DNA of 64,000 nucleotides. Origin: Candidatus Woesebacteria bacterium GW2011_GWF1_31_35 (GTDB taxonomy: Bacteria; Patescibacteriota; Microgenomatia; UBA8517). A program made the translations under genes and the position numbers. Of the stretch, positions 1 through 64,000 are shown one piece after another (the first letter of the stretch is position 1; the number at the start of each line of letters is the position of its first letter). Below the pieces are notes generated by a model. It saw only the letters and a program-made list of their open reading frames with translations. It did not search any database and was not told the origin of the DNA. The stretch is taken from contig CP011214.1 of the NCBI GenBank assembly GCA_001029755.1, positions 557,767-621,766 of the forward strand, read 5' to 3'.

Positions 1-399
1 TGTGCTAGAGGTACATATATACAATCAGAAAGACAGAGTTTGGAAGGTGTACATGCAGTGTTATGTGCCAAGGAAATATTTAAAATGATTAATGATCGAA
101 ATATAATATTTACAGAATTTGAAAGATCTGTTTTTGATAAACACAATCAGGGTAAAGAATTGGTTACAACGTGGGCAAAATCAGTTAATCTAGATTCAGA
201 TACGGAAGTTGATATTTCAGTGGGTGTTGCAGATATCCTGGTGTATGGTGAAGACTTAGGAATTTTTGAAATTGGTACTACCCGTCCCACAAAAATGCTT
301 TTGTTATTAAAATATATTTCAAAGCAAAATTCGTTTTACTCAGTTCATTTTTGGCCTTATGGGTCAAATAAAGCATTTGTTTTTAGAAATTGGATATAG
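1..399 (+). CDS. Hypothetical protein, 5'-truncated at the window edge (C-terminal ~133 aa)
   Basis: Frame is open from position 1 with no in-frame stop upstream of the listed TTG at 40. No recognisable motif. Confidence 0.3.
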   Translation, partial: CARGTYIQSERQSLEGVHAVLCAKEIFKMINDRNIIFTEFERSVFDKHNQGKELVTTWAKSVNLDSDTEVDISVGVADILVYGEDLGIFEIGTTRPTKMLLLLKYISKQNSFYSVHFWPYGSNKAFVFRNWI

Positions 400-411
400 T
401 GTCGTACAATA

Positions 412-1329
412 TTGACAGATGAATGTCTAAAATATAGAATTATTTTAATGCCTAAAGATAATTTTAATTTATCCAAAAAAATTGATAAATTTATAGATTA
501 TTTAGAATTTGATAAAAATTATTCTCCTTTAACAATTAGAAATTATTCTCACTACTTAAATAGATTTTTATTTTTTTTCAATGACGAAAAAATTAGTAAC
601 ATTTCTAATTTAAATGTTGAATTAATAAATAAATACAAAAATAAATTAATAAAATTAAATCTTTCTAATAAAACTTGCGGTTTTCATTTAATTTCACTTC
701 GAAGTTTTTTGAAATGGATGAATAAAAATGGAGAAAATGTTTTAAGTGTTGATCAGATTGATATACCAAAAGCGGAAGCTAATAAATTAATTTTTCTTAA
801 TGGATCTGATGTTGAAAAGTTGTTAAATACTCCCAATACAAATATGTTACAAGGCAAAAGAGATAGAGCGATCCTTGAATTGTTTTATGCCACAGGTTTA
901 CGAATTTCTGAATTAACTTCACTTAATAAAAATAGTTTTGATAATAGCAAAAATGAAATTAGATTTAATAAAAAGACAATATTTCTTTCTACTCGAGCAT
1001 TAAATTGGTTGACTATCTATATAGAAGCTAGAAATGATAAAAATAAAGCATTATTTATAAGTCATAAAGGGTTAGTTACTCGTCTTACTCCCCGATCTGT
1101 TGAAAGGATGTTAAAAAAATATACAAAATTCGCAGAACTTCCAACAAATATCACACCAAAAGCCTTAAGGCATTCTTTTGCCACAGATTTATTATTAGCA
1201 GGAGCTGAAGTTGGTTCAGTTCAAAAAATGCTTGGGCATAAGAATATTTCTACGACTCAAATTTATACCCATGTAACTAATAAACAACTTCATGAGATTC
1301 ATGAGACATTCCATGGAAGGGGTAAATAA
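412..1329 (+). CDS. xerC: Tyrosine site-specific recombinase, XerC/XerD (phage integrase) family
   Basis: C-terminal catalytic region ALRHSFATDLLLAGAEVGSVQKMLGHKNISTTQIYTHV (R..H..R..Y tyrosine recombinase signature). N-terminal SAM-like domain (YLEFDKNYSPLTIRNY). Listed start is TTG at 412; the ATG at 448 (MPKDNF...) is an alternative start. Confidence 0.75.
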   Translation: MTDECLKYRIILMPKDNFNLSKKIDKFIDYLEFDKNYSPLTIRNYSHYLNRFLFFFNDEKISNISNLNVELINKYKNKLIKLNLSNKTCGFHLISLRSFLKWMNKNGENVLSVDQIDIPKAEANKLIFLNGSDVEKLLNTPNTNMLQGKRDRAILELFYATGLRISELTSLNKNSFDNSKNEIRFNKKTIFLSTRALNWLTIYIEARNDKNKALFISHKGLVTRLTPRSVERMLKKYTKFAELPTNITPKALRHSFATDLLLAGAEVGSVQKMLGHKNISTTQIYTHVTNKQLHEIHETFHGRGK

Positions 1330-2318
1330 TGAAAAATAAAACTTTGTTATTTATAATTCCAATTTTTTTAATAGGTGTTGTCTTGGGATCTTTTGGATAC
1401 ACAAAATTATTTGCCAATAAAACCAATAATACAAATGAAGTTACAATAAACCCAACCCCAGAAATATCACAAGAAGAAAATTTAGATACTAATACTGACA
1501 AGGTAGTAAATAAAAATTTAATAAACATTTTACTTTTAGGATCTGGTGGAGGTGGACATTCTGGTGGAAGTTTGTCTGATTCTATAATATTAGTAAGTGT
1601 TGATACTAAAAATAAAAAAATTGGACTTATTTCTATTCCTCGTGATTTTTGGTTTTCGGGCCATAAGATTAATGAAGATCCATCAATAAAAGATGCGGTA
1701 ACAGCAATAACTGGTTTTTCAGTTTCAAATTATATATCAGTAGATTTTAATGGTTTTGTAAAAATAATTGATGGATTAGGAGGGATTGATGTGGATATTA
1801 AGAAATCTTATCTTGATAATTTTTATCCAATAAAGGGGTTGGAAAATGAAACCTGTGGAAAAAATAATGAAGAAATTACGCTTCTTCATCAAAAATATTC
1901 AGGATTTGAACTTGAAAAAAATTTCACTTGTAGGTACGAAAAAATTGAATATGGTGTGGGGATAGCTAAAATGAGTGGAGAAAATACTTTAAAATATGTA
2001 AGATCTCGCCATGGTGATAGTGATTTTGGTAGAAGTAGGCGTCAGTTTGAGGTATTAATAGCGATTACAAAAAAGGTAAAAGTAGAAGACTTTGATAAAT
2101 TTTTAAAAATAGTAAAAACAGATTTAGAATCTTCTAAAATAAAAGAAATAATTTCAAAAATCGAAAATGTTTTAGATTATAAAATATCAACAGTTCAATT
2201 AACTGATGGTAATGTATTAGTATCTTCAAAAAGTTTAAGTGGGGCTTATATATTAATACCCAAATTAGGAATAAATAATTTTATTTCTATAAAGGCCTTT
2301 ATTTTGAATAATATTTAA
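1329..2318 (+). CDS. LytR-CpsA-Psr (LCP) family cell-envelope protein
   Basis: N-terminal TM anchor, then LLLGSGGGGHSGGSLSDSIILVSVDT...ISIPRDFW, typical of the LCP domain. ATG overlaps the xerC stop (TAATG). Confidence 0.8.
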   Translation: MKNKTLLFIIPIFLIGVVLGSFGYTKLFANKTNNTNEVTINPTPEISQEENLDTNTDKVVNKNLINILLLGSGGGGHSGGSLSDSIILVSVDTKNKKIGLISIPRDFWFSGHKINEDPSIKDAVTAITGFSVSNYISVDFNGFVKIIDGLGGIDVDIKKSYLDNFYPIKGLENETCGKNNEEITLLHQKYSGFELEKNFTCRYEKIEYGVGIAKMSGENTLKYVRSRHGDSDFGRSRRQFEVLIAITKKVKVEDFDKFLKIVKTDLESSKIKEIISKIENVLDYKISTVQLTDGNVLVSSKSLSGAYILIPKLGINNFISIKAFILNNI

Positions 2319-2323
2319 AATAT

Positions 2324-3097
2324 TTATTTAATCTCGTATGAAAGAGAAACTGTAATTGAGATTTCTGTTTCCCCAGGTTTTATATTTGCTGTTATTGGTT
2401 CTCCACCACCAAGTCCTTTATCCATCATTGCAATTGGTCTTGGATAATCTATTCCGGTACTTTCAGAAATATTAATAATTTTTCCTAAAGATATTCCAGC
2501 AGATGAAGCCAAGCCTTTTGCCTTATCCTTAGCTTTTTTAACCGCTTCTTCTCTAGCCTTTTGAGTTAGTTCTTCTTTTGTTTTTTCATTAATCTCAAAA
2601 GAAATATTGCCAGCTACATTAGCTCCAGCTTGTGTAGAAACAACTAATACATCGTTTATTTTTTCAAAATTATCTATTTTAACCTCATATGTAGTTGAAA
2701 CTCTATAACCTGATATTTTAAATGGAGTTATATCATAACTATATTCTGGATAAACGTTATAGTTTACTGTCTTAATATCTTTTTCATCTATTCCTAATTT
2801 TTTAAGTTCATTGGTTAACTTTTTAGATTTTGAATTTACAGAATCTTGAACAACTTTTAAAGAAACTCCTTGTTCTTCAATCCCAAGAGAAACTTTAGCT
2901 ATATCAGGAATAGCCGTTACCTTTCCTGTTTCGGAAACAATTAATGGTTCACCTTTAGTCTGAGTCAAAATAGAAATTGGTAAAGAAGGACCCCATTTTG
3001 AATATACAAATAGAAGTATGAAAAATATTAACAATGATCCTGCAAAATTTAAATGTTTCTCATTGTCCATAAAGTCATTATAGCATTTTGTTGACAT
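2324..3097 (-). CDS. SIMPL (DUF541) domain secreted/periplasmic protein
   Basis: N-terminal TM/signal segment. Core region (GYRVSTTYEVKIDNFEKINDVL...) is typical of the SIMPL/DUF541 family. Confidence 0.65.
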   Translation of the reverse strand: MSTKCYNDFMDNEKHLNFAGSLLIFFILLFVYSKWGPSLPISILTQTKGEPLIVSETGKVTAIPDIAKVSLGIEEQGVSLKVVQDSVNSKSKKLTNELKKLGIDEKDIKTVNYNVYPEYSYDITPFKISGYRVSTTYEVKIDNFEKINDVLVVSTQAGANVAGNISFEINEKTKEELTQKAREEAVKKAKDKAKGLASSAGISLGKIINISESTGIDYPRPIAMMDKGLGGGEPITANIKPGETEISITVSLSYEIK

Positions 3098-3125
3098 AAA
3101 ATCTAATCAATGTTTTAATGAAGAT

Positions 3126-3401
3126 ATGAACGGCTATAATGAAGACAAGCTATTAAAAAAGATAAAAATATTACTTGATGATACTGTTGATATAAAAATT
3201 GATGAAAAATTGGATGAAAAAATTGGTAAATTACCAACGAAAACGGAGTTATATAAGCAAACAGATAAAATAATGAAAGAATTAAAAACAGTAAGAGAAG
3301 AACAATCTTTATTATCTCAACACTCTAAAGATAATTCAGATAGACTTGATAATTTAGAAAAAATTCACCCGGCTGGAATTCACGATTTTGCCGTAAATTG
3401 A
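3126..3401 (+). CDS. Small hypothetical coiled-coil protein (91 aa), paralog of 23807-24082
   Basis: Shares the C-terminal motif REEQSLLSQHSKDNSDRLDNLEKIH with the 91-aa ORF at 23807-24082 (REERTLISEHLSDHSDRIETLEKIH). Confidence 0.45.
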   Translation: MNGYNEDKLLKKIKILLDDTVDIKIDEKLDEKIGKLPTKTELYKQTDKIMKELKTVREEQSLLSQHSKDNSDRLDNLEKIHPAGIHDFAVN

Positions 3402-3436
3402 TCAACAGAGAAATGCGATTCGAAGATTTGTAGTTT

Positions 3437-6058
3437 TTATTCTTCTTCCTCTTCATCACCTGTTTTTTCAAGGACTGTGGCTGCTGCGATTAAATCACCT
3501 TTATTGGCAAATCTCATAATGATAACTCCTTGGGTGGCTCTTCCCAATTGTGGAATGTTTTTAACAGGAAGTTTTATAACCTGACCTTTTTTAGAAGTTA
3601 TTACTAGTTGGTCTGATTTTTCTGTAACCATAACAGCACAGGCTAACTCCCCTGTTTTAGCTGAAACTATGCAAGCTTTAACTCCTTTACCTGCCCTTTT
3701 TTGAATTGGAAATAGATCAAATCTGGTTCTTTTACCCAATCCATGAATTGAAAGAGTTAATACATCTCTGAATATTTTCTTTCTTTTATCCTTAATTACT
3801 TCTAATTTGTCAGGAAAAACTTCCATTCCAATTACACAATCATCTTTATCAATTCTTACTCCTGTTACACCTGTAGTAGCTCTACCCATAGGCCTAACAT
3901 TACTTTCCGGGAATCTAATTGACATACCCTTCTTTGTAAGAAGCATTACATTGTCGTTCCCAAAAGTTAAATGTGCCGAAACTAATGTGTCAGTCCCTTG
4001 GAGTTTAATTGCAATTAAACCAGATGCTCTTAAATTTTCAAATTCTTTTAACTCAGTTTTTTTAATTATTCCAGCACTAGTTGCCATGATAAGATTTTTA
4101 GCATTTAATTCTTTACTCATTGGAAGTATTGATTTTATTTCTTCACCTTGTTCAAGATTTAAAAAGTTAACTAATGCTTGACCCTTTGCCTGTCTTGAGC
4201 TTTCTGGAATTTCAAATGCTTTTGTGCCAAAAACACGACCTTTATTGGTAAAGAATAAAATTGTATCGTGGGTAGAAGCGGTTACCAAATGATCAATTTC
4301 ATCCTCTTCTTTGGTGGTCATTCCAATAACACCTTTTCCACCTCTTCTTTGGGCTTTGTAAGTATTTCTAGGAACTCTTTTAATGTAACCTGTCTTAGTT
4401 ACTGTTACTAAAACATCTTCTTTTGCAACCAAATCTTCCTCACTAAACTCCCCTATTTTACTTTTATATATTTTTGTTTTTCGGGTATCTCCAAATTTTT
4501 GTTTTAATTCAGTTAATTCTTTATCGATTATTATTAAAATTCTTGCGGGATCTTTTAATATCGCGATTAATCCATCAATTAATTTTTTAATTTCTTCATA
4601 TTCTTTTTCAATTTTATCTCTCTCTAGTGCTGCAAGGCGTCTTAACTGCATATCAAGAATGGCTGTGGCTTGAATTTCACTGAGTTTAAATCTTTTAACT
4701 AAATTTTCCTTTGCGTCTTCTTGAGTCTTACTTTCCCTAATTGTTTTAATTACAGCATCCAAATTATCTAGTGCAATTTTTAAGCCTTCCAAAATATGGG
4801 CTCTCTTTTTGGCTTCTGTAAGTTCAAAAATTGTTCTTCTAACAACTACTTTTTGTCTGTGTTTAATATATTCAACTAAAATTTGTTTTAAATTTAAAGT
4901 GTGAGGGGTTCCGTCAACGAGTGCAACGAAATTAGCAGGAAAAGTTGTTTGAAGTTTAGTATGTTTAAAAATATTATTTAAAACTGATTTTGGTTTTGCA
5001 TCTCGTTTAAGGTCAATTGCAACTCTCATTCCATCTTTGTCTGATTCATCTCTTAAATCAGCTATTCCTACCAATTTTTTGTCTTTAACAAGTTCAGCAA
5101 TTTTAGCAACCATCTCGGCTTTATTAACTTGGTATGGGATTTCTGAAATAATAATTTGTGATTTCCCATTGTTTCCTTCCGTTATTTCGGCAATTCCTCT
5201 TACTACAATTCTTCCTCGTCCTGTTGCATAGACTTCTTTTAAAGATAATGAATCATAAATTGCACCGCCTGTAGGAAAATCAGGACCTGGTAAAATTTCT
5301 GTAATTTCATCAATTGTCGAATCTGTTTCAAAAGAAATTGTTGCAGGGTTAACTTCTTCTTGTGTAAAAGCTTTTTCTTCACCTGATGCGATTAAATTAA
5401 TTTTTTTAATTACAAAATCTGTTTCTTTTTCTCTTTCATCTTGATTTTCAATTATCACTCTACCTTTTTTAGTCATAGAAAGAATTGCATCAACAACTTC
5501 AGTTAGATTATGTGGTGGAATTTTTGTAGCCATTCCGACAGCAATACCTTCAGAACCCATTAAAAGTAGATTAGGAAGAAGAGCGGGTAAAAAGACCGGT
5601 TCTTTTAATGTTGCGTCAAAGTTATCGATATAATCAACGGTATCCTTTTCCATATCAGCTAAAATGTATTCAGAAATAGCTGATAGTTTCATTTCGCTAT
5701 ACCTCATGGCTGCAGCACTATCTCCATCAACAGATCCAAAATTTCCTTGACCTTTAAGAAGTGGATAACGTAATGAAAAATCTTGAACCATTCTCACTGC
5801 AGTGTCATATACAGCAGTGTCTCCATGTGGATGATATTTGCCTAATACCTCTCCTACAACTTTTGCAGATTTAGAAAATGGACCAGTATGTTTCAATCCC
5901 ATTTGGCTCATAGCAAAAAGGATTCTTCGATGGACTGGTTTTAGCCCGTCTTTAACATCAGGTAGGGCTCTAGCAACAATAACACTCATTGCATAATCGA
6001 CGTAGGATTTTGAAAGTTCTGCAGTTATTTCGGTGTTTAAGATTTTACCAATATCCAT
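3437..6058 (-). CDS. gyrA: DNA gyrase subunit A
   Basis: MDIGKIL...SYVDYAMSVI..RALPDVKDGLKPVHRRIL...AAAMRYSEMKLS...QGNFGS; 873 aa with C-terminal beta-pinwheel repeats. Confidence 0.95.
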   Translation of the reverse strand: MDIGKILNTEITAELSKSYVDYAMSVIVARALPDVKDGLKPVHRRILFAMSQMGLKHTGPFSKSAKVVGEVLGKYHPHGDTAVYDTAVRMVQDFSLRYPLLKGQGNFGSVDGDSAAAMRYSEMKLSAISEYILADMEKDTVDYIDNFDATLKEPVFLPALLPNLLLMGSEGIAVGMATKIPPHNLTEVVDAILSMTKKGRVIIENQDEREKETDFVIKKINLIASGEEKAFTQEEVNPATISFETDSTIDEITEILPGPDFPTGGAIYDSLSLKEVYATGRGRIVVRGIAEITEGNNGKSQIIISEIPYQVNKAEMVAKIAELVKDKKLVGIADLRDESDKDGMRVAIDLKRDAKPKSVLNNIFKHTKLQTTFPANFVALVDGTPHTLNLKQILVEYIKHRQKVVVRRTIFELTEAKKRAHILEGLKIALDNLDAVIKTIRESKTQEDAKENLVKRFKLSEIQATAILDMQLRRLAALERDKIEKEYEEIKKLIDGLIAILKDPARILIIIDKELTELKQKFGDTRKTKIYKSKIGEFSEEDLVAKEDVLVTVTKTGYIKRVPRNTYKAQRRGGKGVIGMTTKEEDEIDHLVTASTHDTILFFTNKGRVFGTKAFEIPESSRQAKGQALVNFLNLEQGEEIKSILPMSKELNAKNLIMATSAGIIKKTELKEFENLRASGLIAIKLQGTDTLVSAHLTFGNDNVMLLTKKGMSIRFPESNVRPMGRATTGVTGVRIDKDDCVIGMEVFPDKLEVIKDKRKKIFRDVLTLSIHGLGKRTRFDLFPIQKRAGKGVKACIVSAKTGELACAVMVTEKSDQLVITSKKGQVIKLPVKNIPQLGRATQGVIIMRFANKGDLIAAATVLEKTGDEEEEE

Positions 6059-6187
6059 AGTTTGTTTTTAACAAAATTAGGCTCTTTTTGAGCCTTATTC
6101 ATTCTACCTTTAATACAACCAAGAATCAACAAGTATAAGTAATAAAAATACTTGTAAATTAGTTATTACTGGTTTACTATAAACTAG

Positions 6188-6574
6188 ATGTCAGGATATC
6201 ACACAAATATAGAAAAGGCAGTCAAGGAAAATCTCTTCTTTAGAAAAGTTCTATTTACCGGAAACAAAAGTCAATTAGTTTTAATGACTCTAAAACCTAA
6301 TGAAGAAATCGGAATGGAAGTTCATAATGAAAATGATCAATTTTTCAGGTTTGAGGAAGGACATGGAAAGGTAATTATTGGTACCGAAGAATTTATTGTT
6401 GGGCCTGACGATGTAGTAATTATTCCATCAGGGGAAAACCATAATATTATTAATACTTCAGAGTCTGAATATTTAAAGCTCTATACTATCTATTCCCCCG
6501 CTCATCATCCAGATGGGACAATTCATGAGACAAAAGAGATAGCTGAAGAAGCAGAAAAGGCAGAACACGAATAA
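6188..6574 (+). CDS. Cupin domain protein
   Basis: Conserved-His cupin motifs (MEVHNENDQFFRFEEGHGKV...IPSGENHNI). Confidence 0.55.
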   Translation: MSGYHTNIEKAVKENLFFRKVLFTGNKSQLVLMTLKPNEEIGMEVHNENDQFFRFEEGHGKVIIGTEEFIVGPDDVVIIPSGENHNIINTSESEYLKLYTIYSPAHHPDGTIHETKEIAEEAEKAEHE

Positions 6575-6594
6575 AAACTTTTTTAATTTTTGAC

Positions 6595-7731
6595 TTATTT
6601 GATTGCTAAAGACACTGCCTTTACCACACTTTTATCAAATGGACTTGGAATGATTTTGGTTGTGGTTGGAGTTTTAATTAGACCTGCTAAATTAATAGCT
6701 GCTTTAATTAACATCTTGTTTGTAATTTTTTTAACTTTATTATTTAAGGCTCCCCTAAAAATTCCAGGAAAAGCCAAGACATTATTTATTTGATTATCAA
6801 AATCACTTCTCCCTGTTGCAACTACCATTGCCCCACCCTTTCCTGCCTCATCAGGCATTATTTCAGGGGTTGGGTTTGCCATTGCAAAAACAATTGCGTT
6901 TTTGTTCATTAAATTTATATCAGTTCTATCGATTAAATTTCCCTTACTTACTCCAATAAATACATCTTTTCCCTTTAATATTTCATGAATACTCCCCTTT
7001 TCATCTTGAATATTAGTAAGCTTAGAAATTCTTTTCTTTTCATTGTTTAAATCAACTCTTCCATCATAAATTGCTCCTTTAGTGTCACTTACAATAATAT
7101 TTTTAAAACCATATTCTAAAAGTAGACCACAAACCGCTGTACCAGCAGCACCAGCACCGTTAATTACTATTTTTACATTTTTGTCTTTTTTAACTACTTT
7201 TAAAGAATTGATAAGTGCTGCTAGTACTACTACTGCTGTTCCATGTTGATCATCGTGCATAACAGGAATATCAAGTTCATTAATAAGTCTTCTTTCAATT
7301 TCAAAACATCTAGGTGCATTTATATCTTCAAGATTAATTCCACCAAAAACAGGAGCGATTAATTTAACTGCTTTTATTATTTCTTCTGTATCTTGAGTAT
7401 CTAAACAAATTGGAAACGCGTCAACTCCTCCAAATTTTTTAAAGAGTACCGCTTTTCCTTCCATTACTGGGATTGCGCCGTAAGCACCAATATTTCCAAG
7501 GCCTAGTACTGCCGAACCATCTGAAATTACCGCAATTGTATTTGATTTTAGGGAAAGTAAAGATGCTAGTTTTGGGTTTTTGGCAAGTTCTAAAGATACT
7601 CCTGCCACACCCGGAGTATAGACTAAAGATAAATCTAATTTATTTTCTAGGGGAGTTTTAATTAATGTTCCAATTTTACCTTTATATTTTTTGTGAAGCT
7701 TTATTGAATCTTTATATACATCAGATTTCAT
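6595..7731 (-). CDS. maeB: NAD(P)-dependent malic enzyme (short MaeB-type, oxaloacetate-decarboxylating)
   Basis: VYTPGVAGVSLEL...VISDGSAVLGLGNIGAYGAIPVMEGKAVLFKKFGGVDAFPI plus the GAGAAG NAD-binding motif. Confidence 0.8.
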   Translation of the reverse strand: MKSDVYKDSIKLHKKYKGKIGTLIKTPLENKLDLSLVYTPGVAGVSLELAKNPKLASLLSLKSNTIAVISDGSAVLGLGNIGAYGAIPVMEGKAVLFKKFGGVDAFPICLDTQDTEEIIKAVKLIAPVFGGINLEDINAPRCFEIERRLINELDIPVMHDDQHGTAVVVLAALINSLKVVKKDKNVKIVINGAGAAGTAVCGLLLEYGFKNIIVSDTKGAIYDGRVDLNNEKKRISKLTNIQDEKGSIHEILKGKDVFIGVSKGNLIDRTDINLMNKNAIVFAMANPTPEIMPDEAGKGGAMVVATGRSDFDNQINNVLAFPGIFRGALNNKVKKITNKMLIKAAINLAGLIKTPTTTKIIPSPFDKSVVKAVSLAIK

Positions 7732-7773
7732 TTTGATTTAAGTATTTTAATGTATAATCATTAGACTAACAAT

Positions 7774-8400
7774 ATGAAAAATAAAACCACTGAAGTTATT
7801 TTTGATCTTGAAACTCAAAAATTTTTTGATGAAATTGATGATTTTGATCCAGCAAAATTAGGTGTTTCTGTTCTCTCACTTTATAGAAGAACAGTAGACA
7901 AAAACAATAATGAAATTGAAGGAGAAATGTTATCTTTTTGGGAAGAAGATTTGAAAAAAACTTGGGAGATTTTTAATAAAGCGGATAGAATAATTGGATT
8001 TAATTCAAAAAGGTTTGATGTTTTAGCGTTAAAACCTTATTTACCCTTAGAACTTAATAAACTGCCCCACTTTGATATTTTAGAACAGGTTAAAGATGTT
8101 AATGGAAGAAGAGTTTCTTTGGATTCAATAGCGGGAGAAACTTTAGGAAAAAGAAAAATAGATGATCCCAGAAATGCAATCACTTATTGGGTCAAGCACG
8201 ATAAAGAAAGCCTTTCTAAACTAAAAAGGTATTGTGAAGAAGATGTGGTTTTAACACGCGATATATATGATTTTGGATTAAAAAATAAAAAATTAATTTT
8301 TAAAGACTATTGGAATACTGTAAGAACAATTGAGGTTGATTTCTCATATCCAGAAATAACAGAAAAGATAACAGACGAGGATCAGGGAAGTTTGTTTTAA
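7774..8400 (+). CDS. DEDD-family 3'-5' exonuclease (RNase H-like fold)
   Basis: Exo I motif FDLETQ, Exo II-like GFNSKRFD, Exo III YCEEDVVLTRDIY (Y-x3-D). Confidence 0.5.
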   Translation: MKNKTTEVIFDLETQKFFDEIDDFDPAKLGVSVLSLYRRTVDKNNNEIEGEMLSFWEEDLKKTWEIFNKADRIIGFNSKRFDVLALKPYLPLELNKLPHFDILEQVKDVNGRRVSLDSIAGETLGKRKIDDPRNAITYWVKHDKESLSKLKRYCEEDVVLTRDIYDFGLKNKKLIFKDYWNTVRTIEVDFSYPEITEKITDEDQGSLF

Positions 8401-8870
8401 ATTTGAGATTCTCTGACTTCTTTTTCAGCAAAAGAAGCGTCTTTAAATTCACCAGTTTTAACCCATTTATCTGGTTCAATATTTTTGTAATTATCAAAAA
8501 AATCCTTAATCATTTTTTGTGTGTGTTCATGGATATCACTAATTTTTGTGTATGTTCCAAAAATTGGATCAACTTTTTTAACAGGTACTGCAATTATTTT
8601 AGTATCAATTCCCCCTTCATCTTCCATCTCAAGCATTCCAATAACTTGACACTTTATTGACACGTTTGAAATTAATGGTTCTGAGGTTAGTACAATAACA
8701 TCAAGAGGGTCATTGTCTTTTCCTTTTGTTTTTTTAATAAAACCATAATTAAATGGAAAATAATTAGCCCCATGAAGTATTCTATCTACCTTTAATTCAC
8801 CTGTTTCTTCGTCAACCTCATATTTGATGTGGCTTCCATGTGGGATTTCTATAAATACCTTAATTTCCAT
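8397..8870 (-). CDS. ppa: Inorganic pyrophosphatase
   Basis: MEIKVFIEIPHGSHIKYEVDEETGELKVDRILHGANYFPFNYGFI..TKGKDNDPLDVIVL, family I PPase signature. Confidence 0.9.
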   Translation of the reverse strand: MEIKVFIEIPHGSHIKYEVDEETGELKVDRILHGANYFPFNYGFIKKTKGKDNDPLDVIVLTSEPLISNVSIKCQVIGMLEMEDEGGIDTKIIAVPVKKVDPIFGTYTKISDIHEHTQKMIKDFFDNYKNIEPDKWVKTGEFKDASFAEKEVRESQI

Positions 8871-8887
8871 GTTTTTTATTATATAAC

Positions 8888-12133
<3,246 letters not shown>

Positions 12134-12183
12134 TTATTTATTTTTGTCTAATCTAATTATATCAAAAAATAGTTTATAAAAGA

Positions 12184-12780
12184 CTACGAGAATGAGGTTA
12201 TCAATAAATTGGTTAACTGTAAAGAGACATTACCATTAGCTTTTAAGTTTTTTAAGGTTTCAAGATAATTTTCTAAATTTTTAAAATCTTTCTCTCGGTG
12301 TTTATTTAGAATTAAATTTTCTATTAAAAGTATTGCTTCTCCCCTATCTTTAATTTTTTCCATAAATAGAAATTTATTATCAATTCCCATTTTTAAAAAT
12401 TCTTCTAATTTTAAGTTAATATCATTAAGATCGTCATCATTATTATTAATTATATTTTCTCTAATGTTCTTAATAATCTGGCAACGAGAAATTATTGTTG
12501 GCAATACTCCATCAAGAGATTTGGCTGTCAAAATATAAATTAAATTTTTGTTAGGCTCTTCTAAATTTTTAAGGAAAGAATTAACTGTTTCGACTGTTGC
12601 AGTATCAATACTTTCGATTACAATTGCTGTTTTTTCAGAGAAAGAATATTTGGTTATTTTTTTTAAATTTCGGCAATCTTCTATTTTTTGTAAAGCAAAA
12701 TAATAAACCTTTGCATTTTCTTTCTTTGCAAACTCTTCTATATCACTTTTACTACTCTTTAAAATTAAAAACGCGTGCAT
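12184..12780 (-). CDS. holB: DNA polymerase III delta' subunit-like protein (clamp-loader fold; N-terminal Walker A region absent)
   Basis: LKNLEEPNKNLIYILTA...LPTIISRCQ matches the delta'/clamp-loader sensor motifs (LKTLEEPP...SRC). Confidence 0.55.
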   Translation of the reverse strand: MHAFLILKSSKSDIEEFAKKENAKVYYFALQKIEDCRNLKKITKYSFSEKTAIVIESIDTATVETVNSFLKNLEEPNKNLIYILTAKSLDGVLPTIISRCQIIKNIRENIINNNDDDLNDINLKLEEFLKMGIDNKFLFMEKIKDRGEAILLIENLILNKHREKDFKNLENYLETLKNLKANGNVSLQLTNLLITSFS

Positions 12781-12809
12781 TTATTCCCAGTTTACCATAT
12801 AATAAATTT

Positions 12810-14546
12810 ATGCCCACAACTGCCAAGGTAGGTCCGACCAGTCTAACACCAACAGGAAATAATCTTTCGGATATTTTAGTTTCCATGGGTGTTTTAAAGC
12901 AAGATAGAGCAGCCCAGGTTAAAATGGCTGAAGTGCAATATGGAACACCTCAAGAAGAAATATTAAAAGAGCAAAATATAGTATCAAATGAAAATTTAGT
13001 TAAAGCAAAAGCTATTCTTTACAATATTCCTTATTTAGATCTTAACTCAGCTCCATCGTCTCCTGAGGCCATGGCTGTTTTACCGCAGGAAGTATCAAGT
13101 AAATTTAATGTTTTTCCAATTTCAGTTGATAAGATAAATAAAACACTTACTCTTGCCATGGCTGACCCGCTTGATTTAACAGCAATTGAATTTGTTGAAA
13201 GAAAAACAAATTTAAGGGTTAAACCTGTGGCTGTAGAAGGCGATAAATTATCTGAAGTAATAATGACCCGTTATTCTTCATCTCTTTCTCAAGAAGTGAC
13301 ACAGGCCATGAAGGATGTAGCTCCAGATAAAAAATCTACTCCTGATGAAAATTTTAAGATAGGATTTATTAGGGAAGAAAAAATATCAGAAATTGTGTCT
13401 CATATTTTGGAATTTGCTGTAAAATCACGATCTTCTGATATTCATATTGAACCACAAGAAAAATCAACTAGAGTTCGCTATAGAATTGATGGAATTTTAC
13501 AAGAAAAATTAACTATTCCTAAAGAGCTTCACGATTCATTGATATCAAGAATAAAAATCCTTTCTGGGATGAAAATTGATGAAAAAAGAATTCCTCAAGA
13601 TGGAAGGTTTAATTTCAAAGCTAACGATGAAGATACAGACCTTCGTGTATCTTCTCTTCCTACATCATGGGGAGAAAAAATTGTCATGAGGTTACTTAAA
13701 AAAACTGGTGGGGTTCCAGATTTACCAGAACTTGGTTTAAGAGGAAAAGCTTTGAAAAATTTACTGGATTCAATTTTGAGACCACATGGAATAATTATAA
13801 TTTGCGGTCCAACGGGATCAGGTAAAACTACTACCCTTTATGCAATCATTGCAAAAGTTAATACACCAAAAGTAAATATCGTGACTTTGGAAGATCCTAT
13901 TGAATATAAAATGCTGGGAGTAAACCAAGTACAGATTAATCCTGCAGTTGGACTTACATTTGCATCCGGTCTTAAATCATTTTTAAGACAAGACCCTAAT
14001 ATTATTCTTGTTGGAGAAATTAGGGATCAGGAAACTGCAGACCTTGCAATTCAGGCTTCGTTAACTGGACATTTGGTTTTTAGCACACTTCATACCAATG
14101 ATGCAGCCGGAGCTCTTCCAAGACTTCTTGATATGGGGGCAGAACCTTATCTTTTGGCTTCTTCAATGACAGCAATTGTCGCCCAAAGGGTTGGAAGAAA
14201 AATTCATGATGCATGTAAGGAAACCTATACACCTGACCCTAAAATTATTGAAGATATTAAAAAAGTATTAGGTCCTTTATTTCCTTTAAATAAAGAGGTC
14301 AAACTATATAGAGGTAAAGGTTGTCAGGAATGTGGTAATACAGGCTATTATGGGAGAATAGGTATTTTTGAAGTTATTCCAGTTAGTGATTCGATAAGTA
14401 AATTGATTTTGGAAAGATCTCCTGCATCAACAATTGAAAAAAAAGCTAAAGAGGAAGGTATGATAACATTAAAACAGGACGGATATTTGAAAGTTTTAGA
14501 AGGAATAACTTCTATAGAAGAAGTTCTAAGAGTTGCTCAGGAATAA
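12810..14546 (+). CDS. pilB: Type IV pilus assembly ATPase PilB (GspE family)
   Basis: N-terminal GSPII_E_N-like domain. Walker A is GPTGSGKTTT; Asp/His boxes (LVGEIRD, HLVFSTLHTND); tetracysteine CQECGNTGY. Start placed at ATG 12810 (MPTTAKV...) because the tracker start at 12597 overlaps holB on the opposite strand. Confidence 0.85.
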   Translation: MPTTAKVGPTSLTPTGNNLSDILVSMGVLKQDRAAQVKMAEVQYGTPQEEILKEQNIVSNENLVKAKAILYNIPYLDLNSAPSSPEAMAVLPQEVSSKFNVFPISVDKINKTLTLAMADPLDLTAIEFVERKTNLRVKPVAVEGDKLSEVIMTRYSSSLSQEVTQAMKDVAPDKKSTPDENFKIGFIREEKISEIVSHILEFAVKSRSSDIHIEPQEKSTRVRYRIDGILQEKLTIPKELHDSLISRIKILSGMKIDEKRIPQDGRFNFKANDEDTDLRVSSLPTSWGEKIVMRLLKKTGGVPDLPELGLRGKALKNLLDSILRPHGIIIICGPTGSGKTTTLYAIIAKVNTPKVNIVTLEDPIEYKMLGVNQVQINPAVGLTFASGLKSFLRQDPNIILVGEIRDQETADLAIQASLTGHLVFSTLHTNDAAGALPRLLDMGAEPYLLASSMTAIVAQRVGRKIHDACKETYTPDPKIIEDIKKVLGPLFPLNKEVKLYRGKGCQECGNTGYYGRIGIFEVIPVSDSISKLILERSPASTIEKKAKEEGMITLKQDGYLKVLEGITSIEEVLRVAQE

Positions 14547-14627
14547 TAAAACTTTTACTTATTTATTTATTTTTACTATTATTAATTAAGTATTAATTTA
14601 AGATACAAAAAATATTAAAAAAAATTT

Positions 14628-15695
14628 ATGGCAATTGATATAAATAACTTATTACAACAGACAGTAGACCTTAAAGCATCCGATTTGCATTTAGTGGCAG
14701 GAGTTCCTCCAACTTTAAGAATCGACGGAGAACTTAAATCTGTCCCCTCTTCTGGCATTTTAACTCCTCAAATAATTTCTGATGGTTTAAAAATAATATT
14801 AACAAGTGAACAATTTGAAAGACTTTCAGTTAATAAAGAAATTGACTTTTCACTAACCTTTTCAGATAAAGCTCGTTTTAGAGTTAATACTTATACTCAA
14901 AAAGGATCATTTGCTGCTGCATTTAGAAGAATTCCACTAGAAATTCCTGATATTGATAGTCTGGGTCTACCTAAAATAGTTCATAGTTTTACTAATCTAA
15001 GGCAAGGATTAATTTTGGTAACTGGACCTACTGGACATGGAAAGTCAACAACTTTAGCAGCAACAATTAATGAAATAAATAAAAATAGATCTTGTCATAT
15101 TGTGACTATTGAAGATCCTGTTGAGTTTGTTTTTCCACCGATTAAATCAATAATTTCTCAAAGAGAAATGAGATCAGATACTCATTCATGGCAAGTTGCT
15201 TTAAGAAGTGTTTTAAGAGAAGACCCTGATGTTGTTCTAATAGGAGAAATGAGAGATTTTGAAACAATTTCTTCAGCTATGACAATTGCTGAAACAGGAC
15301 ATCTTGTTTTTGCAACACTTCACACAAATTCTGCAGCTCAAACAGTTGATAGAATTGTAGATGTCTTTCCAGAGGATCAACAGAATCAAATTAGGCTTCA
15401 ACTATCTTCAATTCTAGAAGCAGTTTTTTCTCAAAGATTAATTTCAGGACTGGCAGGAGGACGAGTAGTTGCCCATGAAATAATGCTTGGAACAACTGCA
15501 ATAAAAACAGCAATAAGAGAGGGTAAAACTCATCAAATTGACTCAATTATTCAAACATCTCAAGAAGTTGGAATGGCAACTTTAGAACATTCACTAGCTT
15601 CCTTAGTAAAAACTGGAAAAATTTCCATAGAAACTGCAGAGATGTGGTCAGTCAGGCCTGAAGAATTAAATAGACTTGTTAAGGGTTCTATATGA
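14628..15695 (+). CDS. pilT: Twitching motility / pilus retraction ATPase PilT
   Basis: GLILVTGPTGHGKSTTLAA, HIVTIEDPVEF, LIGEMRD, AHEIMLGTTAI - the PilT signature. Confidence 0.9.
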   Translation: MAIDINNLLQQTVDLKASDLHLVAGVPPTLRIDGELKSVPSSGILTPQIISDGLKIILTSEQFERLSVNKEIDFSLTFSDKARFRVNTYTQKGSFAAAFRRIPLEIPDIDSLGLPKIVHSFTNLRQGLILVTGPTGHGKSTTLAATINEINKNRSCHIVTIEDPVEFVFPPIKSIISQREMRSDTHSWQVALRSVLREDPDVVLIGEMRDFETISSAMTIAETGHLVFATLHTNSAAQTVDRIVDVFPEDQQNQIRLQLSSILEAVFSQRLISGLAGGRVVAHEIMLGTTAIKTAIREGKTHQIDSIIQTSQEVGMATLEHSLASLVKTGKISIETAEMWSVRPEELNRLVKGSI

Positions 15696-16897
15696 AAAGA
15701 TTTACATTCAAAGCTAAGGATAAAAACGGAAGACTTGTAATTGGTGAAGTTGAGGCAACAAGTGAAAGCCATGCAGCCAAACTTGTAAGAAGTAAAGGAC
15801 TTTTGGTTCTTTCGATAAAACAATCTTTTGAAAGTCCATTTGCATTTATTAGAAAATTTAAAGATAGGATAACTTCATCCGATGTTGCAACATTTACAAG
15901 ACAGTTTGCAACAATGGTTGCAGCAGGTCTTCCTATTACGGAATCATTACTTATATTAAAATCCCAATCTAAAGGATCAATGGGAAAGGTAGTTTCTCAA
16001 ATTTTAGCTGATGTAGAAGGTGGAGAATCAATGTCCAAAGCCTTTATGAAGCATCCTACCGTCTTTAGTCCTACTTATATTGCACTTGTTAAATCTGGAG
16101 AAATTGGAGGAGTTTTGGATACTGTCTTAGTTAGACTTGCAGACGATTTGGAAAAACAACAAGAATTTAAAGGAAAAGTTAAAGGAGCACTTATCTATCC
16201 TGAAATTATTGTTACAGGAATGGTTATTGTTGCTGTTATTATGATGATTTTTGTCGTTCCAAAATTAACCTCACTTTATTCTGAATTTAATGCAGATCTT
16301 CCAATGCCCACAAGGATTTTAATGGGTATTTCTGATGCTGTTATTAAGTTTTGGCCAATAACATTAGGATCATTAATTTTTGGGGTATATGCTTTTAAAG
16401 CATATGGCAAAACCATTGAAGGTAGAAGAAAATTAGATAGTTTAATTTTCAAAATCCCTATTGTTGGAGAATTACAGAAGCAAGTTCTTCTTGCTGAGTT
16501 AACTAGAACGTTATCTCTAATGGTAGGCTCTGGTGTGTCAATTTTAGAAGGGTTAAATATCACATCTGGAGTTCTAGGTAATAGTATTATGGCAGATGCT
16601 TTAAAAGATACTTCAAAGCAAGTTGAAAAAGGATTCCCTATCTCCTACTCCTTTGCAAAACATCCTGATGTTTTTCCTTTTATTCTTTCACAAATGATTG
16701 CAGTTGGAGAAGAAACAGGAAAAATGGAGGAAGTATTATCTAAAGTGAGTCGTGTATTTGAGGTTGAATCAGACCAAAAAGTTAAGGCATTAACAGCAGC
16801 AGTTGAACCTATAATTATGGTTATACTAGGTTTGGGGGTTGGGTTTCTAGTTATCGCAATAATATTACCAATCTATAACTTGACAAGTCAGTTCTAA
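15692..16897 (+). CDS. pilC: Type IV pilus inner-membrane platform protein PilC (GspF family)
   Basis: Two GspF repeats (FTRQFATMVAAGLPITESL ... LTRTLSLMVGSGVSILEGL) and 3 TM segments. Translationally coupled to pilT. Confidence 0.85.
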   Translation: MKRFTFKAKDKNGRLVIGEVEATSESHAAKLVRSKGLLVLSIKQSFESPFAFIRKFKDRITSSDVATFTRQFATMVAAGLPITESLLILKSQSKGSMGKVVSQILADVEGGESMSKAFMKHPTVFSPTYIALVKSGEIGGVLDTVLVRLADDLEKQQEFKGKVKGALIYPEIIVTGMVIVAVIMMIFVVPKLTSLYSEFNADLPMPTRILMGISDAVIKFWPITLGSLIFGVYAFKAYGKTIEGRRKLDSLIFKIPIVGELQKQVLLAELTRTLSLMVGSGVSILEGLNITSGVLGNSIMADALKDTSKQVEKGFPISYSFAKHPDVFPFILSQMIAVGEETGKMEEVLSKVSRVFEVESDQKVKALTAAVEPIIMVILGLGVGFLVIAIILPIYNLTSQF

Positions 16898-16942
16898 AAA
16901 GATGATACTTAAATTAGATAAAGATAAGGGGGTGATTATAAT

Positions 16943-17533
16943 ATGAAAAAAGGTTTTACATTAGTTGAGCTCTTGATTGTTATTGGACTTCTTGGAGCAA
17001 TTGCCTTAATTGTTATTTCTGCAATTAACCCTATTGAACAAGCCAATCGTGCAAGAGATACTAGATTTAAAGCTGATGGTGGACAACTTATTTCAGCAAT
17101 AGATAGATACTTTGTTGGAGCAAGTGCATTTCCTTGGATGACGGTAGATCCTGCAATTGAAACAGATGACGCATATCCTTTCATTACTGCCAGTACTCAA
17201 GGAGTTGGACTTTGTGGCGCAACTTGTGCCGCTGATGGTCTGCTTATAACTACTAATGAGTTAAAGACTGAATTTAGAAATAGAGACTTTCTTGATACTG
17301 GTACAACAGTGTCAGAACAAATTATGGTAGGAAAAGCTCTTGGTTCGTCAACATCTGTTTATGCATGTTTTGTTCCTTTATCAAAGTCAGTTAGAGAAAA
17401 GGCTTGTGCTGATGGAAAAGTATATACATTAGCTACAAGTGTAAGAACAGCAATAGCAGCAAATGATGCTAGTTGTGCTGCTGATAGTGCGACCTGGATT
17501 TCTGGGCCACAATACGTTTGTATGCCTGAATAA
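16943..17533 (+). CDS. Type IV pilin (candidate major pilin)
   Basis: Class III signal MKKGF|TLVELLIVIG (G-1, E+5). Cys-rich C-terminal domain. Sits between pilC and pilD; strong RBS GGGGGTGA. Confidence 0.8.
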   Translation: MKKGFTLVELLIVIGLLGAIALIVISAINPIEQANRARDTRFKADGGQLISAIDRYFVGASAFPWMTVDPAIETDDAYPFITASTQGVGLCGATCAADGLLITTNELKTEFRNRDFLDTGTTVSEQIMVGKALGSSTSVYACFVPLSKSVREKACADGKVYTLATSVRTAIAANDASCAADSATWISGPQYVCMPE

Positions 17534-17544
17534 ATTGTAAGATT

Positions 17545-18231
17545 ATGTGGATTTTAATCCCGCTTGCATTGTTTGGGTTATTAATAGGATCTTTTATAGG
17601 AGCAGTCAGTTATAGATTGCCTAAGAATTTGAGATTTATAAAAGGCAGGTCTTTTTGTGATACTTGCAAGAAGGACTTGCGGTGGTTCGACAACATACCT
17701 GCCTTTTCCTATTTAGTTTTGGGTGGAAAATCATCTTGTTGTGGAAAGAAGATTTCAATTCGTTACCCATTAATAGAGATTGCTTCTGGAATAGGAACTG
17801 TTCTAATATTTTTTTGGTCTCAAAACCTTATATTTTGTTTACTATTTTTCATTTTACTTACAATTTTTGTGATTGACTTGGAAAATCAAATAATTCCTGA
17901 TGAATTAAGTTTTTTAGTTTTATTAAGTGGTATTCTCTACTCTTTTTCATTTGAAAAAATATTTGTAGGTTTTTTCCTTTCTTTTTTGATACTTTTACTT
18001 TATTTATTAACTAAAGGCAAAGGTATGGGTTTAGGAGATGTTAAGTTAACAATTGGTTTGGGAGTCTGGTTAAATTTTTCTAAAGGATTTACATTTTTAT
18101 TATTATCTTTCTTGACAGGAGGTGTAATTGCTTTCATACTTTTACTTATAGGTAAAGCTAAGTTAAAAACAAAACTTGCCTTTGGTCCGTTTTTGATAAT
18201 TGGTTTTTTAATAACCCTATTGTTTTTGTAA
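17545..18231 (+). CDS. pilD: Prepilin peptidase (A24 family) PilD
   Basis: N-terminal CDTC...CCGKKISIRYPLIEI zinc-binding tetracysteine. Polytopic membrane protein with the GLGDVKL aspartyl-protease motif. Confidence 0.85.
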   Translation: MWILIPLALFGLLIGSFIGAVSYRLPKNLRFIKGRSFCDTCKKDLRWFDNIPAFSYLVLGGKSSCCGKKISIRYPLIEIASGIGTVLIFFWSQNLIFCLLFFILLTIFVIDLENQIIPDELSFLVLLSGILYSFSFEKIFVGFFLSFLILLLYLLTKGKGMGLGDVKLTIGLGVWLNFSKGFTFLLLSFLTGGVIAFILLLIGKAKLKTKLAFGPFLIIGFLITLLFL

Positions 18232-18245
18232 CAAAGTTTATATAA

Positions 18246-18860
18246 ATGAAAGACAAAAGTTTTGAAAAGATTTTAAAAAGTAAATCTTCTCAGGGTATGA
18301 CCCTGATTGAACTTCTAGTTGTTGTTTCAATTATTTCTATCTTAGTTTTTGTAATTACTGTTTTTCTTCGACCACAAATTTTTAAGGCGAATGATGCAAG
18401 ACGCAAGGCTGAACTTAAAAGAATTGGTGTTGCAGCTGAAGAATATGAAAAGGATAATAATTGTTACCCCCCAACCAGTTTGGTAACTTGTGTCAATGGT
18501 GGTATAGGACTGCGCCCTTATATTGATGTTATCCCCTGTGATCCTGTAACCAAAAATTCTTATTTTTATGAACCTGATCCTAATAATGTTGCCTGTCCAA
18601 AATGGTATCGAATTTATGCCAGTCTACAAAATCAAACTGATGTTGATTATATCCCAAACATTGGACCAAGCTCTGCATATAGCTTTATCTATACTAGTCC
18701 TAATGCTCCTGCATTACCTACATCAATTCCCAATGTGAATATATATTATGGCTGCATTAATGGATCTTGTAGACAACTTATCGAGGGTGAAGAATGTACC
18801 CCTAACTGGGATTCAATGGATAATTGCAACTCACGTTGCCCTGAAAATCCATGCATATAA
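18246..18860 (+). CDS. Type IV pilin-like protein
   Basis: SSQG|MTLIELLVVVSIISIL prepilin motif, then ANDARRKAELKRI; Cys-rich C-terminus. Confidence 0.7.
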   Translation: MKDKSFEKILKSKSSQGMTLIELLVVVSIISILVFVITVFLRPQIFKANDARRKAELKRIGVAAEEYEKDNNCYPPTSLVTCVNGGIGLRPYIDVIPCDPVTKNSYFYEPDPNNVACPKWYRIYASLQNQTDVDYIPNIGPSSAYSFIYTSPNAPALPTSIPNVNIYYGCINGSCRQLIEGEECTPNWDSMDNCNSRCPENPCI

Positions 18861-19345
18861 TGAAATTTTTTACTAAAAAGGAAAAAAAAATAATTTTATT
18901 AATTTTAGTTTGTCTATTTACAATTGTTGGTATAAATATGAAGGTCTCTTTAAGAAGAGGTAGGGATAATACTAGAAAAAATGATTTATCCGTATTACAA
19001 AAAGCTCTTGATATATTCATAAGTAAATATCAAATGTTTCCTCCATCAGTTGATGGAAAAATCGAAGGTTGTTTTGGGCCAGATACTAAAGTAGATCCAA
19101 AAACAGGAAAATTAATTAATTTACATGTTTGTGAATGGGGAAAAGACGTTTTTGAAAATATTCAAACACTTCCAAAAGATCCAAATTATAAAAAAGGAGC
19201 AAGTTATCTTTATTTATCAGATACTAAAAAGTATCAAATTTATATTTCTTTAGAAGGTAAGGATGAGGCAGAATATACACCAGCGATAATTAATAAAAAT
19301 TTGCAATGTGGCACTAAAATATGTAATTATGGAAGGGAGTACTAA
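18851..19345 (+). CDS. Pilin-domain-like membrane protein lacking a canonical prepilin cleavage motif
   Basis: N-terminal TM helix (IILLILVCLFTIVGINM) without G-1/E+5. Downstream RGRDNTRKNDLSVLQKALDIF..YQMFP resembles the pilin alphaN region RGRDAQRKSDL...YGKYP of the neighbouring pilin. Confidence 0.45.
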   Translation: MHIMKFFTKKEKKIILLILVCLFTIVGINMKVSLRRGRDNTRKNDLSVLQKALDIFISKYQMFPPSVDGKIEGCFGPDTKVDPKTGKLINLHVCEWGKDVFENIQTLPKDPNYKKGASYLYLSDTKKYQIYISLEGKDEAEYTPAIINKNLQCGTKICNYGREY

Positions 19346-19346
19346 T

Positions 19347-19847
19347 ATGAAGAAAGCTTTTACACTTGTTGAACTTTTAGTAGTTATGGCCATAATCGGA
19401 GTACTTGCAGCCTTAGCCGTGGGAAGTTTTAGAACTGCACAAATGAGAGGAAGAGATGCTCAAAGAAAATCAGATTTAAAACAAATTTCCAATTCTTTAG
19501 AACTTTTCTATGCTGATTATGGAAAATATCCTAGTGATGTAACTGGGAGAATTGCAGGTTGTCCATATAATCCAGCTCTTTCAACAGGCACTTCGTGTAC
19601 TTGGGGAATTAGTGAATTTTCAGACAGTAAAACAGTTTATTTTAAAATTCTTCCAATTGATCCAACATCCCCCACGACAGAATATATATATGGATTAGTT
19701 AATAGTTCAAATCAAAAATATAGATTATTTGCAAGACTTGAAAATCCTAAAGATCAAAATATTGATTCTTCAATAACTGTTATTTGTGGTTCAGGGAAAT
19801 TGTGTAATTTTGCTGTAACTAGTGCAAATACTAGTGTGAGCGAGTAG
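19347..19847 (+). CDS. Type IV pilin
   Basis: MKKAF|TLVELLVVMAIIGVLA...RGRDAQRKSDL. ATG at 19347 is preceded by GGAAGGGAG; the tracker's upstream start at 19308 is less likely. Confidence 0.75.
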   Translation: MKKAFTLVELLVVMAIIGVLAALAVGSFRTAQMRGRDAQRKSDLKQISNSLELFYADYGKYPSDVTGRIAGCPYNPALSTGTSCTWGISEFSDSKTVYFKILPIDPTSPTTEYIYGLVNSSNQKYRLFARLENPKDQNIDSSITVICGSGKLCNFAVTSANTSVSE

Positions 19848-19875
19848 TTAAAATTTAGTATATAGTATATATGGT

Positions 19876-20337
19876 ATGAAAAAGTTAAAAGGTTTTACTT
19901 TAGTTGAACTTTTGGTAGTAATTTCCCTAATAGGAGTTTTAGCTACATTAATTTTTGCAAATCTAAATGCAGCCAGAGAAAGAGCAAGAGATGCAGTGAG
20001 AAAATCAGATTTAAGAAACATCCAAACTGCCTTGCGTCTTTACTATAATGATAATGCTGGATATCCTAGTAATAGTGGTTATAACATTGTTGGTTGTGGA
20101 AGTGGTGCCAGCCCTATAAGTTGTGTATATGGTGAAGCTTGGACAAGGGATGTTACTTATATGAATATTCTTCCTGATGATCCATTATCTTCTCAAGGAT
20201 ACTCATATCTTGGAGTTGCTGGAAATGAAAGTTATACTTTAAGTGCTTGCCTTGAAAATAAAAGTGATGAGAAAGGAGAATCAACAACTAATCTTACTTG
20301 GTGTCCAAGTGGTTGGAAGTATGTAGTTAAGCCATGA
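19876..20337 (+). CDS. Type IV pilin
   Basis: MKKLKGF|TLVELLVVISLIGVLA...ARERARDAVRKSDL. Confidence 0.75.
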   Translation: MKKLKGFTLVELLVVISLIGVLATLIFANLNAARERARDAVRKSDLRNIQTALRLYYNDNAGYPSNSGYNIVGCGSGASPISCVYGEAWTRDVTYMNILPDDPLSSQGYSYLGVAGNESYTLSACLENKSDEKGESTTNLTWCPSGWKYVVKP

Positions 20338-20831
20338 TGAAATTAAATTTAAAGGTTATTAAAAAAGGATTCACATTAATTGAAATGCTTGTTGTTATTT
20401 CTCTTATTGGAATTCTTGCAGCTTTATCTTTAGTTTCTTTTACTTCTGTACAAAAACAAGCAAGAGATACTGTTAGAAAATCAGATCTAAAACAATATCA
20501 AAATGCTCTAGAAGCTTATGCTAATTTAGTGTCTGGTCTATTTCCCTCTCGAACAGCAGTTTCTTCTGCTTATTCTACACTCTGTGGTGATTTAAATCTA
20601 AAATTAGAACCAGATATATCCTGTTCCCAAGATCCAAAAACAATAAACGATGCTACTTATTATGATTATAAATATATTTCAAATGGAACGAATGGAACAG
20701 CTACTGCAACAAAATATGTTTTGTGGGGGAAGATTGAAAATTCATCTACTACTAAATATATTATTTATTGTAGTGACGGTAAAATTGGAGAAAGTGCCAC
20801 CGCACCTAGTACATCAACTTGTCCAATATGA
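20334..20831 (+). CDS. Type IV pilin
   Basis: KKGF|TLIEMLVVISLIGILAA...KQARDTVRKSDL. Confidence 0.75.
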   Translation: MMKLNLKVIKKGFTLIEMLVVISLIGILAALSLVSFTSVQKQARDTVRKSDLKQYQNALEAYANLVSGLFPSRTAVSSAYSTLCGDLNLKLEPDISCSQDPKTINDATYYDYKYISNGTNGTATATKYVLWGKIENSSTTKYIIYCSDGKIGESATAPSTSTCPI

Positions 20832-21289
20832 TAATTAAAAATAATAAAAGAATAGTAAATGATGCATTTACTTTAATTGAGCTTTTGGTAGTTATATCTA
20901 TAATAGGAATTTTGGTAGCTGTTTCTGTCTTTGGTTTGGCTGGAGCAAGAGAGTCAAGTCGTGATGCAAGAAGAAAAGCGGATTTAGAGTTAATTAGATC
21001 AGGACTTGAACTTTATGAAGCAGATTGTAATGCTTATCCTGCAACAGCTAAGATTGTCTCAGGATCTGCACTTAAAGGTAGTCCTCCACCAACTATATGC
21101 TCAGCAAGTAATACTTATATCTCAGCTGTACCTGCTGATCCGATTACTGGTAGATCTTATCGATATGCAACTACGGCAAGCGGTTATGAAATATGTGCCT
21201 CGCTTGAACAAAGTGGTTTATCAGCGATTACTTGTGGAGGATCTTCTAATTGTGGAACATCATGCAATTACAAAGTTACAAATCCTTAA
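20819..21289 (+). CDS. Type IV pilin-like protein
   Basis: NDAF|TLIELLVVISIIGILVA...ARESSRDARRKADL (Ala at -1). Confidence 0.7.
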   Translation: MSNMIIKNNKRIVNDAFTLIELLVVISIIGILVAVSVFGLAGARESSRDARRKADLELIRSGLELYEADCNAYPATAKIVSGSALKGSPPPTICSASNTYISAVPADPITGRSYRYATTASGYEICASLEQSGLSAITCGGSSNCGTSCNYKVTNP

Positions 21290-21759
21290 AAGAAGGCTAC
21301 ACTTTAATTGAATTATTAGTAGGAATTACAATAATTTCAATTGTTTTTACTATTGGCTATGCTGGTTTTAGAGAGTTTTCTAGAAGACAAGCTTTAGGTG
21401 GAGTTACTAAGGCTATTAAAGCTGATTTAAGACTTACTCAACAACTTGCTTCAACTGGTCAAAAACCAACAACAGGAACATGCACACAATTAAGTAGTTA
21501 TAGATTTTATATTTATTCTGCAACATCAACATATAAAATTTATGCAAATTGTTCTAATCCAGCTTCCACTAATATACTTGTAAAAACGGTTTCTTTGGAC
21601 AGTGATATTTCTATTACTCTCCCCCCTACTCCAGTTTATATTTTGTTTAAAGTTTTGGGTCAAGGAACTAATCTAACAAGTGATTATGTTATTGAACTAG
21701 ATCATACATCAGGAGATTCTTCGACAGTAACTGTTGGAACAGGGGGAGAAATAAATTGA
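21250..21759 (+). CDS. Minor pilin-like protein (GspH/FimT-like)
   Basis: KEGY|TLIELLVGITIISIVF...IKADLRLTQQLA. Confidence 0.6.
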   Translation: MWNIMQLQSYKSLKEGYTLIELLVGITIISIVFTIGYAGFREFSRRQALGGVTKAIKADLRLTQQLASTGQKPTTGTCTQLSSYRFYIYSATSTYKIYANCSNPASTNILVKTVSLDSDISITLPPTPVYILFKVLGQGTNLTSDYVIELDHTSGDSSTVTVGTGGEIN

Positions 21760-22223
21760 AAAACAAAAAATATCTTTTAAAAGGACAATCAATGTTTGAA
21801 GTTGTTGTAGCTATTTTTATCATGGCTTTAATTATTGTTGGTGTAATAATTTTATCTACAAATTCAATTTCCAATTCCTCTTTTTCAAAAAATAAGACAC
21901 TAGCAGGAAGATATGCTCAAGAAGCTATTGAATGGTTAAGAAGTCAAAGAGATGCAGACATGACAATATTTACAGGAAGAGTATCAGCAGTTCCTTATTG
22001 TTTGACAGACATTTCTCTGGCTAATCCATGGTCTAATATTGGAACATGCACATCTACAGAAGTTATTCCTGAAACCAGTTTTAGAAGAGAAGCTAGTCTT
22101 AGTACTAGTCAGATTAGTTTGAAAAATGTTATAGAAGCTACTGTTGTAGTTTATTGGAGCGATTCAAAAGGATCTCACGAAGTAAGATCAGTTACAAATT
22201 TTACAGATATACGTGAGAAGTAA
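21756..22223 (+). CDS. Minor pilin-like protein (PilV-like)
   Basis: KGQS MFEVVVAIFIMALIIVGVIIL (E+5 relative to G). Small, no Cys pair. Confidence 0.5.
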   Translation: MKNKKYLLKGQSMFEVVVAIFIMALIIVGVIILSTNSISNSSFSKNKTLAGRYAQEAIEWLRSQRDADMTIFTGRVSAVPYCLTDISLANPWSNIGTCTSTEVIPETSFRREASLSTSQISLKNVIEATVVVYWSDSKGSHEVRSVTNFTDIREK

Positions 22224-22725
22224 AATTAATTTAATACAAATGAAAAAAAATAAAGGGTTTTCTCTCATTGAAATTTTAATTGTTATTTCAATTTTTTCAG
22301 TTGTTGGAATACTTTCAACAAGAGCAATTTTACTTACAATGAGGGGTGCTAAAAAAAGTGATTCACAAGTAAGAGTTAGGGAAAACGTAAATTATGCTCT
22401 CTCAGTAATTGAAAGACAAATTAGAAGTTCTGAAAGTGTGACTTGTACTGCAAGTACTACAATTTTAAATTATGTTTCTCTTGAGGGTACATCAGCTACT
22501 TTTTCGTGTGTTACGGCAGGGACTGATAAATACATTGCTTCAGGATCAGCACGACTTACATCAGGTGATATTGTAATTACATCTTGTTCATTTGATTGTA
22601 CACAGGTAGATCAAAATAAACCTCCAATTGTAAAAGTAAGTATAGTTGCTGAAGATGCAACAACAACTTCAATTGAGAAAGGATCAGTAACCGCAGAAAC
22701 TGAAATAGTTACAAGAAATTATTAA
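22213..22725 (+). CDS. Minor pilin-like protein (PilW-like)
   Basis: NKGF|SLIEILIVISIFSVVGIL, consistent with a class III signal. Confidence 0.6.
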   Translation: MRSKINLIQMKKNKGFSLIEILIVISIFSVVGILSTRAILLTMRGAKKSDSQVRVRENVNYALSVIERQIRSSESVTCTASTTILNYVSLEGTSATFSCVTAGTDKYIASGSARLTSGDIVITSCSFDCTQVDQNKPPIVKVSIVAEDATTTSIEKGSVTAETEIVTRNY

Positions 22726-22727
22726 AA

Positions 22728-23378
22728 TTATTTTTTGGTAAACATTCCTAATTGATATTTTTTAACTTCACTAGTGATTAATTCTTTAGCTTTTTCCCAA
22801 GAAAAATTTGTATCAGTTAATTTAATTGGCCTTTTATTTTCCTTACCTTCAACATCATCATAATATGTTAAGGTTCTTAATATTAAATATTTGTTAAAAT
22901 TTTTATATTTTTTTGTAGCAAAGGTAAACATTTTTGCAATATCAAATTTCTTAAGTAGATAATAAATATCTATATAATCTCTTTTTGCAGGTCTATGACT
23001 TACAGCTAATAATTTCATAGCAGAAATATCTTCAAGACTTGCCAATTTGACCCCGGAAACTATTTCTGCTGTTTTTATTAAGGGATATTGATACCAAAAA
23101 AAAGAACAATCTACTCCGTTAATATTTGCAAAAACAGTGTCCTTTTCTATTAAAGTTATTTTTGAATTAGTTGTAAAAACTTTATTAATTTCATCCACAA
23201 GTTCATTTGAATCAAAATGATCCTGAATAAAAAAATCAAAGTCAACAGAGGTTCTGTGTCCAATTTGTAGAGAAAGTGCTGTTCCACCGGCTAGATAAAA
23301 ACCTTTTTTAGTCAAAAACTCAAGTTTTGGTAATACTTCTTGTTGGTTTTTGTCAAGAATTGATGTATAGAATTTCAT
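22728..23378 (-). CDS. Nucleotidyltransferase, AbiEii/AbiGii toxin family-like
   Basis: N-terminal FYLAGGTALSLQIGHRTSVDFDFF matches the conserved L.GGTAL......R.S.DLDF block of the AbiEii-type nucleotidyltransferase. Confidence 0.55.
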   Translation of the reverse strand: MKFYTSILDKNQQEVLPKLEFLTKKGFYLAGGTALSLQIGHRTSVDFDFFIQDHFDSNELVDEINKVFTTNSKITLIEKDTVFANINGVDCSFFWYQYPLIKTAEIVSGVKLASLEDISAMKLLAVSHRPAKRDYIDIYYLLKKFDIAKMFTFATKKYKNFNKYLILRTLTYYDDVEGKENKRPIKLTDTNFSWEKAKELITSEVKKYQLGMFTKK

Positions 23379-23381
23379 TAT

Positions 23382-23675
23382 TTATATATTTAAATCTAAA
23401 AGTGCCCTTTTAAAATCTTTTTGAGGCAAATTTATTCCAAATATGTAAAGCCAATATTTAAGAACACTTTTCATCCAAAGTCCACGTATTGGGATTGACA
23501 CAACCCTCTCAACTTCATCCCTGGAATAATTTTTAGAAAGCCATAGAAGAGCTTTGTCGTCACCTTTATTTAAAATTTCTGTAATTATAATTTCTTTATC
23601 ATCTTTAACATCTAACTTTTCCAAATTATATGAGGCTAAATAGGGTTGAAGAAATTTAGATATAGACATATACAC
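23382..23675 (-). CDS. Small protein upstream of and co-oriented with the AbiEii-like gene (possible cognate antitoxin partner)
   Basis: 97 aa, stop 3 nt before the AbiEii-like start. No recognisable motif; role inferred from position only. Confidence 0.3.
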   Translation of the reverse strand: MYMSISKFLQPYLASYNLEKLDVKDDKEIIITEILNKGDDKALLWLSKNYSRDEVERVVSIPIRGLWMKSVLKYWLYIFGINLPQKDFKRALLDLNI

Positions 23676-23806
23676 TCATATTATACAGCAAAAATTAAAA
23701 GATTCATTAAGCCTTCTTTTTTAAAATTGGAAATTATTTCATCTAAAATACAACAAATTTATCAATAGAAAAATATATTTTATTAATTAAATTCAGATGG
23801 GTTATC

Positions 23807-24082
23807 TTAAGAAGAAAACAGGAGTGAATGTTTTCCTTTTGAATGAATTTTTTCCAAAGTTTCAATTCTATCTGAGTGGTCACTTAAATGTTCTGAGATT
23901 AAAGTTCTTTCTTCCCTACTGGCTACAACTTCTTTTAATATGGGGTCAATTCTATCAAAAAATTCACTTTTAAATTCGGTTAGTTTTTTATCAAATTTAT
24001 CTTCCTGTTCAAGAAATCTTTTGTCTAGTCTTCGGTCCAAAAGATTGTCAATAATATTTATATCTTTATTTGTAAGTGACAT
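23807..24082 (-). CDS. Small hypothetical coiled-coil protein (91 aa), paralog of 3126-3401
   Basis: Same length and same C-terminal S.H.SD.SDR...LEKIH motif as 3126-3401. Divergent from the fic gene. Confidence 0.45.
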   Translation of the reverse strand: MSLTNKDINIIDNLLDRRLDKRFLEQEDKFDKKLTEFKSEFFDRIDPILKEVVASREERTLISEHLSDHSDRIETLEKIHSKGKHSLLFSS

Positions 24083-24162
24083 TAATTTATTTAATCACAG
24101 AAATTTAAAGACGTCAATTTTATGTAAGCGTCACGCACATGACTTGACATGATCGTTTCAAA

Positions 24163-25236
24163 ATGAGACGATATTGGTATATGAATGAGACGATATTAAC
24201 AAACAGACAAAAATCTATTTTAAACTTAATAAGTCAATCTACAGGTATTTCTCGTGGAAATATACAAAAACTTATTCAAAAGATAGAAGTCATTTCTAAA
24301 CCTACATTAATACGCGATTTAAATTTTCTTATTAAAAACAAATTAATTAAAGTTGAAGGAAATGCTTCGAGTACTAAATATTTTTCTTTTGAAGATAATC
24401 CCTTACTAAAATATTTTGATTTAGATACTTATTTTAAACTTGATCCTGATCAAAGACTGGGAGTAAAGAAGAAGTTTGACTATAAGATAATTGGCAATTT
24501 TAAAAATCTTTTTTCGAAAATAGAAATTGAAGAAATCAATAATATTAAAAAAAGTTTTTTGACTGAATCTTCAAAATTAAGTTTAGATATTTATAAAAAA
24601 GAACTTGAAAGGTTTGTAATTGAATTTTCCTGGAAATCATCAAAAATTGAAGGTAACACATATTCATTACTTGAAACAGAAGAATTGATACAAAAAAGCG
24701 TAGTAGCAGAAGGACATGCGAAAGAAGAGACTGTGATGATACTTAATCATAAACGAGCTTTCGACGCAATTTTAAAAAATTACAAAGATTATAATAAATT
24801 AACAGTATCGAAAGTAAATCAAATACATTCACTTTTAGTAGATAATCTGGGAATAAATTCTGGAATTAGAAGTGAAGCAGTGGGTATTACGGGTACTGTT
24901 TACGTGCCATTTGACCTTAAATATCAAATTGAAGATGCGCTTAGTATTACTTTGGAGTTAATAAATAAAACCAAAAACCCTTTAGAAAAAGGTTTAATAG
25001 CAACCACAATGATTCCGTATATACAACCATATTCAGATGGGAACAAGAGAACTACTAGAATGCTTGTAAATGCAATTTTACTTACAGGTGATTATTACCC
25101 TCTCTCGTATAGAAATATTAACGTTGAAGAATATAAAAAAGCAATGATCTTGTTTTATGAACAAGGAAGTATTTACCATCTCAAAAGACTTTTCTTAGAG
25201 CAGATCTTTTTTACGTATAAAAATTATTTTCGATAA
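24163..25236 (+). CDS. Fic/Doc family protein with a degenerate active-site motif (QPYSDGNKRTTR in place of HPFx[DE]GNGRxxR)
   Basis: Fido fold region ...ATTMIPYIQPYSDGNKRTTRMLVNAILL. The catalytic His is replaced by Gln and GNGR by GNKR. Confidence 0.75.
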   Translation: MRRYWYMNETILTNRQKSILNLISQSTGISRGNIQKLIQKIEVISKPTLIRDLNFLIKNKLIKVEGNASSTKYFSFEDNPLLKYFDLDTYFKLDPDQRLGVKKKFDYKIIGNFKNLFSKIEIEEINNIKKSFLTESSKLSLDIYKKELERFVIEFSWKSSKIEGNTYSLLETEELIQKSVVAEGHAKEETVMILNHKRAFDAILKNYKDYNKLTVSKVNQIHSLLVDNLGINSGIRSEAVGITGTVYVPFDLKYQIEDALSITLELINKTKNPLEKGLIATTMIPYIQPYSDGNKRTTRMLVNAILLTGDYYPLSYRNINVEEYKKAMILFYEQGSIYHLKRLFLEQIFFTYKNYFR

Positions 25237-25253
25237 TAAAATTACTAATGAAT

Positions 25254-27311
25254 TTACGGTGCTACTTCCACCCACTTTGTTCTTCTGAAAGCAAGTTTAG
25301 AAGGAAAAAGCATGACTTGATCAGGACCATATTCAAAAAGTTCTGCAGGATTACCGTCATTATTAACTAAATCTCTTCCTAATGTTATTCCACCATATGA
25401 AGCAACTGATCCCCTTACCCAAAGTGCATTACTTCCAGTATTGGTATTAAAAATTCCATCAGCTAAATAAATTCCTTCAAGTTGGGTAACTGCTGGATTA
25501 AGGTTAATATTACCATTAACAAATGTTCCAAAAAAACCTACCCCATCAGTTAGATTAATATTGCTTCTGATTGTTAAATATCCATCTACGAGTAATATTA
25601 CTTTTCTTCCAGCAAAATTAATATTCGAATCAATTTCGATGGTCAAACTACCATCTGATTTAAACCATTCATAGCCATACTTAGTAAAACCAGTAGAACG
25701 CAAGGATGCATTAGTTGCTACTGTTGGAATTACATCACTAGGTATTAGGCTATTAAAATATAAATAATCAAAAAGCTTTCCTTGTGTTGTACTTGTATTT
25801 GCATTCCAAAGTTTACTTGAAATAGTTCCTATTCCAACACTTAAAGATCCACTATATGTAGGAACTCCTGGAAATCCACCTGATCCATCTAAAATAAATT
25901 GAGTTCCTGCAGGAAAAACACTAGAACTAATGTCTCCATTTGTTGTAACATCCCCGTCTTTAACTTGCCACCAAGGAGAAGGATTTGTGATAGTTATAGT
26001 TGATGTATCATTACAACGTGAGACTCCACTCATTATCACATCAGCTCTGACTGTAGTTGAACCTACACTTGCTCCAGTAGCTACAGTACTGTAAGAAACT
26101 GTTGTATCAGATGCAGGATTAACTGTAGCAATAGATGTGTTTCCTGAAAGGAAATTAACTTGTGAGACAGTTCCATTTGTAGGTGTAACTGAAGCAACAA
26201 AATTTACAGTATTACCTAAAGTTATACTAGGTGTATCTGGAAGTAAATTAACAGTACATGAAGGTGTTGGTACTGTAATTATTGAAGTATCAACACATGT
26301 TCCACCACCACTTAAAGTCGCAGTTGCAGTTACTGTGGTAGTTCCAGCAGTAGCACCAGTTACAGTGGTTGTAGTGGGTGAAAAAGGAGAAATAGTATCT
26401 GCTGTAGGACTCATACTAACATTAGTATTAGTTTTAGTAAAATCAACTCTAGAAATTACAGCACCATTATTTAATGTAGTAGTTGCAGTTAATACTTGAG
26501 TTCCACCGACTGTAACATTTGCAGTTGCAGGTGTAAGACTTATGGTACATGAAGGTGTTGGTACTGTAATTATAGAAGTATCTGAACATCTTGATGATCC
26601 ACTCATAATTCCATTAGCAGTTATAGTTGCTGTTCCAGGAGCAACACCTGTTGCTATTGAATTATATGGAGAAGAAGAATCAGATGCAGGATTAACTGTG
26701 GCAACACCGGTATTATTTGAACTAAAAGTAACATTTGAAACAGTGCCATCATTAATATTTGATAAAGTTGCAGTAAATGTAGATGTAGATCCTATTAATA
26801 AAGGATTTACAGCTGTGGGGGTAAGACCTAAGTTACAAGAAGGTGTTGTTGGTGGGTCTGTTGGTCCTGATGTGGCTGTAGGTGTTGGTGAAGTATTCCT
26901 TACACAACAAGTAGTTGTCACAGCTGGATCAGACAAAGTACATTGAGATCCTGAAATACTGCAACTGCTATATCTATCATTAGCGGTCCAAACAGGAGAT
27001 ACATTTAAAGAATTCCATATACCAGCAATAATTACACTACAATCCAATATTTTTGTGGTTATACAAAATGTTTGACCCCCAAAAGTATAACATTCGTTTT
27101 TACAATCATAATTTCCACTTCTATTCCAAGTACCATTATTTGAACATGTAGGCCCACTTCCGCAGGCCATTGAAGATATATTAACTCTTATTCCATATCC
27201 TTGATCAATTCCACAAAACCAACCATCTCCACAAGCAGCAGATGTAGTATTAGGAAAAATTAAAAAAGCTAAAATTGAAAAAACTAAAATTAAAAAAGTA
27301 TTTTTCATCAT
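25254..27311 (-). CDS. Large secreted surface protein with three tandem Big_2-like Ig-fold repeats and a Cys-rich N-terminal region
   Basis: Signal peptide MMKNTFLILVFSILAFLIFPNTTSA. Three ~95-aa repeats (VNPASD...YS.IATG...GT.TITAN...SGSSRC.DTS.ITVPTPSC). Thr/Ser-rich linkers. Confidence 0.65.
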   Translation of the reverse strand: MMKNTFLILVFSILAFLIFPNTTSAACGDGWFCGIDQGYGIRVNISSMACGSGPTCSNNGTWNRSGNYDCKNECYTFGGQTFCITTKILDCSVIIAGIWNSLNVSPVWTANDRYSSCSISGSQCTLSDPAVTTTCCVRNTSPTPTATSGPTDPPTTPSCNLGLTPTAVNPLLIGSTSTFTATLSNINDGTVSNVTFSSNNTGVATVNPASDSSSPYNSIATGVAPGTATITANGIMSGSSRCSDTSIITVPTPSCTISLTPATANVTVGGTQVLTATTTLNNGAVISRVDFTKTNTNVSMSPTADTISPFSPTTTTVTGATAGTTTVTATATLSGGGTCVDTSIITVPTPSCTVNLLPDTPSITLGNTVNFVASVTPTNGTVSQVNFLSGNTSIATVNPASDTTVSYSTVATGASVGSTTVRADVIMSGVSRCNDTSTITITNPSPWWQVKDGDVTTNGDISSSVFPAGTQFILDGSGGFPGVPTYSGSLSVGIGTISSKLWNANTSTTQGKLFDYLYFNSLIPSDVIPTVATNASLRSTGFTKYGYEWFKSDGSLTIEIDSNINFAGRKVILLVDGYLTIRSNINLTDGVGFFGTFVNGNINLNPAVTQLEGIYLADGIFNTNTGSNALWVRGSVASYGGITLGRDLVNNDGNPAELFEYGPDQVMLFPSKLAFRRTKWVEVAP

Positions 27312-27313
27312 AT

Positions 27314-27919
27314 TTATAGGCCAACACCGACAATAGGTATATTATATAATGGATCAGGAAAATTGTTTTTTGAATTAAGGGATGATATAAACGCTTCAGT
27401 AAACGTATGATAAGTTTGTGGATCAGTTTTAATATAAATTTTTTGAGGGTCTGCGATAATTGTAAATACTTTAATATGACTAGTCTTATCTTTAGTTTTT
27501 GTAAGGATTTCTTCATTATCTTTTGTTGTAATGTAAGTATCTCCTGTCCAGATCATAAAACTGGTATTATCCGCAACTTCGAATTTGTAAACATGTTCTT
27601 TTAGTTTTTCATCAAAAAAAGCAATTGAAAAAACAACTTTTCCATTAATTTCAGAAATATCTGTTAGACAACCCCTAATATCAAGTGCCTCTTGCTCATT
27701 ATCTAGTTGGTATTGTTTGTTGCTTTCAGGAATACCTGTGAACTTAGATATATTATTTGAACCAAAACATAAACTTTTTATATTTTCATCAACTAAATTA
27801 GTATTTTTTTTGGTACTAACATCATTGTTTGTTAATTTTTTATGATAAAAAATAAATAATAATTCACCTAATATAAGAAGAATACCAATAATGATAAATA
27901 ATTTAATACTCTTACTCAC
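27314..27919 (-). CDS. Hypothetical membrane-anchored protein
   Basis: N-terminal TM (LFIIIGILLILGELLFIF). Tightly packed between the M15 peptidase and the Big_2 protein on the same strand. Confidence 0.4.
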   Translation of the reverse strand: MSKSIKLFIIIGILLILGELLFIFYHKKLTNNDVSTKKNTNLVDENIKSLCFGSNNISKFTGIPESNKQYQLDNEQEALDIRGCLTDISEINGKVVFSIAFFDEKLKEHVYKFEVADNTSFMIWTGDTYITTKDNEEILTKTKDKTSHIKVFTIIADPQKIYIKTDPQTYHTFTEAFISSLNSKNNFPDPLYNIPIVGVGL

Positions 27920-27937
27920 GATAATTTATTATATACA

Positions 27938-28957
27938 CTATTTTTCTGAAGTTCCACTGTCTACTGCAAGGGAAAATATTTGTTGTAAATCAATAATATC
28001 ACCTTTCCAACCCATATCCTTGAGTTCGTGATACATTTTTGCAATTTCTAGTCCGACATATAAATAATGATGCGGTTCTGCTAGGGGGTCAATTCCATCA
28101 TGCCCATTGACATACGATTGTATATACCCAAATTTCCATGAATTTTCTACAAGCCATTTTCCAGTTTTTGTGTTTTCGAAACCTGAGTATAGACCAATAG
28201 AATGTTCATTTTCTGGTGTTGAAAAATCAATTGCTAAACCGGTTTGATGTTGTGACTGACCTGGTAGAGAAACTTTACTTGTATCCCCATTTACTTTATT
28301 TAGAGCATATTGTTGTTCCCAATAATTTCTGTAACCACTTCGAACATAAATACTAATTCCATCACTTTGGGCTTTATTAATTAAATCAATTAAATCATCT
28401 TTCATTAGTGAATGAACTCTAATTTCGGAATTTAAAACAGGGAAATTAAATCCACTTTCTAGTAATCCATTTAAATCAATTAGTCTAATTAAATTAGGTT
28501 CAACTTCCTGTAATAAATATCCTTCTTCTATGGGGTGTGTTGTATCGACAGTTTTAAATAAGATGCTTGGAGTTGAGAAAATTAAAGAATCCACTCCTTT
28601 ACTTGGTTCCATACCTACAACATCAATATTCAGATTTTTTGGTATGGGATTTGGTTTTTCAATAACAAAAGTAGTATCGGGTTTTTGGCTTTGTGTAGTA
28701 ATAAGCATATTATTTAATGGATCAATTGGAGAAACAATTTGCATCTTGTTTAAGCCATTGTGTTTAGTTGTTCCTTTTTCTACAAAATCATTACTTTTTG
28801 TTGTACCGCTACCAGCTGCAAGGGAAAGGATCAGGATTAAATTGAAGGAATTTCTTCCGTTATGTCCATATTCATAAACACCAGGCTTCAATTGAAAATT
28901 GAAATTTTGTTCACTACTCTCCGGACCTTGAATATCTCTGTCGTTTTTCATGTCCAT
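27938..28957 (-). CDS. Peptidase M15 (VanY-like D-Ala-D-Ala carboxypeptidase) family protein
   Basis: SGYRNYWEQQYALNKV ... QSQHQTGLAIDF ... H..Y matches the SxHxxGxAxD zinc-binding motifs of M15B. Confidence 0.75.
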   Translation of the reverse strand: MDMKNDRDIQGPESSEQNFNFQLKPGVYEYGHNGRNSFNLILILSLAAGSGTTKSNDFVEKGTTKHNGLNKMQIVSPIDPLNNMLITTQSQKPDTTFVIEKPNPIPKNLNIDVVGMEPSKGVDSLIFSTPSILFKTVDTTHPIEEGYLLQEVEPNLIRLIDLNGLLESGFNFPVLNSEIRVHSLMKDDLIDLINKAQSDGISIYVRSGYRNYWEQQYALNKVNGDTSKVSLPGQSQHQTGLAIDFSTPENEHSIGLYSGFENTKTGKWLVENSWKFGYIQSYVNGHDGIDPLAEPHHYLYVGLEIAKMYHELKDMGWKGDIIDLQQIFSLAVDSGTSEK

Positions 28958-29087
28958 TCTTGTTAAAACCAGTTTAATAATATCTAATACAAATATTAGA
29001 AATTAATATTAATCTTAATTTCTTATTATTATCTATAATTATAACATAATGACTTTTTGACCATTGTTGTGTTATATTTATATAAGA

Positions 29088-29957
29088 ATGAAATTTAAAA
29101 ATCAAAAAGGTCAGGCTGTTTTAATTGTTCTTCTTTCTTTATCTGTTGTTTTAATTGTTGTTATGTTTGTTGTATCCCGTTCAATTACTGATATTTCTCT
29201 TTCTACAAAAGAAGAAAATTCTCTGAGGGCTTTTTCCGCTGCTGAAGCTGGAATTGAAAGAGCTTTGGTTATAGGAAGTGCTCAAAACGGTGCTTTTGAT
29301 GATGCAACATTTAACACTTCTGTTATTGACTTTGCTGTGGGATCTTCTACGGTTGTTTACCCTATTAGCCTTAAGTCTGGAGAATTTGCGACATTTTGGT
29401 TTATTGGCCATAATAATAATGGTACTTTAGGTTGTACAGATGAGACTTGTTTTTCAGGAAGATCTGTCAAACTTTGTTGGGGAGATTCAGGAACTGTAAC
29501 AGGACCAGTACCAGCTGTTGAATTTACTGTTTACTACACAACTGCAGCTAATGATTTGACAAAAATTAGAGTTGCAAGAGCCACCCTTGACCCAGTTAGT
29601 AGAGCCAATAATTTTAATAGTGCTTCAACTGGTGTTTGTACTATTAATGAAGAAAGTTTTAAGTATTACACTACTATTGAATTATCACCTGCAGGAGGAT
29701 TGGGAATCGCCGGATGGGCAACTCCAGGAATACTACGATACGCAACCGTAAAAATTTTGTATAATGATACTGTTGCACATAAAATAGGAATTGATGTTTC
29801 TTCCACTGGTTCAATATTACCTTCTCAAGGGGTAAAAATTGAATCCGATGGAAAGTTTGGGGATGCAAATAGGAGTATTGAAGTTTACCAACTTCACCCT
29901 ATTGCACCTACAATTTTTGAAAATGCAATTTTTAGTTCGTCAGGGATAACTAAATAA
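29088..29957 (+). CDS. PilX-like pilus assembly protein (PilX_N-type N-terminus)
   Basis: MKFKNQKGQAVLIVLLSLSVVLIVV....SLRAFSAAEAGIERAL resembles the PilX N-terminal domain (qrG.aLivaLl.l..lt.lg ... A..aAEAGle). Start placed at ATG 29088. Confidence 0.5.
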   Translation: MKFKNQKGQAVLIVLLSLSVVLIVVMFVVSRSITDISLSTKEENSLRAFSAAEAGIERALVIGSAQNGAFDDATFNTSVIDFAVGSSTVVYPISLKSGEFATFWFIGHNNNGTLGCTDETCFSGRSVKLCWGDSGTVTGPVPAVEFTVYYTTAANDLTKIRVARATLDPVSRANNFNSASTGVCTINEESFKYYTTIELSPAGGLGIAGWATPGILRYATVKILYNDTVAHKIGIDVSSTGSILPSQGVKIESDGKFGDANRSIEVYQLHPIAPTIFENAIFSSSGITK

Positions 29958-30000
29958 ACAAAGTTTGTTTTTGACAAAATAGAAAAAAATAAATCTGCCC

Positions 30001-31008
30001 ATGGTTGGAATAGACATTGGATCAAAAAGTATAAAAATAGTAGAGCTAGTAGGATCAGTTGGAAAATTCCAACTAAAATCCTCAGGTGCTGTGGGTTACA
30101 CTGGTCTTTCCCCTGATAAAATGACTGAAGAGAAAGATTTTGTAGCACTTTCTTTGATTTTAAAAAAGATTATTAAACAAATTGGAATTACTTCAAAGGA
30201 AGTTAATATTGCCCTACCTGAGCCATTAGTCTTTACAAGAGTTATTAAGTTTCCCCTACTTTCAGATGAGGAGGTTAACTCTGCTATTAAATGGGAAGCT
30301 GAACAATATATTCCAATTCCAATTAATGAAGCAATTATTCAGTACTCGATACTATCGAAAAATGAGACTACTGCTTCAACTTCAGTACTTTTAGTCGCAG
30401 CTCCAAAAGTAGTTGTTGAAAAATATGTTAAGATTGTCCGTTTAGCAGGTTTAACTCCAGTTTCAGCTGAAACTGAGTTAACTGCTCTCGCTCGAAGTAT
30501 TTCACCTGAGAAAGGCGTATCACTATTATTAGATTTAGGGGCATCATCTGTGGATATGGCAATAACCAGAGATTCAAAAGTAATTTTTACAAGGTCAATT
30601 CCTGTAGCAGGTGAAACATTTACTAGAGCAGTTTCACAGTCTTTAGGAATTAATATGCAACAAGCAGAAGAATACAAAAAGACATATGGTCTTTCAGGAA
30701 CACAACTTGAAGGAAAAGTAAAAATTGCGCTAGAACCAATATTTAAAATGGTTACAGATGAAATTAAAAAAGCAATTCATTTTTTTCAAAGTGAAGAAAA
30801 AGAAGAAGCACCCACAACAATTATTATTTCAGGAGGATCATCTTTAACTCCAGAGTTAGTATCTTACTTAACCGAAGTACTAGGTCTTGAAACAGTCTCG
30901 GGCAATCCATTTAATAAAGTTGCAGTTGACCCTGAAACCTCCAAAAGTCTTGCCCCTTATATTTCTATTTATGGGACAGCAGTTGGTTTAGCAATGTTAG
31001 AAGGGTAA
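30001..31008 (+). CDS. pilM: Type IV pilus assembly protein PilM (actin-like ATPase fold)
   Basis: MVGIDIGSKSIKIVEL...LLDLGASSVDMAITRDSKVIFTRSIPVAG...IIISGGSS. Confidence 0.85.
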   Translation: MVGIDIGSKSIKIVELVGSVGKFQLKSSGAVGYTGLSPDKMTEEKDFVALSLILKKIIKQIGITSKEVNIALPEPLVFTRVIKFPLLSDEEVNSAIKWEAEQYIPIPINEAIIQYSILSKNETTASTSVLLVAAPKVVVEKYVKIVRLAGLTPVSAETELTALARSISPEKGVSLLLDLGASSVDMAITRDSKVIFTRSIPVAGETFTRAVSQSLGINMQQAEEYKKTYGLSGTQLEGKVKIALEPIFKMVTDEIKKAIHFFQSEEKEEAPTTIIISGGSSLTPELVSYLTEVLGLETVSGNPFNKVAVDPETSKSLAPYISIYGTAVGLAMLEG

Positions 31009-31020
31009 TTTTTTATTTAT

Positions 31021-31563
31021 ATGCTTGCTAGAAAAATAAATTTAATACCAACAGAAATGGCAGTTCCTGCCGGATCTTTAAAATTTGTAAAAGTTCTAAA
31101 TAAATTATCTATTTTAGGAGTTATATCTTTAATTCTTTTAACTATTTCTGCAATCACCTTATTTGTATTTTATTCGATTGAATTGAAAAAAGTAAATAGT
31201 TCGGTAGCGTCTTTAAAAAATGAAATATCATCACTTGAAAAAAGTGAGCAAAAATTAATTTTAGTAAAAGATAAACTTGGGAAAATTGCATATGTTAAAT
31301 CACTTGATTCTGCAGAAAATGAAATTAATCGGTTTAAAAAAATAAATGAAATAGTATCAGTTTCTTCTGATTCTGCATTTACTGAAGTTAGTATTGGATC
31401 GTCTAAAACTGAAGTATCTTTAATTTCTGGAAATTCTACTTCGTTAACTTCCATACTTGAATCCGTAGCTAATTTAAAAGATTATGGAAAAATAATTTTA
31501 TCCTCACTTGGATTTAATCCAACGTCAGGATTTTTAACAAGCTTTATTTTTAATAGTAAATAA
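31021..31563 (+). CDS. pilN: PilN-like bitopic pilus assembly protein
   Basis: Single TM helix then coiled coil. Position immediately after pilM. Confidence 0.5.
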   Translation: MLARKINLIPTEMAVPAGSLKFVKVLNKLSILGVISLILLTISAITLFVFYSIELKKVNSSVASLKNEISSLEKSEQKLILVKDKLGKIAYVKSLDSAENEINRFKKINEIVSVSSDSAFTEVSIGSSKTEVSLISGNSTSLTSILESVANLKDYGKIILSSLGFNPTSGFLTSFIFNSK

Positions 31564-31566
31564 TAT

Positions 31567-32286
31567 ATGGATAAAATAAACCCAGAAATAAATAAGTTTG
31601 TTATAGGAGATACATCTAAATTTATTTCGCAAGAATCAAAATTTATGATTAAACCTTTGGCAATTTTTGTAATTGTAATAGCTTTACTTGTCGGCTCGGT
31701 GTATTTTGGATTCGGACAAATTAATTCTATCAAAACAAAATTAACTGAAAGCAAAAAAAATCAAAAATTGTTAGCTACAAAGGTAAGTATTTTGCAAAAT
31801 GTTACAAAAGTAATACCAATAGATCTTACATCTATTGATTTTGCACTTCCCGAAAAAGGAATTGCAATTTATGGGATGAGTCAAGTTAAATCTCAAGCAG
31901 GAGCATTGGGTTTAATTATTTCAAACTTAAGAACTGGAAGCGTAATTCAAGAAAAAGATGGAGTCTCAAAAGCCACAATCTCATTTGATGTAGAAGGAAA
32001 TGAACAAGCAATCTATGATTATTTAGGTTTATTTTCTAAATTATTACCTTTAATGAAGGTAGATAAGGTTAGCATTAGTAAGTTAGATGGTGTGGTAAAA
32101 GCATCTACTACAATTAGTGTTTTTTCAGGAGAACTTCCTAAAAGAATCCCATCTATAACATCTCCAGTTACTGATTTAACAAATGATGAATTATTAACCT
32201 TAAAAGAAATTTCTACGTTTTCACCTCCCCAATTTGTCATACCAGCTCCATTTAGTGATATCGCCAAAGAAGATCCTTTTAATTAA
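31567..32286 (+). CDS. pilO: PilO-like bitopic pilus assembly protein
   Basis: N-terminal TM (LAIFVIVIALLVGSVYFGF), coiled coil, C-terminal alpha/beta domain. Follows pilM-pilN. Confidence 0.45.
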   Translation: MDKINPEINKFVIGDTSKFISQESKFMIKPLAIFVIVIALLVGSVYFGFGQINSIKTKLTESKKNQKLLATKVSILQNVTKVIPIDLTSIDFALPEKGIAIYGMSQVKSQAGALGLIISNLRTGSVIQEKDGVSKATISFDVEGNEQAIYDYLGLFSKLLPLMKVDKVSISKLDGVVKASTTISVFSGELPKRIPSITSPVTDLTNDELLTLKEISTFSPPQFVIPAPFSDIAKEDPFN

Positions 32287-32305
32287 AATATATTTTTTTA
32301 AAAAA

Positions 32306-32551
32306 TTAAGATTGTTCAGCAACGGGGTTAACAAGAAGTATTATCTTTTTCTTTTCTAAAGTTGCCTTAATTCTTAAAATGTTTCTAATTGCTTTAATTA
32401 CTTTACCTTGTTTTCCAATAACCATTCCACCTTCATCTTCTGCTGTTTTAACAGTTAATTTAACAATTGAACCATCATCCTCTTCAGTAATTTCAAATTT
32501 AGAATCCTTACCTAAAATGTTTCTAATTATAAAATCTAATAATTCTTTCAT
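32306..32551 (-). CDS. KH-domain RNA-binding protein (YlqC/UPF0109-like)
   Basis: GMVIGKQGKVIKAIRNILRI contains the KH GxxG loop. Downstream of rpsP as in many bacteria. Confidence 0.7.
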   Translation of the reverse strand: MKELLDFIIRNILGKDSKFEITEEDDGSIVKLTVKTAEDEGGMVIGKQGKVIKAIRNILRIKATLEKKKIILLVNPVAEQS

Positions 32552-32586
32552 ATCTTTATTATTTATTAGTTTAATTCAATAAATAC

Positions 32587-32808
32587 TTACTTAAGTATTT
32601 TTTTAACTCCACCAGTAACAATTGCCCCATTTGCTACCCATTTATCAAATTTTTTCTTGTCAATCACAGTTTTTTTCTGATGAGGATCATATGAACCAAT
32701 TATTTCAAGAGATTTTCCGTCTCTTTTACTTCTAGTTGGAACTGCAACAATACGATAGAATGCATTGTTTTTTGCTCCAAATCTTGATAATTTTATTGAT
32801 ACTGACAT
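32587..32808 (-). CDS. rpsP: 30S ribosomal protein S16
   Basis: MSVSIKLSRFGAKNNAFYRIVAVPTRSKRDGKSLEIIGSYDP. Confidence 0.9.
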   Translation of the reverse strand: MSVSIKLSRFGAKNNAFYRIVAVPTRSKRDGKSLEIIGSYDPHQKKTVIDKKKFDKWVANGAIVTGGVKKILK

Positions 32809-32870
32809 ATTAAGAGTCTATTTTAACTTATTGAGATTGTTTTAACAATACGTAAGCTTTATTATTTACT

Positions 32871-33539
32871 TTACTTTATTTCAAGTAAAGCTTTTTCCGC
32901 GGCATTTTGTTCAGCTTCTGATTTATTTTTTCCAGTGCCTTTAGCAATTGGTTTTCCATTAATTATTACTTCAATAGTAAAGTTTTTATTATGATCTGGT
33001 CCTTCCTCAGTTATAACTTGATACTTTGGAGCTGGTAATTTATTTGATTGTACTTTTTCCTGCAACAAACTTTTTGGATCTTTAAGTGGAGAATTTATTT
33101 TCTTATTAACATCTATTAATATATTTTCCTTAATAAATTCTTCTGCCGTCGATATTCCTTGGTCCATAAACAAAGCTCCAATTATTGCTTCAACTGTGTC
33201 AGCTAAAAGTGATGAATTATTTCTTCCCCCACCTTCTTCCTCGCCCTTTGAAAGAAAGATTTCAGAACCTAATCCAATTTTTCCTGCAAGTTCTGAAAGA
33301 TTTTTAGTGTTTACTAAATTTGCACGAAGCGCAGTTAGGTATCCCTCTTCTTTTTCGGGGAATTTAATAAATAATTCTTTAGAAACAACAAATTCTAAAA
33401 TTGCGTCACCTAAAAACTCCAGTCTTTCATTGGTTCCTCTAACACCTATGTTTTCATTAACCCAGGATCTATGCGTTAACGCTTGAAGATAAAGATTTTC
33501 ATTTTTAAAAATAGTTTTTAATGTAATTGGATCTGTCAT
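32871..33539 (-). CDS. rnc: Ribonuclease III
   Basis: RNase III signature ERLEFLGDAILE; C-terminal dsRBD (...GKNKSEAEQNAAEKAL). Confidence 0.9.
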   Translation of the reverse strand: MTDPITLKTIFKNENLYLQALTHRSWVNENIGVRGTNERLEFLGDAILEFVVSKELFIKFPEKEEGYLTALRANLVNTKNLSELAGKIGLGSEIFLSKGEEEGGGRNNSSLLADTVEAIIGALFMDQGISTAEEFIKENILIDVNKKINSPLKDPKSLLQEKVQSNKLPAPKYQVITEEGPDHNKNFTIEVIINGKPIAKGTGKNKSEAEQNAAEKALLEIK

Positions 33540-33898
33540 TTCTTTTCAATAAATTTTGTGTATACAGTTCCTAATACTCCATTTACAAAAGGTCCAGTTG
33601 ACTCAGCACCATATTCTTTGGAAAGTTCAACAGCTTCATCAATAACAACTTTAGGTGGTGTATCTTCATTTAAAAGTTCATAAATAGCAAGGTGTAATAT
33701 AGCAAGGTCTATTTTATTAATTTTTTCAATTGGCCAGGTAGGAGCAGAATCAACAATTATTTTATTTATTTTTTTGGTTTGTTTTTTAATTTTTAAAACA
33801 ATCTCAGGAAGATTCTTTTGAGGAGTAAAACTTTCTGCAAAAAGAAATTTTACTGCAAGTCTTCTTTTTTGATGTCTTGGGTCAGTAGCTGTTTTCAT
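33536..33898 (-). CDS. nusB: Transcription antitermination factor NusB
   Basis: RHQKRRLAVKFLFAESF...IDLAILHLAIYELL, NusB fold motifs. Confidence 0.8.
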   Translation of the reverse strand: MKTATDPRHQKRRLAVKFLFAESFTPQKNLPEIVLKIKKQTKKINKIIVDSAPTWPIEKINKIDLAILHLAIYELLNEDTPPKVVIDEAVELSKEYGAESTGPFVNGVLGTVYTKFIEKK

Positions 33899-34050
33899 TT
33901 ATAGTGTCCACAATGAGGACAAGCTTTATGAGGTTCTCGAAGTTTTCCACAAGAAGGACATTTAGAAATTGCAGAGATAGAAGCTTTAAATGTGCTTCTT
34001 CTCATTGCAGTTCTACCATGACTATGTTTTTTCTTTGGAAGTGGTGCCAT
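33895..34050 (-). CDS. rpmF: 50S ribosomal protein L32
   Basis: MAPLPKKKHSHGRTAMRRSTFKA...CPSCGKLREPHKACPHCGHY (C4 zinc ribbon). Start taken at the internal Met of the tracker ORF. Confidence 0.85.
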   Translation of the reverse strand: MAPLPKKKHSHGRTAMRRSTFKASISAISKCPSCGKLREPHKACPHCGHYK

Positions 34051-34157
34051 ATAATTAATGATTTTAATACAAAAATTCAAAAATTAAAATAACCAATTTG
34101 AAAAGAAGATTGTCAATTATTAAGAATTCTTGACACTGGATATATAATGGTTGAAAG

Positions 34158-35549
34158 ATGTCTTCCGAATATGAACCAGAAATAAAAGAACTTCTTTTTT
34201 CTGATAAATACGTTTTAAAATCCGGAGTTTTATTGGTCGAAGGTTATAATAATTGTGCATTATATGATATAAATTCTGGGAATGTTTACTCGTTAAATAA
34301 TAGTGCTAGGAATATCTTAACTGGTAAAACAGACAATTCATTCTTTTGGGAAAAATTAAGAGATATGAATTTGTGTACAACCAATACTGACAAAGAAAAG
34401 TCCATGTTGAATGAGTTGACGTATGTACCAAGTTTGCAATTTGCGTGGTTTGAAATAGTATCAAAAGCTTGTAACGAGAATTGTCTTCATTGTTATGGAG
34501 ATTTTATGCCACCAACCTATAGAAAAGGATTGGATAAATTTCATTCTTTTGACAATTCAAATTTAAAAAAGGAGGAAAAATTAAGTTTTGTACAATGGAA
34601 AAGTCAAATAAAAAATGTTCACGATTTAGGTTGCGAAACTTGTCAATTTATAGGTGACGAGCCGTTCTTGTATAGAGGAGAAAAAGGAGAATCTGTTTTA
34701 GATCTTGCCGAATATGCAAAAGAAATAGGTTTTAAATTTATTGAAATATTTACAAACGGAACTTTACTTACTCGAGAAATGATTAATCGAATAAAAGACT
34801 TGGGAGTTAATATTGCAATTTCTCTTTATTCAATTGAACCTGAGATACACGATAGAATTACCAGAACAAGAGGAAGCCATAAAAAAACAATGGAAGCACT
34901 AGAAATGCTTAAGGAAGCAAGTATTCCAACAAGAGTTGAAACTGTTCTAATGAAACAAAATGAGACTAGTGCCGAAGAAACTCAAAGATTTATAGACAAA
35001 ATGGGATTTTCTCATAAACGACTTGATGTATTAAGGCAAAACGGTAGAGGGGATAATCTTAATCTACTGCCGAGTAACGATTCACTTTTAAAACATGGTG
35101 TCATGGCTTCTCCAAATTTTAGTATTAATAAAGATATGTTGGCTCGAAATTTATCAAACAATAGTTGTTTGTCTGGAAAGATTGCAATAACTGATAATGG
35201 AGATGTCTTACCCTGCGTATTCTCTAGAGATCAGATAGTTGGAAATGTTTTAGAAAAATCACTGGCTGAAATAGTTGATGGCAATAGACTAATAAAAGTT
35301 TGGCAAAATACAAAAGATTGTGTGCAAGTCTGTAAGGACTGTGAGTATCGATATTGCTGTACCGATTGTAGACCTTCTTCTCTTGGAACAAATCAAAATG
35401 TAGGAGAATATTTAACCGCTCCATATCCAAAATGTGCTTATAACCCATATGAAGGTAAATGGGGAAAAGGATACTGGAAATTAGATCTTGAACATAAACC
35501 AATTTATATTAATATATTGGAAGGGGGTGAAGAAATAAATGAAAGCTGA
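34158..35549 (+). CDS. Radical SAM peptide-modifying enzyme with an N-terminal PqqD-like RRE and a C-terminal SPASM domain (RiPP maturase-like)
   Basis: Residues ~15-75 (YVLKSGVLLVEGYNNCALYDINSGNVYSLNNSARNILTGKTD) match a PqqD/RRE fold. Cx3Cx2C radical SAM cluster is CNENCLHC. C-terminal Cys-rich SPASM (C..C...C, CKDCEYRYCCTDC). Confidence 0.85.
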   Translation: MSSEYEPEIKELLFSDKYVLKSGVLLVEGYNNCALYDINSGNVYSLNNSARNILTGKTDNSFFWEKLRDMNLCTTNTDKEKSMLNELTYVPSLQFAWFEIVSKACNENCLHCYGDFMPPTYRKGLDKFHSFDNSNLKKEEKLSFVQWKSQIKNVHDLGCETCQFIGDEPFLYRGEKGESVLDLAEYAKEIGFKFIEIFTNGTLLTREMINRIKDLGVNIAISLYSIEPEIHDRITRTRGSHKKTMEALEMLKEASIPTRVETVLMKQNETSAEETQRFIDKMGFSHKRLDVLRQNGRGDNLNLLPSNDSLLKHGVMASPNFSINKDMLARNLSNNSCLSGKIAITDNGDVLPCVFSRDQIVGNVLEKSLAEIVDGNRLIKVWQNTKDCVQVCKDCEYRYCCTDCRPSSLGTNQNVGEYLTAPYPKCAYNPYEGKWGKGYWKLDLEHKPIYINILEGGEEINES

Positions 35550-35778
35550 ACTTAACTTAGAACCAGAAATTGTTTTGGTTACACCGGCAAAAGTAGGTGG
35601 TTGTCCGCCAAATGATTGCCCGCCGAATGCGGCTTGCAGACCAAATACGGATTGTTATCCCAACAATTGTCGACCAGCATTGGGGCCATGTGGTCCGGAT
35701 ACACTGCCTTGCTATCCAAATGGTAAAGCACCGGAGCCACCAAGACCATTTCCAAGACCACCTTGTTATCCTGGTTAA
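35539..35778 (+). CDS. Cys/Pro-rich precursor-like peptide (79 aa) with eight Cys-X-Pro repeats; candidate RiPP substrate
   Basis: Leader-like MKAELNLEPEIVLVTPAKVGG, then CPPNDCPPNAACRPNTDCYPNNCRPALGPCGPDTLPCYPNG....PPCYPG. Start overlaps the rSAM stop by 11 nt. SD-like AAGGGGGTGA sits 8 nt upstream. Locally GC-rich with CCG Pro codons that are atypical for the rest of the window. Confidence 0.6.
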   Translation: MKAELNLEPEIVLVTPAKVGGCPPNDCPPNAACRPNTDCYPNNCRPALGPCGPDTLPCYPNGKAPEPPRPFPRPPCYPG

Positions 35779-36650
35779 GTGAGTCTTAGGGGTTTAATAA
35801 GAATACTCACCCAGTTTTTTAGAGATTGGGTAAGTAGTGTCTTTCCTGCAACTAGAGCATAATCATGTGGGTTTATATTGGCTTCAAGAGATGAATCTTG
35901 CACATTAAGATCTTTGATTTTTTCCTCTAAAATCATTTTTTCTATTCGAGGAATTGCAAACTTATCAAAGTATTTAATATGTTCTGGCCAAAAAATTTTA
36001 CTGGCTGAGTATTCTGTACAAAATGCAAATATTTCAGAGGCAAATCTTGGATTTGGGAAAATAATATTAGTTTTGGTTGATATATTATCTTTTATGTAAT
36101 AACTTTTCGCAGTTTTTAGAAAACTAAGATTTTCTTTTTTATCTGAAGGCCACCAAAGTTTATAACTATCCCAATAAACATGTCCAAACTCATGCAAAAT
36201 AGTTGCATAATAACTTTCTTTTGTAAAATATGGATCTTTGGTTATTTTATAATATTTTTTATGTATCTCTGTAAACGGAGTTAATAATCCCCCACATGGT
36301 CCATTGATTACTTTTTTTGTATTTTTCTTTAAAAGATTTTTTATATCTTTAATATAAATTCCTGAACGCCATCCTATTTGATCAAGATCTATTATTTTAT
36401 TAATATTATGTGGTAATTTATATAAATTATAACTGCGATTTTTTATCGAAATTTTTTCTAAGTTTAAATTTTTGTCAAAGGTCCAAAGGTAAACATATTT
36501 TGAGTCAAAACTAATTACTGGAATATTTTCTATTCTTTCTTTATATTTAAAAACATAATTTAGTTTTGGGTTCCAAAGAATATCTAGTGCCTTTTCAATT
36601 GCAAGCAAATCTTCTCTTCTAGCAATATAGTTTTCAAACATATAAGTCAA
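35775..36650 (-). CDS. HExxH-motif protein (putative zinc metallopeptidase)
   Basis: YATILHEFGHVYWD contains HEXXH, with a Glu ~45 aa downstream (gluzincin-like spacing). Convergent with the precursor peptide gene; stop codons overlap. Confidence 0.4.
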   Translation of the reverse strand: MTYMFENYIARREDLLAIEKALDILWNPKLNYVFKYKERIENIPVISFDSKYVYLWTFDKNLNLEKISIKNRSYNLYKLPHNINKIIDLDQIGWRSGIYIKDIKNLLKKNTKKVINGPCGGLLTPFTEIHKKYYKITKDPYFTKESYYATILHEFGHVYWDSYKLWWPSDKKENLSFLKTAKSYYIKDNISTKTNIIFPNPRFASEIFAFCTEYSASKIFWPEHIKYFDKFAIPRIEKMILEEKIKDLNVQDSSLEANINPHDYALVAGKTLLTQSLKNWVSILIKPLRLT

Positions 36651-38603
36651 TTATATCAATTTATTAGCAACTTCTGAAGAAATTCTAATAAGTTTTGTAT
36701 CAGACCAACTAGCAATTTTTAAGTTACCGAATCCATGTTGTTTAATTCCTAATACTTCTCCAGGACCTCTTAAAGATAAATCAAGTTCAGCAAGTTCAAA
36801 CCCTGATGATGTGGTTGTTAGAGCTGTTAATCTTTGACTTACCCTTTCTGATTCATTTTCTGTAAAGAGTAAACAATAAGACTGTTTATCTCCCCTACCC
36901 ACCCTTCCTCTTAGTTGATGAAGTTGGGCTAGACCAAATCTATCTGATGCTTCAATTAACATAATAGTTGCGTTAGGAACATCAATTCCAACTTCAACAA
37001 CTGGGGTTGTTACTAAAATGTTAAGTTTTTTCTTTTTAAAATCATCAAGTATTTTATTTTTCTCTGATTCTTTAAGTTTTCCATGAAGAAGTCCTAATTT
37101 AAATTTAGAAAATATGTGCTCCAGTTCTATAAAAGTAGATTTAACAGCTTTTACATCTTTCATTGTTTCTTTTTCAGAATCTTCAACCAAAGGACAGACC
37201 ACAAAAGCTTGGGACCCAAATTCTTTAATTTGTGAACCAATCCAATCATAGGCATTCTTTCTTTTTTCATTTGGAACTAGCCAAGTTTTAATTGGAATTC
37301 TACCAATTGGAATTTCGTTTAAAGTTGAAAGATCCATATCCGAAAGCATATTTAAAGCAATAGTTCTTGGAATTGGGGTTGCTGTCATAGTCAAAATATG
37401 TGGACTTTTATTTTTTGAAGATTTTGTTAAGATTTCTGTTTGTTTTACTCCAAATTTATGTTGTTCATCAATTACAATAAGCCCCAACTTTTCAAATAAT
37501 TTAGTTTTAGTAAGTAGCGCGTGAGTTCCAATAAAAATATCAACTCTTCCTATATCCTTTTTAATTTTGGTTCCAGTAATTAGTGCAATTCTTATTTTTA
37601 AATTATTAAATAAACTATTTATAGTTTCATAATGTTGGTTAGCTAAAATTTGAGTTGGTGCCATTAAAACTACTTGTAAGCCATTTAAAATAGTGACTAA
37701 AGCAGCAATTGCGGAAACAACTGTTTTACCACTACCAACATCTCCCTGTAAAAGCCTATTCATAGGAATATCATTTGTAAGATCAGTTAATATTTCATCT
37801 ACTACTTTTGTTTGTGAATTTGTTAATTTAAATGGTAAATTTTTGATAAAATCATCAACTTCTTTTTTATCAACAGTTAGTTTATTAGTTTTTTTCTTTT
37901 GTAAAATCTGTTTTCTTCTCTTTGCTTCAAGTTGTAAATTTAAAAGTTCATTAAAAGCAAGTCTTTCTTTAGCTTTAACATATGAATTAACTGTTTCAGG
38001 AAAATGAATGTCAAAAATTGCTTTTTTATAATCAACTAATAAGTATTTCTTAATAATTTCTTTTGGTAGAAATTCATCTAAATTATTTTCGATATTGTCT
38101 AGAGTATATTTGATTCTTGATTTTAACCATTTAGATGAAAGTCCTGCGGTTTCCGAATATATTCCTACAAGTCTTCCTGTGTGAAGGGTATCTTTGCCTT
38201 CTTCTATTTTCTCAAATTGTGGTGAAAAAAAAGCAGGTTTTCCTGCAAACCAAGAAGCTTCACCTGAAACTGCAATTTTTGTGCCAGCAGGAATTGTATA
38301 AATTAAAAATGGTTGGTTAAACCAAGCAATTGTAATTTTTCCAGTTGAATCTTCAACTTGGCCTATTTGCATTCTTTTACCAGATTTTGTTATTTGGTTT
38401 TTTAAAGAAGAAATGTTTCCCACAATTGTTATAATCTCCCCTATTTTCACATTAGAGATATCGGTGACTTTAGAAAAATCTAAATATCTATTTGGAATAT
38501 GAAGTAAAAGATCTTCAATTGTTAAAACATCAAGTCTAGCTAATTTTCCTTCATAATTTGGGCCTACAAAAGGTAGGATTGAAACTGAATCAGTTAGTTT
38601 CAT
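36651..38603 (-). CDS. recG: ATP-dependent DNA helicase RecG
   Basis: N-terminal wedge/OB domain. LTNSQTKVVDEI...LLQGDVGSGKT (motif I), DEQHKFG (motif II), QLRGRVGRG (motif VI). Confidence 0.9.
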   Translation of the reverse strand: MKLTDSVSILPFVGPNYEGKLARLDVLTIEDLLLHIPNRYLDFSKVTDISNVKIGEIITIVGNISSLKNQITKSGKRMQIGQVEDSTGKITIAWFNQPFLIYTIPAGTKIAVSGEASWFAGKPAFFSPQFEKIEEGKDTLHTGRLVGIYSETAGLSSKWLKSRIKYTLDNIENNLDEFLPKEIIKKYLLVDYKKAIFDIHFPETVNSYVKAKERLAFNELLNLQLEAKRRKQILQKKKTNKLTVDKKEVDDFIKNLPFKLTNSQTKVVDEILTDLTNDIPMNRLLQGDVGSGKTVVSAIAALVTILNGLQVVLMAPTQILANQHYETINSLFNNLKIRIALITGTKIKKDIGRVDIFIGTHALLTKTKLFEKLGLIVIDEQHKFGVKQTEILTKSSKNKSPHILTMTATPIPRTIALNMLSDMDLSTLNEIPIGRIPIKTWLVPNEKRKNAYDWIGSQIKEFGSQAFVVCPLVEDSEKETMKDVKAVKSTFIELEHIFSKFKLGLLHGKLKESEKNKILDDFKKKKLNILVTTPVVEVGIDVPNATIMLIEASDRFGLAQLHQLRGRVGRGDKQSYCLLFTENESERVSQRLTALTTTSSGFELAELDLSLRGPGEVLGIKQHGFGNLKIASWSDTKLIRISSEVANKLI

Positions 38604-38700
38604 CTAAGATATGCAATAAAAGGTAGTACAGAACCTGCTAGTAGTGCCAAACCTGCAATTATTGCTAAAACTGTAAATACTTTCTTTTGTTTTTTTGTAA

Positions 38701-39852
38701 TCATATTAATTTACCAAATGTCTTTTTGCCAATTTTAATATTATCACCTTTTTTGATTTTGTAATTTAAGTATGTTACAACTTTATCATTAATTGAAACT
38801 CCACCCTGTAGAATTAGTCTCTTGGCATCAGACGATGATTTAAGATTTGTAAACGGTGCGATAGTTTCAGCTAAGTTTTCTTTAATTTTAATTTCATTTA
38901 TAAATTCAGGGTCTTTTTTTTGAAAATTATTTTCAAAAGTTAAGGTTGAATCGGAAGCTTTCTTTTCACCCCACAAAAACTTTACAATTTCAAAAGCAAG
39001 TCTTTTTTTCTCTTCCATTGGATTATTTTTAATTTTTTCTTCAATACCATCAAGATTAGTTTCTGTTAGTAGTTCGAAACCTAAAAATATTACTTCATCT
39101 GGGAAGCTCATAATACCTGCATAAAAATCTTCTGGTTTAGAATCTAAAAATAAAGCGTTTCCTGTAGTTTTTCCTACTTTTTTACCTTTTTTGTCAACCA
39201 AAAGTTTGGTGGTTAAAACAAATTTTTCTTTACCTTTTATTGCTTTCATTAAAGTTCTTCCTATCATCATATTAAATAACTGATCATTCCCTCCAATTTC
39301 AAGATCAACATCCATTGCTACTGAATCATATCCTTGAAATATTGGATAAAGAAGTTCATGAAAATAAATTACTTCGCCTTTTTTAATTCTCTCTTGATAC
39401 ATATCTCTTTCGATCATTTGCTGATGTGTCAAATTTGAAGAAACTTCGATTAAATCTTTTGAACTAAGTTTGTCTAACCATTCTGAATTAAACATTATTT
39501 TAGCTGGATTTTCACCATCAAAATCTAATACTTTTGATGCTTGTTCCTTCCAAACCTTTGCATTTTCCAATACTTGTTCTCTTGTTAGTTTTTTACGTGC
39601 TGTAAGTTTATCAGTAGGATCCCCTATCATTCCAGTAAAGTCTCCAACTAAAAAAATAACTTCATGTCCTAATTTTTGAAATTGCCTAAGTTTCATTAAT
39701 CCAACAAAATTACCAAGGTGAAGTGATGGAGCCGATGGATCAAATCCTTGATAAAGCTTTATTTTTTCCTTTGCCATTAATAAAGTTAATTCTTTTTTAT
39801 CAGGCAGTACTTGTTGTACACCTCTTGTTAATACTTCTTCAATGTTATTCAT
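38701..39852 (-). CDS. tyrS: Tyrosyl-tRNA synthetase
   Basis: Class I HIGH-like PSAPSLHLGNFVG, KMSKS-like KKVGKT; C-terminal S4-like domain (LILQGGVSINDKVV). Confidence 0.9.
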   Translation of the reverse strand: MNNIEEVLTRGVQQVLPDKKELTLLMAKEKIKLYQGFDPSAPSLHLGNFVGLMKLRQFQKLGHEVIFLVGDFTGMIGDPTDKLTARKKLTREQVLENAKVWKEQASKVLDFDGENPAKIMFNSEWLDKLSSKDLIEVSSNLTHQQMIERDMYQERIKKGEVIYFHELLYPIFQGYDSVAMDVDLEIGGNDQLFNMMIGRTLMKAIKGKEKFVLTTKLLVDKKGKKVGKTTGNALFLDSKPEDFYAGIMSFPDEVIFLGFELLTETNLDGIEEKIKNNPMEEKKRLAFEIVKFLWGEKKASDSTLTFENNFQKKDPEFINEIKIKENLAETIAPFTNLKSSSDAKRLILQGGVSINDKVVTYLNYKIKKGDNIKIGKKTFGKLI

Positions 39853-39932
39853 ATATGTTAAGTATTATTATAATTTAATAATTAATATAAGCAAATATAG
39901 ATAAAAGTATCTCTCTTTGTTACAATGATCAT

Positions 39933-42464
39933 ATGTGGAGAGATAGAAGAAGAAAGGTATTTGGTTTACAAAAATCAAGAAATTTGGCTAAGTTTGCAAA
40001 ACTTGGATTTCTAGGAATTATTCTTTTCTTTTTAGCTTCTTTTGTAATTTTACCCTTGATGGCTTTTAATCTTCCTTCTCCTGATAAAGTCATTCGAAGA
40101 GAAGGTTTTTCAACTAAAATATTGGATAGAAATGGAAAGGTACTTTACGATATTTATTCTGATCAAAGAAGAACTCCGGTTGCAATTGACGATATCCCCC
40201 TTTATTTAAAACAAGCAACAATTGCAATTGAAGATAAAAATTTCTATAAACATCAAGGCTTTGACATTTTAGGAACAATTAGAGGACTATCAAGAATTTT
40301 TACCAGAGGTTCTGCTCAAGGTGGTTCAACTTTAACCCAACAATTAGTTAAAAATGTATTACTAACTTCTGAAAGAAGTATTGTTAGAAAAATTAAAGAA
40401 TTTATTCTGGCTGTACAAATTGAAAGAAAATATTCAAAAGATCAAATTTTACAAATGTATCTTAATGAAGCCCCTTATGGTGGTAATTTGTGGGGAGTTG
40501 AAACAGCAGCAGAAACTTATTTTGGAAAACCTTCCAAAGATTTAAATTTAATAGAATCAGCAATTCTAGCAGGACTTCCTCAGATCCCTTCAAAGTATTC
40601 TCCTTATTCATCAACACCAAAAGCCTATATAGATAGAACTATAAATGTATTAAGAAGAATGAGAGAAGATGGGTTTATAACTAAAGATCAAGAAGAAGCA
40701 AGCTTAGCAGAACTTCCTAATGTTAAGTTTGAAGCTAAGGGTTCTTCATTTAAAGCTCCTCATTTTGTTCAATATGTACAAAAGATTTTAGAGGAAAGGT
40801 ATGGTGAAAAAGTTGTTGAACAAGGAGGTTTAAAGATTACAACCACACTTGATTTAGATCTTCAGGAAAAAGCCCAGCAAATTGTTGCTGATGAAATAGC
40901 CAAAGTTGAAAAACAAAGGATAACGAATGGCGGCGTAGTTGTAATGAGTCCTTCGACTGGAGAAATTTTAGCCATGGTTGGTTCAAAACGTTTTGATGAT
41001 CCTAATTATGATGGACAAGTAAATGTAACTGTTGCCTTAAGACAACCTGGATCATCATTCAAGCCTTTTACATATGTAACAGCCTTTAAAGAAGGTTACA
41101 CATCGTCTACCATGCTTATGGATGTACCAACGACATTTCCAGGTGGTGAAGGACTTCCTGATTATAATCCAGTAAATTACGATGGGAAATATAGAGGTCC
41201 AATTCAATTAAGATATGCACTAGGTAATTCAATAAATATTCCAGCAGTTAAGGTAATTGCCTTGGTTGGTATAAAGGATGTATTGGAAACTTCGTATGAA
41301 ATGGGAATTAATTCTCTCCCACCAACTGATGAAACCTTGGCAAGAGTTGGACTTTCATTAACCTTAGGTGGTGGTGAAGTAAGACTTTTGGAGTTAACAG
41401 ATGCCTATTCAGTTTTTTTTAATGGTGGATCGAAAGTTGAACCAATTGCGATTTTAAGAGTTGAAAGTAGTGATGGTAAAGTTTTGGAAGAAATAAAACC
41501 AAAACTTGGTAAAAAAGTATTGACCCCAGAGCAGGCTTATTTAATTGATAATATATTGTCTGACAATGAAGCTAGAAAAGATATTTTTGGTACAAATTCA
41601 CTTCTTAATATTCCAGGAAGACAAATTGCGGTGAAAACTGGGACAACAAATGATAAAAGAGATAATTGGACAATTGGAGGAAATCCACAGATTGCTGTTG
41701 GTGTTTGGGTTGGAAATAATGATAATTCACCAATGTTAAATGTTGCATCAGGAGTTTCGGGTGCTTCTCCTATTTGGAGACAAGTTTTACTTGAATCATT
41801 AAAGGAATTACCGGTTGTTAATTTTGAAGTTCCGTCAGGAATTGAAACAATTGAGGTTGATAGTATGTCAGGTAAAAAAGCGCATGATGGATTTGTTTCT
41901 CGATTTGAGATTTTTGCCAAAGGATCAGAACCTGGAAACGATGATATCCATTTAAATCTAAAAGTATGTAAAAACGATGGAAAATTAGCTACTCCTTCTG
42001 ATATTTCAGGTGGAAATTATGATACAAAAGAATTTTTTGTGATTAAAGAAGAAGATCCATTAGCAAAATCTGGAGGAGTAAATAAATGGCAGGAGGCGAT
42101 TTTAACTTGGATTAATGGTCAGTCAGATATTAAATATCATCCTCCTACTGAATTTTGTGGTACAACTAATCCAGTTAATGTTGAATTTAGTTATCCAACT
42201 GATAGAACATCAAATTTACCAAATACTTTTACAGTTAGAATTAACGCCAATTCTACAAGTGATATTATCCAAATAGAACTTGAAGTTGATGGAGTAAAGG
42301 CAAGAACATTTACAGGACCTCCATATGAACATAGCTTAACTTTAACTGATGGAGTTCATAAATTAAGAGCTAAAGCAAAAGATAAGGATGGCCATGAATC
42401 AGACAGAATTATAGATATTGGAATAAATTCACTTTGGAATCTTACTCCTTCGCCGACCCCTTGA
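39933..42464 (+). CDS. Class A penicillin-binding protein (PBP1A; glycosyltransferase GT51 + transpeptidase) with a C-terminal Ig-like extension
   Basis: GT51 motifs (TIAIEDKNFYKHQGFD, GGSTLTQQLVKN). Transpeptidase SSFKPF, SIN, KTGTTN. N-terminal TM anchor. Confidence 0.9.
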   Translation: MWRDRRRKVFGLQKSRNLAKFAKLGFLGIILFFLASFVILPLMAFNLPSPDKVIRREGFSTKILDRNGKVLYDIYSDQRRTPVAIDDIPLYLKQATIAIEDKNFYKHQGFDILGTIRGLSRIFTRGSAQGGSTLTQQLVKNVLLTSERSIVRKIKEFILAVQIERKYSKDQILQMYLNEAPYGGNLWGVETAAETYFGKPSKDLNLIESAILAGLPQIPSKYSPYSSTPKAYIDRTINVLRRMREDGFITKDQEEASLAELPNVKFEAKGSSFKAPHFVQYVQKILEERYGEKVVEQGGLKITTTLDLDLQEKAQQIVADEIAKVEKQRITNGGVVVMSPSTGEILAMVGSKRFDDPNYDGQVNVTVALRQPGSSFKPFTYVTAFKEGYTSSTMLMDVPTTFPGGEGLPDYNPVNYDGKYRGPIQLRYALGNSINIPAVKVIALVGIKDVLETSYEMGINSLPPTDETLARVGLSLTLGGGEVRLLELTDAYSVFFNGGSKVEPIAILRVESSDGKVLEEIKPKLGKKVLTPEQAYLIDNILSDNEARKDIFGTNSLLNIPGRQIAVKTGTTNDKRDNWTIGGNPQIAVGVWVGNNDNSPMLNVASGVSGASPIWRQVLLESLKELPVVNFEVPSGIETIEVDSMSGKKAHDGFVSRFEIFAKGSEPGNDDIHLNLKVCKNDGKLATPSDISGGNYDTKEFFVIKEEDPLAKSGGVNKWQEAILTWINGQSDIKYHPPTEFCGTTNPVNVEFSYPTDRTSNLPNTFTVRINANSTSDIIQIELEVDGVKARTFTGPPYEHSLTLTDGVHKLRAKAKDKDGHESDRIIDIGINSLWNLTPSPTP

Positions 42465-42487
42465 CTTGATGGTTTATAATAAGTTAG

Positions 42488-42751
42488 GTGAAAGAAAAAC
42501 TTGATTATACAAGGATTTCAACTAAAGTTGATGTATCTATCGGGCCAGATGGAAAGGTTCTTCGTCATAGTGTGATTTCTCCTGATTGGAGGCAAGTTAA
42601 GCCCAATAAATTAACGGATGCAATTAATAGATTTGAAAAAAAAGTTAATGAACCGTGTCTTTCAGAGTTACTTAAGAAAAATGGAAAGGTTATTTTTTGG
42701 ATAAATAGTGGACAAAATGAAATTTTAGCTGCGACAACTGAAGGTTGTTAA
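42488..42751 (+). CDS. Hypothetical protein
   Basis: 87-aa ORF with no recognisable motif, wedged between PBP1A and the end of pheT. Confidence 0.3.
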   Translation: MKEKLDYTRISTKVDVSIGPDGKVLRHSVISPDWRQVKPNKLTDAINRFEKKVNEPCLSELLKKNGKVIFWINSGQNEILAATTEGC

Positions 42752-44670
42752 TTTTTTATTGTAATTCCAAATTTTTGTTTTAAGGTCATTATAATTTCAT
42801 TTCTTATTTTTTCCACTTCTTTATCTACCAAAGTTTTATCAGGATGTTGATACCAAATTCTAAAAGTATAACTATTTTCAAAAATATCTTCTAATTCTAC
42901 ATCATTAATATATTTATTTGTTTGTTTAATTGAATGAATTATCTCACCTATGTAAGTTTTTTCAGGAATAATCAAAGTTAAATCTTCAATTTGTGGTGGA
43001 AATTTTACCCAAAGATTAATTTTGTATTTATTTTCTTTACCTAAAATACTATCTAAATCTATTTCAACGTAATATAAAAAATCATGCATTCCACCAAAAC
43101 CTACTTGGTTATTATTTAATTTTAATATGTAAGAATTTGTAAAATTAAAATTTAATATTTCACTGACATAATCTGGGTTTTTAATATCTATTTTATTAAA
43201 GAAAGTTAAAATCAGGGATTTAAAATCACTAAAACTATTTTTTTCTTTTGACCAATAAATAAAACCAATTTTCCTTTTTTCAATATAATTATTTTTTTCT
43301 TTAAAATAAATTTTACCAATTTCAAAAAGTTGTACGAATTCTCCTCTTTCGTTGACTATTTTTTTTGCAGAATCTAATAAATTAGGAAAAAGACTGTTTC
43401 TTAAATATTTAGTATCAGGAGATGGTGGATTAATAATAGTAACGTTAGTATCTTTATATTTTTCTCTTACAAAAGATAAACTGATATTTTCATCAAACCC
43501 AACTGAAATTGCAGATTGTCTTAATTTATCTTCCTGAATAATATAATTTGGTGTAATATTTTTTGGAATTTCCAAAGATAAAGTTTTAGTTGGAATTTTG
43601 TCGTATCCATAAATTCTAACAATTTCTTCAATCAAATCTTCCTCAAGTGTTACATCAGTTCTATGGGTTGGTACTAAGACATCTATACCTAATTTGTCCT
43701 TTTTTATGATTTCAAATTGAAGATTTAGTAAAATATTTTTTATTTCATTAAAATTTAAAGTTAGTCCACTAAAATTATTTAAATAAGCAAAATCTAGATG
43801 AACCTTCCACGGTTTAATTTCTTTTGGATAATAATCATACATTTCAGGAGTAAATTCTCCCCAATTGTACTTCTTGACGAAGTATAAAAATCTAGAGATT
43901 GCAAAATCAACCATATTTGGGTCAAGTTCTTTTTCATGTCTAATTCCTGCATCTGTTAGCAAATTGTGTCTATATACAGTTTTTCTGATATTTGCCCTGT
44001 CGTAATTTGCAGCTTCTAGTAAAATATTTTTTGTATCACTCACTATTGAATGATATTTTTCTCCAATTGATCCAGCAACAGATAGAATCTCATTTCCTTT
44101 TGTCCAAACTAAATCATCTTTTGTAAGTGTTATATTGGCATCCATAAAAGTAATAATTTTTTCTCCATCTTTAGCTAGTCTAATTTCTAAACTATTACCA
44201 ATTTTGTCTAAATCAAATGCGTGCATTGGTTCTCCCGTCTCAATCATCACGTAATTTGTAAGATCAACAATGTTATTTTTTGATTCTAATCCATAGGCAA
44301 TTAACTTGTCTGATAACCATTTAGGGGATTTTGTAATTTTAATGTTTTTTATTTCAATCATTCCAACTCTTTTTACAAGTGGGGTTTGAATATCTAAATT
44401 AATATTTTTTAACTCTTTAATCTTTTTAACAGTTATGATTGGAATGTTTTTTAATTTTGTTTTGTAAATTGCAGAAACTTCTCTTGCAATACCTAAGATG
44501 CTATAACAATCTGCTCTATTTCCTCGAAGCTCTAAGTCTAGAATTGTTTCGCTATTTTTTGTCTCAATTTTATCAAGCATATGTCCAACCATAGTTAAAT
44601 CAGAAGTTAACTTTTTGACATCTTTAGGTACTTCTACTAATTTATTAAGCCAATTAAGTGGTACTTTCAT
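42748..44670 (-). CDS. pheT: Phenylalanyl-tRNA synthetase beta subunit (short form, lacks the N-terminal tRNA-binding domain)
   Basis: B3/B4 region LELRGNRADCYSILGIAREV; B5 and catalytic-like C-terminal domains. Immediately downstream of pheS. Confidence 0.85.
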   Translation of the reverse strand: MKVPLNWLNKLVEVPKDVKKLTSDLTMVGHMLDKIETKNSETILDLELRGNRADCYSILGIAREVSAIYKTKLKNIPIITVKKIKELKNINLDIQTPLVKRVGMIEIKNIKITKSPKWLSDKLIAYGLESKNNIVDLTNYVMIETGEPMHAFDLDKIGNSLEIRLAKDGEKIITFMDANITLTKDDLVWTKGNEILSVAGSIGEKYHSIVSDTKNILLEAANYDRANIRKTVYRHNLLTDAGIRHEKELDPNMVDFAISRFLYFVKKYNWGEFTPEMYDYYPKEIKPWKVHLDFAYLNNFSGLTLNFNEIKNILLNLQFEIIKKDKLGIDVLVPTHRTDVTLEEDLIEEIVRIYGYDKIPTKTLSLEIPKNITPNYIIQEDKLRQSAISVGFDENISLSFVREKYKDTNVTIINPPSPDTKYLRNSLFPNLLDSAKKIVNERGEFVQLFEIGKIYFKEKNNYIEKRKIGFIYWSKEKNSFSDFKSLILTFFNKIDIKNPDYVSEILNFNFTNSYILKLNNNQVGFGGMHDFLYYVEIDLDSILGKENKYKINLWVKFPPQIEDLTLIIPEKTYIGEIIHSIKQTNKYINDVELEDIFENSYTFRIWYQHPDKTLVDKEVEKIRNEIIMTLKQKFGITIKN

Positions 44671-44723
44671 AATTTTTTAATTTCAAGCTTTGCTTATAAT
44701 TTTTTATTTAAGATATTAATTTA

Positions 44724-45716
44724 TTAATATCTAATATCCCCGTTATACAAACTTCTTATATCATTTATTTTAAATCTATCCATTACTATTCGATCAAGTC
44801 CCATACCGAATGCAAACCCGCTAATTTTCTTTGGATTATAACCAAAGTTTTTCAAAATTTGAGGGTGAATCATACCTGCTCCTAACATTTCTATCCAACC
44901 TCTGCCTTTACAAACACTACAACCTTTTTGATCACAAAATTTACAATCTATATCAAGTCCTACTCCTGGTTCAACTTCGGGATAATATTTACATCTAAAT
45001 CTAATTTTACGTTCTTCTCCAAAATAACTTTTTACGAAAGAAAAAAGCGTTCCTTTCAAGTCTGTCATTGAAATACCTTTTTGTAATGCAAACCCTTGAA
45101 ATTGATAAAACATTGCATTGTTGCTGGCATTAACATTTTCAAATCTATAACATTTTCCGGCAACTACTACTCTAAATGGAGGTTTGAGTTTTTCAATTGA
45201 CCTTGTTTCGACAGATGAAGTATGACTTCTAAGTAGTGTTTCTGGTTCCTCAATATATAAAACGTCTTGCAATGATCTTGCTGGATGATCTTTTGGCAAA
45301 TTAAGAAGCTCAAAGTTATAATGATCTGATTCAATTTCAGGTCCTTCCATGATCGAAAATCCTAGATTTTTAAATATTTCTGTCATTTCCAAGATAACAA
45401 TTGAAGTAGGATGAAGATGTCCGACTTTTTTGATTTTTACTGGGATTGTTGGATCAAACCATTCTCTAAAATTAACTTTTAAATCATTCTTTTTATCAGC
45501 TATTACTTTTTCTAAAGTATTTTTAACTTCGTTTATTAATATTCCTATTTGTTTTTTGTCTTCGTCACTTAAGTTTTTAAGTTCTTTAGTTGTGTTAGTT
45601 ATTTTTCCGTTTCTACCAAATAATTCAATTCTAATTTGTTCTAGATCATTTAAATTATCAATTTCATTAATTTGGGCAATTGCCTGATTTTTTGAATTAA
45701 TTATGTCTTCTTTCAT
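44724..45716 (-). CDS. pheS: Phenylalanyl-tRNA synthetase alpha subunit
   Basis: Class II motifs FRVVVAGKCYRFE, GWIEMLGAGMIHP, AFGMGLDRI; zinc-ribbon-like CKFCDQKGCSVCKGRG insertion. Confidence 0.9.
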   Translation of the reverse strand: MKEDIINSKNQAIAQINEIDNLNDLEQIRIELFGRNGKITNTTKELKNLSDEDKKQIGILINEVKNTLEKVIADKKNDLKVNFREWFDPTIPVKIKKVGHLHPTSIVILEMTEIFKNLGFSIMEGPEIESDHYNFELLNLPKDHPARSLQDVLYIEEPETLLRSHTSSVETRSIEKLKPPFRVVVAGKCYRFENVNASNNAMFYQFQGFALQKGISMTDLKGTLFSFVKSYFGEERKIRFRCKYYPEVEPGVGLDIDCKFCDQKGCSVCKGRGWIEMLGAGMIHPQILKNFGYNPKKISGFAFGMGLDRIVMDRFKINDIRSLYNGDIRY

Positions 45717-45731
45717 ATTTAATCATTATCT

Positions 45732-45760
45732 AATAAAAAAACCTCCTTTTCTAGGAGGTT
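45732..45760 (-). terminator. Intrinsic terminator/attenuator-like hairpin between rplT and pheS
   Basis: Minus strand reads AACCUCC-UAGAAAA-GGAGGUU followed by UUUUUUAUUA, ending 25 nt upstream of the pheS ATG. Confidence 0.4.
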
Positions 45761-45785
45761 AACAAAATTTGCATGTTACCCCCTA

Positions 45786-46139
45786 TTATTTCTTGGAGGT
45801 AAAGCTAACTTCTTTTACAATTTTTTCGAAAACACTAGGATTTTTAATTGCGATGTCTGAAAGTACTTTTCTATCAAGTTCAATCTTTGCTGCTTTTAGG
45901 TTTGCAATCAATCTTGAATATGAAGTGTTTAGATTTTTTGCTGCAGCTCCTAGTCTTACAATCCAAAGAGCTCTTAAATCTCTCTTTTTTAGTTTTCTTC
46001 CATGAAATGCATATGCACCAGCATGCATAACTGCTTCGTTGGCTTGTTTAAATCTTCTAGATCTTGCCGCATGATAGCCTTTTGCAAGTTTCTTAATCCT
46101 TTTATGTTTGATACTAGCTAAACTTTTTACTCTTGCCAT
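45786..46139 (-). CDS. rplT: 50S ribosomal protein L20
   Basis: MARVKSLASIKHKRIKKLAKGYHAARSRRFKQANEAVMHAGAYAFHGRKLKKRDLRALWIVRLGAAAKN. Confidence 0.95.
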   Translation of the reverse strand: MARVKSLASIKHKRIKKLAKGYHAARSRRFKQANEAVMHAGAYAFHGRKLKKRDLRALWIVRLGAAAKNLNTSYSRLIANLKAAKIELDRKVLSDIAIKNPSVFEKIVKEVSFTSKK

Positions 46140-46140
46140 A

Positions 46141-46371
46141 TTATTTTGTTACTTTGGCTTTATATGCCTTTTTATTAACTTTTCCTAAATATTTTCTAAG
46201 TTTTCTAGCTAAGACTCTTTTAACAGGAGTCATCCTTTTAAGTCTTGAAAGTCTACTCTTACTTTTACCAGCGTTAAGATGCCTTTTAAAAGCTTTTCTT
46301 CTTAAGACTTTACCGTTTTTGGTAATTCTTATTCTATTTGTCAGTAACCTCTTTGTCTTTTGTTTTCCCAT
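46141..46371 (-). CDS. rpmI: 50S ribosomal protein L35
   Basis: MGKQKTKRLLTNRIRITKNGKVLRRKAFKRHLNAGKS. Confidence 0.9.
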   Translation of the reverse strand: MGKQKTKRLLTNRIRITKNGKVLRRKAFKRHLNAGKSKSRLSRLKRMTPVKRVLARKLRKYLGKVNKKAYKAKVTK

Positions 46372-46891
46372 ATGTGTTTGTTGGTGAAATTATCATTAAC
46401 AAATTCCTTCCAAGGAATTTTGGTTTCATATCAATGTTAATTCCATCTCCTAAATCTTTTAACACTCTCGTAAAAATATTATATCCAAACTGTTTACTAC
46501 CTAACTGTTTAATCTTAAAATAAACTGCTAATTTTACTTTATTTTTATCCTTCAAAAACTCATCCATTCTTCTTAGTCTTGTCTGATAATCCCCTTCACC
46601 TATAAATGGTGTAAACCTTAATTCCTTAATGTCAGAAGGTTTACTTTTCTTCTGAGCTTCTTTTAGTTTTTTCTCTTCTTGATATTTAAATTTACTAAAT
46701 TCAATAATTTTAGCTACAGGTGGCTCTGCGTTTGGTGCAATTTCAACTAAATCAACTCCGCCATCTTTTGCCAATTTTATCGCTTTATCCTTCGAAATAA
46801 CCCCTATTTGTTTACCTTCTGAGTCTAAAACTCTTAAGGTTGTAGCAGGAATTCTCTCGTTTAATCGCCAGTAATTATTAAAGCCTTTCAA
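46334..46891 (-). CDS. infC: Translation initiation factor IF-3 (apparent TTG start)
   Basis: RLNERIPATTLRVLDSEGKQIGVISKDKAIKLAKDGGVDLVEIAPNAEPPVAKIIEFSKFKYQ. Non-ATG start (TTG at 46891) is consistent with the known infC autoregulation via unusual start codons. Confidence 0.9.
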   Translation of the reverse strand: MKGFNNYWRLNERIPATTLRVLDSEGKQIGVISKDKAIKLAKDGGVDLVEIAPNAEPPVAKIIEFSKFKYQEEKKLKEAQKKSKPSDIKELRFTPFIGEGDYQTRLRRMDEFLKDKNKVKLAVYFKIKQLGSKQFGYNIFTRVLKDLGDGINIDMKPKFLGRNLLMIISPTNTYGKTKDKEVTDK

Positions 46892-46920
46892 TTTAAATTT
46901 AAATTCAGATTAGAATTGTA

Positions 46921-48690
46921 TCAGTTTATTAGTTTTTCTTCAATCTCTTTTTTGATTATCCTAATAAAATCTTCAAGGCTATCATTTTCAAGACTTTTCC
47001 CGTCTCTACATCTGACTGAAATAGTTTTTTCTTTTTCTTCTTTATCACCAACTATCAACATATATGAAATCTTTTCCATTTGAGCATTTCTAATTTTTTC
47101 TCCTAATGTTTCATTTCTTTCATCGATCTCAACTCTAATACCATCATCTCTTAATTTTTTAAATATACTATTTGCATAATTTAAGTTCCTTTCAGTTAAA
47201 GGTAAAATTTTAACTTGAACTGGAGTTAACCAAGTTGGAAAATTTCCCGCAAAATGTTCGATTAAAATTCCTATAAATCTTTCAAGCGATCCATATATAA
47301 CTCTATGTATTGCAATTGGAGTTTTTAAAGACCCGCCTTTGTCAATATATTGAAGTTTGAATCTTCGTGGTTGTTGAAAATCAAGCTGTATTGTTCCCAT
47401 CTGCCAACTTCTTCCTAATGAATCTTTCATTAAAATATCTATCTTAGGTCCATAAAAGGCACCATCACCATCTAATATCTCATATTCTATTCCTGATTCT
47501 TTAAGTATTTTATTCAAAGTCTTTTCAGCCTTGTCCCAAGTCTTAACGTCACCCATAAAGTTTTCAGGATTTCTTGTCCCTAATCTAAATGAATAATTAA
47601 TATCAAAAATGGAATAGAACTTTTTAACTATTTCAAACACATTTTTATATTCAGATTCAATTTGATCTTCAGAAACGTAAATATGTGCATCATCTTGACG
47701 AAATTCCCTAACTCTTAATAAACCGTTTAAAGTTCCTGATCTTTCATATCGATGTAGTGGATCTGTGTCAGATAAACGAAGTGGTAAGTCTCGATAACTT
47801 CTATTTTTATGATCAAATACAATATGGGCATTTGGACAATTCATTGCCTTAACTCCATATTCACCTTCATCTTCAGTCTTTGCAACAAACATCTCACTCC
47901 AATAATGATCATAGTGACCGGATGTAATATATAATTCTTTTTTGTTTAGTATTGGAGACATAATTTCTTGATATCCCCTTTTAATGTGTTCAATTCTCCA
48001 GAATTTAACAAGTTCGTTATAGATAGTCAGTCCTTTAGGAAGCCAATAAGGCATTCCTGGTGAAGTATTGTGAAACATAAATAATTCCAACTCCTGTCCT
48101 AATTTTTTATGGTCTCTTTTCTTAGCTTCTTCTATTTGATATAAATAATTAGCAAGCTCTTTTTGAGAGTAAAAAGCTGTTCCGTAAACCCTTTGTAACA
48201 TTTTATTTTTTTCATCCCCATGCCAATATGCTCCAGCAACAGATAAAAGTTTAAATGCTTTGACCTCTCCAGTTGAATTAAGATGAGGTCCACTACAAAG
48301 ATCAATTTCTTCATCTCCCATTTTATATGTTGAAACCTTTTCTCCTCTTTTTTCTATTTCATCTATCCACTCGAGTTTATAAGGATTATTTTTAAATATT
48401 TTTTTAGCCTCCTCAATCTTGACGTCTTCTTGAATCATTGGAAGATCTAAATTTATTAATCTTTTCATTTCTTTTTCAATTTTTTCAAAATCTGCTTCAG
48501 TTATTTTTTCATCAAAATCAAAATCATTATAGAATCCATCTGGAGTTGCAGGACCCATTGCCTTTTTAAGTTTTGGATATAGATTTTGTAATGAAGTATG
48601 TAAGATATGTTCAGCAGTATGTCTTAATGCCCAAAGTTTTTGTTCTTCGAGTGTCATTTTCGTTAATTTTTCATCTAGTACTTTTGACAT
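46921..48690 (-). CDS. thrS: Threonyl-tRNA synthetase (lacks the N-terminal TGS domain)
   Basis: Editing-domain LRHTAEHILHTSLQ. Class II motifs HRYERSGTLNGLLRVREFRQDDAHIY. C-terminal anticodon-binding domain. Confidence 0.9.
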   Translation of the reverse strand: MSKVLDEKLTKMTLEEQKLWALRHTAEHILHTSLQNLYPKLKKAMGPATPDGFYNDFDFDEKITEADFEKIEKEMKRLINLDLPMIQEDVKIEEAKKIFKNNPYKLEWIDEIEKRGEKVSTYKMGDEEIDLCSGPHLNSTGEVKAFKLLSVAGAYWHGDEKNKMLQRVYGTAFYSQKELANYLYQIEEAKKRDHKKLGQELELFMFHNTSPGMPYWLPKGLTIYNELVKFWRIEHIKRGYQEIMSPILNKKELYITSGHYDHYWSEMFVAKTEDEGEYGVKAMNCPNAHIVFDHKNRSYRDLPLRLSDTDPLHRYERSGTLNGLLRVREFRQDDAHIYVSEDQIESEYKNVFEIVKKFYSIFDINYSFRLGTRNPENFMGDVKTWDKAEKTLNKILKESGIEYEILDGDGAFYGPKIDILMKDSLGRSWQMGTIQLDFQQPRRFKLQYIDKGGSLKTPIAIHRVIYGSLERFIGILIEHFAGNFPTWLTPVQVKILPLTERNLNYANSIFKKLRDDGIRVEIDERNETLGEKIRNAQMEKISYMLIVGDKEEKEKTISVRCRDGKSLENDSLEDFIRIIKKEIEEKLIN

Positions 48691-48715
48691 ATATTTAATT
48701 TTATACCTTTTAAAA

Positions 48716-48749
48716 TAAAAAATCCGCCTCCTTTTATTTAGAAGACGGT
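48716..48749 (-). terminator. Terminator-like hairpin plus U-tract immediately upstream of the thrS start (attenuator candidate)
   Basis: Minus strand reads CCGUCUUCU-AAAUAAA-AGGAGGCGG (9 bp including 2 G-U) followed by AUUUUUUAUUUU, ending about 25 nt before the thrS ATG. Confidence 0.4.
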
Positions 48750-48913
48750 TGTTGTCGTGGTTCCACTTCTATTTATTCTCTTTTTTTATTAGTTAACTTA
48801 AACTTTTTGAATTGGTGAATTTCAAATAATAACGTTTAAATAATTTAACTTATTAGTATAATAGTAAAAATTAAAACAATTTGCAAATTAATTTGTATTT
48901 TGTTAAATCTAAT

Positions 48914-49120
48914 TTATTCATCTGATAGGTCATTATATTCTATAAATCTACGTAGAAGTCTTCTTTCTGCCCTATTTTTTGAATGTTCTTTGGCATATTT
49001 ATCTAATCGTCTTTTGCTATTATCCTTAATTCGATTTTCTTGATCTTTATACATAACAACAAGGCCTAAAATACCTAGAACTGTTTCACCAACTAAACGA
49101 TCTATACTCTCTGGAGGCAT
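48914..49120 (-). CDS. Hypothetical small basic protein (68 aa) within the long thrS-typA intergenic region
   Basis: ORF only. Arg/Lys-rich C-terminal half. A 14-bp palindrome lies 11 nt upstream of its ATG. Could be non-coding leader sequence instead. Confidence 0.25.
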   Translation of the reverse strand: MPPESIDRLVGETVLGILGLVVMYKDQENRIKDNSKRRLDKYAKEHSKNRAERRLLRRFIEYNDLSDE

Positions 49121-49250
49121 TTTACTACAACCATGTTAACATGGGTAATGCCAATGTGAGTGGAGCAAGTTTTTTTCCTAAATTATGATTAATTTCTCTT
49201 TCCATGAAGTGATTATAACCTATAATATTTTCAAATATTTAAAATAAATA

Positions 49251-51074
49251 TTATTTAATCCCAAAACTTTTCTTTCTTCTTTCTTCTCTTTCATCTAGAA
49301 TTATTTTTCTAAGTCTAATCGATTTTGGAGTAACTTCAACAAGTTCAGTATCATCAATATATTCCAATGCATCATCTAACCCCATTATTTTTGGAGTATT
49401 AAAATGTTCTGCAGAACCATCCCCCTTACTTCTCATATTACTTAGTTGCTTTTCTTTACAAACATTAACGACCATGTCCCCTGCTCTTGAGTTTTGCCCT
49501 ACAATCTGACCTTTATAAACTTTAACAGCAGGACCTATAAAAAGTTGCCCTTGATCTTGAACATTTACCAAACCATATAGTCTCGTTTCACCTGTTTCAA
49601 AGGCAACCATGGATCCTCTGTCTCTATTTCTTTCAAATCCATCATCTGGTAAAAAGTCATAAAAGGTTGAGTTTATTATCCCCATGCCTTTAGTATCTGT
49701 TATAAGTATGCCTCTAAATCCTATTAGTTCTTTGGTTGAAACTGTAAACTCTAAAGTTACTATTCCATCTTCGTTTTTAAACATATCATCCATTTTGGCG
49801 TGGCGAATGCCCATATGTTGAATAACGATACCTGAAAATTCTTCTGGAACATCGATATAAACTTTTTCAAAAGGAGTTAATTTCTTTCCATCAACTTCTT
49901 TTGTAATAACATAAGGTTTACTAACTGCAAACTCATACCCTTCTCTTCTCATTCTTTCAATTAAAATTGCTAAATGTAATTCACCTCTACCACAGACAGT
50001 CCAAGTTCCATCAGGATTGTCATATACTTTTAAGGCAACATCAGTTTCAAGTTCTTTATAAAGTCTTTCTCTTATCTGGCTACTAGTTTTAAAGTCTCCT
50101 TCACATCCACCAAATGGTGAATCATTTACTAAAAAGACCATTTTTACGGTAGGTTCCTCAATTTTTAAAACAGGAAGAGCAAATGGATTATTGATATCAG
50201 CAATAGTTTCTCCAATTGTTACATCAAGAATTCCAGTTACCGCGACAATATCCCCAGCTACTGCTTCTTTTTCTTCTAATTTTGTTAAACCTTTAAAAGT
50301 TGAAAGAGAAGTAATTTTAGCTTTTTTTTGAATTCCATCTCTATTTATATGAATTATCTCTGAATTGGCAGTTAATTTTCCATTTTTAATTCTTCCTATC
50401 GCAATTCTTCCTTTGTAATTATCTTTTCCAATGTTACTAACAAGCATTTGCAAAGGTTTTTCAGGATCAGCATCAGGAGCTGGAATATAACTTAAAATTT
50501 CTTCAAACACAGGAGTAATATTGGTCATTTTAGTAATATCTGGTTCATATCCAGCAATTCCATCTCTACCTGATGCATAAATAGTTGGGAAAAATGCAGT
50601 TGTTTCATCAGCTCCTAATTCAACAAAAAGGTCAAATGTCTTACCTTGAACCCACTCAGGTCGTGCACCTTTTTTGTCAATTTTATTTACGATAACAATA
50701 ATTTTTAAACCCATTTTTAAGGCGTGTTTTAAAACAAATCTTGTTTGAGGCATTGGTCCTTCTTTTGCATCAACTAAAAGAAGTGCTCCATCGGCCATAG
50801 ATAAAACACGTTCTACTTCTCCACCAAAGTCGGCATGTCCTGGAGTGTCTATGATATTAATTTTGGTACCTTTATATTCAACTGAAGCATTTTTAGAAAA
50901 AATTGTTATTCCTCTTTCTCTTTCTAATTCATTGCTATCTAAAATTGTGCCCATTTCAGCAACTTCCTTTTTCATTTCAGTATGTGACTGACGCAAAAGC
51001 GCATCCACTAAGGTAGTTTTACCGTGGTCAACGTGAGCAATGATTGCAACATTTCTAATATCCATATTTATCAA
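49251..51074 (-). CDS. typA: Ribosome-associated translational GTPase TypA/BipA
   Basis: MDIRNVAIIAHVDHGKTTLVDALL, DTPGHADF, NKID; EF-G-like domains; 607 aa. Confidence 0.9.
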   Translation of the reverse strand: MINMDIRNVAIIAHVDHGKTTLVDALLRQSHTEMKKEVAEMGTILDSNELERERGITIFSKNASVEYKGTKINIIDTPGHADFGGEVERVLSMADGALLLVDAKEGPMPQTRFVLKHALKMGLKIIVIVNKIDKKGARPEWVQGKTFDLFVELGADETTAFFPTIYASGRDGIAGYEPDITKMTNITPVFEEILSYIPAPDADPEKPLQMLVSNIGKDNYKGRIAIGRIKNGKLTANSEIIHINRDGIQKKAKITSLSTFKGLTKLEEKEAVAGDIVAVTGILDVTIGETIADINNPFALPVLKIEEPTVKMVFLVNDSPFGGCEGDFKTSSQIRERLYKELETDVALKVYDNPDGTWTVCGRGELHLAILIERMRREGYEFAVSKPYVITKEVDGKKLTPFEKVYIDVPEEFSGIVIQHMGIRHAKMDDMFKNEDGIVTLEFTVSTKELIGFRGILITDTKGMGIINSTFYDFLPDDGFERNRDRGSMVAFETGETRLYGLVNVQDQGQLFIGPAVKVYKGQIVGQNSRAGDMVVNVCKEKQLSNMRSKGDGSAEHFNTPKIMGLDDALEYIDDTELVEVTPKSIRLRKIILDEREERRKKSFGIK

Positions 51075-51133
51075 TAAAAAAGCCGCATCTTTTGCGGCTA
51101 ACTAAATAAGCCTATAAGATATTATATCATAAG

Positions 51134-51204
51134 TGGACCCGGCGGGAATTGAACCCGCTATTCATCCATGCCATGGACGCGTGTTACCGGTGCACTACGG
51201 GCCC
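51134..51204 (-). tRNA. tRNA-Ala (anticodon GGC)
   Basis: Cloverleaf folded by hand: acceptor GGGCCCG/CGGGUCC with the G3-U70 alanine identity pair; anticodon stem CGUCC/GGAUG with loop AUGGCAU; T-arm GCGGG-UUCAAUU-CCCGC. CCA is not encoded. Confidence 0.75.
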
Positions 51205-51229
51205 TAATTGTAATATTTTATCATAACAA

Positions 51230-51655
51230 TTAGTTTGTTTTGTGCCACCTTTGTACAAAATTGCTAAATTCTTCTTGACGATGAATAATTTCATTAATTA
51301 TAAGTTTTGACAGCATTTCTAGTTCAATTTGGATACTAGTATTAAAATATATAATTGTACAAACACCCATATATTTTTTTCGAGTTGTTTTAATATAACT
51401 TGTTCTTTTATCTATGTATGTTGGATAGAATTGAATAGATGGAATATTTATTATTTTTTTCCAATAGGCAACTAATTTATTAATATTCTGGTCATTTCTT
51501 GCTTGTATTCGAACACGCATTTTGGAAGTTTCAATTTTGTATAAGTCAAATAATAATTTTAAATATAGTTGTATTATGTCAGGATCCGAGTTTGTTAATC
51601 GTAGATCTTTTGTACTTTTATATTTTGCCCCTTCTCCAAGGTATAAAATACACAA
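51230..51655 (-). CDS. Hypothetical protein
   Basis: 141-aa ORF between two tRNA genes. No recognisable motif. Confidence 0.35.
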   Translation of the reverse strand: MCILYLGEGAKYKSTKDLRLTNSDPDIIQLYLKLLFDLYKIETSKMRVRIQARNDQNINKLVAYWKKIINIPSIQFYPTYIDKRTSYIKTTRKKYMGVCTIIYFNTSIQIELEMLSKLIINEIIHRQEEFSNFVQRWHKTN

Positions 51656-51728
51656 TATAATTTTTTGTATTTGAGGATCAATATTTGAAATATATTTTAT
51701 ATTATTAGAATAAATATCCTTTAGTTTA

Positions 51729-51959
51729 TTAAGCCGGTTTGTTCTTATTATTTTTTAAACCCTTTTTTTGCGATTTCCTAATCTTATTCTTTATTTTTAA
51801 AGATAATATTTTTTCTTGATTTTTTGAATATTTTAAGTTTTTGAACCATCCACTTAAAGTACTTTTGGGAATTTCTATTCTTAATTTTGTAGTGATTTCT
51901 GAATAGGTAAAACCATTAAGTCTAAGTTTAATTGCTTTAGATTTTTGTTCTTTATACAC
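51729..51959 (-). CDS. Small helix-turn-helix protein (resolvase/Hin-type HTH-like)
   Basis: AIKLRLNGFTYSEITTKLRIEIPKSTLSGWFKN resembles the resolvase-family C-terminal HTH. Lys-rich tail. Confidence 0.4.
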   Translation of the reverse strand: MYKEQKSKAIKLRLNGFTYSEITTKLRIEIPKSTLSGWFKNLKYSKNQEKILSLKIKNKIRKSQKKGLKNNKNKPA

Positions 51960-52036
51960 TATTTAATAGTACATCTGAGGAATATGTTGTACAACAGTAT
52001 ATGTGTATACGAGATATTAAATAATATGTTATTTTG

Positions 52037-52109
52037 TGGACCCTGCAAGGCTCGAACTTGCGACCTTGCCTACGTCAAAGGCACGCTCTACCAACTGAGC
52101 TAAGAGTCC
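52037..52109 (-). tRNA. tRNA-Val (anticodon GAC)
   Basis: GGACUCU-UA-GCUC-AGUUGGUA-GAGC-G-UGCCU-UUGACGU-AGGCA-AGGUC-GCAAG-UUCGAGC-CUUGC-AGGGUCC-A. TATAAT-like box about 12 nt upstream of the 5' end. Confidence 0.8.
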
Positions 52110-52262
52110 AATTTGATTATTATATTACAAAAATTATGGCTTAGAAACAGCAATCTCCCCTGGATCGCAACTTCTGTAAATCTTACTACACATACTCCAT
52201 GATAGTGTGGATAAGTTTTTGATTTAGCAATCCGCCTATCTTTAACAAAATCAAATAAAGAC

Positions 52263-52901
52263 TTACCCTGCAGATCTTTGAGAATATGATTCACCAGAAA
52301 GAAGAAATGAAGTACCTTTCTTTTTATACTGAGACCAATAGTTTTTCTTGTCTGCTCTTTTGCTTGCTCCTTGCATCCAAACAATTGCATTATCAATCTT
52401 TTTTCTAAAATCAGAAATTATTTTAATTATATTTTCAAAAAAACTAATTTGATATTCGGATGCATTTACTGGATTTTGCATTATAGCTACCTTTACCTCT
52501 TGGCTTAAGTTTGCAGTAGATGATGCAAGTTTTAAAGCTTCAGTTGATACAGCTTGAAGTCTTAATCTTAAATCATCAATTTTTCTTTGAGTTTCATCTC
52601 GTTCTTCAGCAAATAGTCTTCTTTCAAAAAATATTTGTTCATTTATTTTTTGTTTTTGTTCTTCTTTGCCTGACATGACTTCAGAAACATCAATTGATCC
52701 TCCTGGAGTTAAATCGCCTGATCTTTTTTCTTGAAGTTTTTTCTGTTGACCTAAAAGTTGTCTGAAAAACTCATCACTTGTTAGTTTAACTTCACTAGCA
52801 GCGGTATTAACAGTTTGAGACCCAATTTCATTAATGGACTCCAAGATATTCTTGGTCCTTATTTGTTTTTGTGTCTTTGTTTTTTGATTTTTATAATCCA
52901 T
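52263..52901 (-). CDS. Hypothetical coiled-coil protein downstream of trigger factor
   Basis: 212 aa, Gln/Lys/Glu-rich predicted coiled coil. No motif recognised. Confidence 0.4.
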   Translation of the reverse strand: MDYKNQKTKTQKQIRTKNILESINEIGSQTVNTAASEVKLTSDEFFRQLLGQQKKLQEKRSGDLTPGGSIDVSEVMSGKEEQKQKINEQIFFERRLFAEERDETQRKIDDLRLRLQAVSTEALKLASSTANLSQEVKVAIMQNPVNASEYQISFFENIIKIISDFRKKIDNAIVWMQGASKRADKKNYWSQYKKKGTSFLLSGESYSQRSAG

Positions 52902-52910
52902 TGGCCTATT

Positions 52911-53753
52911 TTACATCAATGATGCAAGTTTATCCAAGGCAGACCTACGTAGTATAACTCTTTTTAAAATATCTCTTTGATCTTTTTCAACTTTAGTAAG
53001 GTCAGATCCTGTTGTTTTAATAAACTCATCTATTTTTTGATCATTAACTTCAATTTTTTCTTCTTTTGCAACTTCATTTAAAATAAGTTCTAGGGAAATT
53101 GCATCTTTTGCTTGTATAGAATATTCAGCTCGTAAATCCTCAGGAGTTTTACCAACTGATTTTAAGTATCCTTCCAAGGATAATCCTAATTTTTCAATTC
53201 TTGAAAGAAGTTGAGAAAGTCTTCCATTTGCTTCTTCTTCAACTAATATTTTTGGAACAGTAATTTTAATTGTTTCTAGTATTGCCTTAATTAAATTACT
53301 TTCCTTTTCATCTTTAGTAATTTCTTTACCAGGAACAATAATTGATTTTGATCTTAATTCTCCTTCAAGTTTTTTCTTGTAATCACCTAAGTAAATTTTA
53401 GGCAGTTCACATGTAATTGCTCTTATTTGCCAATCAGACCCCTTCTCTATTTTAATGGCTTCAAATTTAGGATAGATTGCAGGGTTTAATTTTTCAGAAG
53501 TTACTGCGTCTGAAAAAGCTTTAGGTAAAAGGTGACTTAAAACATGCTCTGTTAAAGTTTCGTTTGAAATTTTTTCTTCAACCTTAGCTAAAGGTGCCAT
53601 CCCTTTTCTAAATCCTGGAACAGTTATATCTTTTGCAAGTTCTTTTATTACTTCTTCTTTTGTTGAGGAAACTAGATCAGTAGGAATTGTGAAAGTAATT
53701 TGAATATTACCATCACCTTCCTTAGCAACGACTGAAGTTATTTTTGAATTCAT
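52911..53753 (-). CDS. tig: Trigger factor (short form; N-terminal ribosome-binding domain recognisable)
   Basis: ITFTIPTDLV...VPGFRKGMAPLAKVEEKIS matches the TF signature GFRKGK.P. Only 280 aa. Confidence 0.7.
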   Translation of the reverse strand: MNSKITSVVAKEGDGNIQITFTIPTDLVSSTKEEVIKELAKDITVPGFRKGMAPLAKVEEKISNETLTEHVLSHLLPKAFSDAVTSEKLNPAIYPKFEAIKIEKGSDWQIRAITCELPKIYLGDYKKKLEGELRSKSIIVPGKEITKDEKESNLIKAILETIKITVPKILVEEEANGRLSQLLSRIEKLGLSLEGYLKSVGKTPEDLRAEYSIQAKDAISLELILNEVAKEEKIEVNDQKIDEFIKTTGSDLTKVEKDQRDILKRVILRRSALDKLASLM

Positions 53754-54107
53754 AAATTAGGATTATATATTAAAATTTAAAATAAAAAAATTAGGAATAA
53801 AAATAAAAACTTAAGATCCACCTTTATGCTGTGTAACAATCACATTAGTTTTAGGCAAACTAGATTTATCAAACTTTGGAGTCAAAGATCCACCAGCTTT
53901 TAAGCTTTGGTTTATTTTATAAAAGTTTGGTTTACTGAAAATTGATACTCTAGGTACCTTAATAGTATTTGTTTGTTTGTTGTTGGTTGGCAAGCTTTGC
54001 TTATCCATAATCTATATAGTATACTACATATGCCTTCTGTAAGGTCAGGTTTGTCCCCAAGGTAAGGCTTCGGTTTGGAGGTGAAGAATTTAAATTTAAA
54101 TTAAAAT

Positions 54108-54359
54108 ATGAAAAAATTATTTATAGGAAATCTTTCGTGGGAAGTTTCATCTGATGACCTAAGAGCCTTTTTTGCGACATTTGGTACAGTTGTTGATGCC
54201 GTAGTTATTATGGATAGAATGACTGGTAGATCTCGTGGATTCGGTTTTGTAGAAATGGGTACTGAGGAAGAAGCACAAAAAGCATTAGAAGGTAACGGTA
54301 AAGACTTAAAAGGTAGAAACATGAACGTAAACATGGCTAAACCTCAAGAAGATCGTTAA
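54108..54359 (+). CDS. RRM-type RNA-binding protein
   Basis: RNP-2 KLFIGNLSW, RNP-1 RGFGFVEM; 83 aa. Confidence 0.85.
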   Translation: MKKLFIGNLSWEVSSDDLRAFFATFGTVVDAVVIMDRMTGRSRGFGFVEMGTEEEAQKALEGNGKDLKGRNMNVNMAKPQEDR

Positions 54360-55359
54360 AAACTTTTAAAGTTTTAATTATCACATCTCCCCAAACAGGA
54401 TTCATATTATGATCTGCTTTGGGGTAGATGAGATAAGTCGAATTGACATTTAACTCTCCTAATCTCTTAACAAAATTTTCGCTCCAATTATATGGTACAG
54501 CGTCATCATTTGTTCCTTGGAAGAGTGTTATAGGAGCTTTTATTCTGTCTAAATAGTTAGTTAAAGAATATTTTTCAACATCATAACTGTCTTCAAATTT
54601 TGCTAATTCATTTCTAATAAATTTTCCATGATCATCTGATTCGTCTGTATAGTAAAGAATTGAATAAGGAAAAGGTTTTGTAACAGGTGCCCAAAGCACG
54701 GTTGGATAATTTTCTCCTGTTATTTCTAATGTTGTTATAGCAATTTGTCCCCCATTTGAATGTCCCCAGATAAATATATTTTTACCATCCCAGTTTGAAA
54801 AATTCTCTTTATTAATTGATTTTAATAAAGTTAAAATAGTTACATATGTTTGGAATCTGGATTCAAAAATATTTCCTGATTCAGAATCAGATCCACCATA
54901 ACCTAAAAAATCTGGGGCAATTGTTATATATCCATTTTTAGATAAAAATTCTCCCACTCTTTTTGATCCATCTCCTGTTTTATAATTTTTTTGATCAACA
55001 TAACCTCTAATTAAAACAATAATTGGAAAATGTCCTATTTCTGAAGGAATATTTATAAGTCCAGTAACTTTTTTAAGATTCTTGTTTTCTAAGGTTGGAT
55101 CAAATTTAAATTCAAACATTTTAGATACAAAATTAGAATCAGTTACTAATGTCTCTGTAATATTAATTTTTGAAGGTTCAACTTTAGCCTTACTTAAGTT
55201 TTCAATTGTATATTTTTCTAAGGGTTTAGGTTTATTCCAACTTGGAAGTTCTTGATTTTTATTTAAATAGTTTTTATATAAATCACTTCCCCACCAACCA
55301 ATAGAAACTAAAACTAGACTAATTAAAAAGTATAAGTATATTTGATAATTATTTTTCAT
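54337..55359 (-). CDS. Secreted/membrane-anchored alpha/beta hydrolase (S9/dienelactone hydrolase-like)
   Basis: N-terminal TM. Nucleophile elbow IWGHSNGGQIA (GxSxG), with downstream Asp/His (DDAVPY...ADHNM). Confidence 0.65.
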   Translation of the reverse strand: MKNNYQIYLYFLISLVLVSIGWWGSDLYKNYLNKNQELPSWNKPKPLEKYTIENLSKAKVEPSKINITETLVTDSNFVSKMFEFKFDPTLENKNLKKVTGLINIPSEIGHFPIIVLIRGYVDQKNYKTGDGSKRVGEFLSKNGYITIAPDFLGYGGSDSESGNIFESRFQTYVTILTLLKSINKENFSNWDGKNIFIWGHSNGGQIAITTLEITGENYPTVLWAPVTKPFPYSILYYTDESDDHGKFIRNELAKFEDSYDVEKYSLTNYLDRIKAPITLFQGTNDDAVPYNWSENFVKRLGELNVNSTYLIYPKADHNMNPVWGDVIIKTLKVFNDLLEV

Positions 55360-55407
55360 TTTTTAATTAAGTATGTTGACATTTTTTGATACTAATATAT
55401 AATTCTA

Positions 55408-55473
55408 TCTTAGACAGAAACGCGTGGGCGCGGACTTGATTCCGATCTCGCCCAAAGCACTGTCTATTTTTTT
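55408..55473 (+). ncRNA. Candidate small RNA: consensus sigma70-type promoter followed by a GC-rich hairpin and U7 tract
   Basis: TTGACA (55376-55381), 16 nt spacer, TATAAT (55398-55403). Then GACAG..GGGCG..CGCCC..CUGUC nested hairpin (55413-55464) followed by UAUUUUUUU. The hairpin also abuts the DUF3800 stop on the other strand. Confidence 0.25.
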
Positions 55474-56210
55474 GATTTAAAATTTATCTCTTTAATTTTA
55501 AAGATTCTATCAAAACTCATTTTCCTCTCAATGTTATTATTAAGAACAGGTTCATTTAATTTAGATTGCAAATATTTTAATACACGTAATTTAGGATTTT
55601 TGTTATCAGGTTTAATTTGATGAAATTTTATTTTAAAAGAGTAAGCTACTAAACCCACTAATACATCTACCATTTGTAGCATTGTAAAAGCATGTGATTC
55701 GGCTCTTATAATACCAAAAAGAGCATTCCTTCTAAGTCTTTTCTTAATTTTGATTTTAATAGATTTTTCGAAATTATCGTCTTTTGGTGTTGTAACATCA
55801 TCTGCTATGACTGCAATATATTCAGAAATGTCTAGTGATTCAGAAATTAATTTTGCCGTAAAAGCATTATATGCACTATATTGGTTATCTTTGTGGTATT
55901 TTTTAATGTCAATGGAATCTTTATCAAAGACTGTGACTGAAAAATAGGTAAATTTAGTATCAAAATAAACGTCAATTAGTTTTTTATATATGTTTATATT
56001 TTTGTTTGCTATATCGGTTGATTTAAATTCAGCTTTGATTTTATATCTATTTTTAAGCTCAACTATTTTTCTGTGAAGTTCAGTGGGATGTTGTAATTTA
56101 ATTAATCCCAAAGCAAACACTCTTTCGTTTGGAGTTTTAAGATGTCCAGATTCATCAAGAAAACCAAAAACGTGATTAACAGATTTTGGTCCAGGTTTAG
56201 AATTCTGCAT
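55464..56210 (-). CDS. DUF3800 family protein
   Basis: N-terminal VFGFLDESGH and C-terminal ESHAFTMLQMVDVLVG match the conserved DESG / Q..D blocks of DUF3800. Confidence 0.5.
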   Translation of the reverse strand: MQNSKPGPKSVNHVFGFLDESGHLKTPNERVFALGLIKLQHPTELHRKIVELKNRYKIKAEFKSTDIANKNINIYKKLIDVYFDTKFTYFSVTVFDKDSIDIKKYHKDNQYSAYNAFTAKLISESLDISEYIAVIADDVTTPKDDNFEKSIKIKIKKRLRRNALFGIIRAESHAFTMLQMVDVLVGLVAYSFKIKFHQIKPDNKNPKLRVLKYLQSKLNEPVLNNNIERKMSFDRIFKIKEINFKSKK

Positions 56211-56299
56211 ATGTAATTAATGTTATATATTATTTGCAATTATTGCAATGGTATATTTTATATATTGCATTCGGTATTTATTTGGTTTAAAAATAAAGT

Positions 56300-56542
56300 A
56301 TGAGTACCCAAATAATAGGCGAAAAAGTAAACGTAATTTTAGCTTCTAAAACTCCAGTCTCTCTTTCTTGGCGAGGCCGAGATTATAAAATTACAAAAAT
56401 AGGACTTCACCACAATTTATATGAAGGTAAGACATTAATCCATATTTTTTCAGTTCTTTCAGGTACCCTTTTTTTAAAACTTAAATTTAATACCAAAAAC
56501 TTAGAATGGACTTTACTAGAAATTTATGATGAGAAATTTTAA
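56300..56542 (+). CDS. Small protein (80 aa) translationally coupled to the Y-family polymerase gene
   Basis: Ends 17 nt inside the dinB ORF. Motif unrecognised (..SWRGRDYKITKIGLHH..). Confidence 0.45.
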   Translation: MSTQIIGEKVNVILASKTPVSLSWRGRDYKITKIGLHHNLYEGKTLIHIFSVLSGTLFLKLKFNTKNLEWTLLEIYDEKF

Positions 56543-57737
56543 TAAATCTAAGCCTTTAGTAGTTCACCTTGATATTAATTCTTGTTTTGCAACAATTGAA
56601 CAACAAGCAAACCCACTTCTTAGGGGAAAACCTATTGTTGTTGCTGCTTACAATTTTCCTGGTGGATGTATATTAACTGCTTCAATTGAAGCTAAAAAAC
56701 TAGGAATTAAAACTGGAATGAGGGTTAAAGATGGAAAACTCATTTGCCCTAAGTTAATTGTTCTTATACCGGATCCTAATAAATATAGAGTAGTTCATAA
56801 AAAACTTTATAATTTACTTTCTAAATTTTCAGAAAAAGTAATTCCAAAATCAATTGATGAATTTGTTTTTAAGCTTATTAATCCTAATACTTATTTTTTT
56901 GTGATTAAAGAAATTAAAAAAAGAATAAAATTAGAAATTGGAGAATGGATTACTGTTTCTGTTGGAATTTCTACCAATAGATATTTAGCCAAAGTTGCCG
57001 CTAGTTTAATTAAACCAGATGGGTTAGTTGAAATTAACAAAGATAATTATCAGTTAGTTTTTTCTAAATTAAAACTAACTGATTTAACAGGAATTAAGAA
57101 AAGGAATGAAGGAAGACTTAAAAGTGTAGGAATAAAAACAGTTTTAGATTTTTATGAAAGCCCTATTTGGAAACTTAAATTAGCATTTGGTGGAATTACG
57201 GGGCTTTATTGGCATACAAGGCTTCATGGGTATGAAGTGGATGATTTTGAATCAAAAAGATGTATGTTTGGTAATTCATATGCTCCACCATTTGATAAAT
57301 CTAATATGCCTTTAGAAATTTTATCTAAACTTTGTCAAAAAACAGGTTTTAGGCTAAGAAAAGCAAATTTAAAAGCAAATGGAATCCATTTAGCACTTGA
57401 AGCAAGAGATGGAAATTTTTGGCATATGGGAAAAAAGATTTCAAAAGAATTATTTGAAAGTGGAGATATTTATAAAGAAGCAGTAAAGCTATTAATTTTA
57501 AGTCCAATAAAGACTTCTTTTAAAAATATTGCAGTCTCTGTCTTTGATTTAACAGAAAAAAGTATTTTACAATTAGAGATATTTGATGATGTTTTAAGAA
57601 AGGAAGATCTAAGCAAAAGTTTGGATAAAATTAACGAAAAATGGGGAAATTTTTATATTCATCCTGCTAGAATGATTAAAATAAAAGAGAGTATAAAAGA
57701 TAGAATCTCTTTTGGATCACTCGATCAAATTTACTGA
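56526..57737 (+). CDS. dinB: Y-family DNA polymerase IV (DinB/UmuC family)
   Basis: VVHLDINSCFATIEQQANPLLRGKPIVVA..ILTASIEAKKLGIKTGMRV (catalytic Asp/Glu block), SVGISTNRYLAKVAASLIKPDG (HhH). Confidence 0.9.
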   Translation: MMRNFNKSKPLVVHLDINSCFATIEQQANPLLRGKPIVVAAYNFPGGCILTASIEAKKLGIKTGMRVKDGKLICPKLIVLIPDPNKYRVVHKKLYNLLSKFSEKVIPKSIDEFVFKLINPNTYFFVIKEIKKRIKLEIGEWITVSVGISTNRYLAKVAASLIKPDGLVEINKDNYQLVFSKLKLTDLTGIKKRNEGRLKSVGIKTVLDFYESPIWKLKLAFGGITGLYWHTRLHGYEVDDFESKRCMFGNSYAPPFDKSNMPLEILSKLCQKTGFRLRKANLKANGIHLALEARDGNFWHMGKKISKELFESGDIYKEAVKLLILSPIKTSFKNIAVSVFDLTEKSILQLEIFDDVLRKEDLSKSLDKINEKWGNFYIHPARMIKIKESIKDRISFGSLDQIY

Positions 57738-58208
57738 ATCTCCAATTTCTAACTTATTTTTGTCAGAAAAACCTGCATTCACTTCTAAAACATAATTAAT
57801 TGAAGAGGGAGCTGAATATCTTATTAGTTTACTATCTTCAATGCCTATTTCAGGCTGAACGTTTTTATCAATTTTAATTATTTTTTTATCATTAATCCAA
57901 ATAATATCAAGAGCAATTTTAGTATCTTTCATCCAAAATGTAGGTTTACTACCATCATCGAAAACAAAAAGCATACCAGAATTTTCACCAAGTTTATCTC
58001 TTCCACCCAAGCCTTTTGCTCTTTCTATGTTTGTTTTAGCTAGTTCGACATCAATTTGAAGATTATTAATTTTTAAAATTTTTGTGTTTACTGTTAGTTC
58101 TGTTGCCTTTGAAGGGAAAAAATTATTAAGTTTTCCTTGGGATAAAAGACCTACAAAAGTTATAAATACTGCTACAGCTATAAGTGGAAGAAAAAGAGAT
58201 TTAAACAT
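57717..58208 (-). CDS. DUF192 domain protein (secreted)
   Basis: GMLFVFDDG...FWMKDTKIALDIIWINDKKII matches the DUF192/COG1430 signature. N-terminal signal/TM. Confidence 0.65.
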   Translation of the reverse strand: MFKSLFLPLIAVAVFITFVGLLSQGKLNNFFPSKATELTVNTKILKINNLQIDVELAKTNIERAKGLGGRDKLGENSGMLFVFDDGSKPTFWMKDTKIALDIIWINDKKIIKIDKNVQPEIGIEDSKLIRYSAPSSINYVLEVNAGFSDKNKLEIGDSVNLIE

Positions 58209-58219
58209 TTAGTAATAAC

Positions 58220-58456
58220 TTATTTTAATTCTTTTTCAATCAAGGCCAATTCTGCATCAATTGTATCTAAATTAGTTTCATTTAAATCCTTTTCAATAGC
58301 TACCAATTCGTCTGATTTGGAAGTCGATTCAATTTTATTAATACTAGTCTCAAACTTAACTGGAGATGTGAGTTTGTTTGATGATATTAAATATGCAAAA
58401 AAACCAAAAACCATAACTAATATCGAAAGTAAAACTAAAATACCTTTATCTTTCAT
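58220..58456 (-). CDS. Hypothetical membrane-anchored small protein
   Basis: N-terminal TM (ILVLLSILVMVFGFFAYLI). Coupled to the upstream ORF by an ATGA overlap. Confidence 0.35.
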   Translation of the reverse strand: MKDKGILVLLSILVMVFGFFAYLISSNKLTSPVKFETSINKIESTSKSDELVAIEKDLNETNLDTIDAELALIEKELK

Positions 58457-58995
58457 TTAGTATCTCCTACTCTAAGACCTTTTAAATCCCCTACTGTTTG
58501 GACTAATAGTTTATGAATTTCTTTTAAGTTATTTTTAATTGATTTTATTGAATCTCTTACCAATTTAAAATCTTCTTGGGGAGTATTAGAAACTAGTATG
58601 TCATCTATAGATAGAGAACTAAGCTTGGTTTTAACTCCAGTAAGCATTAATTTAGCTTTCCCAATATCAGTTTTTGCTTTAGCTGTATTAATTTTTCCTT
58701 CAGTATCTGAAGCATCAATTTTAGTAATTCTTGAATCAAGTCTATCAATTAACTTTTGGATTCTTTCAACTGTAGCCTCAAGCCTAACTATCATTTTAGA
58801 ATAGAAAGACATAATTCTTTCTCTTCTAATAGCTGTAATTTTTTGGTTAACTTCTCCTTTTTTGAATTCAACTTTTATATTAGCCCCTTCTCTTTTTTGA
58901 GAACCCACAGAAGTCGGAGTTGATGTTTGTGCTGAAACTAGTGGTACAAAGATTAAAAACGTTAGAAAGCTTATCAAAAATAGTTTTAATTTCAT
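58453..58995 (-). CDS. Hypothetical secreted coiled-coil protein
   Basis: Signal peptide MKLKLFLISFLTFLIFVPLVSAQ, then a Lys/Glu-rich helical region. Confidence 0.4.
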   Translation of the reverse strand: MKLKLFLISFLTFLIFVPLVSAQTSTPTSVGSQKREGANIKVEFKKGEVNQKITAIRRERIMSFYSKMIVRLEATVERIQKLIDRLDSRITKIDASDTEGKINTAKAKTDIGKAKLMLTGVKTKLSSLSIDDILVSNTPQEDFKLVRDSIKSIKNNLKEIHKLLVQTVGDLKGLRVGDTK

Positions 58996-59339
58996 AGATA
59001 AATCCTACACTAATAACTTAAAAAGAGCAAGAATGGTGAAGAAAATGCCAATTGGAATAAACAAAAGAAGTACAGATAAAGTATCTTTCTCCTTTTTAGT
59101 AAATGCATGTATTGTATTCATTTTAAGTTACCTTTAAAGCGTTGGATATATTACTATATTTTAATCTTTAATATTTTAATGATACACCAAAACAAGATAA
59201 AATTTCAGTTAAGTAATCGAATTTACTTAATAATTTCCACAATTGTAAATATATGTAAAGTGTAGACATATTTGATATCGATTTTCGAATTGTTATGTGA
59301 ATTTTTAAAAAGTGTTATATTTAATATATAAAGGTATAT

Positions 59340-59855
59340 ATGTTTAAACTTAATGAAGAAAAATATAAAGAAGTAATATTGTACTTGGCTAAAAATGTAG
59401 GTCAGGGCGGTGTTTATGGTAAAAAGAAAATGTATAAATTATTGTATTATGTGGATTTTGATTTTTTTGAAAAGTATGAAAAACCCATAACTGGAGATAT
59501 TTATCACAAATTACCTATGGGACCAGCTCCATCGTATTTTGATGTAATTGCACTTGAGTTAAAGAAAGAGGGAAATTTACAAATAAATAAAAGCAAGTCT
59601 GGTAATGGATATAATGATGCTGTTGTCTATAAAGCATTAACTGATCCTAAGGTGGATATTTTTTCGAAAGACGAAAAGAAGATGCTAGATAGGGTTATTA
59701 AACTTTATGGTGATAAAACAGGTCATCAACTTGAAATATTAACTCACAAAGAGGCGCCATACTTGGCAGTAGATGAAGGTGAAGGAATGCCTTTAGAGTT
59801 TGCACATTACAGAGGAACTTCCTTATATGCTCGACCTATTCAAGTACAAGCATAA
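59340..59855 (+). CDS. Panacea (DUF4065, SocA-like) domain protein, apparently orphan
   Basis: GKKKMYKLLYYVDFDFFEKYEKPITGDIYHKLPMGPAPSYFD matches the Panacea-domain core (KL.KLLYy.....l.....Pl...e.f.a...GPV). Confidence 0.55.
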   Translation: MFKLNEEKYKEVILYLAKNVGQGGVYGKKKMYKLLYYVDFDFFEKYEKPITGDIYHKLPMGPAPSYFDVIALELKKEGNLQINKSKSGNGYNDAVVYKALTDPKVDIFSKDEKKMLDRVIKLYGDKTGHQLEILTHKEAPYLAVDEGEGMPLEFAHYRGTSLYARPIQVQA

Positions 59856-59908
59856 TTATAACAGTTTTAGATACTCGAAACTACTTGTAGGAATAAGAGG
59901 AATGGAAG

Positions 59909-60544
59909 TTATTTCAAATAATTTTCTTTACAATATTGAATCGATTTTGATAAATCTCCTTTAGTTTCTTCAACACCAGATCGACCAGACCAAAGTGAAG
60001 CAACATTAAATCTGGATGGTCTTTGAGATGAGTCATTAGATCTTGGAGATTTATTTAATTTTTCCATTTCTGAGTCTGTTAAAAATATTGAATCAGAACG
60101 AGAAAGCTCATTTATTAAAGAACTCCAATCATTATCAGAAAAAGACCCTTGGTATTCGCTTTCTCTAGTTGGATACCAAGAAAGTATTTCTTTTATACCG
60201 GTCAATTGAATATTAGAAGCCATAGAATCAAACAAAGTATCAACAATGCGAATTGCTCTTGATTCATCTGAACTCTTTGTTGTATTTAGTAAACCTACAA
60301 TTTGTTCAGCTCTTTGAGAATTATCAAAATAGTTAGAAAGCTTATCCCAGCTTTTAGAAAATATCATAAGCCCAAATGTTCCCAACCGATGTACTACAAA
60401 CTTTTGATCATTCTTTTTTGTCAGAAGTGCGTTCGCTACTCTTCCCCACGATTTTTCTTCACTAAGTGTATCAAGCCATTCTTTAGTCTCCTGCCAATTC
60501 ACAGGTTCTTGATATTTTTCTAGCTTTTCATGTAGATCAGCCAT
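59909..60544 (-). CDS. Hypothetical protein
   Basis: 211-aa ORF, Ser/Asp/Glu-rich. No motif recognised. Confidence 0.35.
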   Translation of the reverse strand: MADLHEKLEKYQEPVNWQETKEWLDTLSEEKSWGRVANALLTKKNDQKFVVHRLGTFGLMIFSKSWDKLSNYFDNSQRAEQIVGLLNTTKSSDESRAIRIVDTLFDSMASNIQLTGIKEILSWYPTRESEYQGSFSDNDWSSLINELSRSDSIFLTDSEMEKLNKSPRSNDSSQRPSRFNVASLWSGRSGVEETKGDLSKSIQYCKENYLK

Positions 60545-60723
60545 GGTCTTATTCTAGCATGTTTTATAGAAAAAAGTTATGTTAAACTGAATTAGAATAC
60601 TAACAAATTTTTACATTTCCCCCCCCTTTAAATAAACGGGTTTCGTTTTTGCCGAATTCACCATACAATTTGCTTGCGTCGTCCACATTTGACGCGAGCA
60701 ATTTGAAGCTAACTCCTGAGTTG

Positions 60724-60807
60724 TGTCGGAGACAGGACTTGAACCTGCAAGGAGTTGCCTCCACAGGATCCTAAATCCTGCGCGTCTACCAATTTCGCCA
60801 CTCCGAC
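60724..60807 (-). tRNA. tRNA-Leu (anticodon TAG), long variable arm
   Basis: GUCGGAG acceptor pairs with CUCCGAC; D-arm GGCGAAAUUGGUAGACGC; anticodon stem CAGGA/UCCUG with loop UUUAGGA; long variable arm; T-loop UUCAAGU. Confidence 0.8.
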
Positions 60808-60985
60808 ATAGTTAATATTTTATCATTTATTATAATAAATGACCAAGCTTTGTTTATCACAAAAAAAAGCCCCTCCATAAAGAAGGGGCTTGTAGAAATT
60901 CTAACGCCGTATCTTGTAAACAAGTACAGCCTCAGAACGTGATTGGTACTATAATATAATATTATAGGTTTGTCAAGTTTTACAA

Positions 60986-61747
60986 CTAGATAACCCTTTT
61001 TCTTGCTAATACGAAGTAAGAAGGACCAAAATTTAGCCTTGAAAACGGCTTTTGAATGATTTTTTCTATATCCAATAGTAAATTTAATGGGAAGAATTTT
61101 TTAATTATAGTTGATCTAATATTTGAAACAGATCTTACCTCAATTATTTCAAAACCAGCTGTTTTTAATTTTTCATATATCTGATCGGGATGGTAGTTAA
61201 TAAATGGAAGAGTATTATCTTTAATATGTTTTTTACTTCTTAAATCTATTGGGAATATATTAATTGGGTAGGTGATGTTTCCTTTAAATATATTTCGTAA
61301 GCTTGCTTTAAGATGGCTTTTATTTGGAAATTCTAATATAAAATACCCTCCCCTAGAAAGAAGAGAATAAACAATGTTAAAAGCTTCATCTATATTGTCT
61401 ATGTGATGTAAAACTCTAACCATTATACAAAGATCAAAAGTTTTTGATTTAATCCTATTTTTAATACTTGCTATTCCACATTGAAGAAAATCTACTTTTT
61501 TAAGTTTTTTATATTTTCTTTGGGCGCTAAATAGTAAACTTGCACATGGATCAGAAACTATAATTTTTTTGGCTCTAAAATGATAGGATGGTAAAAGTCT
61601 ACCGAAACCTGCTCCAATTTCAACAACTTTTTCAATTTTTGGAATTTTTGAAATAAGTCCTTTAATAGCTATAAATTCTGATTTATGTTCATAATCCCTA
61701 CCTTTCCAGTAGGAGGGATAATCGTAATTGTCGTATGCTGCTGACAT
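60986..61747 (-). CDS. Class I SAM-dependent methyltransferase
   Basis: Motif I VVEIGAGFGRL; post-I acidic IIVSDP; motif II-like LCIMVRVLHH. Confidence 0.7.
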   Translation of the reverse strand: MSAAYDNYDYPSYWKGRDYEHKSEFIAIKGLISKIPKIEKVVEIGAGFGRLLPSYHFRAKKIIVSDPCASLLFSAQRKYKKLKKVDFLQCGIASIKNRIKSKTFDLCIMVRVLHHIDNIDEAFNIVYSLLSRGGYFILEFPNKSHLKASLRNIFKGNITYPINIFPIDLRSKKHIKDNTLPFINYHPDQIYEKLKTAGFEIIEVRSVSNIRSTIIKKFFPLNLLLDIEKIIQKPFSRLNFGPSYFVLARKRVI

Positions 61748-61760
61748 AAGTTAAGTTATT

Positions 61761-62381
61761 CTACTCCATCCCTTCAATGAATTGGTTGACACCTTCTGCC
61801 CAGGAGCCGTTTGAAAGTGGTGTATATTTGCTCATTATTTCTTCAGGAGTAACATAGCCTTTATCTATATATTCTTTTTTAAGCCCTGCTGTGACAGTTT
61901 CAATTCCATTTTCAAATGAATTAAAACCCAAAGTTCCCTTACTGTGTATTCCCCACCCCCAACAATTAAATGTTCCTGGTGGAATTATTTTACAAAGATT
62001 TGATTCTTGTTGGGCTATGGCTGGAATTAATTTAAAATCTATTCCATATTCATCTGCCTTTTCTACAATAAAAGATGAATAATTAACAAGTGGTGAGTTA
62101 TATCTTTCCAAGTATTGTCTGACAAGTTCAATTCTAGCATCAGATGCAGTAGCTACACCTAATACAGTTGGAAATTCTTTTGGAAGTGAAGCATAGACTC
62201 TAACTCCACTATTTGTTGTAACTGTACCCAATTTAATAGGTTCTTCTTTGTTTAGTGAAAAAATTGAAAATAAACTAATACCTAATGTTATTGGGGTAAT
62301 TGTAAAAAAAACTATAATAAAAAAAAGGTTCTTCCAAAAACTAAAGGACGATTCATTATCTGAATTTAAGTCAGTTATCAT
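61761..62381 (-). CDS. Hypothetical membrane-anchored protein (possible cell-wall-active enzyme)
   Basis: N-terminal TM (LFFIIVFFTITPITLGISLFSIF). LIPAIAQQESNL...NCWGWGIH is reminiscent of glycoside-hydrolase/transglycosylase catalytic regions, but this is not secure. Confidence 0.35.
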   Translation of the reverse strand: MITDLNSDNESSFSFWKNLFFIIVFFTITPITLGISLFSIFSLNKEEPIKLGTVTTNSGVRVYASLPKEFPTVLGVATASDARIELVRQYLERYNSPLVNYSSFIVEKADEYGIDFKLIPAIAQQESNLCKIIPPGTFNCWGWGIHSKGTLGFNSFENGIETVTAGLKKEYIDKGYVTPEEIMSKYTPLSNGSWAEGVNQFIEGME

Positions 62382-62483
62382 TATTATGCAATTTACAGAA
62401 TGACATAATTAAGTTTATGAGTCAAGTTTATAAGTTTTAAAAAAAATATAGTCTACTAAGTTTGGTATAATACGAATATAATT

Positions 62484-62568
62484 GCAGATGTGGCGAAACG
62501 GTAGACGCGTACCGTTCAGGACGGTATGGGCTTTACAGCTCTTGGAGGTTCAAATCCTCCCATCTGCA
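62484..62568 (+). tRNA. tRNA-Leu (anticodon CAG), long variable arm
   Basis: Acceptor GCAGAUG/CAUCUGC; D-arm GGCGAAACGGUAGACGC; anticodon stem UACCG/CGGUA with loop UUCAGGA; T-loop UUCAAAU. Confidence 0.8.
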
Positions 62569-62598
62569 CAAATTAGGCAACTTTACATAAATTAATAC

Positions 62599-62680
62599 GC
62601 GGGGATGGCGAAATTGGTAGACGCGTACGCTTAAGGAGCGTATGGAGTAATCTTTGCAGGTTCAAGTCCTGTTCCCCGCA
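62599..62680 (+). tRNA. tRNA-Leu (anticodon TAA), long variable arm
   Basis: Acceptor GCGGGGA/UCCCCGC; anticodon stem UACGC/GCGUA with loop UUAAGGA; T-loop UUCAAGU. Confidence 0.8.
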
Positions 62681-62683
62681 CAA

Positions 62684-63358
62684 TTACTTGTCTGTTTTCC
62701 CATGAAGTAAATTTACATGGTAATGTACATCTAACCATGTTTTACATGGAATAACGTTAATGTCTCCTCGCATGCATTTATCGTTATCATAAAAATAAAC
62801 GGTACCTTTATAATCATTCGGCAGTTTTTCAACAACCGAAGGACTGTCGTCAACTATTCCTACTACTTGTGGGTAAAGAAAATGTAAAACCTCTGCTTTC
62901 CATGTATTCCCTTCACTAGAAATAATATCTTTTGGTCTAGCAATAATTGGTTCACTTGGAAAATTATGTTTATTTAACCAATGGGTTGTTCCAGATAGAA
63001 CAGATTGTGGTCTAATTGTTAGATACCCAACTATCGGAATTATTTGATTAATTTTTTGTACCATATCGTTAGAATTTTCAATAAGTAGCAATTCTTCTTG
63101 CAGCAAATCATTTTCTCGTGCATTCTCCATCCATTCTATAGCTTCAGGGGTTTGCCAATATGAAACATTTTGAGTGTAGTGATATTTTGCGATAAGATCT
63201 TTTACTAATAGATTTTCAGGGTTTCCAAATTTTTTTTGCATTTCATGAAACCAATAACCATTTGTCCATGAAAGTGTTTCATCAATATCAAGTACTAAAC
63301 CTTCCCTTCCCTCACTTATTAATTTTTGTTTGAATTGTTGAACTTCTTGCTCAATCAT
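62684..63358 (-). CDS. HAD-superfamily hydrolase-like protein
   Basis: Motif I LVLDIDETL (DxDxT) near the N-terminus; C-terminal GIVDDS-like motif III/IV. Confidence 0.5.
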   Translation of the reverse strand: MIEQEVQQFKQKLISEGREGLVLDIDETLSWTNGYWFHEMQKKFGNPENLLVKDLIAKYHYTQNVSYWQTPEAIEWMENARENDLLQEELLLIENSNDMVQKINQIIPIVGYLTIRPQSVLSGTTHWLNKHNFPSEPIIARPKDIISSEGNTWKAEVLHFLYPQVVGIVDDSPSVVEKLPNDYKGTVYFYDNDKCMRGDINVIPCKTWLDVHYHVNLLHGKTDK

Positions 63359-63369
63359 AGAATTACTAA

Positions 63370-63792
63370 CTAAAAATAATCCTGTTCTGTAAAAAGTGAT
63401 TTGAGTGTAAAAAAAGTGACTTTTGTTAATCTAAACATAAATTCTGTAAACATTACTAAAAATATAAACATGAATTTTAAAAAACTGGGAAAATATAAAA
63501 TCAATCCTATTAAACTACAGGCAATGATTATTGATCTCTCATCAAATTCAAAAACCAGAAGTCCAATGAAAAACAAACCCACTACAACAGCTGCATGAAT
63601 TACCTTTTTAAACAAATAATCAGATAGAGGATAATTAACTAAATTATAAAATATTGAAGTTTTCTTAATTTGAAATTTATTAAAATATATTTTGAATAAA
63701 TCTATTGGTACGGCAAAAAATCTAATAATTACTTCAATATAATAAGTAAAAATATTTCTTGTTGCATCAAGCTCAATTTTAACCTTTTTCAT
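63370..63792 (-). CDS. Hypothetical integral membrane protein
   Basis: Four predicted TM segments. No motif. Confidence 0.35.
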   Translation of the reverse strand: MKKVKIELDATRNIFTYYIEVIIRFFAVPIDLFKIYFNKFQIKKTSIFYNLVNYPLSDYLFKKVIHAAVVVGLFFIGLLVFEFDERSIIIACSLIGLILYFPSFLKFMFIFLVMFTEFMFRLTKVTFFTLKSLFTEQDYF

Positions 63793-63797
63793 TTTAA

Positions 63798-64000
63798 TTA
63801 CTCGTAAAACCAGTTATAATCAGGTTCACTAACTTCAATAATTTTACTTTTATTCATTTTATAAGTTCCCTCTTCGTTTACAGTTTCCCAAGTACCTTCA
63901 TAGTAATGATATTCAGCTTCACCATCTACCCAATTAGTTGTTCCAAATTTAACAAAGACAACTGTTTTACTTTTTTCAAATGGCTCTGATATAAAAATAT
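63798..64000 (-). CDS. Hypothetical protein, 3' end only (ORF runs off the window end)
   Basis: Open frame on the minus strand from the window edge to TAA at 63798-63800 (...YKMNKSKIIEVSEPDYNWFYE*). Confidence 0.3.
   Translation of the reverse strand, partial: IFISEPFEKSKTVVFVKFGTTNWVDGEAEYHYYEGTWETVNEEGTYKMNKSKIIEVSEPDYNWFYE

Follow-up and report, generated by a model that had tools for sequence, protein, structure and literature searches.

We confirmed a three-gene cassette at positions 34158–36650 of a 64,000-nucleotide stretch of DNA (the window) from Candidatus Woesebacteria bacterium GW2011_GWF1_31_35, comprising genes for a radical SAM enzyme, a small Cys-x-Pro peptide and a zinc-protease-like protein. 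Comparative genomics shows that the enzyme and the peptide form an enzyme–substrate pair. Taken jointly with the mechanism proposed below, the evidence tilts moderately towards a working RiPP maturation system that represents a widespread and apparently unnamed family. No Pfam or NCBIfam model names either the enzyme family or the peptide, and the family was not found described in the open-access literature searched; an earlier description cannot be excluded because subscription-only papers lay outside that search. The original prediction, made without database searches, had listed ORFs, motifs and overlaps that are all present in the sequence as stated, with two qualifications (a PqqD-like domain and a GG at the leader end, discussed below). 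Its interpretation of the locus as a RiPP system was supported, and its own tests of refutation, on the clade of the enzyme and on the conservation of the peptide, came out in its favour.

Table 1 Features of the cassette, in window coordinates
Feature	Position	Strand	Remarks
Promoter-like site TTAAGA-17-TATAAT	34120..34148	+	10 nt upstream of the radical SAM start codon; weak
Radical SAM/SPASM peptide maturase, 463 aa	34158..35549	+	ORF, PF04055, PF13186
RRE-like domain (aa ~9–80), three or four beta-strands then helices	34182..34397	+	Predicted fold
CX3CX2C motif CNENCLHC (C105, C109, C112), aa 105–112	34470..34493	+	SAM-binding [4Fe-4S] cluster
SPASM domain, seven conserved Cys (C337, C353, C392, C395, C401, C404, C426)	35166..35435	+	Pfam, family alignment
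Precursor peptide ORF, 79 aa	35539..35778	+	ATG 11 nt inside the radical SAM ORF
Leader MKAELNLEPEIVLVTPAKVGG	35539..35601	+	Holds the family motif E-P-x-I-x-L-V-T
Core, eight Cys-x-Pro units and stop codon	35602..35778	+	Sequence; Pro-rich stretch precedes the last unit
HExxH protein, zincin-like, orphan family, 291 aa	35775..36650	-	Convergent; overlaps the peptide ORF by 4 nt
HEFGH motif of the HExxH protein	36180..36194	-

A radical SAM/SPASM enzyme with a predicted RRE-like domain

The 463-aa enzyme belongs to the radical SAM superfamily, as shown by its CX3CX2C motif together with a PF04055 match above threshold (aa 101–279; E = 1e-23; 84.7 bits against a cutoff of 29.5), and to the SPASM subfamily, as shown by its seven-Cys motif and a match to PF13186 (aa 338–396; E = 1e-8; 35.7 bits against 21.5). 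In a family alignment the CX3CX2C motif is invariant across 23 members, and the SPASM cysteines follow the pattern C-x15-C ... C-x2-C-x5-C-x2-C ... C with a conserved G348-x4-C353; seven are invariant or nearly so, and no eighth invariant Cys was found in the C-terminal half of the enzyme. Pfam and the family alignment therefore uphold the predicted radical SAM–SPASM maturase with a Cx3Cx2C cluster and a Cys-rich SPASM domain. A protein search returned 474 homologues, and an identical twin (100%; P0001, hypothetical protein A2422_01195) is encoded by Candidatus Woesebacteria bacterium RIFOXYC1_FULL_31_51. The best NCBIfam scores were 84–91 bits against cutoffs of 175–625 and did not favour thioether formers over AhbD/NirJ-type enzymes, and identity to solved structures was 13–18%. 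The enzymes and peptides of Sporomusa ovata and Pelosinus also reached no NCBIfam cutoff and matched no peptide family. The top structural matches (Foldseek) were the RRE-bearing RiPP maturases SkfB, SuiB, CteB and TigE, aligned over nearly the full length of the enzyme (406–485 columns). The enzyme falls outside anSME and other non-RiPP clades, given a TIGR03942 score far under cutoff and RRE-bearing maturases as the best structural matches.

The N-terminal domain is predicted to be RRE-like by fold only. An AF2 model places strands at residues 24–28, 33–37 and 42–46 and helices at 48–54 and 61–69 (pLDDT of the block, 80–94), and G23, G29, D37, S45 and L67 are invariant across the enzyme family. 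In sequence, the domain matches neither PqqD nor any Pfam, NCBIfam or PDB entry; a profile of residues 1–98 searched against PDB sequences and Pfam at E values up to 10 returned noise only, without a PqqD match. The PqqD-like RRE of the original prediction thus rests on a modelled fold with the topology expected of this winged helix (three strands plus three helices), without support from sequence. An RRE assignment at the level of sequence was dropped on the basis of these profile searches.

The precursor peptide of the window

The small ORF begins with an ATG inside the radical SAM ORF (ATGAAAGCTGA). Its 79-aa product carries eight Cys, all within C-x-P units (CPP, CPP, CRP, CYP, CRP, CGP, CYP and CYP), and is the only one of the 522 window ORFs of at least 25 aa to contain more than three such units. 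Its composition departs strongly from that of the long ORFs of the window (Cys, 10% versus 0.7%; Pro, 27% versus 3.8%), and the GC content of its gene is 47.5% versus about 30%. The possibility that this is a chance open frame, and that the enzyme acts on something else, is all but excluded. For it stands the absence of the peptide from the protein database, in which the exact window sequence was not found and the best match was 85% identical. Against it, the ORF is kept beside the enzyme across phyla, its composition is extreme relative to the background, and comparison with the related locus L005 gives 11 synonymous and 4 nonsynonymous codon changes, indicating purifying selection on its reading frame, with the alternative frames broken by stops in that relative. 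Precursor ORFs of the family are largely unannotated.

The overlapping precursor with eight Cys-X-Pro units that had been predicted is thus a real, conserved gene with the expected 11-nt overlap, and two finer claims about it need qualification. The predicted repeat, C-x-P-N/D/A/G, held in part: the residue after Pro is a local feature, and only C-x-P is family-wide. The GG said to end the leader is present as letters and is not conserved even in the closest relatives, in which the leader ends in ..KLAG or ..KAGS directly before Cys; GG is absent elsewhere. A double-glycine processing site was rejected because GG is replaced by AG or GS in these relatives. No C39-peptidase ABC transporter was found among recurrent neighbours or at 31–40 kb of the window.

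A Cys-x-Pro peptide family across phyla

The 79-aa ORF is conserved beside homologues of the enzyme: in approximately 79 of the 84 related loci, a small peptide with a leader and a core is encoded next to it. The loci are drawn from Patescibacteria, Chloroflexota, Negativicutes, archaea and others. An ORF scan recovered 75 of the loci with a peptide, and a re-scan added L040, L046, L070 and L077 (14–28 units each); on re-scan, L071 and L078 gave 9 and 4 C-x-P units. A simple rule defines the family, in that 614 of the 650 Cys (94%) in 72 unique peptides lie within Cys-x-Pro; the frequency of Pro is 0.94 at position +2 from Cys and at most 0.31 at every other offset. Two or more C-x-P units occurred in just 28 of 6,896 other small ORFs of the same loci. 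Of the peptide genes, 59 lie immediately downstream of the enzyme gene and 13 upstream on its strand. Most members are 45–130 aa long and have no domain beyond a short, conserved leader, and precursors contain 2–28 tandem units. An EPTIELVT-like leader motif recurs in Patescibacteria, Chloroflexota and archaeal peptides, with a range that extends from Woesebacteria to Thermoproteota. Together with purifying selection on the reading frame, these findings fulfil the criterion that an RRE-dependent RiPP maturase be encoded with a precursor of conserved leader and variable core.

Any residue may occupy x (most frequently R, S, W, N, F, Y, P, G and Q), and Negativicutes cores take forms such as (CWPRQQ)n, (CFPRQT)n and (CYPRQ)n. 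The smallest spacing between Cys is 3, as in CxPCxP, six peptides have the Pro of their last unit as the final residue, and the next Cys directly follows Pro in 38 units; no acceptor outside the C-x-P unit is therefore universally available.

A conserved HExxH partner

The convergent gene that was predicted to overlap the peptide ORF by 4 nt is a real and conserved partner. Its product probably starts at the ATG at 36641, giving 288 aa. Residues H153, E154, H157, Y159, E206 and H262 are invariant in the family, the HExxH motif lies in a predicted helix (144–162), and the invariant E206 and the nearly invariant E213 lie in another (201–220); from this conservation and these predicted helices, we infer that the protein meets the zincin criterion of HExxH on a helix with a downstream third ligand. 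Structure predictions around this protein used database homologues and not sequences derived from the locus. No family matched the protein at cutoff, with weak Pfam matches at the level of the HExxH motif alone, and an exhaustive profile search of 1.84 billion proteins yielded 141 representatives of its family.

This family, the partner in Microgenomates, adjoins the cassette in 18 distinct loci in three arrangements, and a second HExxH family replaces it in other Patescibacteria (12 loci). Homology between the two was not detectable (hhalign E = 0.16), and neither showed membership of any known peptidase family. Two distant profile-search matches of ~250 aa (P0290 and P0297) were rejected as members of the second family. 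In a reverse look-up from the HExxH protein, the radical SAM enzyme and a C-x-P peptide adjoined it in 3 of 3 cases. The HExxH protein is absent from Negativicutes, Chloroflexota and archaeal cassettes and is therefore not essential to the core system. Its suggested role as leader peptidase is inferred from linkage and the invariant motif and is not shown.

Proposed mechanism and alternative chemistries

We propose a scheme of recognition, modification and processing that, as a whole, we consider the better-supported option by a limited margin; its chemistry is not settled in silico. The 79-aa peptide would be the substrate, and its leader motif E-P-x-I-x-L-V-T is inferred, from the predicted fold and leader conservation, to bind the N-terminal RRE-like domain. 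The radical SAM/SPASM domain would then modify each of the eight self-contained Cys-x-Pro units, one by one. The likeliest reaction, inferred and not shown, would join the Cys sulfur to a carbon inside the same unit (the alpha-carbon of x, or a Pro carbon). This would be a sacti/ranthipeptide-type thioether chemistry, with the substrate Cys held at an incompletely ligated auxiliary cluster I, which is likewise inferred. The HExxH protein may be a zinc-dependent enzyme devoted to processing, either cutting off the leader or shortening the Pro-rich tail, as inferred from gene linkage and the invariant HExxH...E. The seven-Cys SPASM domain without an invariant eighth Cys resembles that of thioether-forming RumMC2 and differs from those of anSME and SuiB; this 'open site' argument is merely suggestive because, as in PqqE, a distant Asp could supply the missing ligand of auxiliary cluster I. 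A further point against the scheme is that no characterised enzyme is close to the radical SAM enzyme.

A serious, if unlikely, rival is anSME-type oxidation, in which C-beta hydrogen abstraction would convert Cys to formylglycine or another Cys-derived residue, Pro at +2 would be a turn-forming recognition element only, and the product would be a poly-aldehyde peptide. The invariant C-x-P of the family is the core of C/S-x-P/A-x-R, the sulfatase maturation motif generally known from anSME and FGE. Further points in favour are that self-contained units need no acceptor residue, that anSME, itself a radical SAM/SPASM enzyme, was one of the structural matches (4k38; E = 4.5e-11) and that Arg follows Pro in most Negativicutes units. 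Against this rival, the enzyme scores 52.4 bits with TIGR03942 (cutoff, 349); anSME lacks an RRE and its auxiliary cluster I is ligated entirely by Cys, whereas the family has only seven conserved Cys; Arg is not conserved at +4 and, where present, lies at +3; and no formylglycine-bearing RiPP was found in the open-access literature searched.

Radical modification without a sulfur cross-link is also unlikely. In this second rival, the reaction would be, for example, C-alpha epimerisation, or a carbon–carbon or carbon–nitrogen cross-link of the three-residue cyclophane type in which x takes part; Cys and Pro would be structural or recognition residues, or Cys would ligate a cluster or donate hydrogen. 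Cyclophane RiPPs are typified by repeated three-residue motifs on which radical SAM enzymes act. Negativicutes cores contain W/F/Y-P-R, and WprB joins Trp-C5 to Arg-C-gamma in WPR (PMC11851443); the enzyme also has weak NCBIfam matches to the GrrM/OscB and YhhB cyclophane synthases. Opposing this, the conserved residue is Cys and not x, x can be any residue (P, R, Y or G in the window units), which leaves no general aromatic partner, and WprB belongs to the twitch enzymes and has its RRE on a separate protein, unlike a fused RRE–SPASM enzyme.

Under the favoured thioether chemistry, a bolder but less likely reading is possible: an undescribed three-residue thioether macrocycle linking the Cys sulfur to a Pro carbon or to the alpha-carbon of x, formed 2 to ~28 times per precursor. 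If true, this would be a new RiPP class, among the most widespread in CPR and also present in cultivable Negativicutes and in archaea, and the product of (CWPRQQ)n-like precursors might be cleaved further to give numerous small rings, all identical.

Genomic context and possible roles

The cassette occurs as an independent unit in unrelated genomic contexts; one relative has it at the same recG/rpmF site. Across 80 loci, no accessory genes recurred near the cassette besides the two HExxH families and, in Negativicutes, syntenic tig-clpP-clpX (24 loci), and ABC ATPase and histidine kinase clusters were merely scattered. The window itself contains no transporter or immunity gene. The promoter call upstream of the enzyme is suitably placed but weak because such matches are as common in shuffled AT-rich sequence.

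We consider it very unlikely that the C-x-P region is a structural or envelope-associated module stiffened by cross-linking instead of the precursor of a small secreted product, with the HExxH protein as a maturation or turnover factor and not a leader peptidase. For this view, the deltaproteobacterial locus L040 embeds 14 C-x-P units between a twin-arginine-like N terminus and a PG_binding_1 domain (E = 1e-13), archaeal peptides bear heptad-like C-terminal tails, the Negativicutes cassettes adjoin tig-clpP-clpX, and no transporter or immunity gene was found linked to the cassette. Against it, most members, including that of the window, have the size and short conserved leader of a classic RiPP layout. 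This view bears on what the product does, and the same enzymology would fit it.

CPR genomes are smaller than 1 Mb and contain very few recognised biosynthetic gene clusters. The cassette is kept across Woese-, Roizman-, Ames-, Levy-, Curtiss- and Daviesbacteria, WWE3 and Dojkabacteria, which hints at a product important to a mostly symbiotic lifestyle. The data assign no biological role to the product, and its chemistry, inferred from sequence and comparative genomics, is not demonstrated. Because the enzyme clade has no characterised member, the family is promising for new radical SAM chemistry, and because cultivable Negativicutes (Sporomusa, Pelosinus, Lucifera and Propionispora) carry members of the family, this chemistry is directly testable.

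Comparison with known systems

The RiPP maturation system favoured here resembles sacti- and ranthipeptide systems in its layout: their maturases (CteB, RumMC2, StsB, AlbA, PapB and NxxcB) are likewise radical SAM–SPASM proteins with a Cys-rich precursor adjoining the enzyme, and carry a fused RRE, which the window enzyme shares at the level of predicted fold. CteB ranks among the top structural matches, and alignments to the StsB and AlbA models cover most of the enzyme, with all scores under cutoff (StsB, 83.7 bits versus 625; AlbA, 58.9 versus 850; SkfB, 43.7 versus 300). In the sactisynthase RumMC2, the SPASM pattern starts with C-x18-C, and AuxI has three Cys ligands and AuxII four (PMC8188230); the pattern of the window enzyme is close to this but starts with C-x15-C. 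Unlike sacti- and ranthipeptides, the precursors of the family have no donor–acceptor hairpin and no fixed acceptor (CxxxD, NxxC), and instead carry tandem self-contained C-x-P units.

Three-residue cyclophane RiPPs (triceptides, including the substrate of WprB) likewise combine many tandem three-residue motifs, with Pro inside (WPR), and a radical SAM maturase, and some triceptide systems have a dedicated protease (PMC11851443; PMC12957482). They differ in that the donor is an aromatic ring and not Cys, Pro is in the middle of WPR and third in C-x-P, and WprB, which bears a twitch domain, depends on an RRE in a protein of its own (PMC11851443). anSME, a structural match, is likewise a radical SAM/SPASM enzyme acting on Cys in a C-x-P context. 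The substrates of anSME are sulfatase proteins with Arg at +4. It lacks an RRE and has eight Cys for two fully ligated auxiliary clusters, auxiliary cluster I included; given its TIGR03942 score, seven conserved Cys and unconserved Arg at +4, the window enzyme is very likely not an anSME. SCIFF is likewise a two-gene system of peptide and radical SAM/SPASM enzyme, vertically kept across a whole bacterial class amid housekeeping genes. It has another peptide motif, and no SCIFF peptide or maturase model was among the top matches or reached cutoff. With no model match and no fixed acceptor, the predicted mismatch with SCIFF, CxxxD and sactipeptide precursors held.

The novelty for CPR implied by the original prediction needs tempering, as CPR loci with a SPASM maturase and zincins without an identified precursor are already described: Makarova et al. 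(2022) reported CPR ATP-grasp 'branch 2' loci with a SPASM maturase and two distinct zincin-type peptidases, in which the precursor was mostly unrecognised (PMC8939145). Locus L001, with an ATP-grasp gene ~3.7 kb downstream of the cassette, recalls these. In contrast to those loci, no ATP-grasp gene lies near the window cassette and no ATP-grasp cluster recurs across the 80 loci. Identity with those clusters is not established; the cassette described here, for which the precursor is identified, may account for the precursor-less SPASM and zincin loci of CPR.

Gene layout and genomic context

The cassette comprises genes for a radical SAM (rSAM)/SPASM enzyme, a peptide rich in Cys-x-Pro units (C-x-P; x, any residue) and an HExxH protein. 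All three ORFs of the original prediction were present in the sequence exactly as stated, and its placement of the cassette among housekeeping genes (rpmF/nusB/rnc and recG) also held. Naming the flanks from the window ORFs and the Pfam labels of a syntenic locus (L086) placed rpmF, nusB, rnc, rpsP and a KH protein gene upstream and recG and tyrS downstream. The ATG of the peptide ORF lies 11 nt within the 3' end of the rSAM gene (ATGAAAGCTGA), with a purine-rich GGGGGTGA ahead of it. For the HExxH gene, family alignments indicate that the real start is probably the ATG at 36641 rather than the listed TTG, because homologues start at the equivalent position (MFENY...). The HExxH ORF begins straight after the recG stop codon, and the two genes may be co-transcribed.

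Features of the cassette and of related loci (window positions unless a locus is named)
Feature	Locus	Position	Strand	Note
Radical SAM gene	window	34158-35549	+	463 aa ORF
Peptide ORF	window	35539-35778	+	79 aa
HExxH protein ORF	window	35775-36650	-	291 aa; convergent; 4-nt overlap with peptide ORF
Pilin-like ORF	window	18246-18860	+	204 aa
Genes downstream of cassette	L001	6789-9434		M16 peptidase, 7TM_transglut protein, ATPgrasp_ST gene; 1-4 kb from cassette
Y1-type transposase ORF	L003	6878-7552	+	IS200-like; adjoins cassette
Possibly wall-associated C-x-P protein	L040	5245-5787	+	Deltaproteobacteria MAG JAFGNJ010000005.1
Archaeal C-x-P peptide	L041	5-310	+
Archaeal C-x-P peptide	L045	3582-3965	+
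Negativicutes locus	L064	265-5514		Sporomusa ovata DSM 2662
Syntenic cassette	L086	274-7610		CP129472.1, 841,695 bp
Second HExxH family	L011, L015, L020, L023, L026, L027, L029, L032, L033, L035, L055, L068	e.g. L011:2981-3703	+

In L086 the cassette occupies the same chromosomal site as in the window (order tyrS, recG, HExxH, 83-aa C-x-P peptide, rSAM, rpmF, nusB, rnc, rpsP, KH), so the insertion is older than the split of these lineages. A Y1-type transposase ORF also adjoins the cassette in L014 and L036, and this, together with the varied genomic contexts, gives a hint that the cassette may be mobile. In 24 Negativicutes loci (among L043–L084, including L064 and L044 from Pelosinus baikalensis), the rSAM–peptide pair has tig, clpP and clpX as neighbours. 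Neither the window region nor the recurrent neighbours supplied a transporter or immunity gene linked to the cassette. This absence, the tig–clpP–clpX neighbourhood, the peptidoglycan-binding version in L040 and the heptad-like tails of the archaeal peptides (both described below) give some hints, no more, that the product is not a classic secreted bacteriocin.

A conserved Cys-x-Pro precursor peptide

Of 522 window ORFs, the peptide ORF alone exceeds three C-x-P units, and it differs from its surroundings in Cys (10% versus 0.7%) and Pro (27% versus 3.8%) content and from the genome in GC content (47.5% versus ~30%). A single further window ORF reaches three units; it has a type IV pilin-like N terminus (GMTLIELLVVVSIISIL), and the units look like a chance occurrence.

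A word-indexed protein search found 474 enzyme homologues; 183 relatives were present in one-genome-per-species contigs, and loci were fetched for 80 of these. Relatives occur in Patescibacteria (Woesebacteria, Roizmanbacteria, Amesbacteria, Levybacteria, Curtissbacteria, WWE3 and Dojkabacteria), Chloroflexota, Latescibacterota, Krumholzibacteriota, Bathyarchaeia, Thermoproteota and cultured Negativicutes (Sporomusa, Pelosinus, Lucifera, Propionispora and Dendrosporobacter). In 75 of 84 loci, the best-scoring small ORF no more than 1.5 kb from the enzyme gene contained ≥2 C-x-P units (59 of these immediately follow and 13 immediately precede the enzyme gene on the same strand), against a background of 28 of 6896 other small ORFs in those loci. 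Stop-to-stop re-scanning recovered peptides in L040, L046, L070 and L077 (14–28 units each) and in addition yielded 9 units in L071 and 4 in L078; after both scans of the 84 loci, only L031, L051, L066, L072 and L081 lacked one. Conservation of the 79-aa ORF beside enzyme homologues, on which the original prediction was staked, therefore held. Across 72 unique peptides, 614 of 650 Cys (94%) fall in C-x-P, the frequency of Pro after Cys is 0.94 at +2 and ≤0.31 at all other offsets, x is nearly any residue and the smallest Cys–Cys spacing is three (for example, CxPCxP). Of the codon changes that separate the window peptide gene from its closest relative (in L005), 11 are synonymous and 4 nonsynonymous, and all unit Cys and Pro are retained.

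A leader motif, E-P-T/E-I-E/V-L-V-T/S, is common to Patescibacteria, Chloroflexota and even Thermoproteota. Negativicutes leaders instead carry P-K-W-x-x-P-E-M/I-x-x-W followed by an acidic run, after which the cores are highly regular (for example, (CWPRQQ)n, (CFPRQT)n and (CRPCPPSQ)n). The GG proposed as the leader end does precede the first Cys in the window, but is not conserved. The enzyme's partner is a co-evolving leader–core peptide whose sole invariant core feature is C-x-P. The peptides of L041 and L045 (Bathyarchaeia and Thermoproteota MAGs) have a heptad-like charged C-terminal tail (...LTAEIEALKKKVSK), and that of L045 retains the bacterial-type leader EEPTIELL. In L040, the rSAM homologue adjoins a ~172-aa protein rather than a short peptide, with a twin-arginine-like N terminus (RRGFIKNSL...), 14 C-x-P units and, at the C terminus, a PG_binding_1 domain (Pfam E=1e-13); these domains suggest a possible exported, wall-associated form.

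None of the tested peptides matched a Pfam or NCBIfam family. Searching with the window peptide returned seven relatives, all unnamed, but no copy of the query; its exact sequence is missing from a collection of 5.8 billion protein clusters (best match, 85% identical), so the precursor ORF is uncalled in public annotations of this genome.

Enzyme architecture

The enzyme shares 100% identity with hypothetical protein A2422_01195 from Candidatus Woesebacteria bacterium RIFOXYC1_FULL_31_51. Pfam scans identified Radical_SAM (aa 101–279, E=1e-23) and SPASM (aa 338–396, E=1e-8) domains. A 23-member family alignment showed nine invariant Cys (C105, C109, C112, C337, C353, C392, C395, C401 and C404) and a nearly invariant C426. 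The SPASM pattern (C-x15-C ... C-x2-C-x5-C-x2-C ... C) is nearly that of the sactisynthase RumMC2, but the latter begins with C-x18-C. RumMC2 has three Cys ligands at auxiliary cluster I and four at cluster II, while anSME (anaerobic sulfatase-maturating enzyme) and SuiB have an additional remote Cys and PqqE an additional Asp (PMC8188230). The alignment contained no eighth invariant Cys; this is compatible with, although not proof of, binding of a substrate Cys at cluster I.

No NCBIfam model reached its cutoff (best scores: AhbD 91 bits, NirJ2 90, the SPASM part of TIGR04193 86 and StsB 84; cutoffs 175–625). The anSME model scored 52 bits against a cutoff of 349; by model score, then, the enzyme does not group with anSME, whereas such grouping would have counted against the original prediction, and we find it no nearer to anSME than to other SPASM enzymes.

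The AlphaFold model (mean pLDDT 74; rSAM core >90; final stretch of the SPASM region poorly modelled) places three strands (24–28, 33–37 and 42–46) and two helices (48–54 and 61–69) in residues 9–70 (pLDDT 80–94), a predicted RiPP recognition element (RRE) topology. The top Foldseek ranks against PDB were the RRE-bearing RiPP maturases SkfB, SuiB, CteB and TigE (406–485 columns, 13–18% identity), whereas anSME, which lacks an RRE, aligned over only ~367 columns. The anticipated PqqD-like RRE is therefore supported in part: the fold is RRE-like in the model, but no sequence-level match to the N-terminal domain was found. The enzyme is thus an rSAM/SPASM protein with a predicted RRE-like domain.

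HExxH proteins of the CPR cassettes

By tblastn, 18 distinct loci have an HExxH homologue next to the enzyme gene, nearly all of them with enzyme identity ≥44%. The gene is mostly convergent and downstream, but upstream in L013 and downstream on the same strand in the Dojkabacteria-type L036 and L037. H153, E154, H157, Y159, E206 and H262 are invariant. Few proteins make up this narrow family: a first search returned 50, and exhaustive profile searching across 1.84 billion representatives returned only 141; none of those found has a name or Pfam domain, and scans of individual members gave only motif-level matches to zincin-like families. The structure model is confident (pLDDT 87) but had no Foldseek match at E<0.1 and no convincing solved relative. 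Reverse look-ups from three HExxH proteins found an adjoining rSAM/SPASM gene with a C-x-P peptide beside it in 3/3, although not all are independent (L085 is the same contig as L018).

Twelve Patescibacteria loci without this family encode a second, ~250-aa HExxH protein (invariant HExxH...H-x3-E and a DNELRxRLN motif) with no Pfam match and no detected homology to the first (hhalign E=0.16). Because two unrelated HExxH proteins fill one place, gene linkage gives good evidence that a metallopeptidase-type function, its activity inferred, belongs to the cassettes of candidate-phyla (CPR) bacteria. The HExxH protein is accessory, being absent from Negativicutes, Chloroflexota and archaea.

Putative chemistry

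We infer that the RRE-like domain binds the leader motif and that the enzyme acts unit by unit. Units can be directly tandem (the next Cys immediately follows Pro in 38) and six peptides terminate at the last unit's Pro; C-x-P must therefore be self-sufficient, so that either sulfur is joined to a carbon within the unit or Cys alone is altered. We favour, with no more than even confidence, a thioether from the Cys sulfur to the x C-alpha or Pro of its own unit, because Cys-rich precursors of RRE–SPASM enzymes are typically of the sactipeptide or ranthipeptide kind, thioether formers show the same seven-Cys pattern, and the best matches include CteB, SkfB and the StsB and AlbA models. Its chief competitor is a reaction like that of anSME, in which Cys would become formylglycine, since the sulfatase motif is centred on C-x-P; against it stand the RRE (by predicted fold), the missing eighth Cys and the lack of any particular closeness to anSME. 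A cyclophane-type reaction is suggested for Negativicutes cores only, which hold W/F/Y-P-R, since WPR is cross-linked by WprB (PMC11851443). WprB is a twitch enzyme unrelated to ours, the shared element being WPR, and the reaction cannot be general because x is non-aromatic in the window peptide.

Comparison with known systems

CPR ATP-grasp loci have been described in which a SPASM maturase occurs with zincin peptidases of two families but no precursor could be identified (Makarova et al. 2022, PMC8939145). In L001, an ATP-grasp gene (ATPgrasp_ST) lies ~3.7 kb downstream of the cassette, so earlier work may already have met part of the system, though not its substrate, and a link to the graspetide 'branch 2' loci of that study is conceivable. 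C-x-P repeat precursors were undescribed in the open literature searched, a scope that excludes subscription-only literature, and the cassette belongs to no named enzyme or peptide family tested; we therefore judge it unlike described systems in detail and see a realistic prospect that its cross-link chemistry is new. In overall design, the architecture qualifies it as a system that works like an RRE-dependent rSAM/SPASM RiPP pathway, a likeness that the evidence supports and in which the chemistry is inferred.

Follow-up and report, generated by a model that had tools for sequence, protein, structure and literature searches.

Among the described systems, those closest to the locus analysed here are the sactipeptides and ranthipeptides (AlbA, SkfB, StsB, CteB/SCIFF, PapB/freyrasin and NxxcB), in which, as in our locus, a Cys-rich leader-core peptide adjoins a radical SAM (rSAM)/SPASM maturase with an N-terminal domain of the peptide-binding type. 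The anaerobic sulfatase-maturating enzymes (anSME) modify one site per sulfatase; they have eight auxiliary-cluster Cys and are not known to have a leader-binding domain, and the sulfatases are matured in the cytoplasm before export. Other rSAM/SPASM RiPPs are built on repeated motifs, as is the case of TvgA, whose TVGG repeats are found with the enzyme TvgB, and of the Asp-Cys repeat clusters 59 and 115 (Kostenko et al. 2022, PMC9062424). In these systems, one SPASM enzyme acts iteratively on a short core unit that is repeated several times, within a cluster of two to three genes (PMC9062424), as is proposed for our locus.

The locus lies in a stretch of 64,000 nucleotides from Candidatus Woesebacteria bacterium GW2011_GWF1_31_35 (hereafter the window). 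We consider it likely that the ORF at 35539..35778 (+) is the precursor gene of a RiPP, made in a pathway with the adjacent rSAM/SPASM enzyme and a peptidase. In contrast to the sactipeptides and ranthipeptides, the peptide family of the window is defined by the C-x-P motif, in up to 19 copies and with no fixed acceptor, and its companion is a gluzincin-like peptidase. The window peptide shares the NxxC arrangement of the NxxC-type ranthipeptides (NAAC and NTDC), a likeness of motif that is not general in the C-x-P family, whereas the repeated C-x3-D of freyrasin is represented by a single copy (CPPND). Regarding SCIFF, the peptide matched no NCBIfam family at E <= 0.1, and no SCIFF maturase model was present among the 25 best matches of the enzyme. 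The system differs from TvgA/TvgB and clusters 59 and 115 in its C-x-P unit, in an enzyme outside those families, and in a taxonomic range centred on the CPR. Unlike the single site of the sulfatases, the motif is present here in many copies, in a putative substrate that is small and bears a leader.

The C-x-P peptide and its conservation

The ORF translates into 79 amino acids (MKAELNLEPEIVLVTPAKVGGCPPNDCPPNAACRPNTDCYPNNCRPALGPCGPDTLPCYPNGKAPEPPRPFPRPPCYPG), identical to the translation in an earlier sequence-only reading of this DNA, which had described eight Cys-X-Pro repeats and the presence of NxxC; the exact translation bears out both. All eight Cys are in C-x-P, with a chance probability of ~1e-5 for the whole peptide and 2e-5 for the core (200,000 composition-preserving shuffles), and the runner-up among 810 six-frame segments of the window has three C-x-P units, compared with eight in the peptide ORF. 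A leader region (aa 1-21; 35539..35601, +) with the conserved motif EPEIVLVTP at 35560-35586 is followed by a core (aa 22-79; 35602..35778, +) that contains the eight units and ends, before the stop codon, in a Pro/Arg-rich C-terminal tail, PPRPFPRPPCYPG (35737-35775, +). The peptide ATG (35539) is 11 nt inside the rSAM ORF, whose stop codon is at 35547-35549, and this overlap implies translational coupling. Just upstream of the ATG, within the 3' end of the rSAM gene, the sequence can be read as a Shine-Dalgarno-like purine run, GGAAGGGGGTGAAG (35519..35532, +).

The reading frame is kept in eight orthologues, where every indel consists of whole codons, and dN/dS is 0.10-0.44 in 23 of the 25 computable pairs; the peptide ORF is a real, conserved coding gene under purifying selection. 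This is the outcome of a search for the small ORF in related genomes that the sequence-only reading had called for, where an absent ORF or a broken frame would have spoken against coding. All eight Cys and each +2 Pro are invariant in the eight orthologues, as are the leader residues P9, L13, V14 and T15. Also unchanged are N30, N36, N43 and D54, together with A47 within the subfamily, and the tail residues P67-P68-R69-P70...R73-P74-x-C76-x-P78-G79. The combinations N30/C33 and N36/C39 are fixed, and the wider subfamily keeps NVxC and NTxC. The first Cys of the orthologue peptides is preceded by small residues (GG, GS, GA or SG). The PPRPFPRPP tail of the window subfamily might be a module in its own right, for targeting or with bioactivity.

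The orthologue alignment, used as a profile against 1.84 billion representatives, gave only 18 matches, which indicates that the peptide family is too divergent for a single HMM; the 802-aa match P0179 from this search was discarded as a low-complexity false positive. In a set of 53 family peptides, 325 of the 345 Cys are within C-x-P, and 37 peptides carry a leader motif of the P-[ET]-I-x-L-V-T type, mostly 6-12 residues ahead of the first core Cys. The only residues universal in the family are Cys and Pro(+2), and the conservation of Asn/Asp is confined to the window subfamily.

The radical SAM/SPASM enzyme and the putative zinc peptidase

The putative peptide maturase is a 463-aa rSAM/SPASM enzyme (34158..35549, +), publicly annotated as a hypothetical protein of Cand. 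Woesebacteria RIFOXYC1_FULL_31_51. It matches PF04055 with 84.7 bits (cutoff 29.5) and the SPASM model PF13186 with 35.7 bits (cutoff 21.5). The CX3CX2C motif of the radical SAM cluster (C105, C109 and C112; 34470..34493, +) is invariant in 18 homologues. Seven SPASM Cys (C337, C353, C392, C395, C401, C404 and C426; 35166..35435, +) are identified in the homologue alignment A2, six of them invariant and C426 present in at least 90% of it, and they can be read in the patterns G348-x4-C353 and C392-x2-C395-x5-C401-x2-C404. The number of seven suggests an open site on auxiliary cluster I, like that of the sactisynthase CteB; this region is of low confidence (pLDDT < 50) in the AF2 model. The same model predicts, with pLDDT 75-90, an N-terminal domain (aa ~9-70; 34182..34367, +) of three beta-strands (24-28, 33-37 and 42-46) followed by helices (48-54 and 61-69), in which G23, G29, D37 and S45 are invariant in alignment A2. 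The Pfam scan of the enzyme gave no PqqD-domain match, and it is the predicted topology that suggests an RRE-like, leader-binding function. A candidate promoter, TTAAGA-17-TATAAT (34120..34148, +), is located 10 nt upstream of the rSAM start; it is weak evidence, since such sites are not above shuffle expectation in the region.

The top NCBIfam matches of the enzyme are the heme enzymes AhbD and NirJ2, and the other best-scoring named models (SPASM_w_grasp, StsB, AlbA, SkfB and mycofactocin) include several peptide maturases. All the sactipeptide models among these best matches are below cutoff (StsB 83.7 of 625, AlbA 58.9 of 850, and SkfB 43.7 of 300). Grasp-with-SPASM (TIGR04193) is the best named model for the SPASM half, at 85-99 bits family-wide and 86.1 in the window enzyme, below its cutoff of 175, and the surroundings of the cassette, in the window as in the other loci inspected, showed no ATP-grasp gene. 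When ten diverse family enzymes and peptides were scanned against NCBIfam and Pfam, no family that would name them was above cutoff. The top structural neighbour of the enzyme is SkfB. A PDB profile search returned only remote rSAM cores, and a PDB sequence search with the SPASM half alone, for placing the cluster ligands onto anSME and CteB, returned only chance matches.

Convergent with the peptide gene, and sharing 4 nt with it at the stop codons, is a gene for a 291-aa HExxH protein (35775..36650, -; HEFGH at 36180-36194, -). Given that its homologues have a consensus opening with MFxNY, the true start is probably at the ATG in position 36641 (MFENY...). The residues H153, E154, H157 and E206 are invariant in 32 sequences, and E206 would be a metal ligand. 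A thermolysin/M1-like gluzincin peptidase fold is predicted for this protein, and none of its Pfam or NCBIfam matches passes the cutoff, the only ones being weak matches to DUF7844, MPTase-PolyVal and WLM. Compared with the M1/thermolysin-type gluzincins, it is a small, single-domain protein of ~280 aa without a Pfam/NCBIfam family and with zincin models only below threshold, and its Glu is 49 residues past the second His, whereas in M1 and thermolysin the distance is ~18-20. The leaders of class III lanthipeptides are removed by M1-family enzymes, and the position of the 291-aa protein in the cassette suggests that it may be the leader peptidase.

Distribution of the three-gene cassette

The rSAM enzyme, the C-x-P peptide and the HExxH protein form a three-gene cassette that recurs in Patescibacteria within unrelated neighbourhoods. 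In a sample of 79 loci that were found with the enzyme alone, without using the peptide, segments with at least four C-x-P units have a density of 0.52 per kb up to 700 nt from the enzyme and of 0.012 per kb beyond, a 44-fold enrichment. Such a segment is present at 24 of the 27 loci whose enzyme is at least 45% identical, and loci below the threshold of four still hold peptides with two units. This enrichment and the conservation of the small ORF support the earlier claim of a precursor peptide coupled to the adjacent rSAM enzyme.

Homologues of the enzyme number 474 at E <= 1e-3, and 158 loci of the family are confirmed in GTDB species genomes. Its more distant members are found in Chloroflexota, Deltaproteobacteria, Bacillota, Actinobacteria and Archaea, where the neighbour or fusion partner is a peptide or protein with 2-19 C-x-P units. 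In Bacillota, GNAT and ABC-transporter genes are found beside the enzyme-peptide pair, a layout typical of RiPP clusters. In Deltaproteobacteria, the C-x-P region is inside a Tat-signal/PG_binding_1 protein; in Archaea, the module belongs to proteins of 127-170 aa with a helical C-terminal tail; enzyme-substrate fusions occur in Actinobacteria, and at three loci (L040, L072 and L079) the C-x-P repeats are fused to the C-terminus of the enzyme. Type IV pilus genes are near the cassette in the window and in loci L080 and L081, yet a link to them was rejected, with pilin-type N-termini in 6 of 45 Patescibacteria-type loci.

The distribution of the pair bears on the alternative that the peptide is not the substrate of the enzyme, but an unmodified Cys/Pro-rich peptide with a metal-binding or structural role, merely co-transcribed with an enzyme that acts elsewhere. 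That enzyme and peptide remain adjacent or are fused in more than 10 phyla, with every other gene around them changing, that a leader-like N-terminal motif is conserved, and that the 11-nt overlap points to coupled translation makes this alternative quite improbable, even if short Cys-rich peptides can bind metals, as is generally known, and the Patescibacteria cassette has neither an exporter gene nor an immunity gene in the window and the inspected loci. The missing exporter also counts against the RiPP reading.

Base composition and probable exchange of the peptide gene

The sequence-only reading had pointed out a GC-rich core with atypical CCG Pro codons and had seen in them a hint of either constraint on the nucleotide sequence or recent acquisition. 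Both observations are correct: the GC content of the core is 0.51-0.52 versus 0.306 in the window, and CCG makes up 6 of the 21 Pro codons of the peptide versus 4.5% in 51 genes of the window (binomial p = 2.5e-4). Most of the GC peak is accounted for by amino-acid composition, which together with the codon usage of the window predicts a GC of 0.475; the residual excess is modest, with a GC3 of 0.27 versus 0.145 expected (p ~0.007). The CCG excess is common to the peptide clade and absent from other genes of the host genomes, and the atypical codons are a trait of the peptide-gene lineage.

A structured RNA or other nucleotide-level element, replacing the coding function or alongside it, might be proposed from the local GC peak and the CCG excess. 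It is, however, extremely improbable: 0.475 of the 0.52 GC follows from amino-acid composition, the peptide region has no Rfam match at E <= 1, its folding is unexceptional (z-score -1.19, with 26 of 200 shuffles folding as well or better), synonymous Pro codon changes occur at the same sites in relatives, and dN/dS is well below 1. A constraint on the Pro codons at the nucleotide level was also rejected as a general explanation, as relatives interchange CCG, CCA and CCT at the same sites, and this part of the earlier hint is weakened.

The part concerning recent acquisition gained support. Between the window and locus L015, pS is 0.18 for the peptide gene, compared with 0.75 and 0.76 for the rSAM and peptidase genes, respectively, a synonymous divergence 3-4 times below that of both flanking genes, and nucleotide identity rises stepwise at the peptide ATG and falls past its stop. 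In locus L083, the enzyme is closer (76% identity) and the peptide more distant (71%, dS 1.36), and peptide divergence is incongruent with the enzyme tree. The far lower divergence at synonymous sites relative to the flanks suggests lateral exchange, in which the peptide gene seems to have passed from cassette to cassette between different Microgenomates lineages. A possible alternative cause of the low peptide dS is a constraint on synonymous sites in some members of the clade. Horizontal transfer of the whole cassette was rejected as the cause of the GC peak, given that the rSAM and peptidase genes have ordinary GC contents (0.23-0.36) and only the peptide gene is atypical.

Proposed pathway and chemistry

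Docking, leader cleavage and chemistry are inferred, as follows. The translation of the precursor would be coupled to that of the upstream rSAM/SPASM enzyme, and the leader would dock on the N-terminal domain of the enzyme through the strand-forming EPEIVLVTP. The enzyme would then act in repeated rounds on the core, at its eight C-x-P units, and the gluzincin-like zinc peptidase would cut the leader off, probably near the junction of G20-G21 with C22.

For the chemistry, we favour, at somewhat less than an even chance, a thioether of the sactipeptide/ranthipeptide type, in which the sulfur of each Cys is joined to a nearby carbon. Pro(+2) would fix a tight turn, and in the window subfamily the invariant Asn/Asp at +3 (CxPN, CxPD) or at -3 (NxxC) would be the likely acceptors. 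The earlier idea of Asn/Asp acceptors agrees with the invariant N30, N36, N43 and D54 of this subfamily, but it does not extend to the whole family: among the 53 peptides, the residues at +3 include D (0.19), N (0.12), T (0.10), C (0.09) and S (0.09), N or D is at -3 in 16% of the units, and the minimum spacing is 3 residues (28 cases), with which units may abut (CxPCxPCxP). Since there is no universal acceptor and units abut, a fixed Cys-to-Asn/Asp link cannot be the family-wide reaction.

An anSME-like reaction, suggested by the sequence-only reading from the first half of the sulfatase motif C/S-x-P/A-x-R, would abstract the C-beta hydrogen of each C-x-P Cys and convert it into formylglycine or a thioaldehyde-derived residue, giving a poly-aldehyde or condensed peptide. 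A reaction confined to Cys would suit a family in which only Cys and Pro(+2) are universal, and the C-x-P region of the deltaproteobacterial Tat-signal protein would parallel the cytoplasmic maturation of sulfatases. The resemblance is nevertheless restricted to C-x-P. As already noted in the earlier reading, no Arg follows the motif: the +4 residues of the eight copies are D, A, T, N, L, T, G and none, with Arg in 0 of 8. The enzyme reaches 52.4 bits with TIGR03942 (cutoff 349.45), which ranks ~15th, more than 12 other SPASM families scoring higher, and the family, with seven conserved SPASM Cys, a leader and an N-terminal domain, departs from the anSME pattern. To our knowledge, no short peptide that carries eight or more reactive aldehydes has been described, and we regard this reaction as unlikely.

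Possible, if rather doubtful, is a new reaction of the C-x-P triad itself, either a Cys-to-Pro or Cys-to-x intramotif cross-link or a Pro-directed epimerisation or desaturation, on short peptides as well as on domains of larger secreted proteins. We know of no precedent for C-x-P-intramotif radical SAM chemistry, and the invariance of the non-triad residues N30, N36, N43, A47 and D54 in the subfamily suggests partners outside the triad. On the other hand, Cys and Pro(+2) are strictly invariant at spacings down to 3 residues, and in arrays such as CSPCNPCRP each residue belongs to some triad. The enzyme and the peptides are outside all Pfam/NCBIfam families that would name them, no description of C-x-P repeat radical SAM peptides was found in the openly accessible full-text literature, and the same module is present in the Tat-signal/PG_binding_1 protein, in the archaeal proteins and in the enzyme fusions. 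More broadly, the triad could be the recognition and reaction unit of an undescribed radical SAM chemistry (a link from Cys to Pro or to x inside the motif, or repeated oxidation of the Cys C-beta) and represent a new RiPP class, which we put forward tentatively, as less probable than not.

Significance for the Patescibacteria

Much new peptide chemistry comes from radical SAM/SPASM enzymes, and the C-x-P family, for which no Pfam or NCBIfam model was found, has a very clean substrate signature. It is a widespread and apparently undescribed family of putatively modified peptides. The settings of the module, which include leader peptides, a Tat-signal cell-wall-binding protein and enzyme fusions, offer a natural experiment in which recognition could be told apart from chemistry, and with a short peptide and two or three genes the chemistry is accessible by co-expression and mass spectrometry. 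A precursor gene that apparently moves independently of its enzyme is also relevant to the evolution of RiPP clusters. If the triad is indeed the unit of reaction, the family would be a new RiPP class, and the same modification would be found on larger proteins, namely the Tat-signal/PG-binding proteins of Deltaproteobacteria, the archaeal 127-170-aa proteins and the fusions of Actinobacteria. It would also be one of the few conserved peptide natural-product systems in the reduced genomes of Patescibacteria. The family is concentrated in these organisms, whose genomes of ~1 Mb hold very few specialised-metabolite genes, and a peptide cassette of three genes that is conserved there is probably of importance to their life as episymbionts.

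Coding status and conservation of the peptide gene

The C-x-P peptide gene (35539-35778, + strand) starts with ATG and comprises 79 codons, and its translation is identical to the transcription given in the sequence-only reading, including the eight Cys-X-Pro units: Pro occupies position +2 of 8/8 Cys. Shuffles that preserve the composition of the peptide (8 Cys, 21 Pro) place all Cys in C-x-P about once per 100,000, and any other six-frame segment of the window contains at most 3 such triplets. The ATG lies 11 nt within the 3' end of the 463-aa ORF (34158-35549) and is preceded by the purine-rich run GGAAGGGGGTGAAG. Homologous peptides identified by BLASTP form seven clusters with 65-85% identity, and the only deposit of the identical sequence is 'hypothetical protein A2422_01200' (Candidatus Woesebacteria bacterium RIFOXYC1_FULL_31_51). 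The small ORF keeps its frame in its relatives: every indel among the eight orthologous genes spans whole codons, and dN/dS is 0.10-0.44 in 23/25 computable pairs (0.63 and 0.10 in the other two). A structured RNA is unsupported as an explanation of the ORF, with no Rfam match to the peptide region and an unexceptional fold (z-score -1.19).

All orthologues keep P9/L13-V14-T15 in the leader; in the core, the eight Cys, every +2 Pro, N30, N36, N43, A47 and D54 are invariant, as is the C-terminal PPRP-x-PRP-x-C-x-PG. The Pro/Arg-rich invariant tail PPRPFPRPPCYPG (35737-35775) bears what seems a superficial resemblance to proline-rich antimicrobial peptide motifs, and PPxPPxP-type ends are found in many family peptides of Microgenomates (e.g. 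PPGPPKPN, PPPKPPRPS).

The enzyme and the possible chemistry

The 463-aa ORF encodes a SPASM-domain radical SAM enzyme (PF04055 + PF13186), which has a CX3CX2C motif (C105, C109, C112) and seven conserved SPASM cysteines. Its AF2 model predicts an N-terminal domain of three strands plus helices, and it is at the N-terminus that such enzymes usually carry their leader-binding element. No NCBIfam model matched the enzyme at or above cutoff; the best partial matches were to AhbD/NirJ2 over the radical SAM core, to the grasp-with-SPASM maturase model over the C-terminal half only (86 of 175 bits) and to StsB (84 of 625 bits). The leader-dependent architecture and the SPASM cysteines, seven and not eight, argue that the enzyme is a peptide maturase and give weak support to thioether formation. 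Judged from the structures of CteB and the anaerobic sulfatase-maturating enzyme (anSME), seven SPASM cysteines suggest an open auxiliary cluster I site able to bind a substrate thiolate. Thioether formation on the peptide is our tentative reading, with slightly less than an even chance of being right.

C-x-P holds for 325/345 Cys across 53 family peptides, a fraction biased upward because the set was picked by motif, and the non-conforming Cys lie mostly in leaders. In these peptides the +1 position is unconstrained (S, N, R, A, G and P among others), the +3 position is varied (D 0.19, N 0.12, T 0.10, C 0.09, S 0.09), and successive Cys are mostly 3-7 residues apart, with a spacing of exactly 3 possible (CxPCxPCxP); therefore, the family-wide requirement is Cys and Pro(+2) only. 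A new reaction specific to this triad is the less probable reading, and we consider it rather unlikely. No fixed link from Cys to Asn/Asp can apply to the whole family. The window peptide's subfamily keeps the extended core CxPN(V/A)xCxPNTxCxP(F/N)NCxPA(L/M)xPCxP(D/E), so Asn/Asp are still plausible partners or contact residues there; the earlier proposal of an Asn/Asp acceptor may thus hold for the subfamily but not for the family. The anSME analogy, also proposed from sequence, is weakened: the anSME model gives the enzyme 52 of 349 bits. anSME-like Cys oxidation of the peptide is improbable. Both ideas are subfamily-level leads at best.

Distribution of the enzyme-peptide pair

Homologues of the enzyme number 474 at E <= 1e-3; among the 120 matches listed the named ones are Patescibacteria, and all but a few close relatives share 47-62% identity. 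In our family scan, one genome per GTDB species was searched with the enzyme alignment, yielding 158 confirmed loci, of which 79 were taken for analysis and searched blindly for C-x-P-rich segments. These lie directly after the enzyme gene in most loci and before it in some lineages, and family peptides carry 2 to 19 units. Segments with >=4 C-x-P are 44 times denser <=700 nt from the enzyme (0.52 per kb) than in the rest of these loci (0.012 per kb), and a segment of at least 4 units is present in 24/27 loci with >=45% identical enzymes. That the peptide goes without modification is very improbable. Two or three different C-x-P precursors surround one enzyme in L020:3373-5750 and L035:3913-4210.

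The loci occur in Patescibacteria (Woese-, Roizman-, Ames-, Levy- and Curtissbacteria, WWE3, Dojkabacteria), in other bacteria (Chloroflexota, Deltaproteobacteria, Latescibacterota, Bacillota) and in Archaea (Methanothrix/Methanosarcinales, Bathyarchaeia, Thermoproteota); labels such as 'Saccharibacteria' or 'Gammaproteobacteria' of some MAG loci are as deposited. In Bacillota (L041:5535-6650, L043:5611-7357), one or two genes for GNAT acetyltransferases come after the pair, with an additional ABC-transporter ATPase gene in L043, and no gluzincin homologue was detected in these two loci. In Deltaproteobacteria (L037:5272-5790, L078), the repeats lie inside a protein of 172 aa that carries the Tat-type signal SRRGFIK and, at its C-terminus, a PG_binding_1 domain (Pfam match 1e-13 in L037), which suggests that the same modification may be used on an exported, cell-wall-binding protein. 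Archaeal C-x-P proteins have 127-170 aa and are encoded upstream of the enzyme. In two actinobacteria, Streptomyces celluloflavus (L072:3959-5035) and Sphaerimonospora cavernae (L079:1886-3025), and one archaeal contig (L040), the repeats are joined to the enzyme C-terminus, an arrangement that reads as a natural enzyme-substrate fusion. A 228-aa database protein, P0190, joins a radical SAM N-terminal half to a C-x-P core peptide and would be a further form of fusion or else the product of a frameshifted or chimeric assembly.

The window also holds a type IV pilus/pseudopilin set (16950-22300 and 30001-32286). One gene encodes a membrane protein resembling a prepilin peptidase (17545-18231), six ORFs show the pilin pattern G(F/M/Y)(T/S)L(I/V)E(L/M/I)L at their N-termini, and genes like PilM/N/O lie at 30001-32286. 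Linkage of this pilus set to the cassette of the peptide gene was rejected (6/45 loci).

A putative peptidase completes the cassette

Downstream of and convergent with the peptide gene lies the gene of a 291-aa protein (35775-36650, - strand); the stop codons share 4 nt, an overlap repeated in L080 and L083. The protein matches no Pfam/NCBIfam family, its homologues share an invariant HExxH and downstream Glu, and its AF2 model is confident (pLDDT 87.8) and predicts the fold of a gluzincin peptidase. The true start is probably the ATG at 36641 (MFENY) and not the TTG that is listed, because the homologue consensus begins at that methionine. A homologue adjoins the enzyme-peptide pair in 21/79 related loci and four further contigs, while the housekeeping neighbours (L32, NusB, RNase III, RecG) are common only to the window and its closest relative; the three genes thus form an autonomous cassette that encodes a maturase, a precursor and a putative leader peptidase.

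Composition and possible exchange of the precursor gene

The GC-rich patch noted from sequence is real (core 0.51-0.52 vs window 0.306) but mostly explained by amino-acid composition: a peptide so rich in Pro, Cys, Gly, Ala and Arg is predicted to reach 0.475 under the codon usage normal for the window. A modest GC3 excess exists (0.27 vs 0.145 expected, p ~0.007), carried mostly by CCG, which, as had been claimed, is otherwise rare (6/21 peptide Pro codons vs 4.5% in 51 window genes, p = 2.5e-4). The CCG fraction is 0.29 in the window peptide gene and 0.25, 0.29, 0.40, 0.17 and 0.20 in its closest relatives (L001, L015, L080, L081 and L082), vs 0.04-0.13 in the flanking genes; the excess was not found in more distant family peptide genes.

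The synonymous divergence of the precursor gene (35539-35778 vs L015:5391-5642 and L081:3001-3252) is 3-4 times below that of both flanking genes: pS for peptide, enzyme and peptidase is 0.18, 0.75 and 0.76 against L015, and 0.29, 0.74 and 0.68 against L081. Nucleotide identity climbs at the peptide start codon and collapses directly after the stop. In L083, the enzyme is more similar to the window's (76% aa identity) and the peptide more distant (71%, dS 1.36), so the similarity rankings of peptide and enzyme disagree. Synonymous-site selection is the alternative cause of the low divergence, but comparisons with L080, L082 and L083 show no sign of it. It seems that only the small gene underwent lateral exchange or gene conversion; read most simply, the precursor gene may have been swapped between cassettes of different Microgenomates lineages, bringing its own codon signature. 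The low pS, the identity step and the CCG signature thus lend partial support to the suggested recent acquisition, for the peptide gene only.

Relation to known systems

By analogy, the C-x-P system would work like sacti/ranthipeptide or other SPASM-dependent RiPP pathways, but it does not belong to the anSME, SCIFF, freyrasin/PapB, StsB/AlbA/SkfB or grasp-with-SPASM systems. Neither the peptide nor any of ten diverse family members is covered by a Pfam/NCBIfam model. In a bioinformatic map of SPASM enzymes (PMC9062424), precursors with Asp-Cys and with TVGG repeats are mentioned but nothing like C-x-P, and no description of the system turned up in the openly accessible full-text literature searched. 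The finding stands and reaches further than the sequence-only reading could show: the peptide is the precursor of an apparently undescribed, phylogenetically broad family of C-x-P-repeat peptides modified by radical SAM/SPASM enzymes, the window version of which is a three-gene cassette with a gluzincin-like peptidase.
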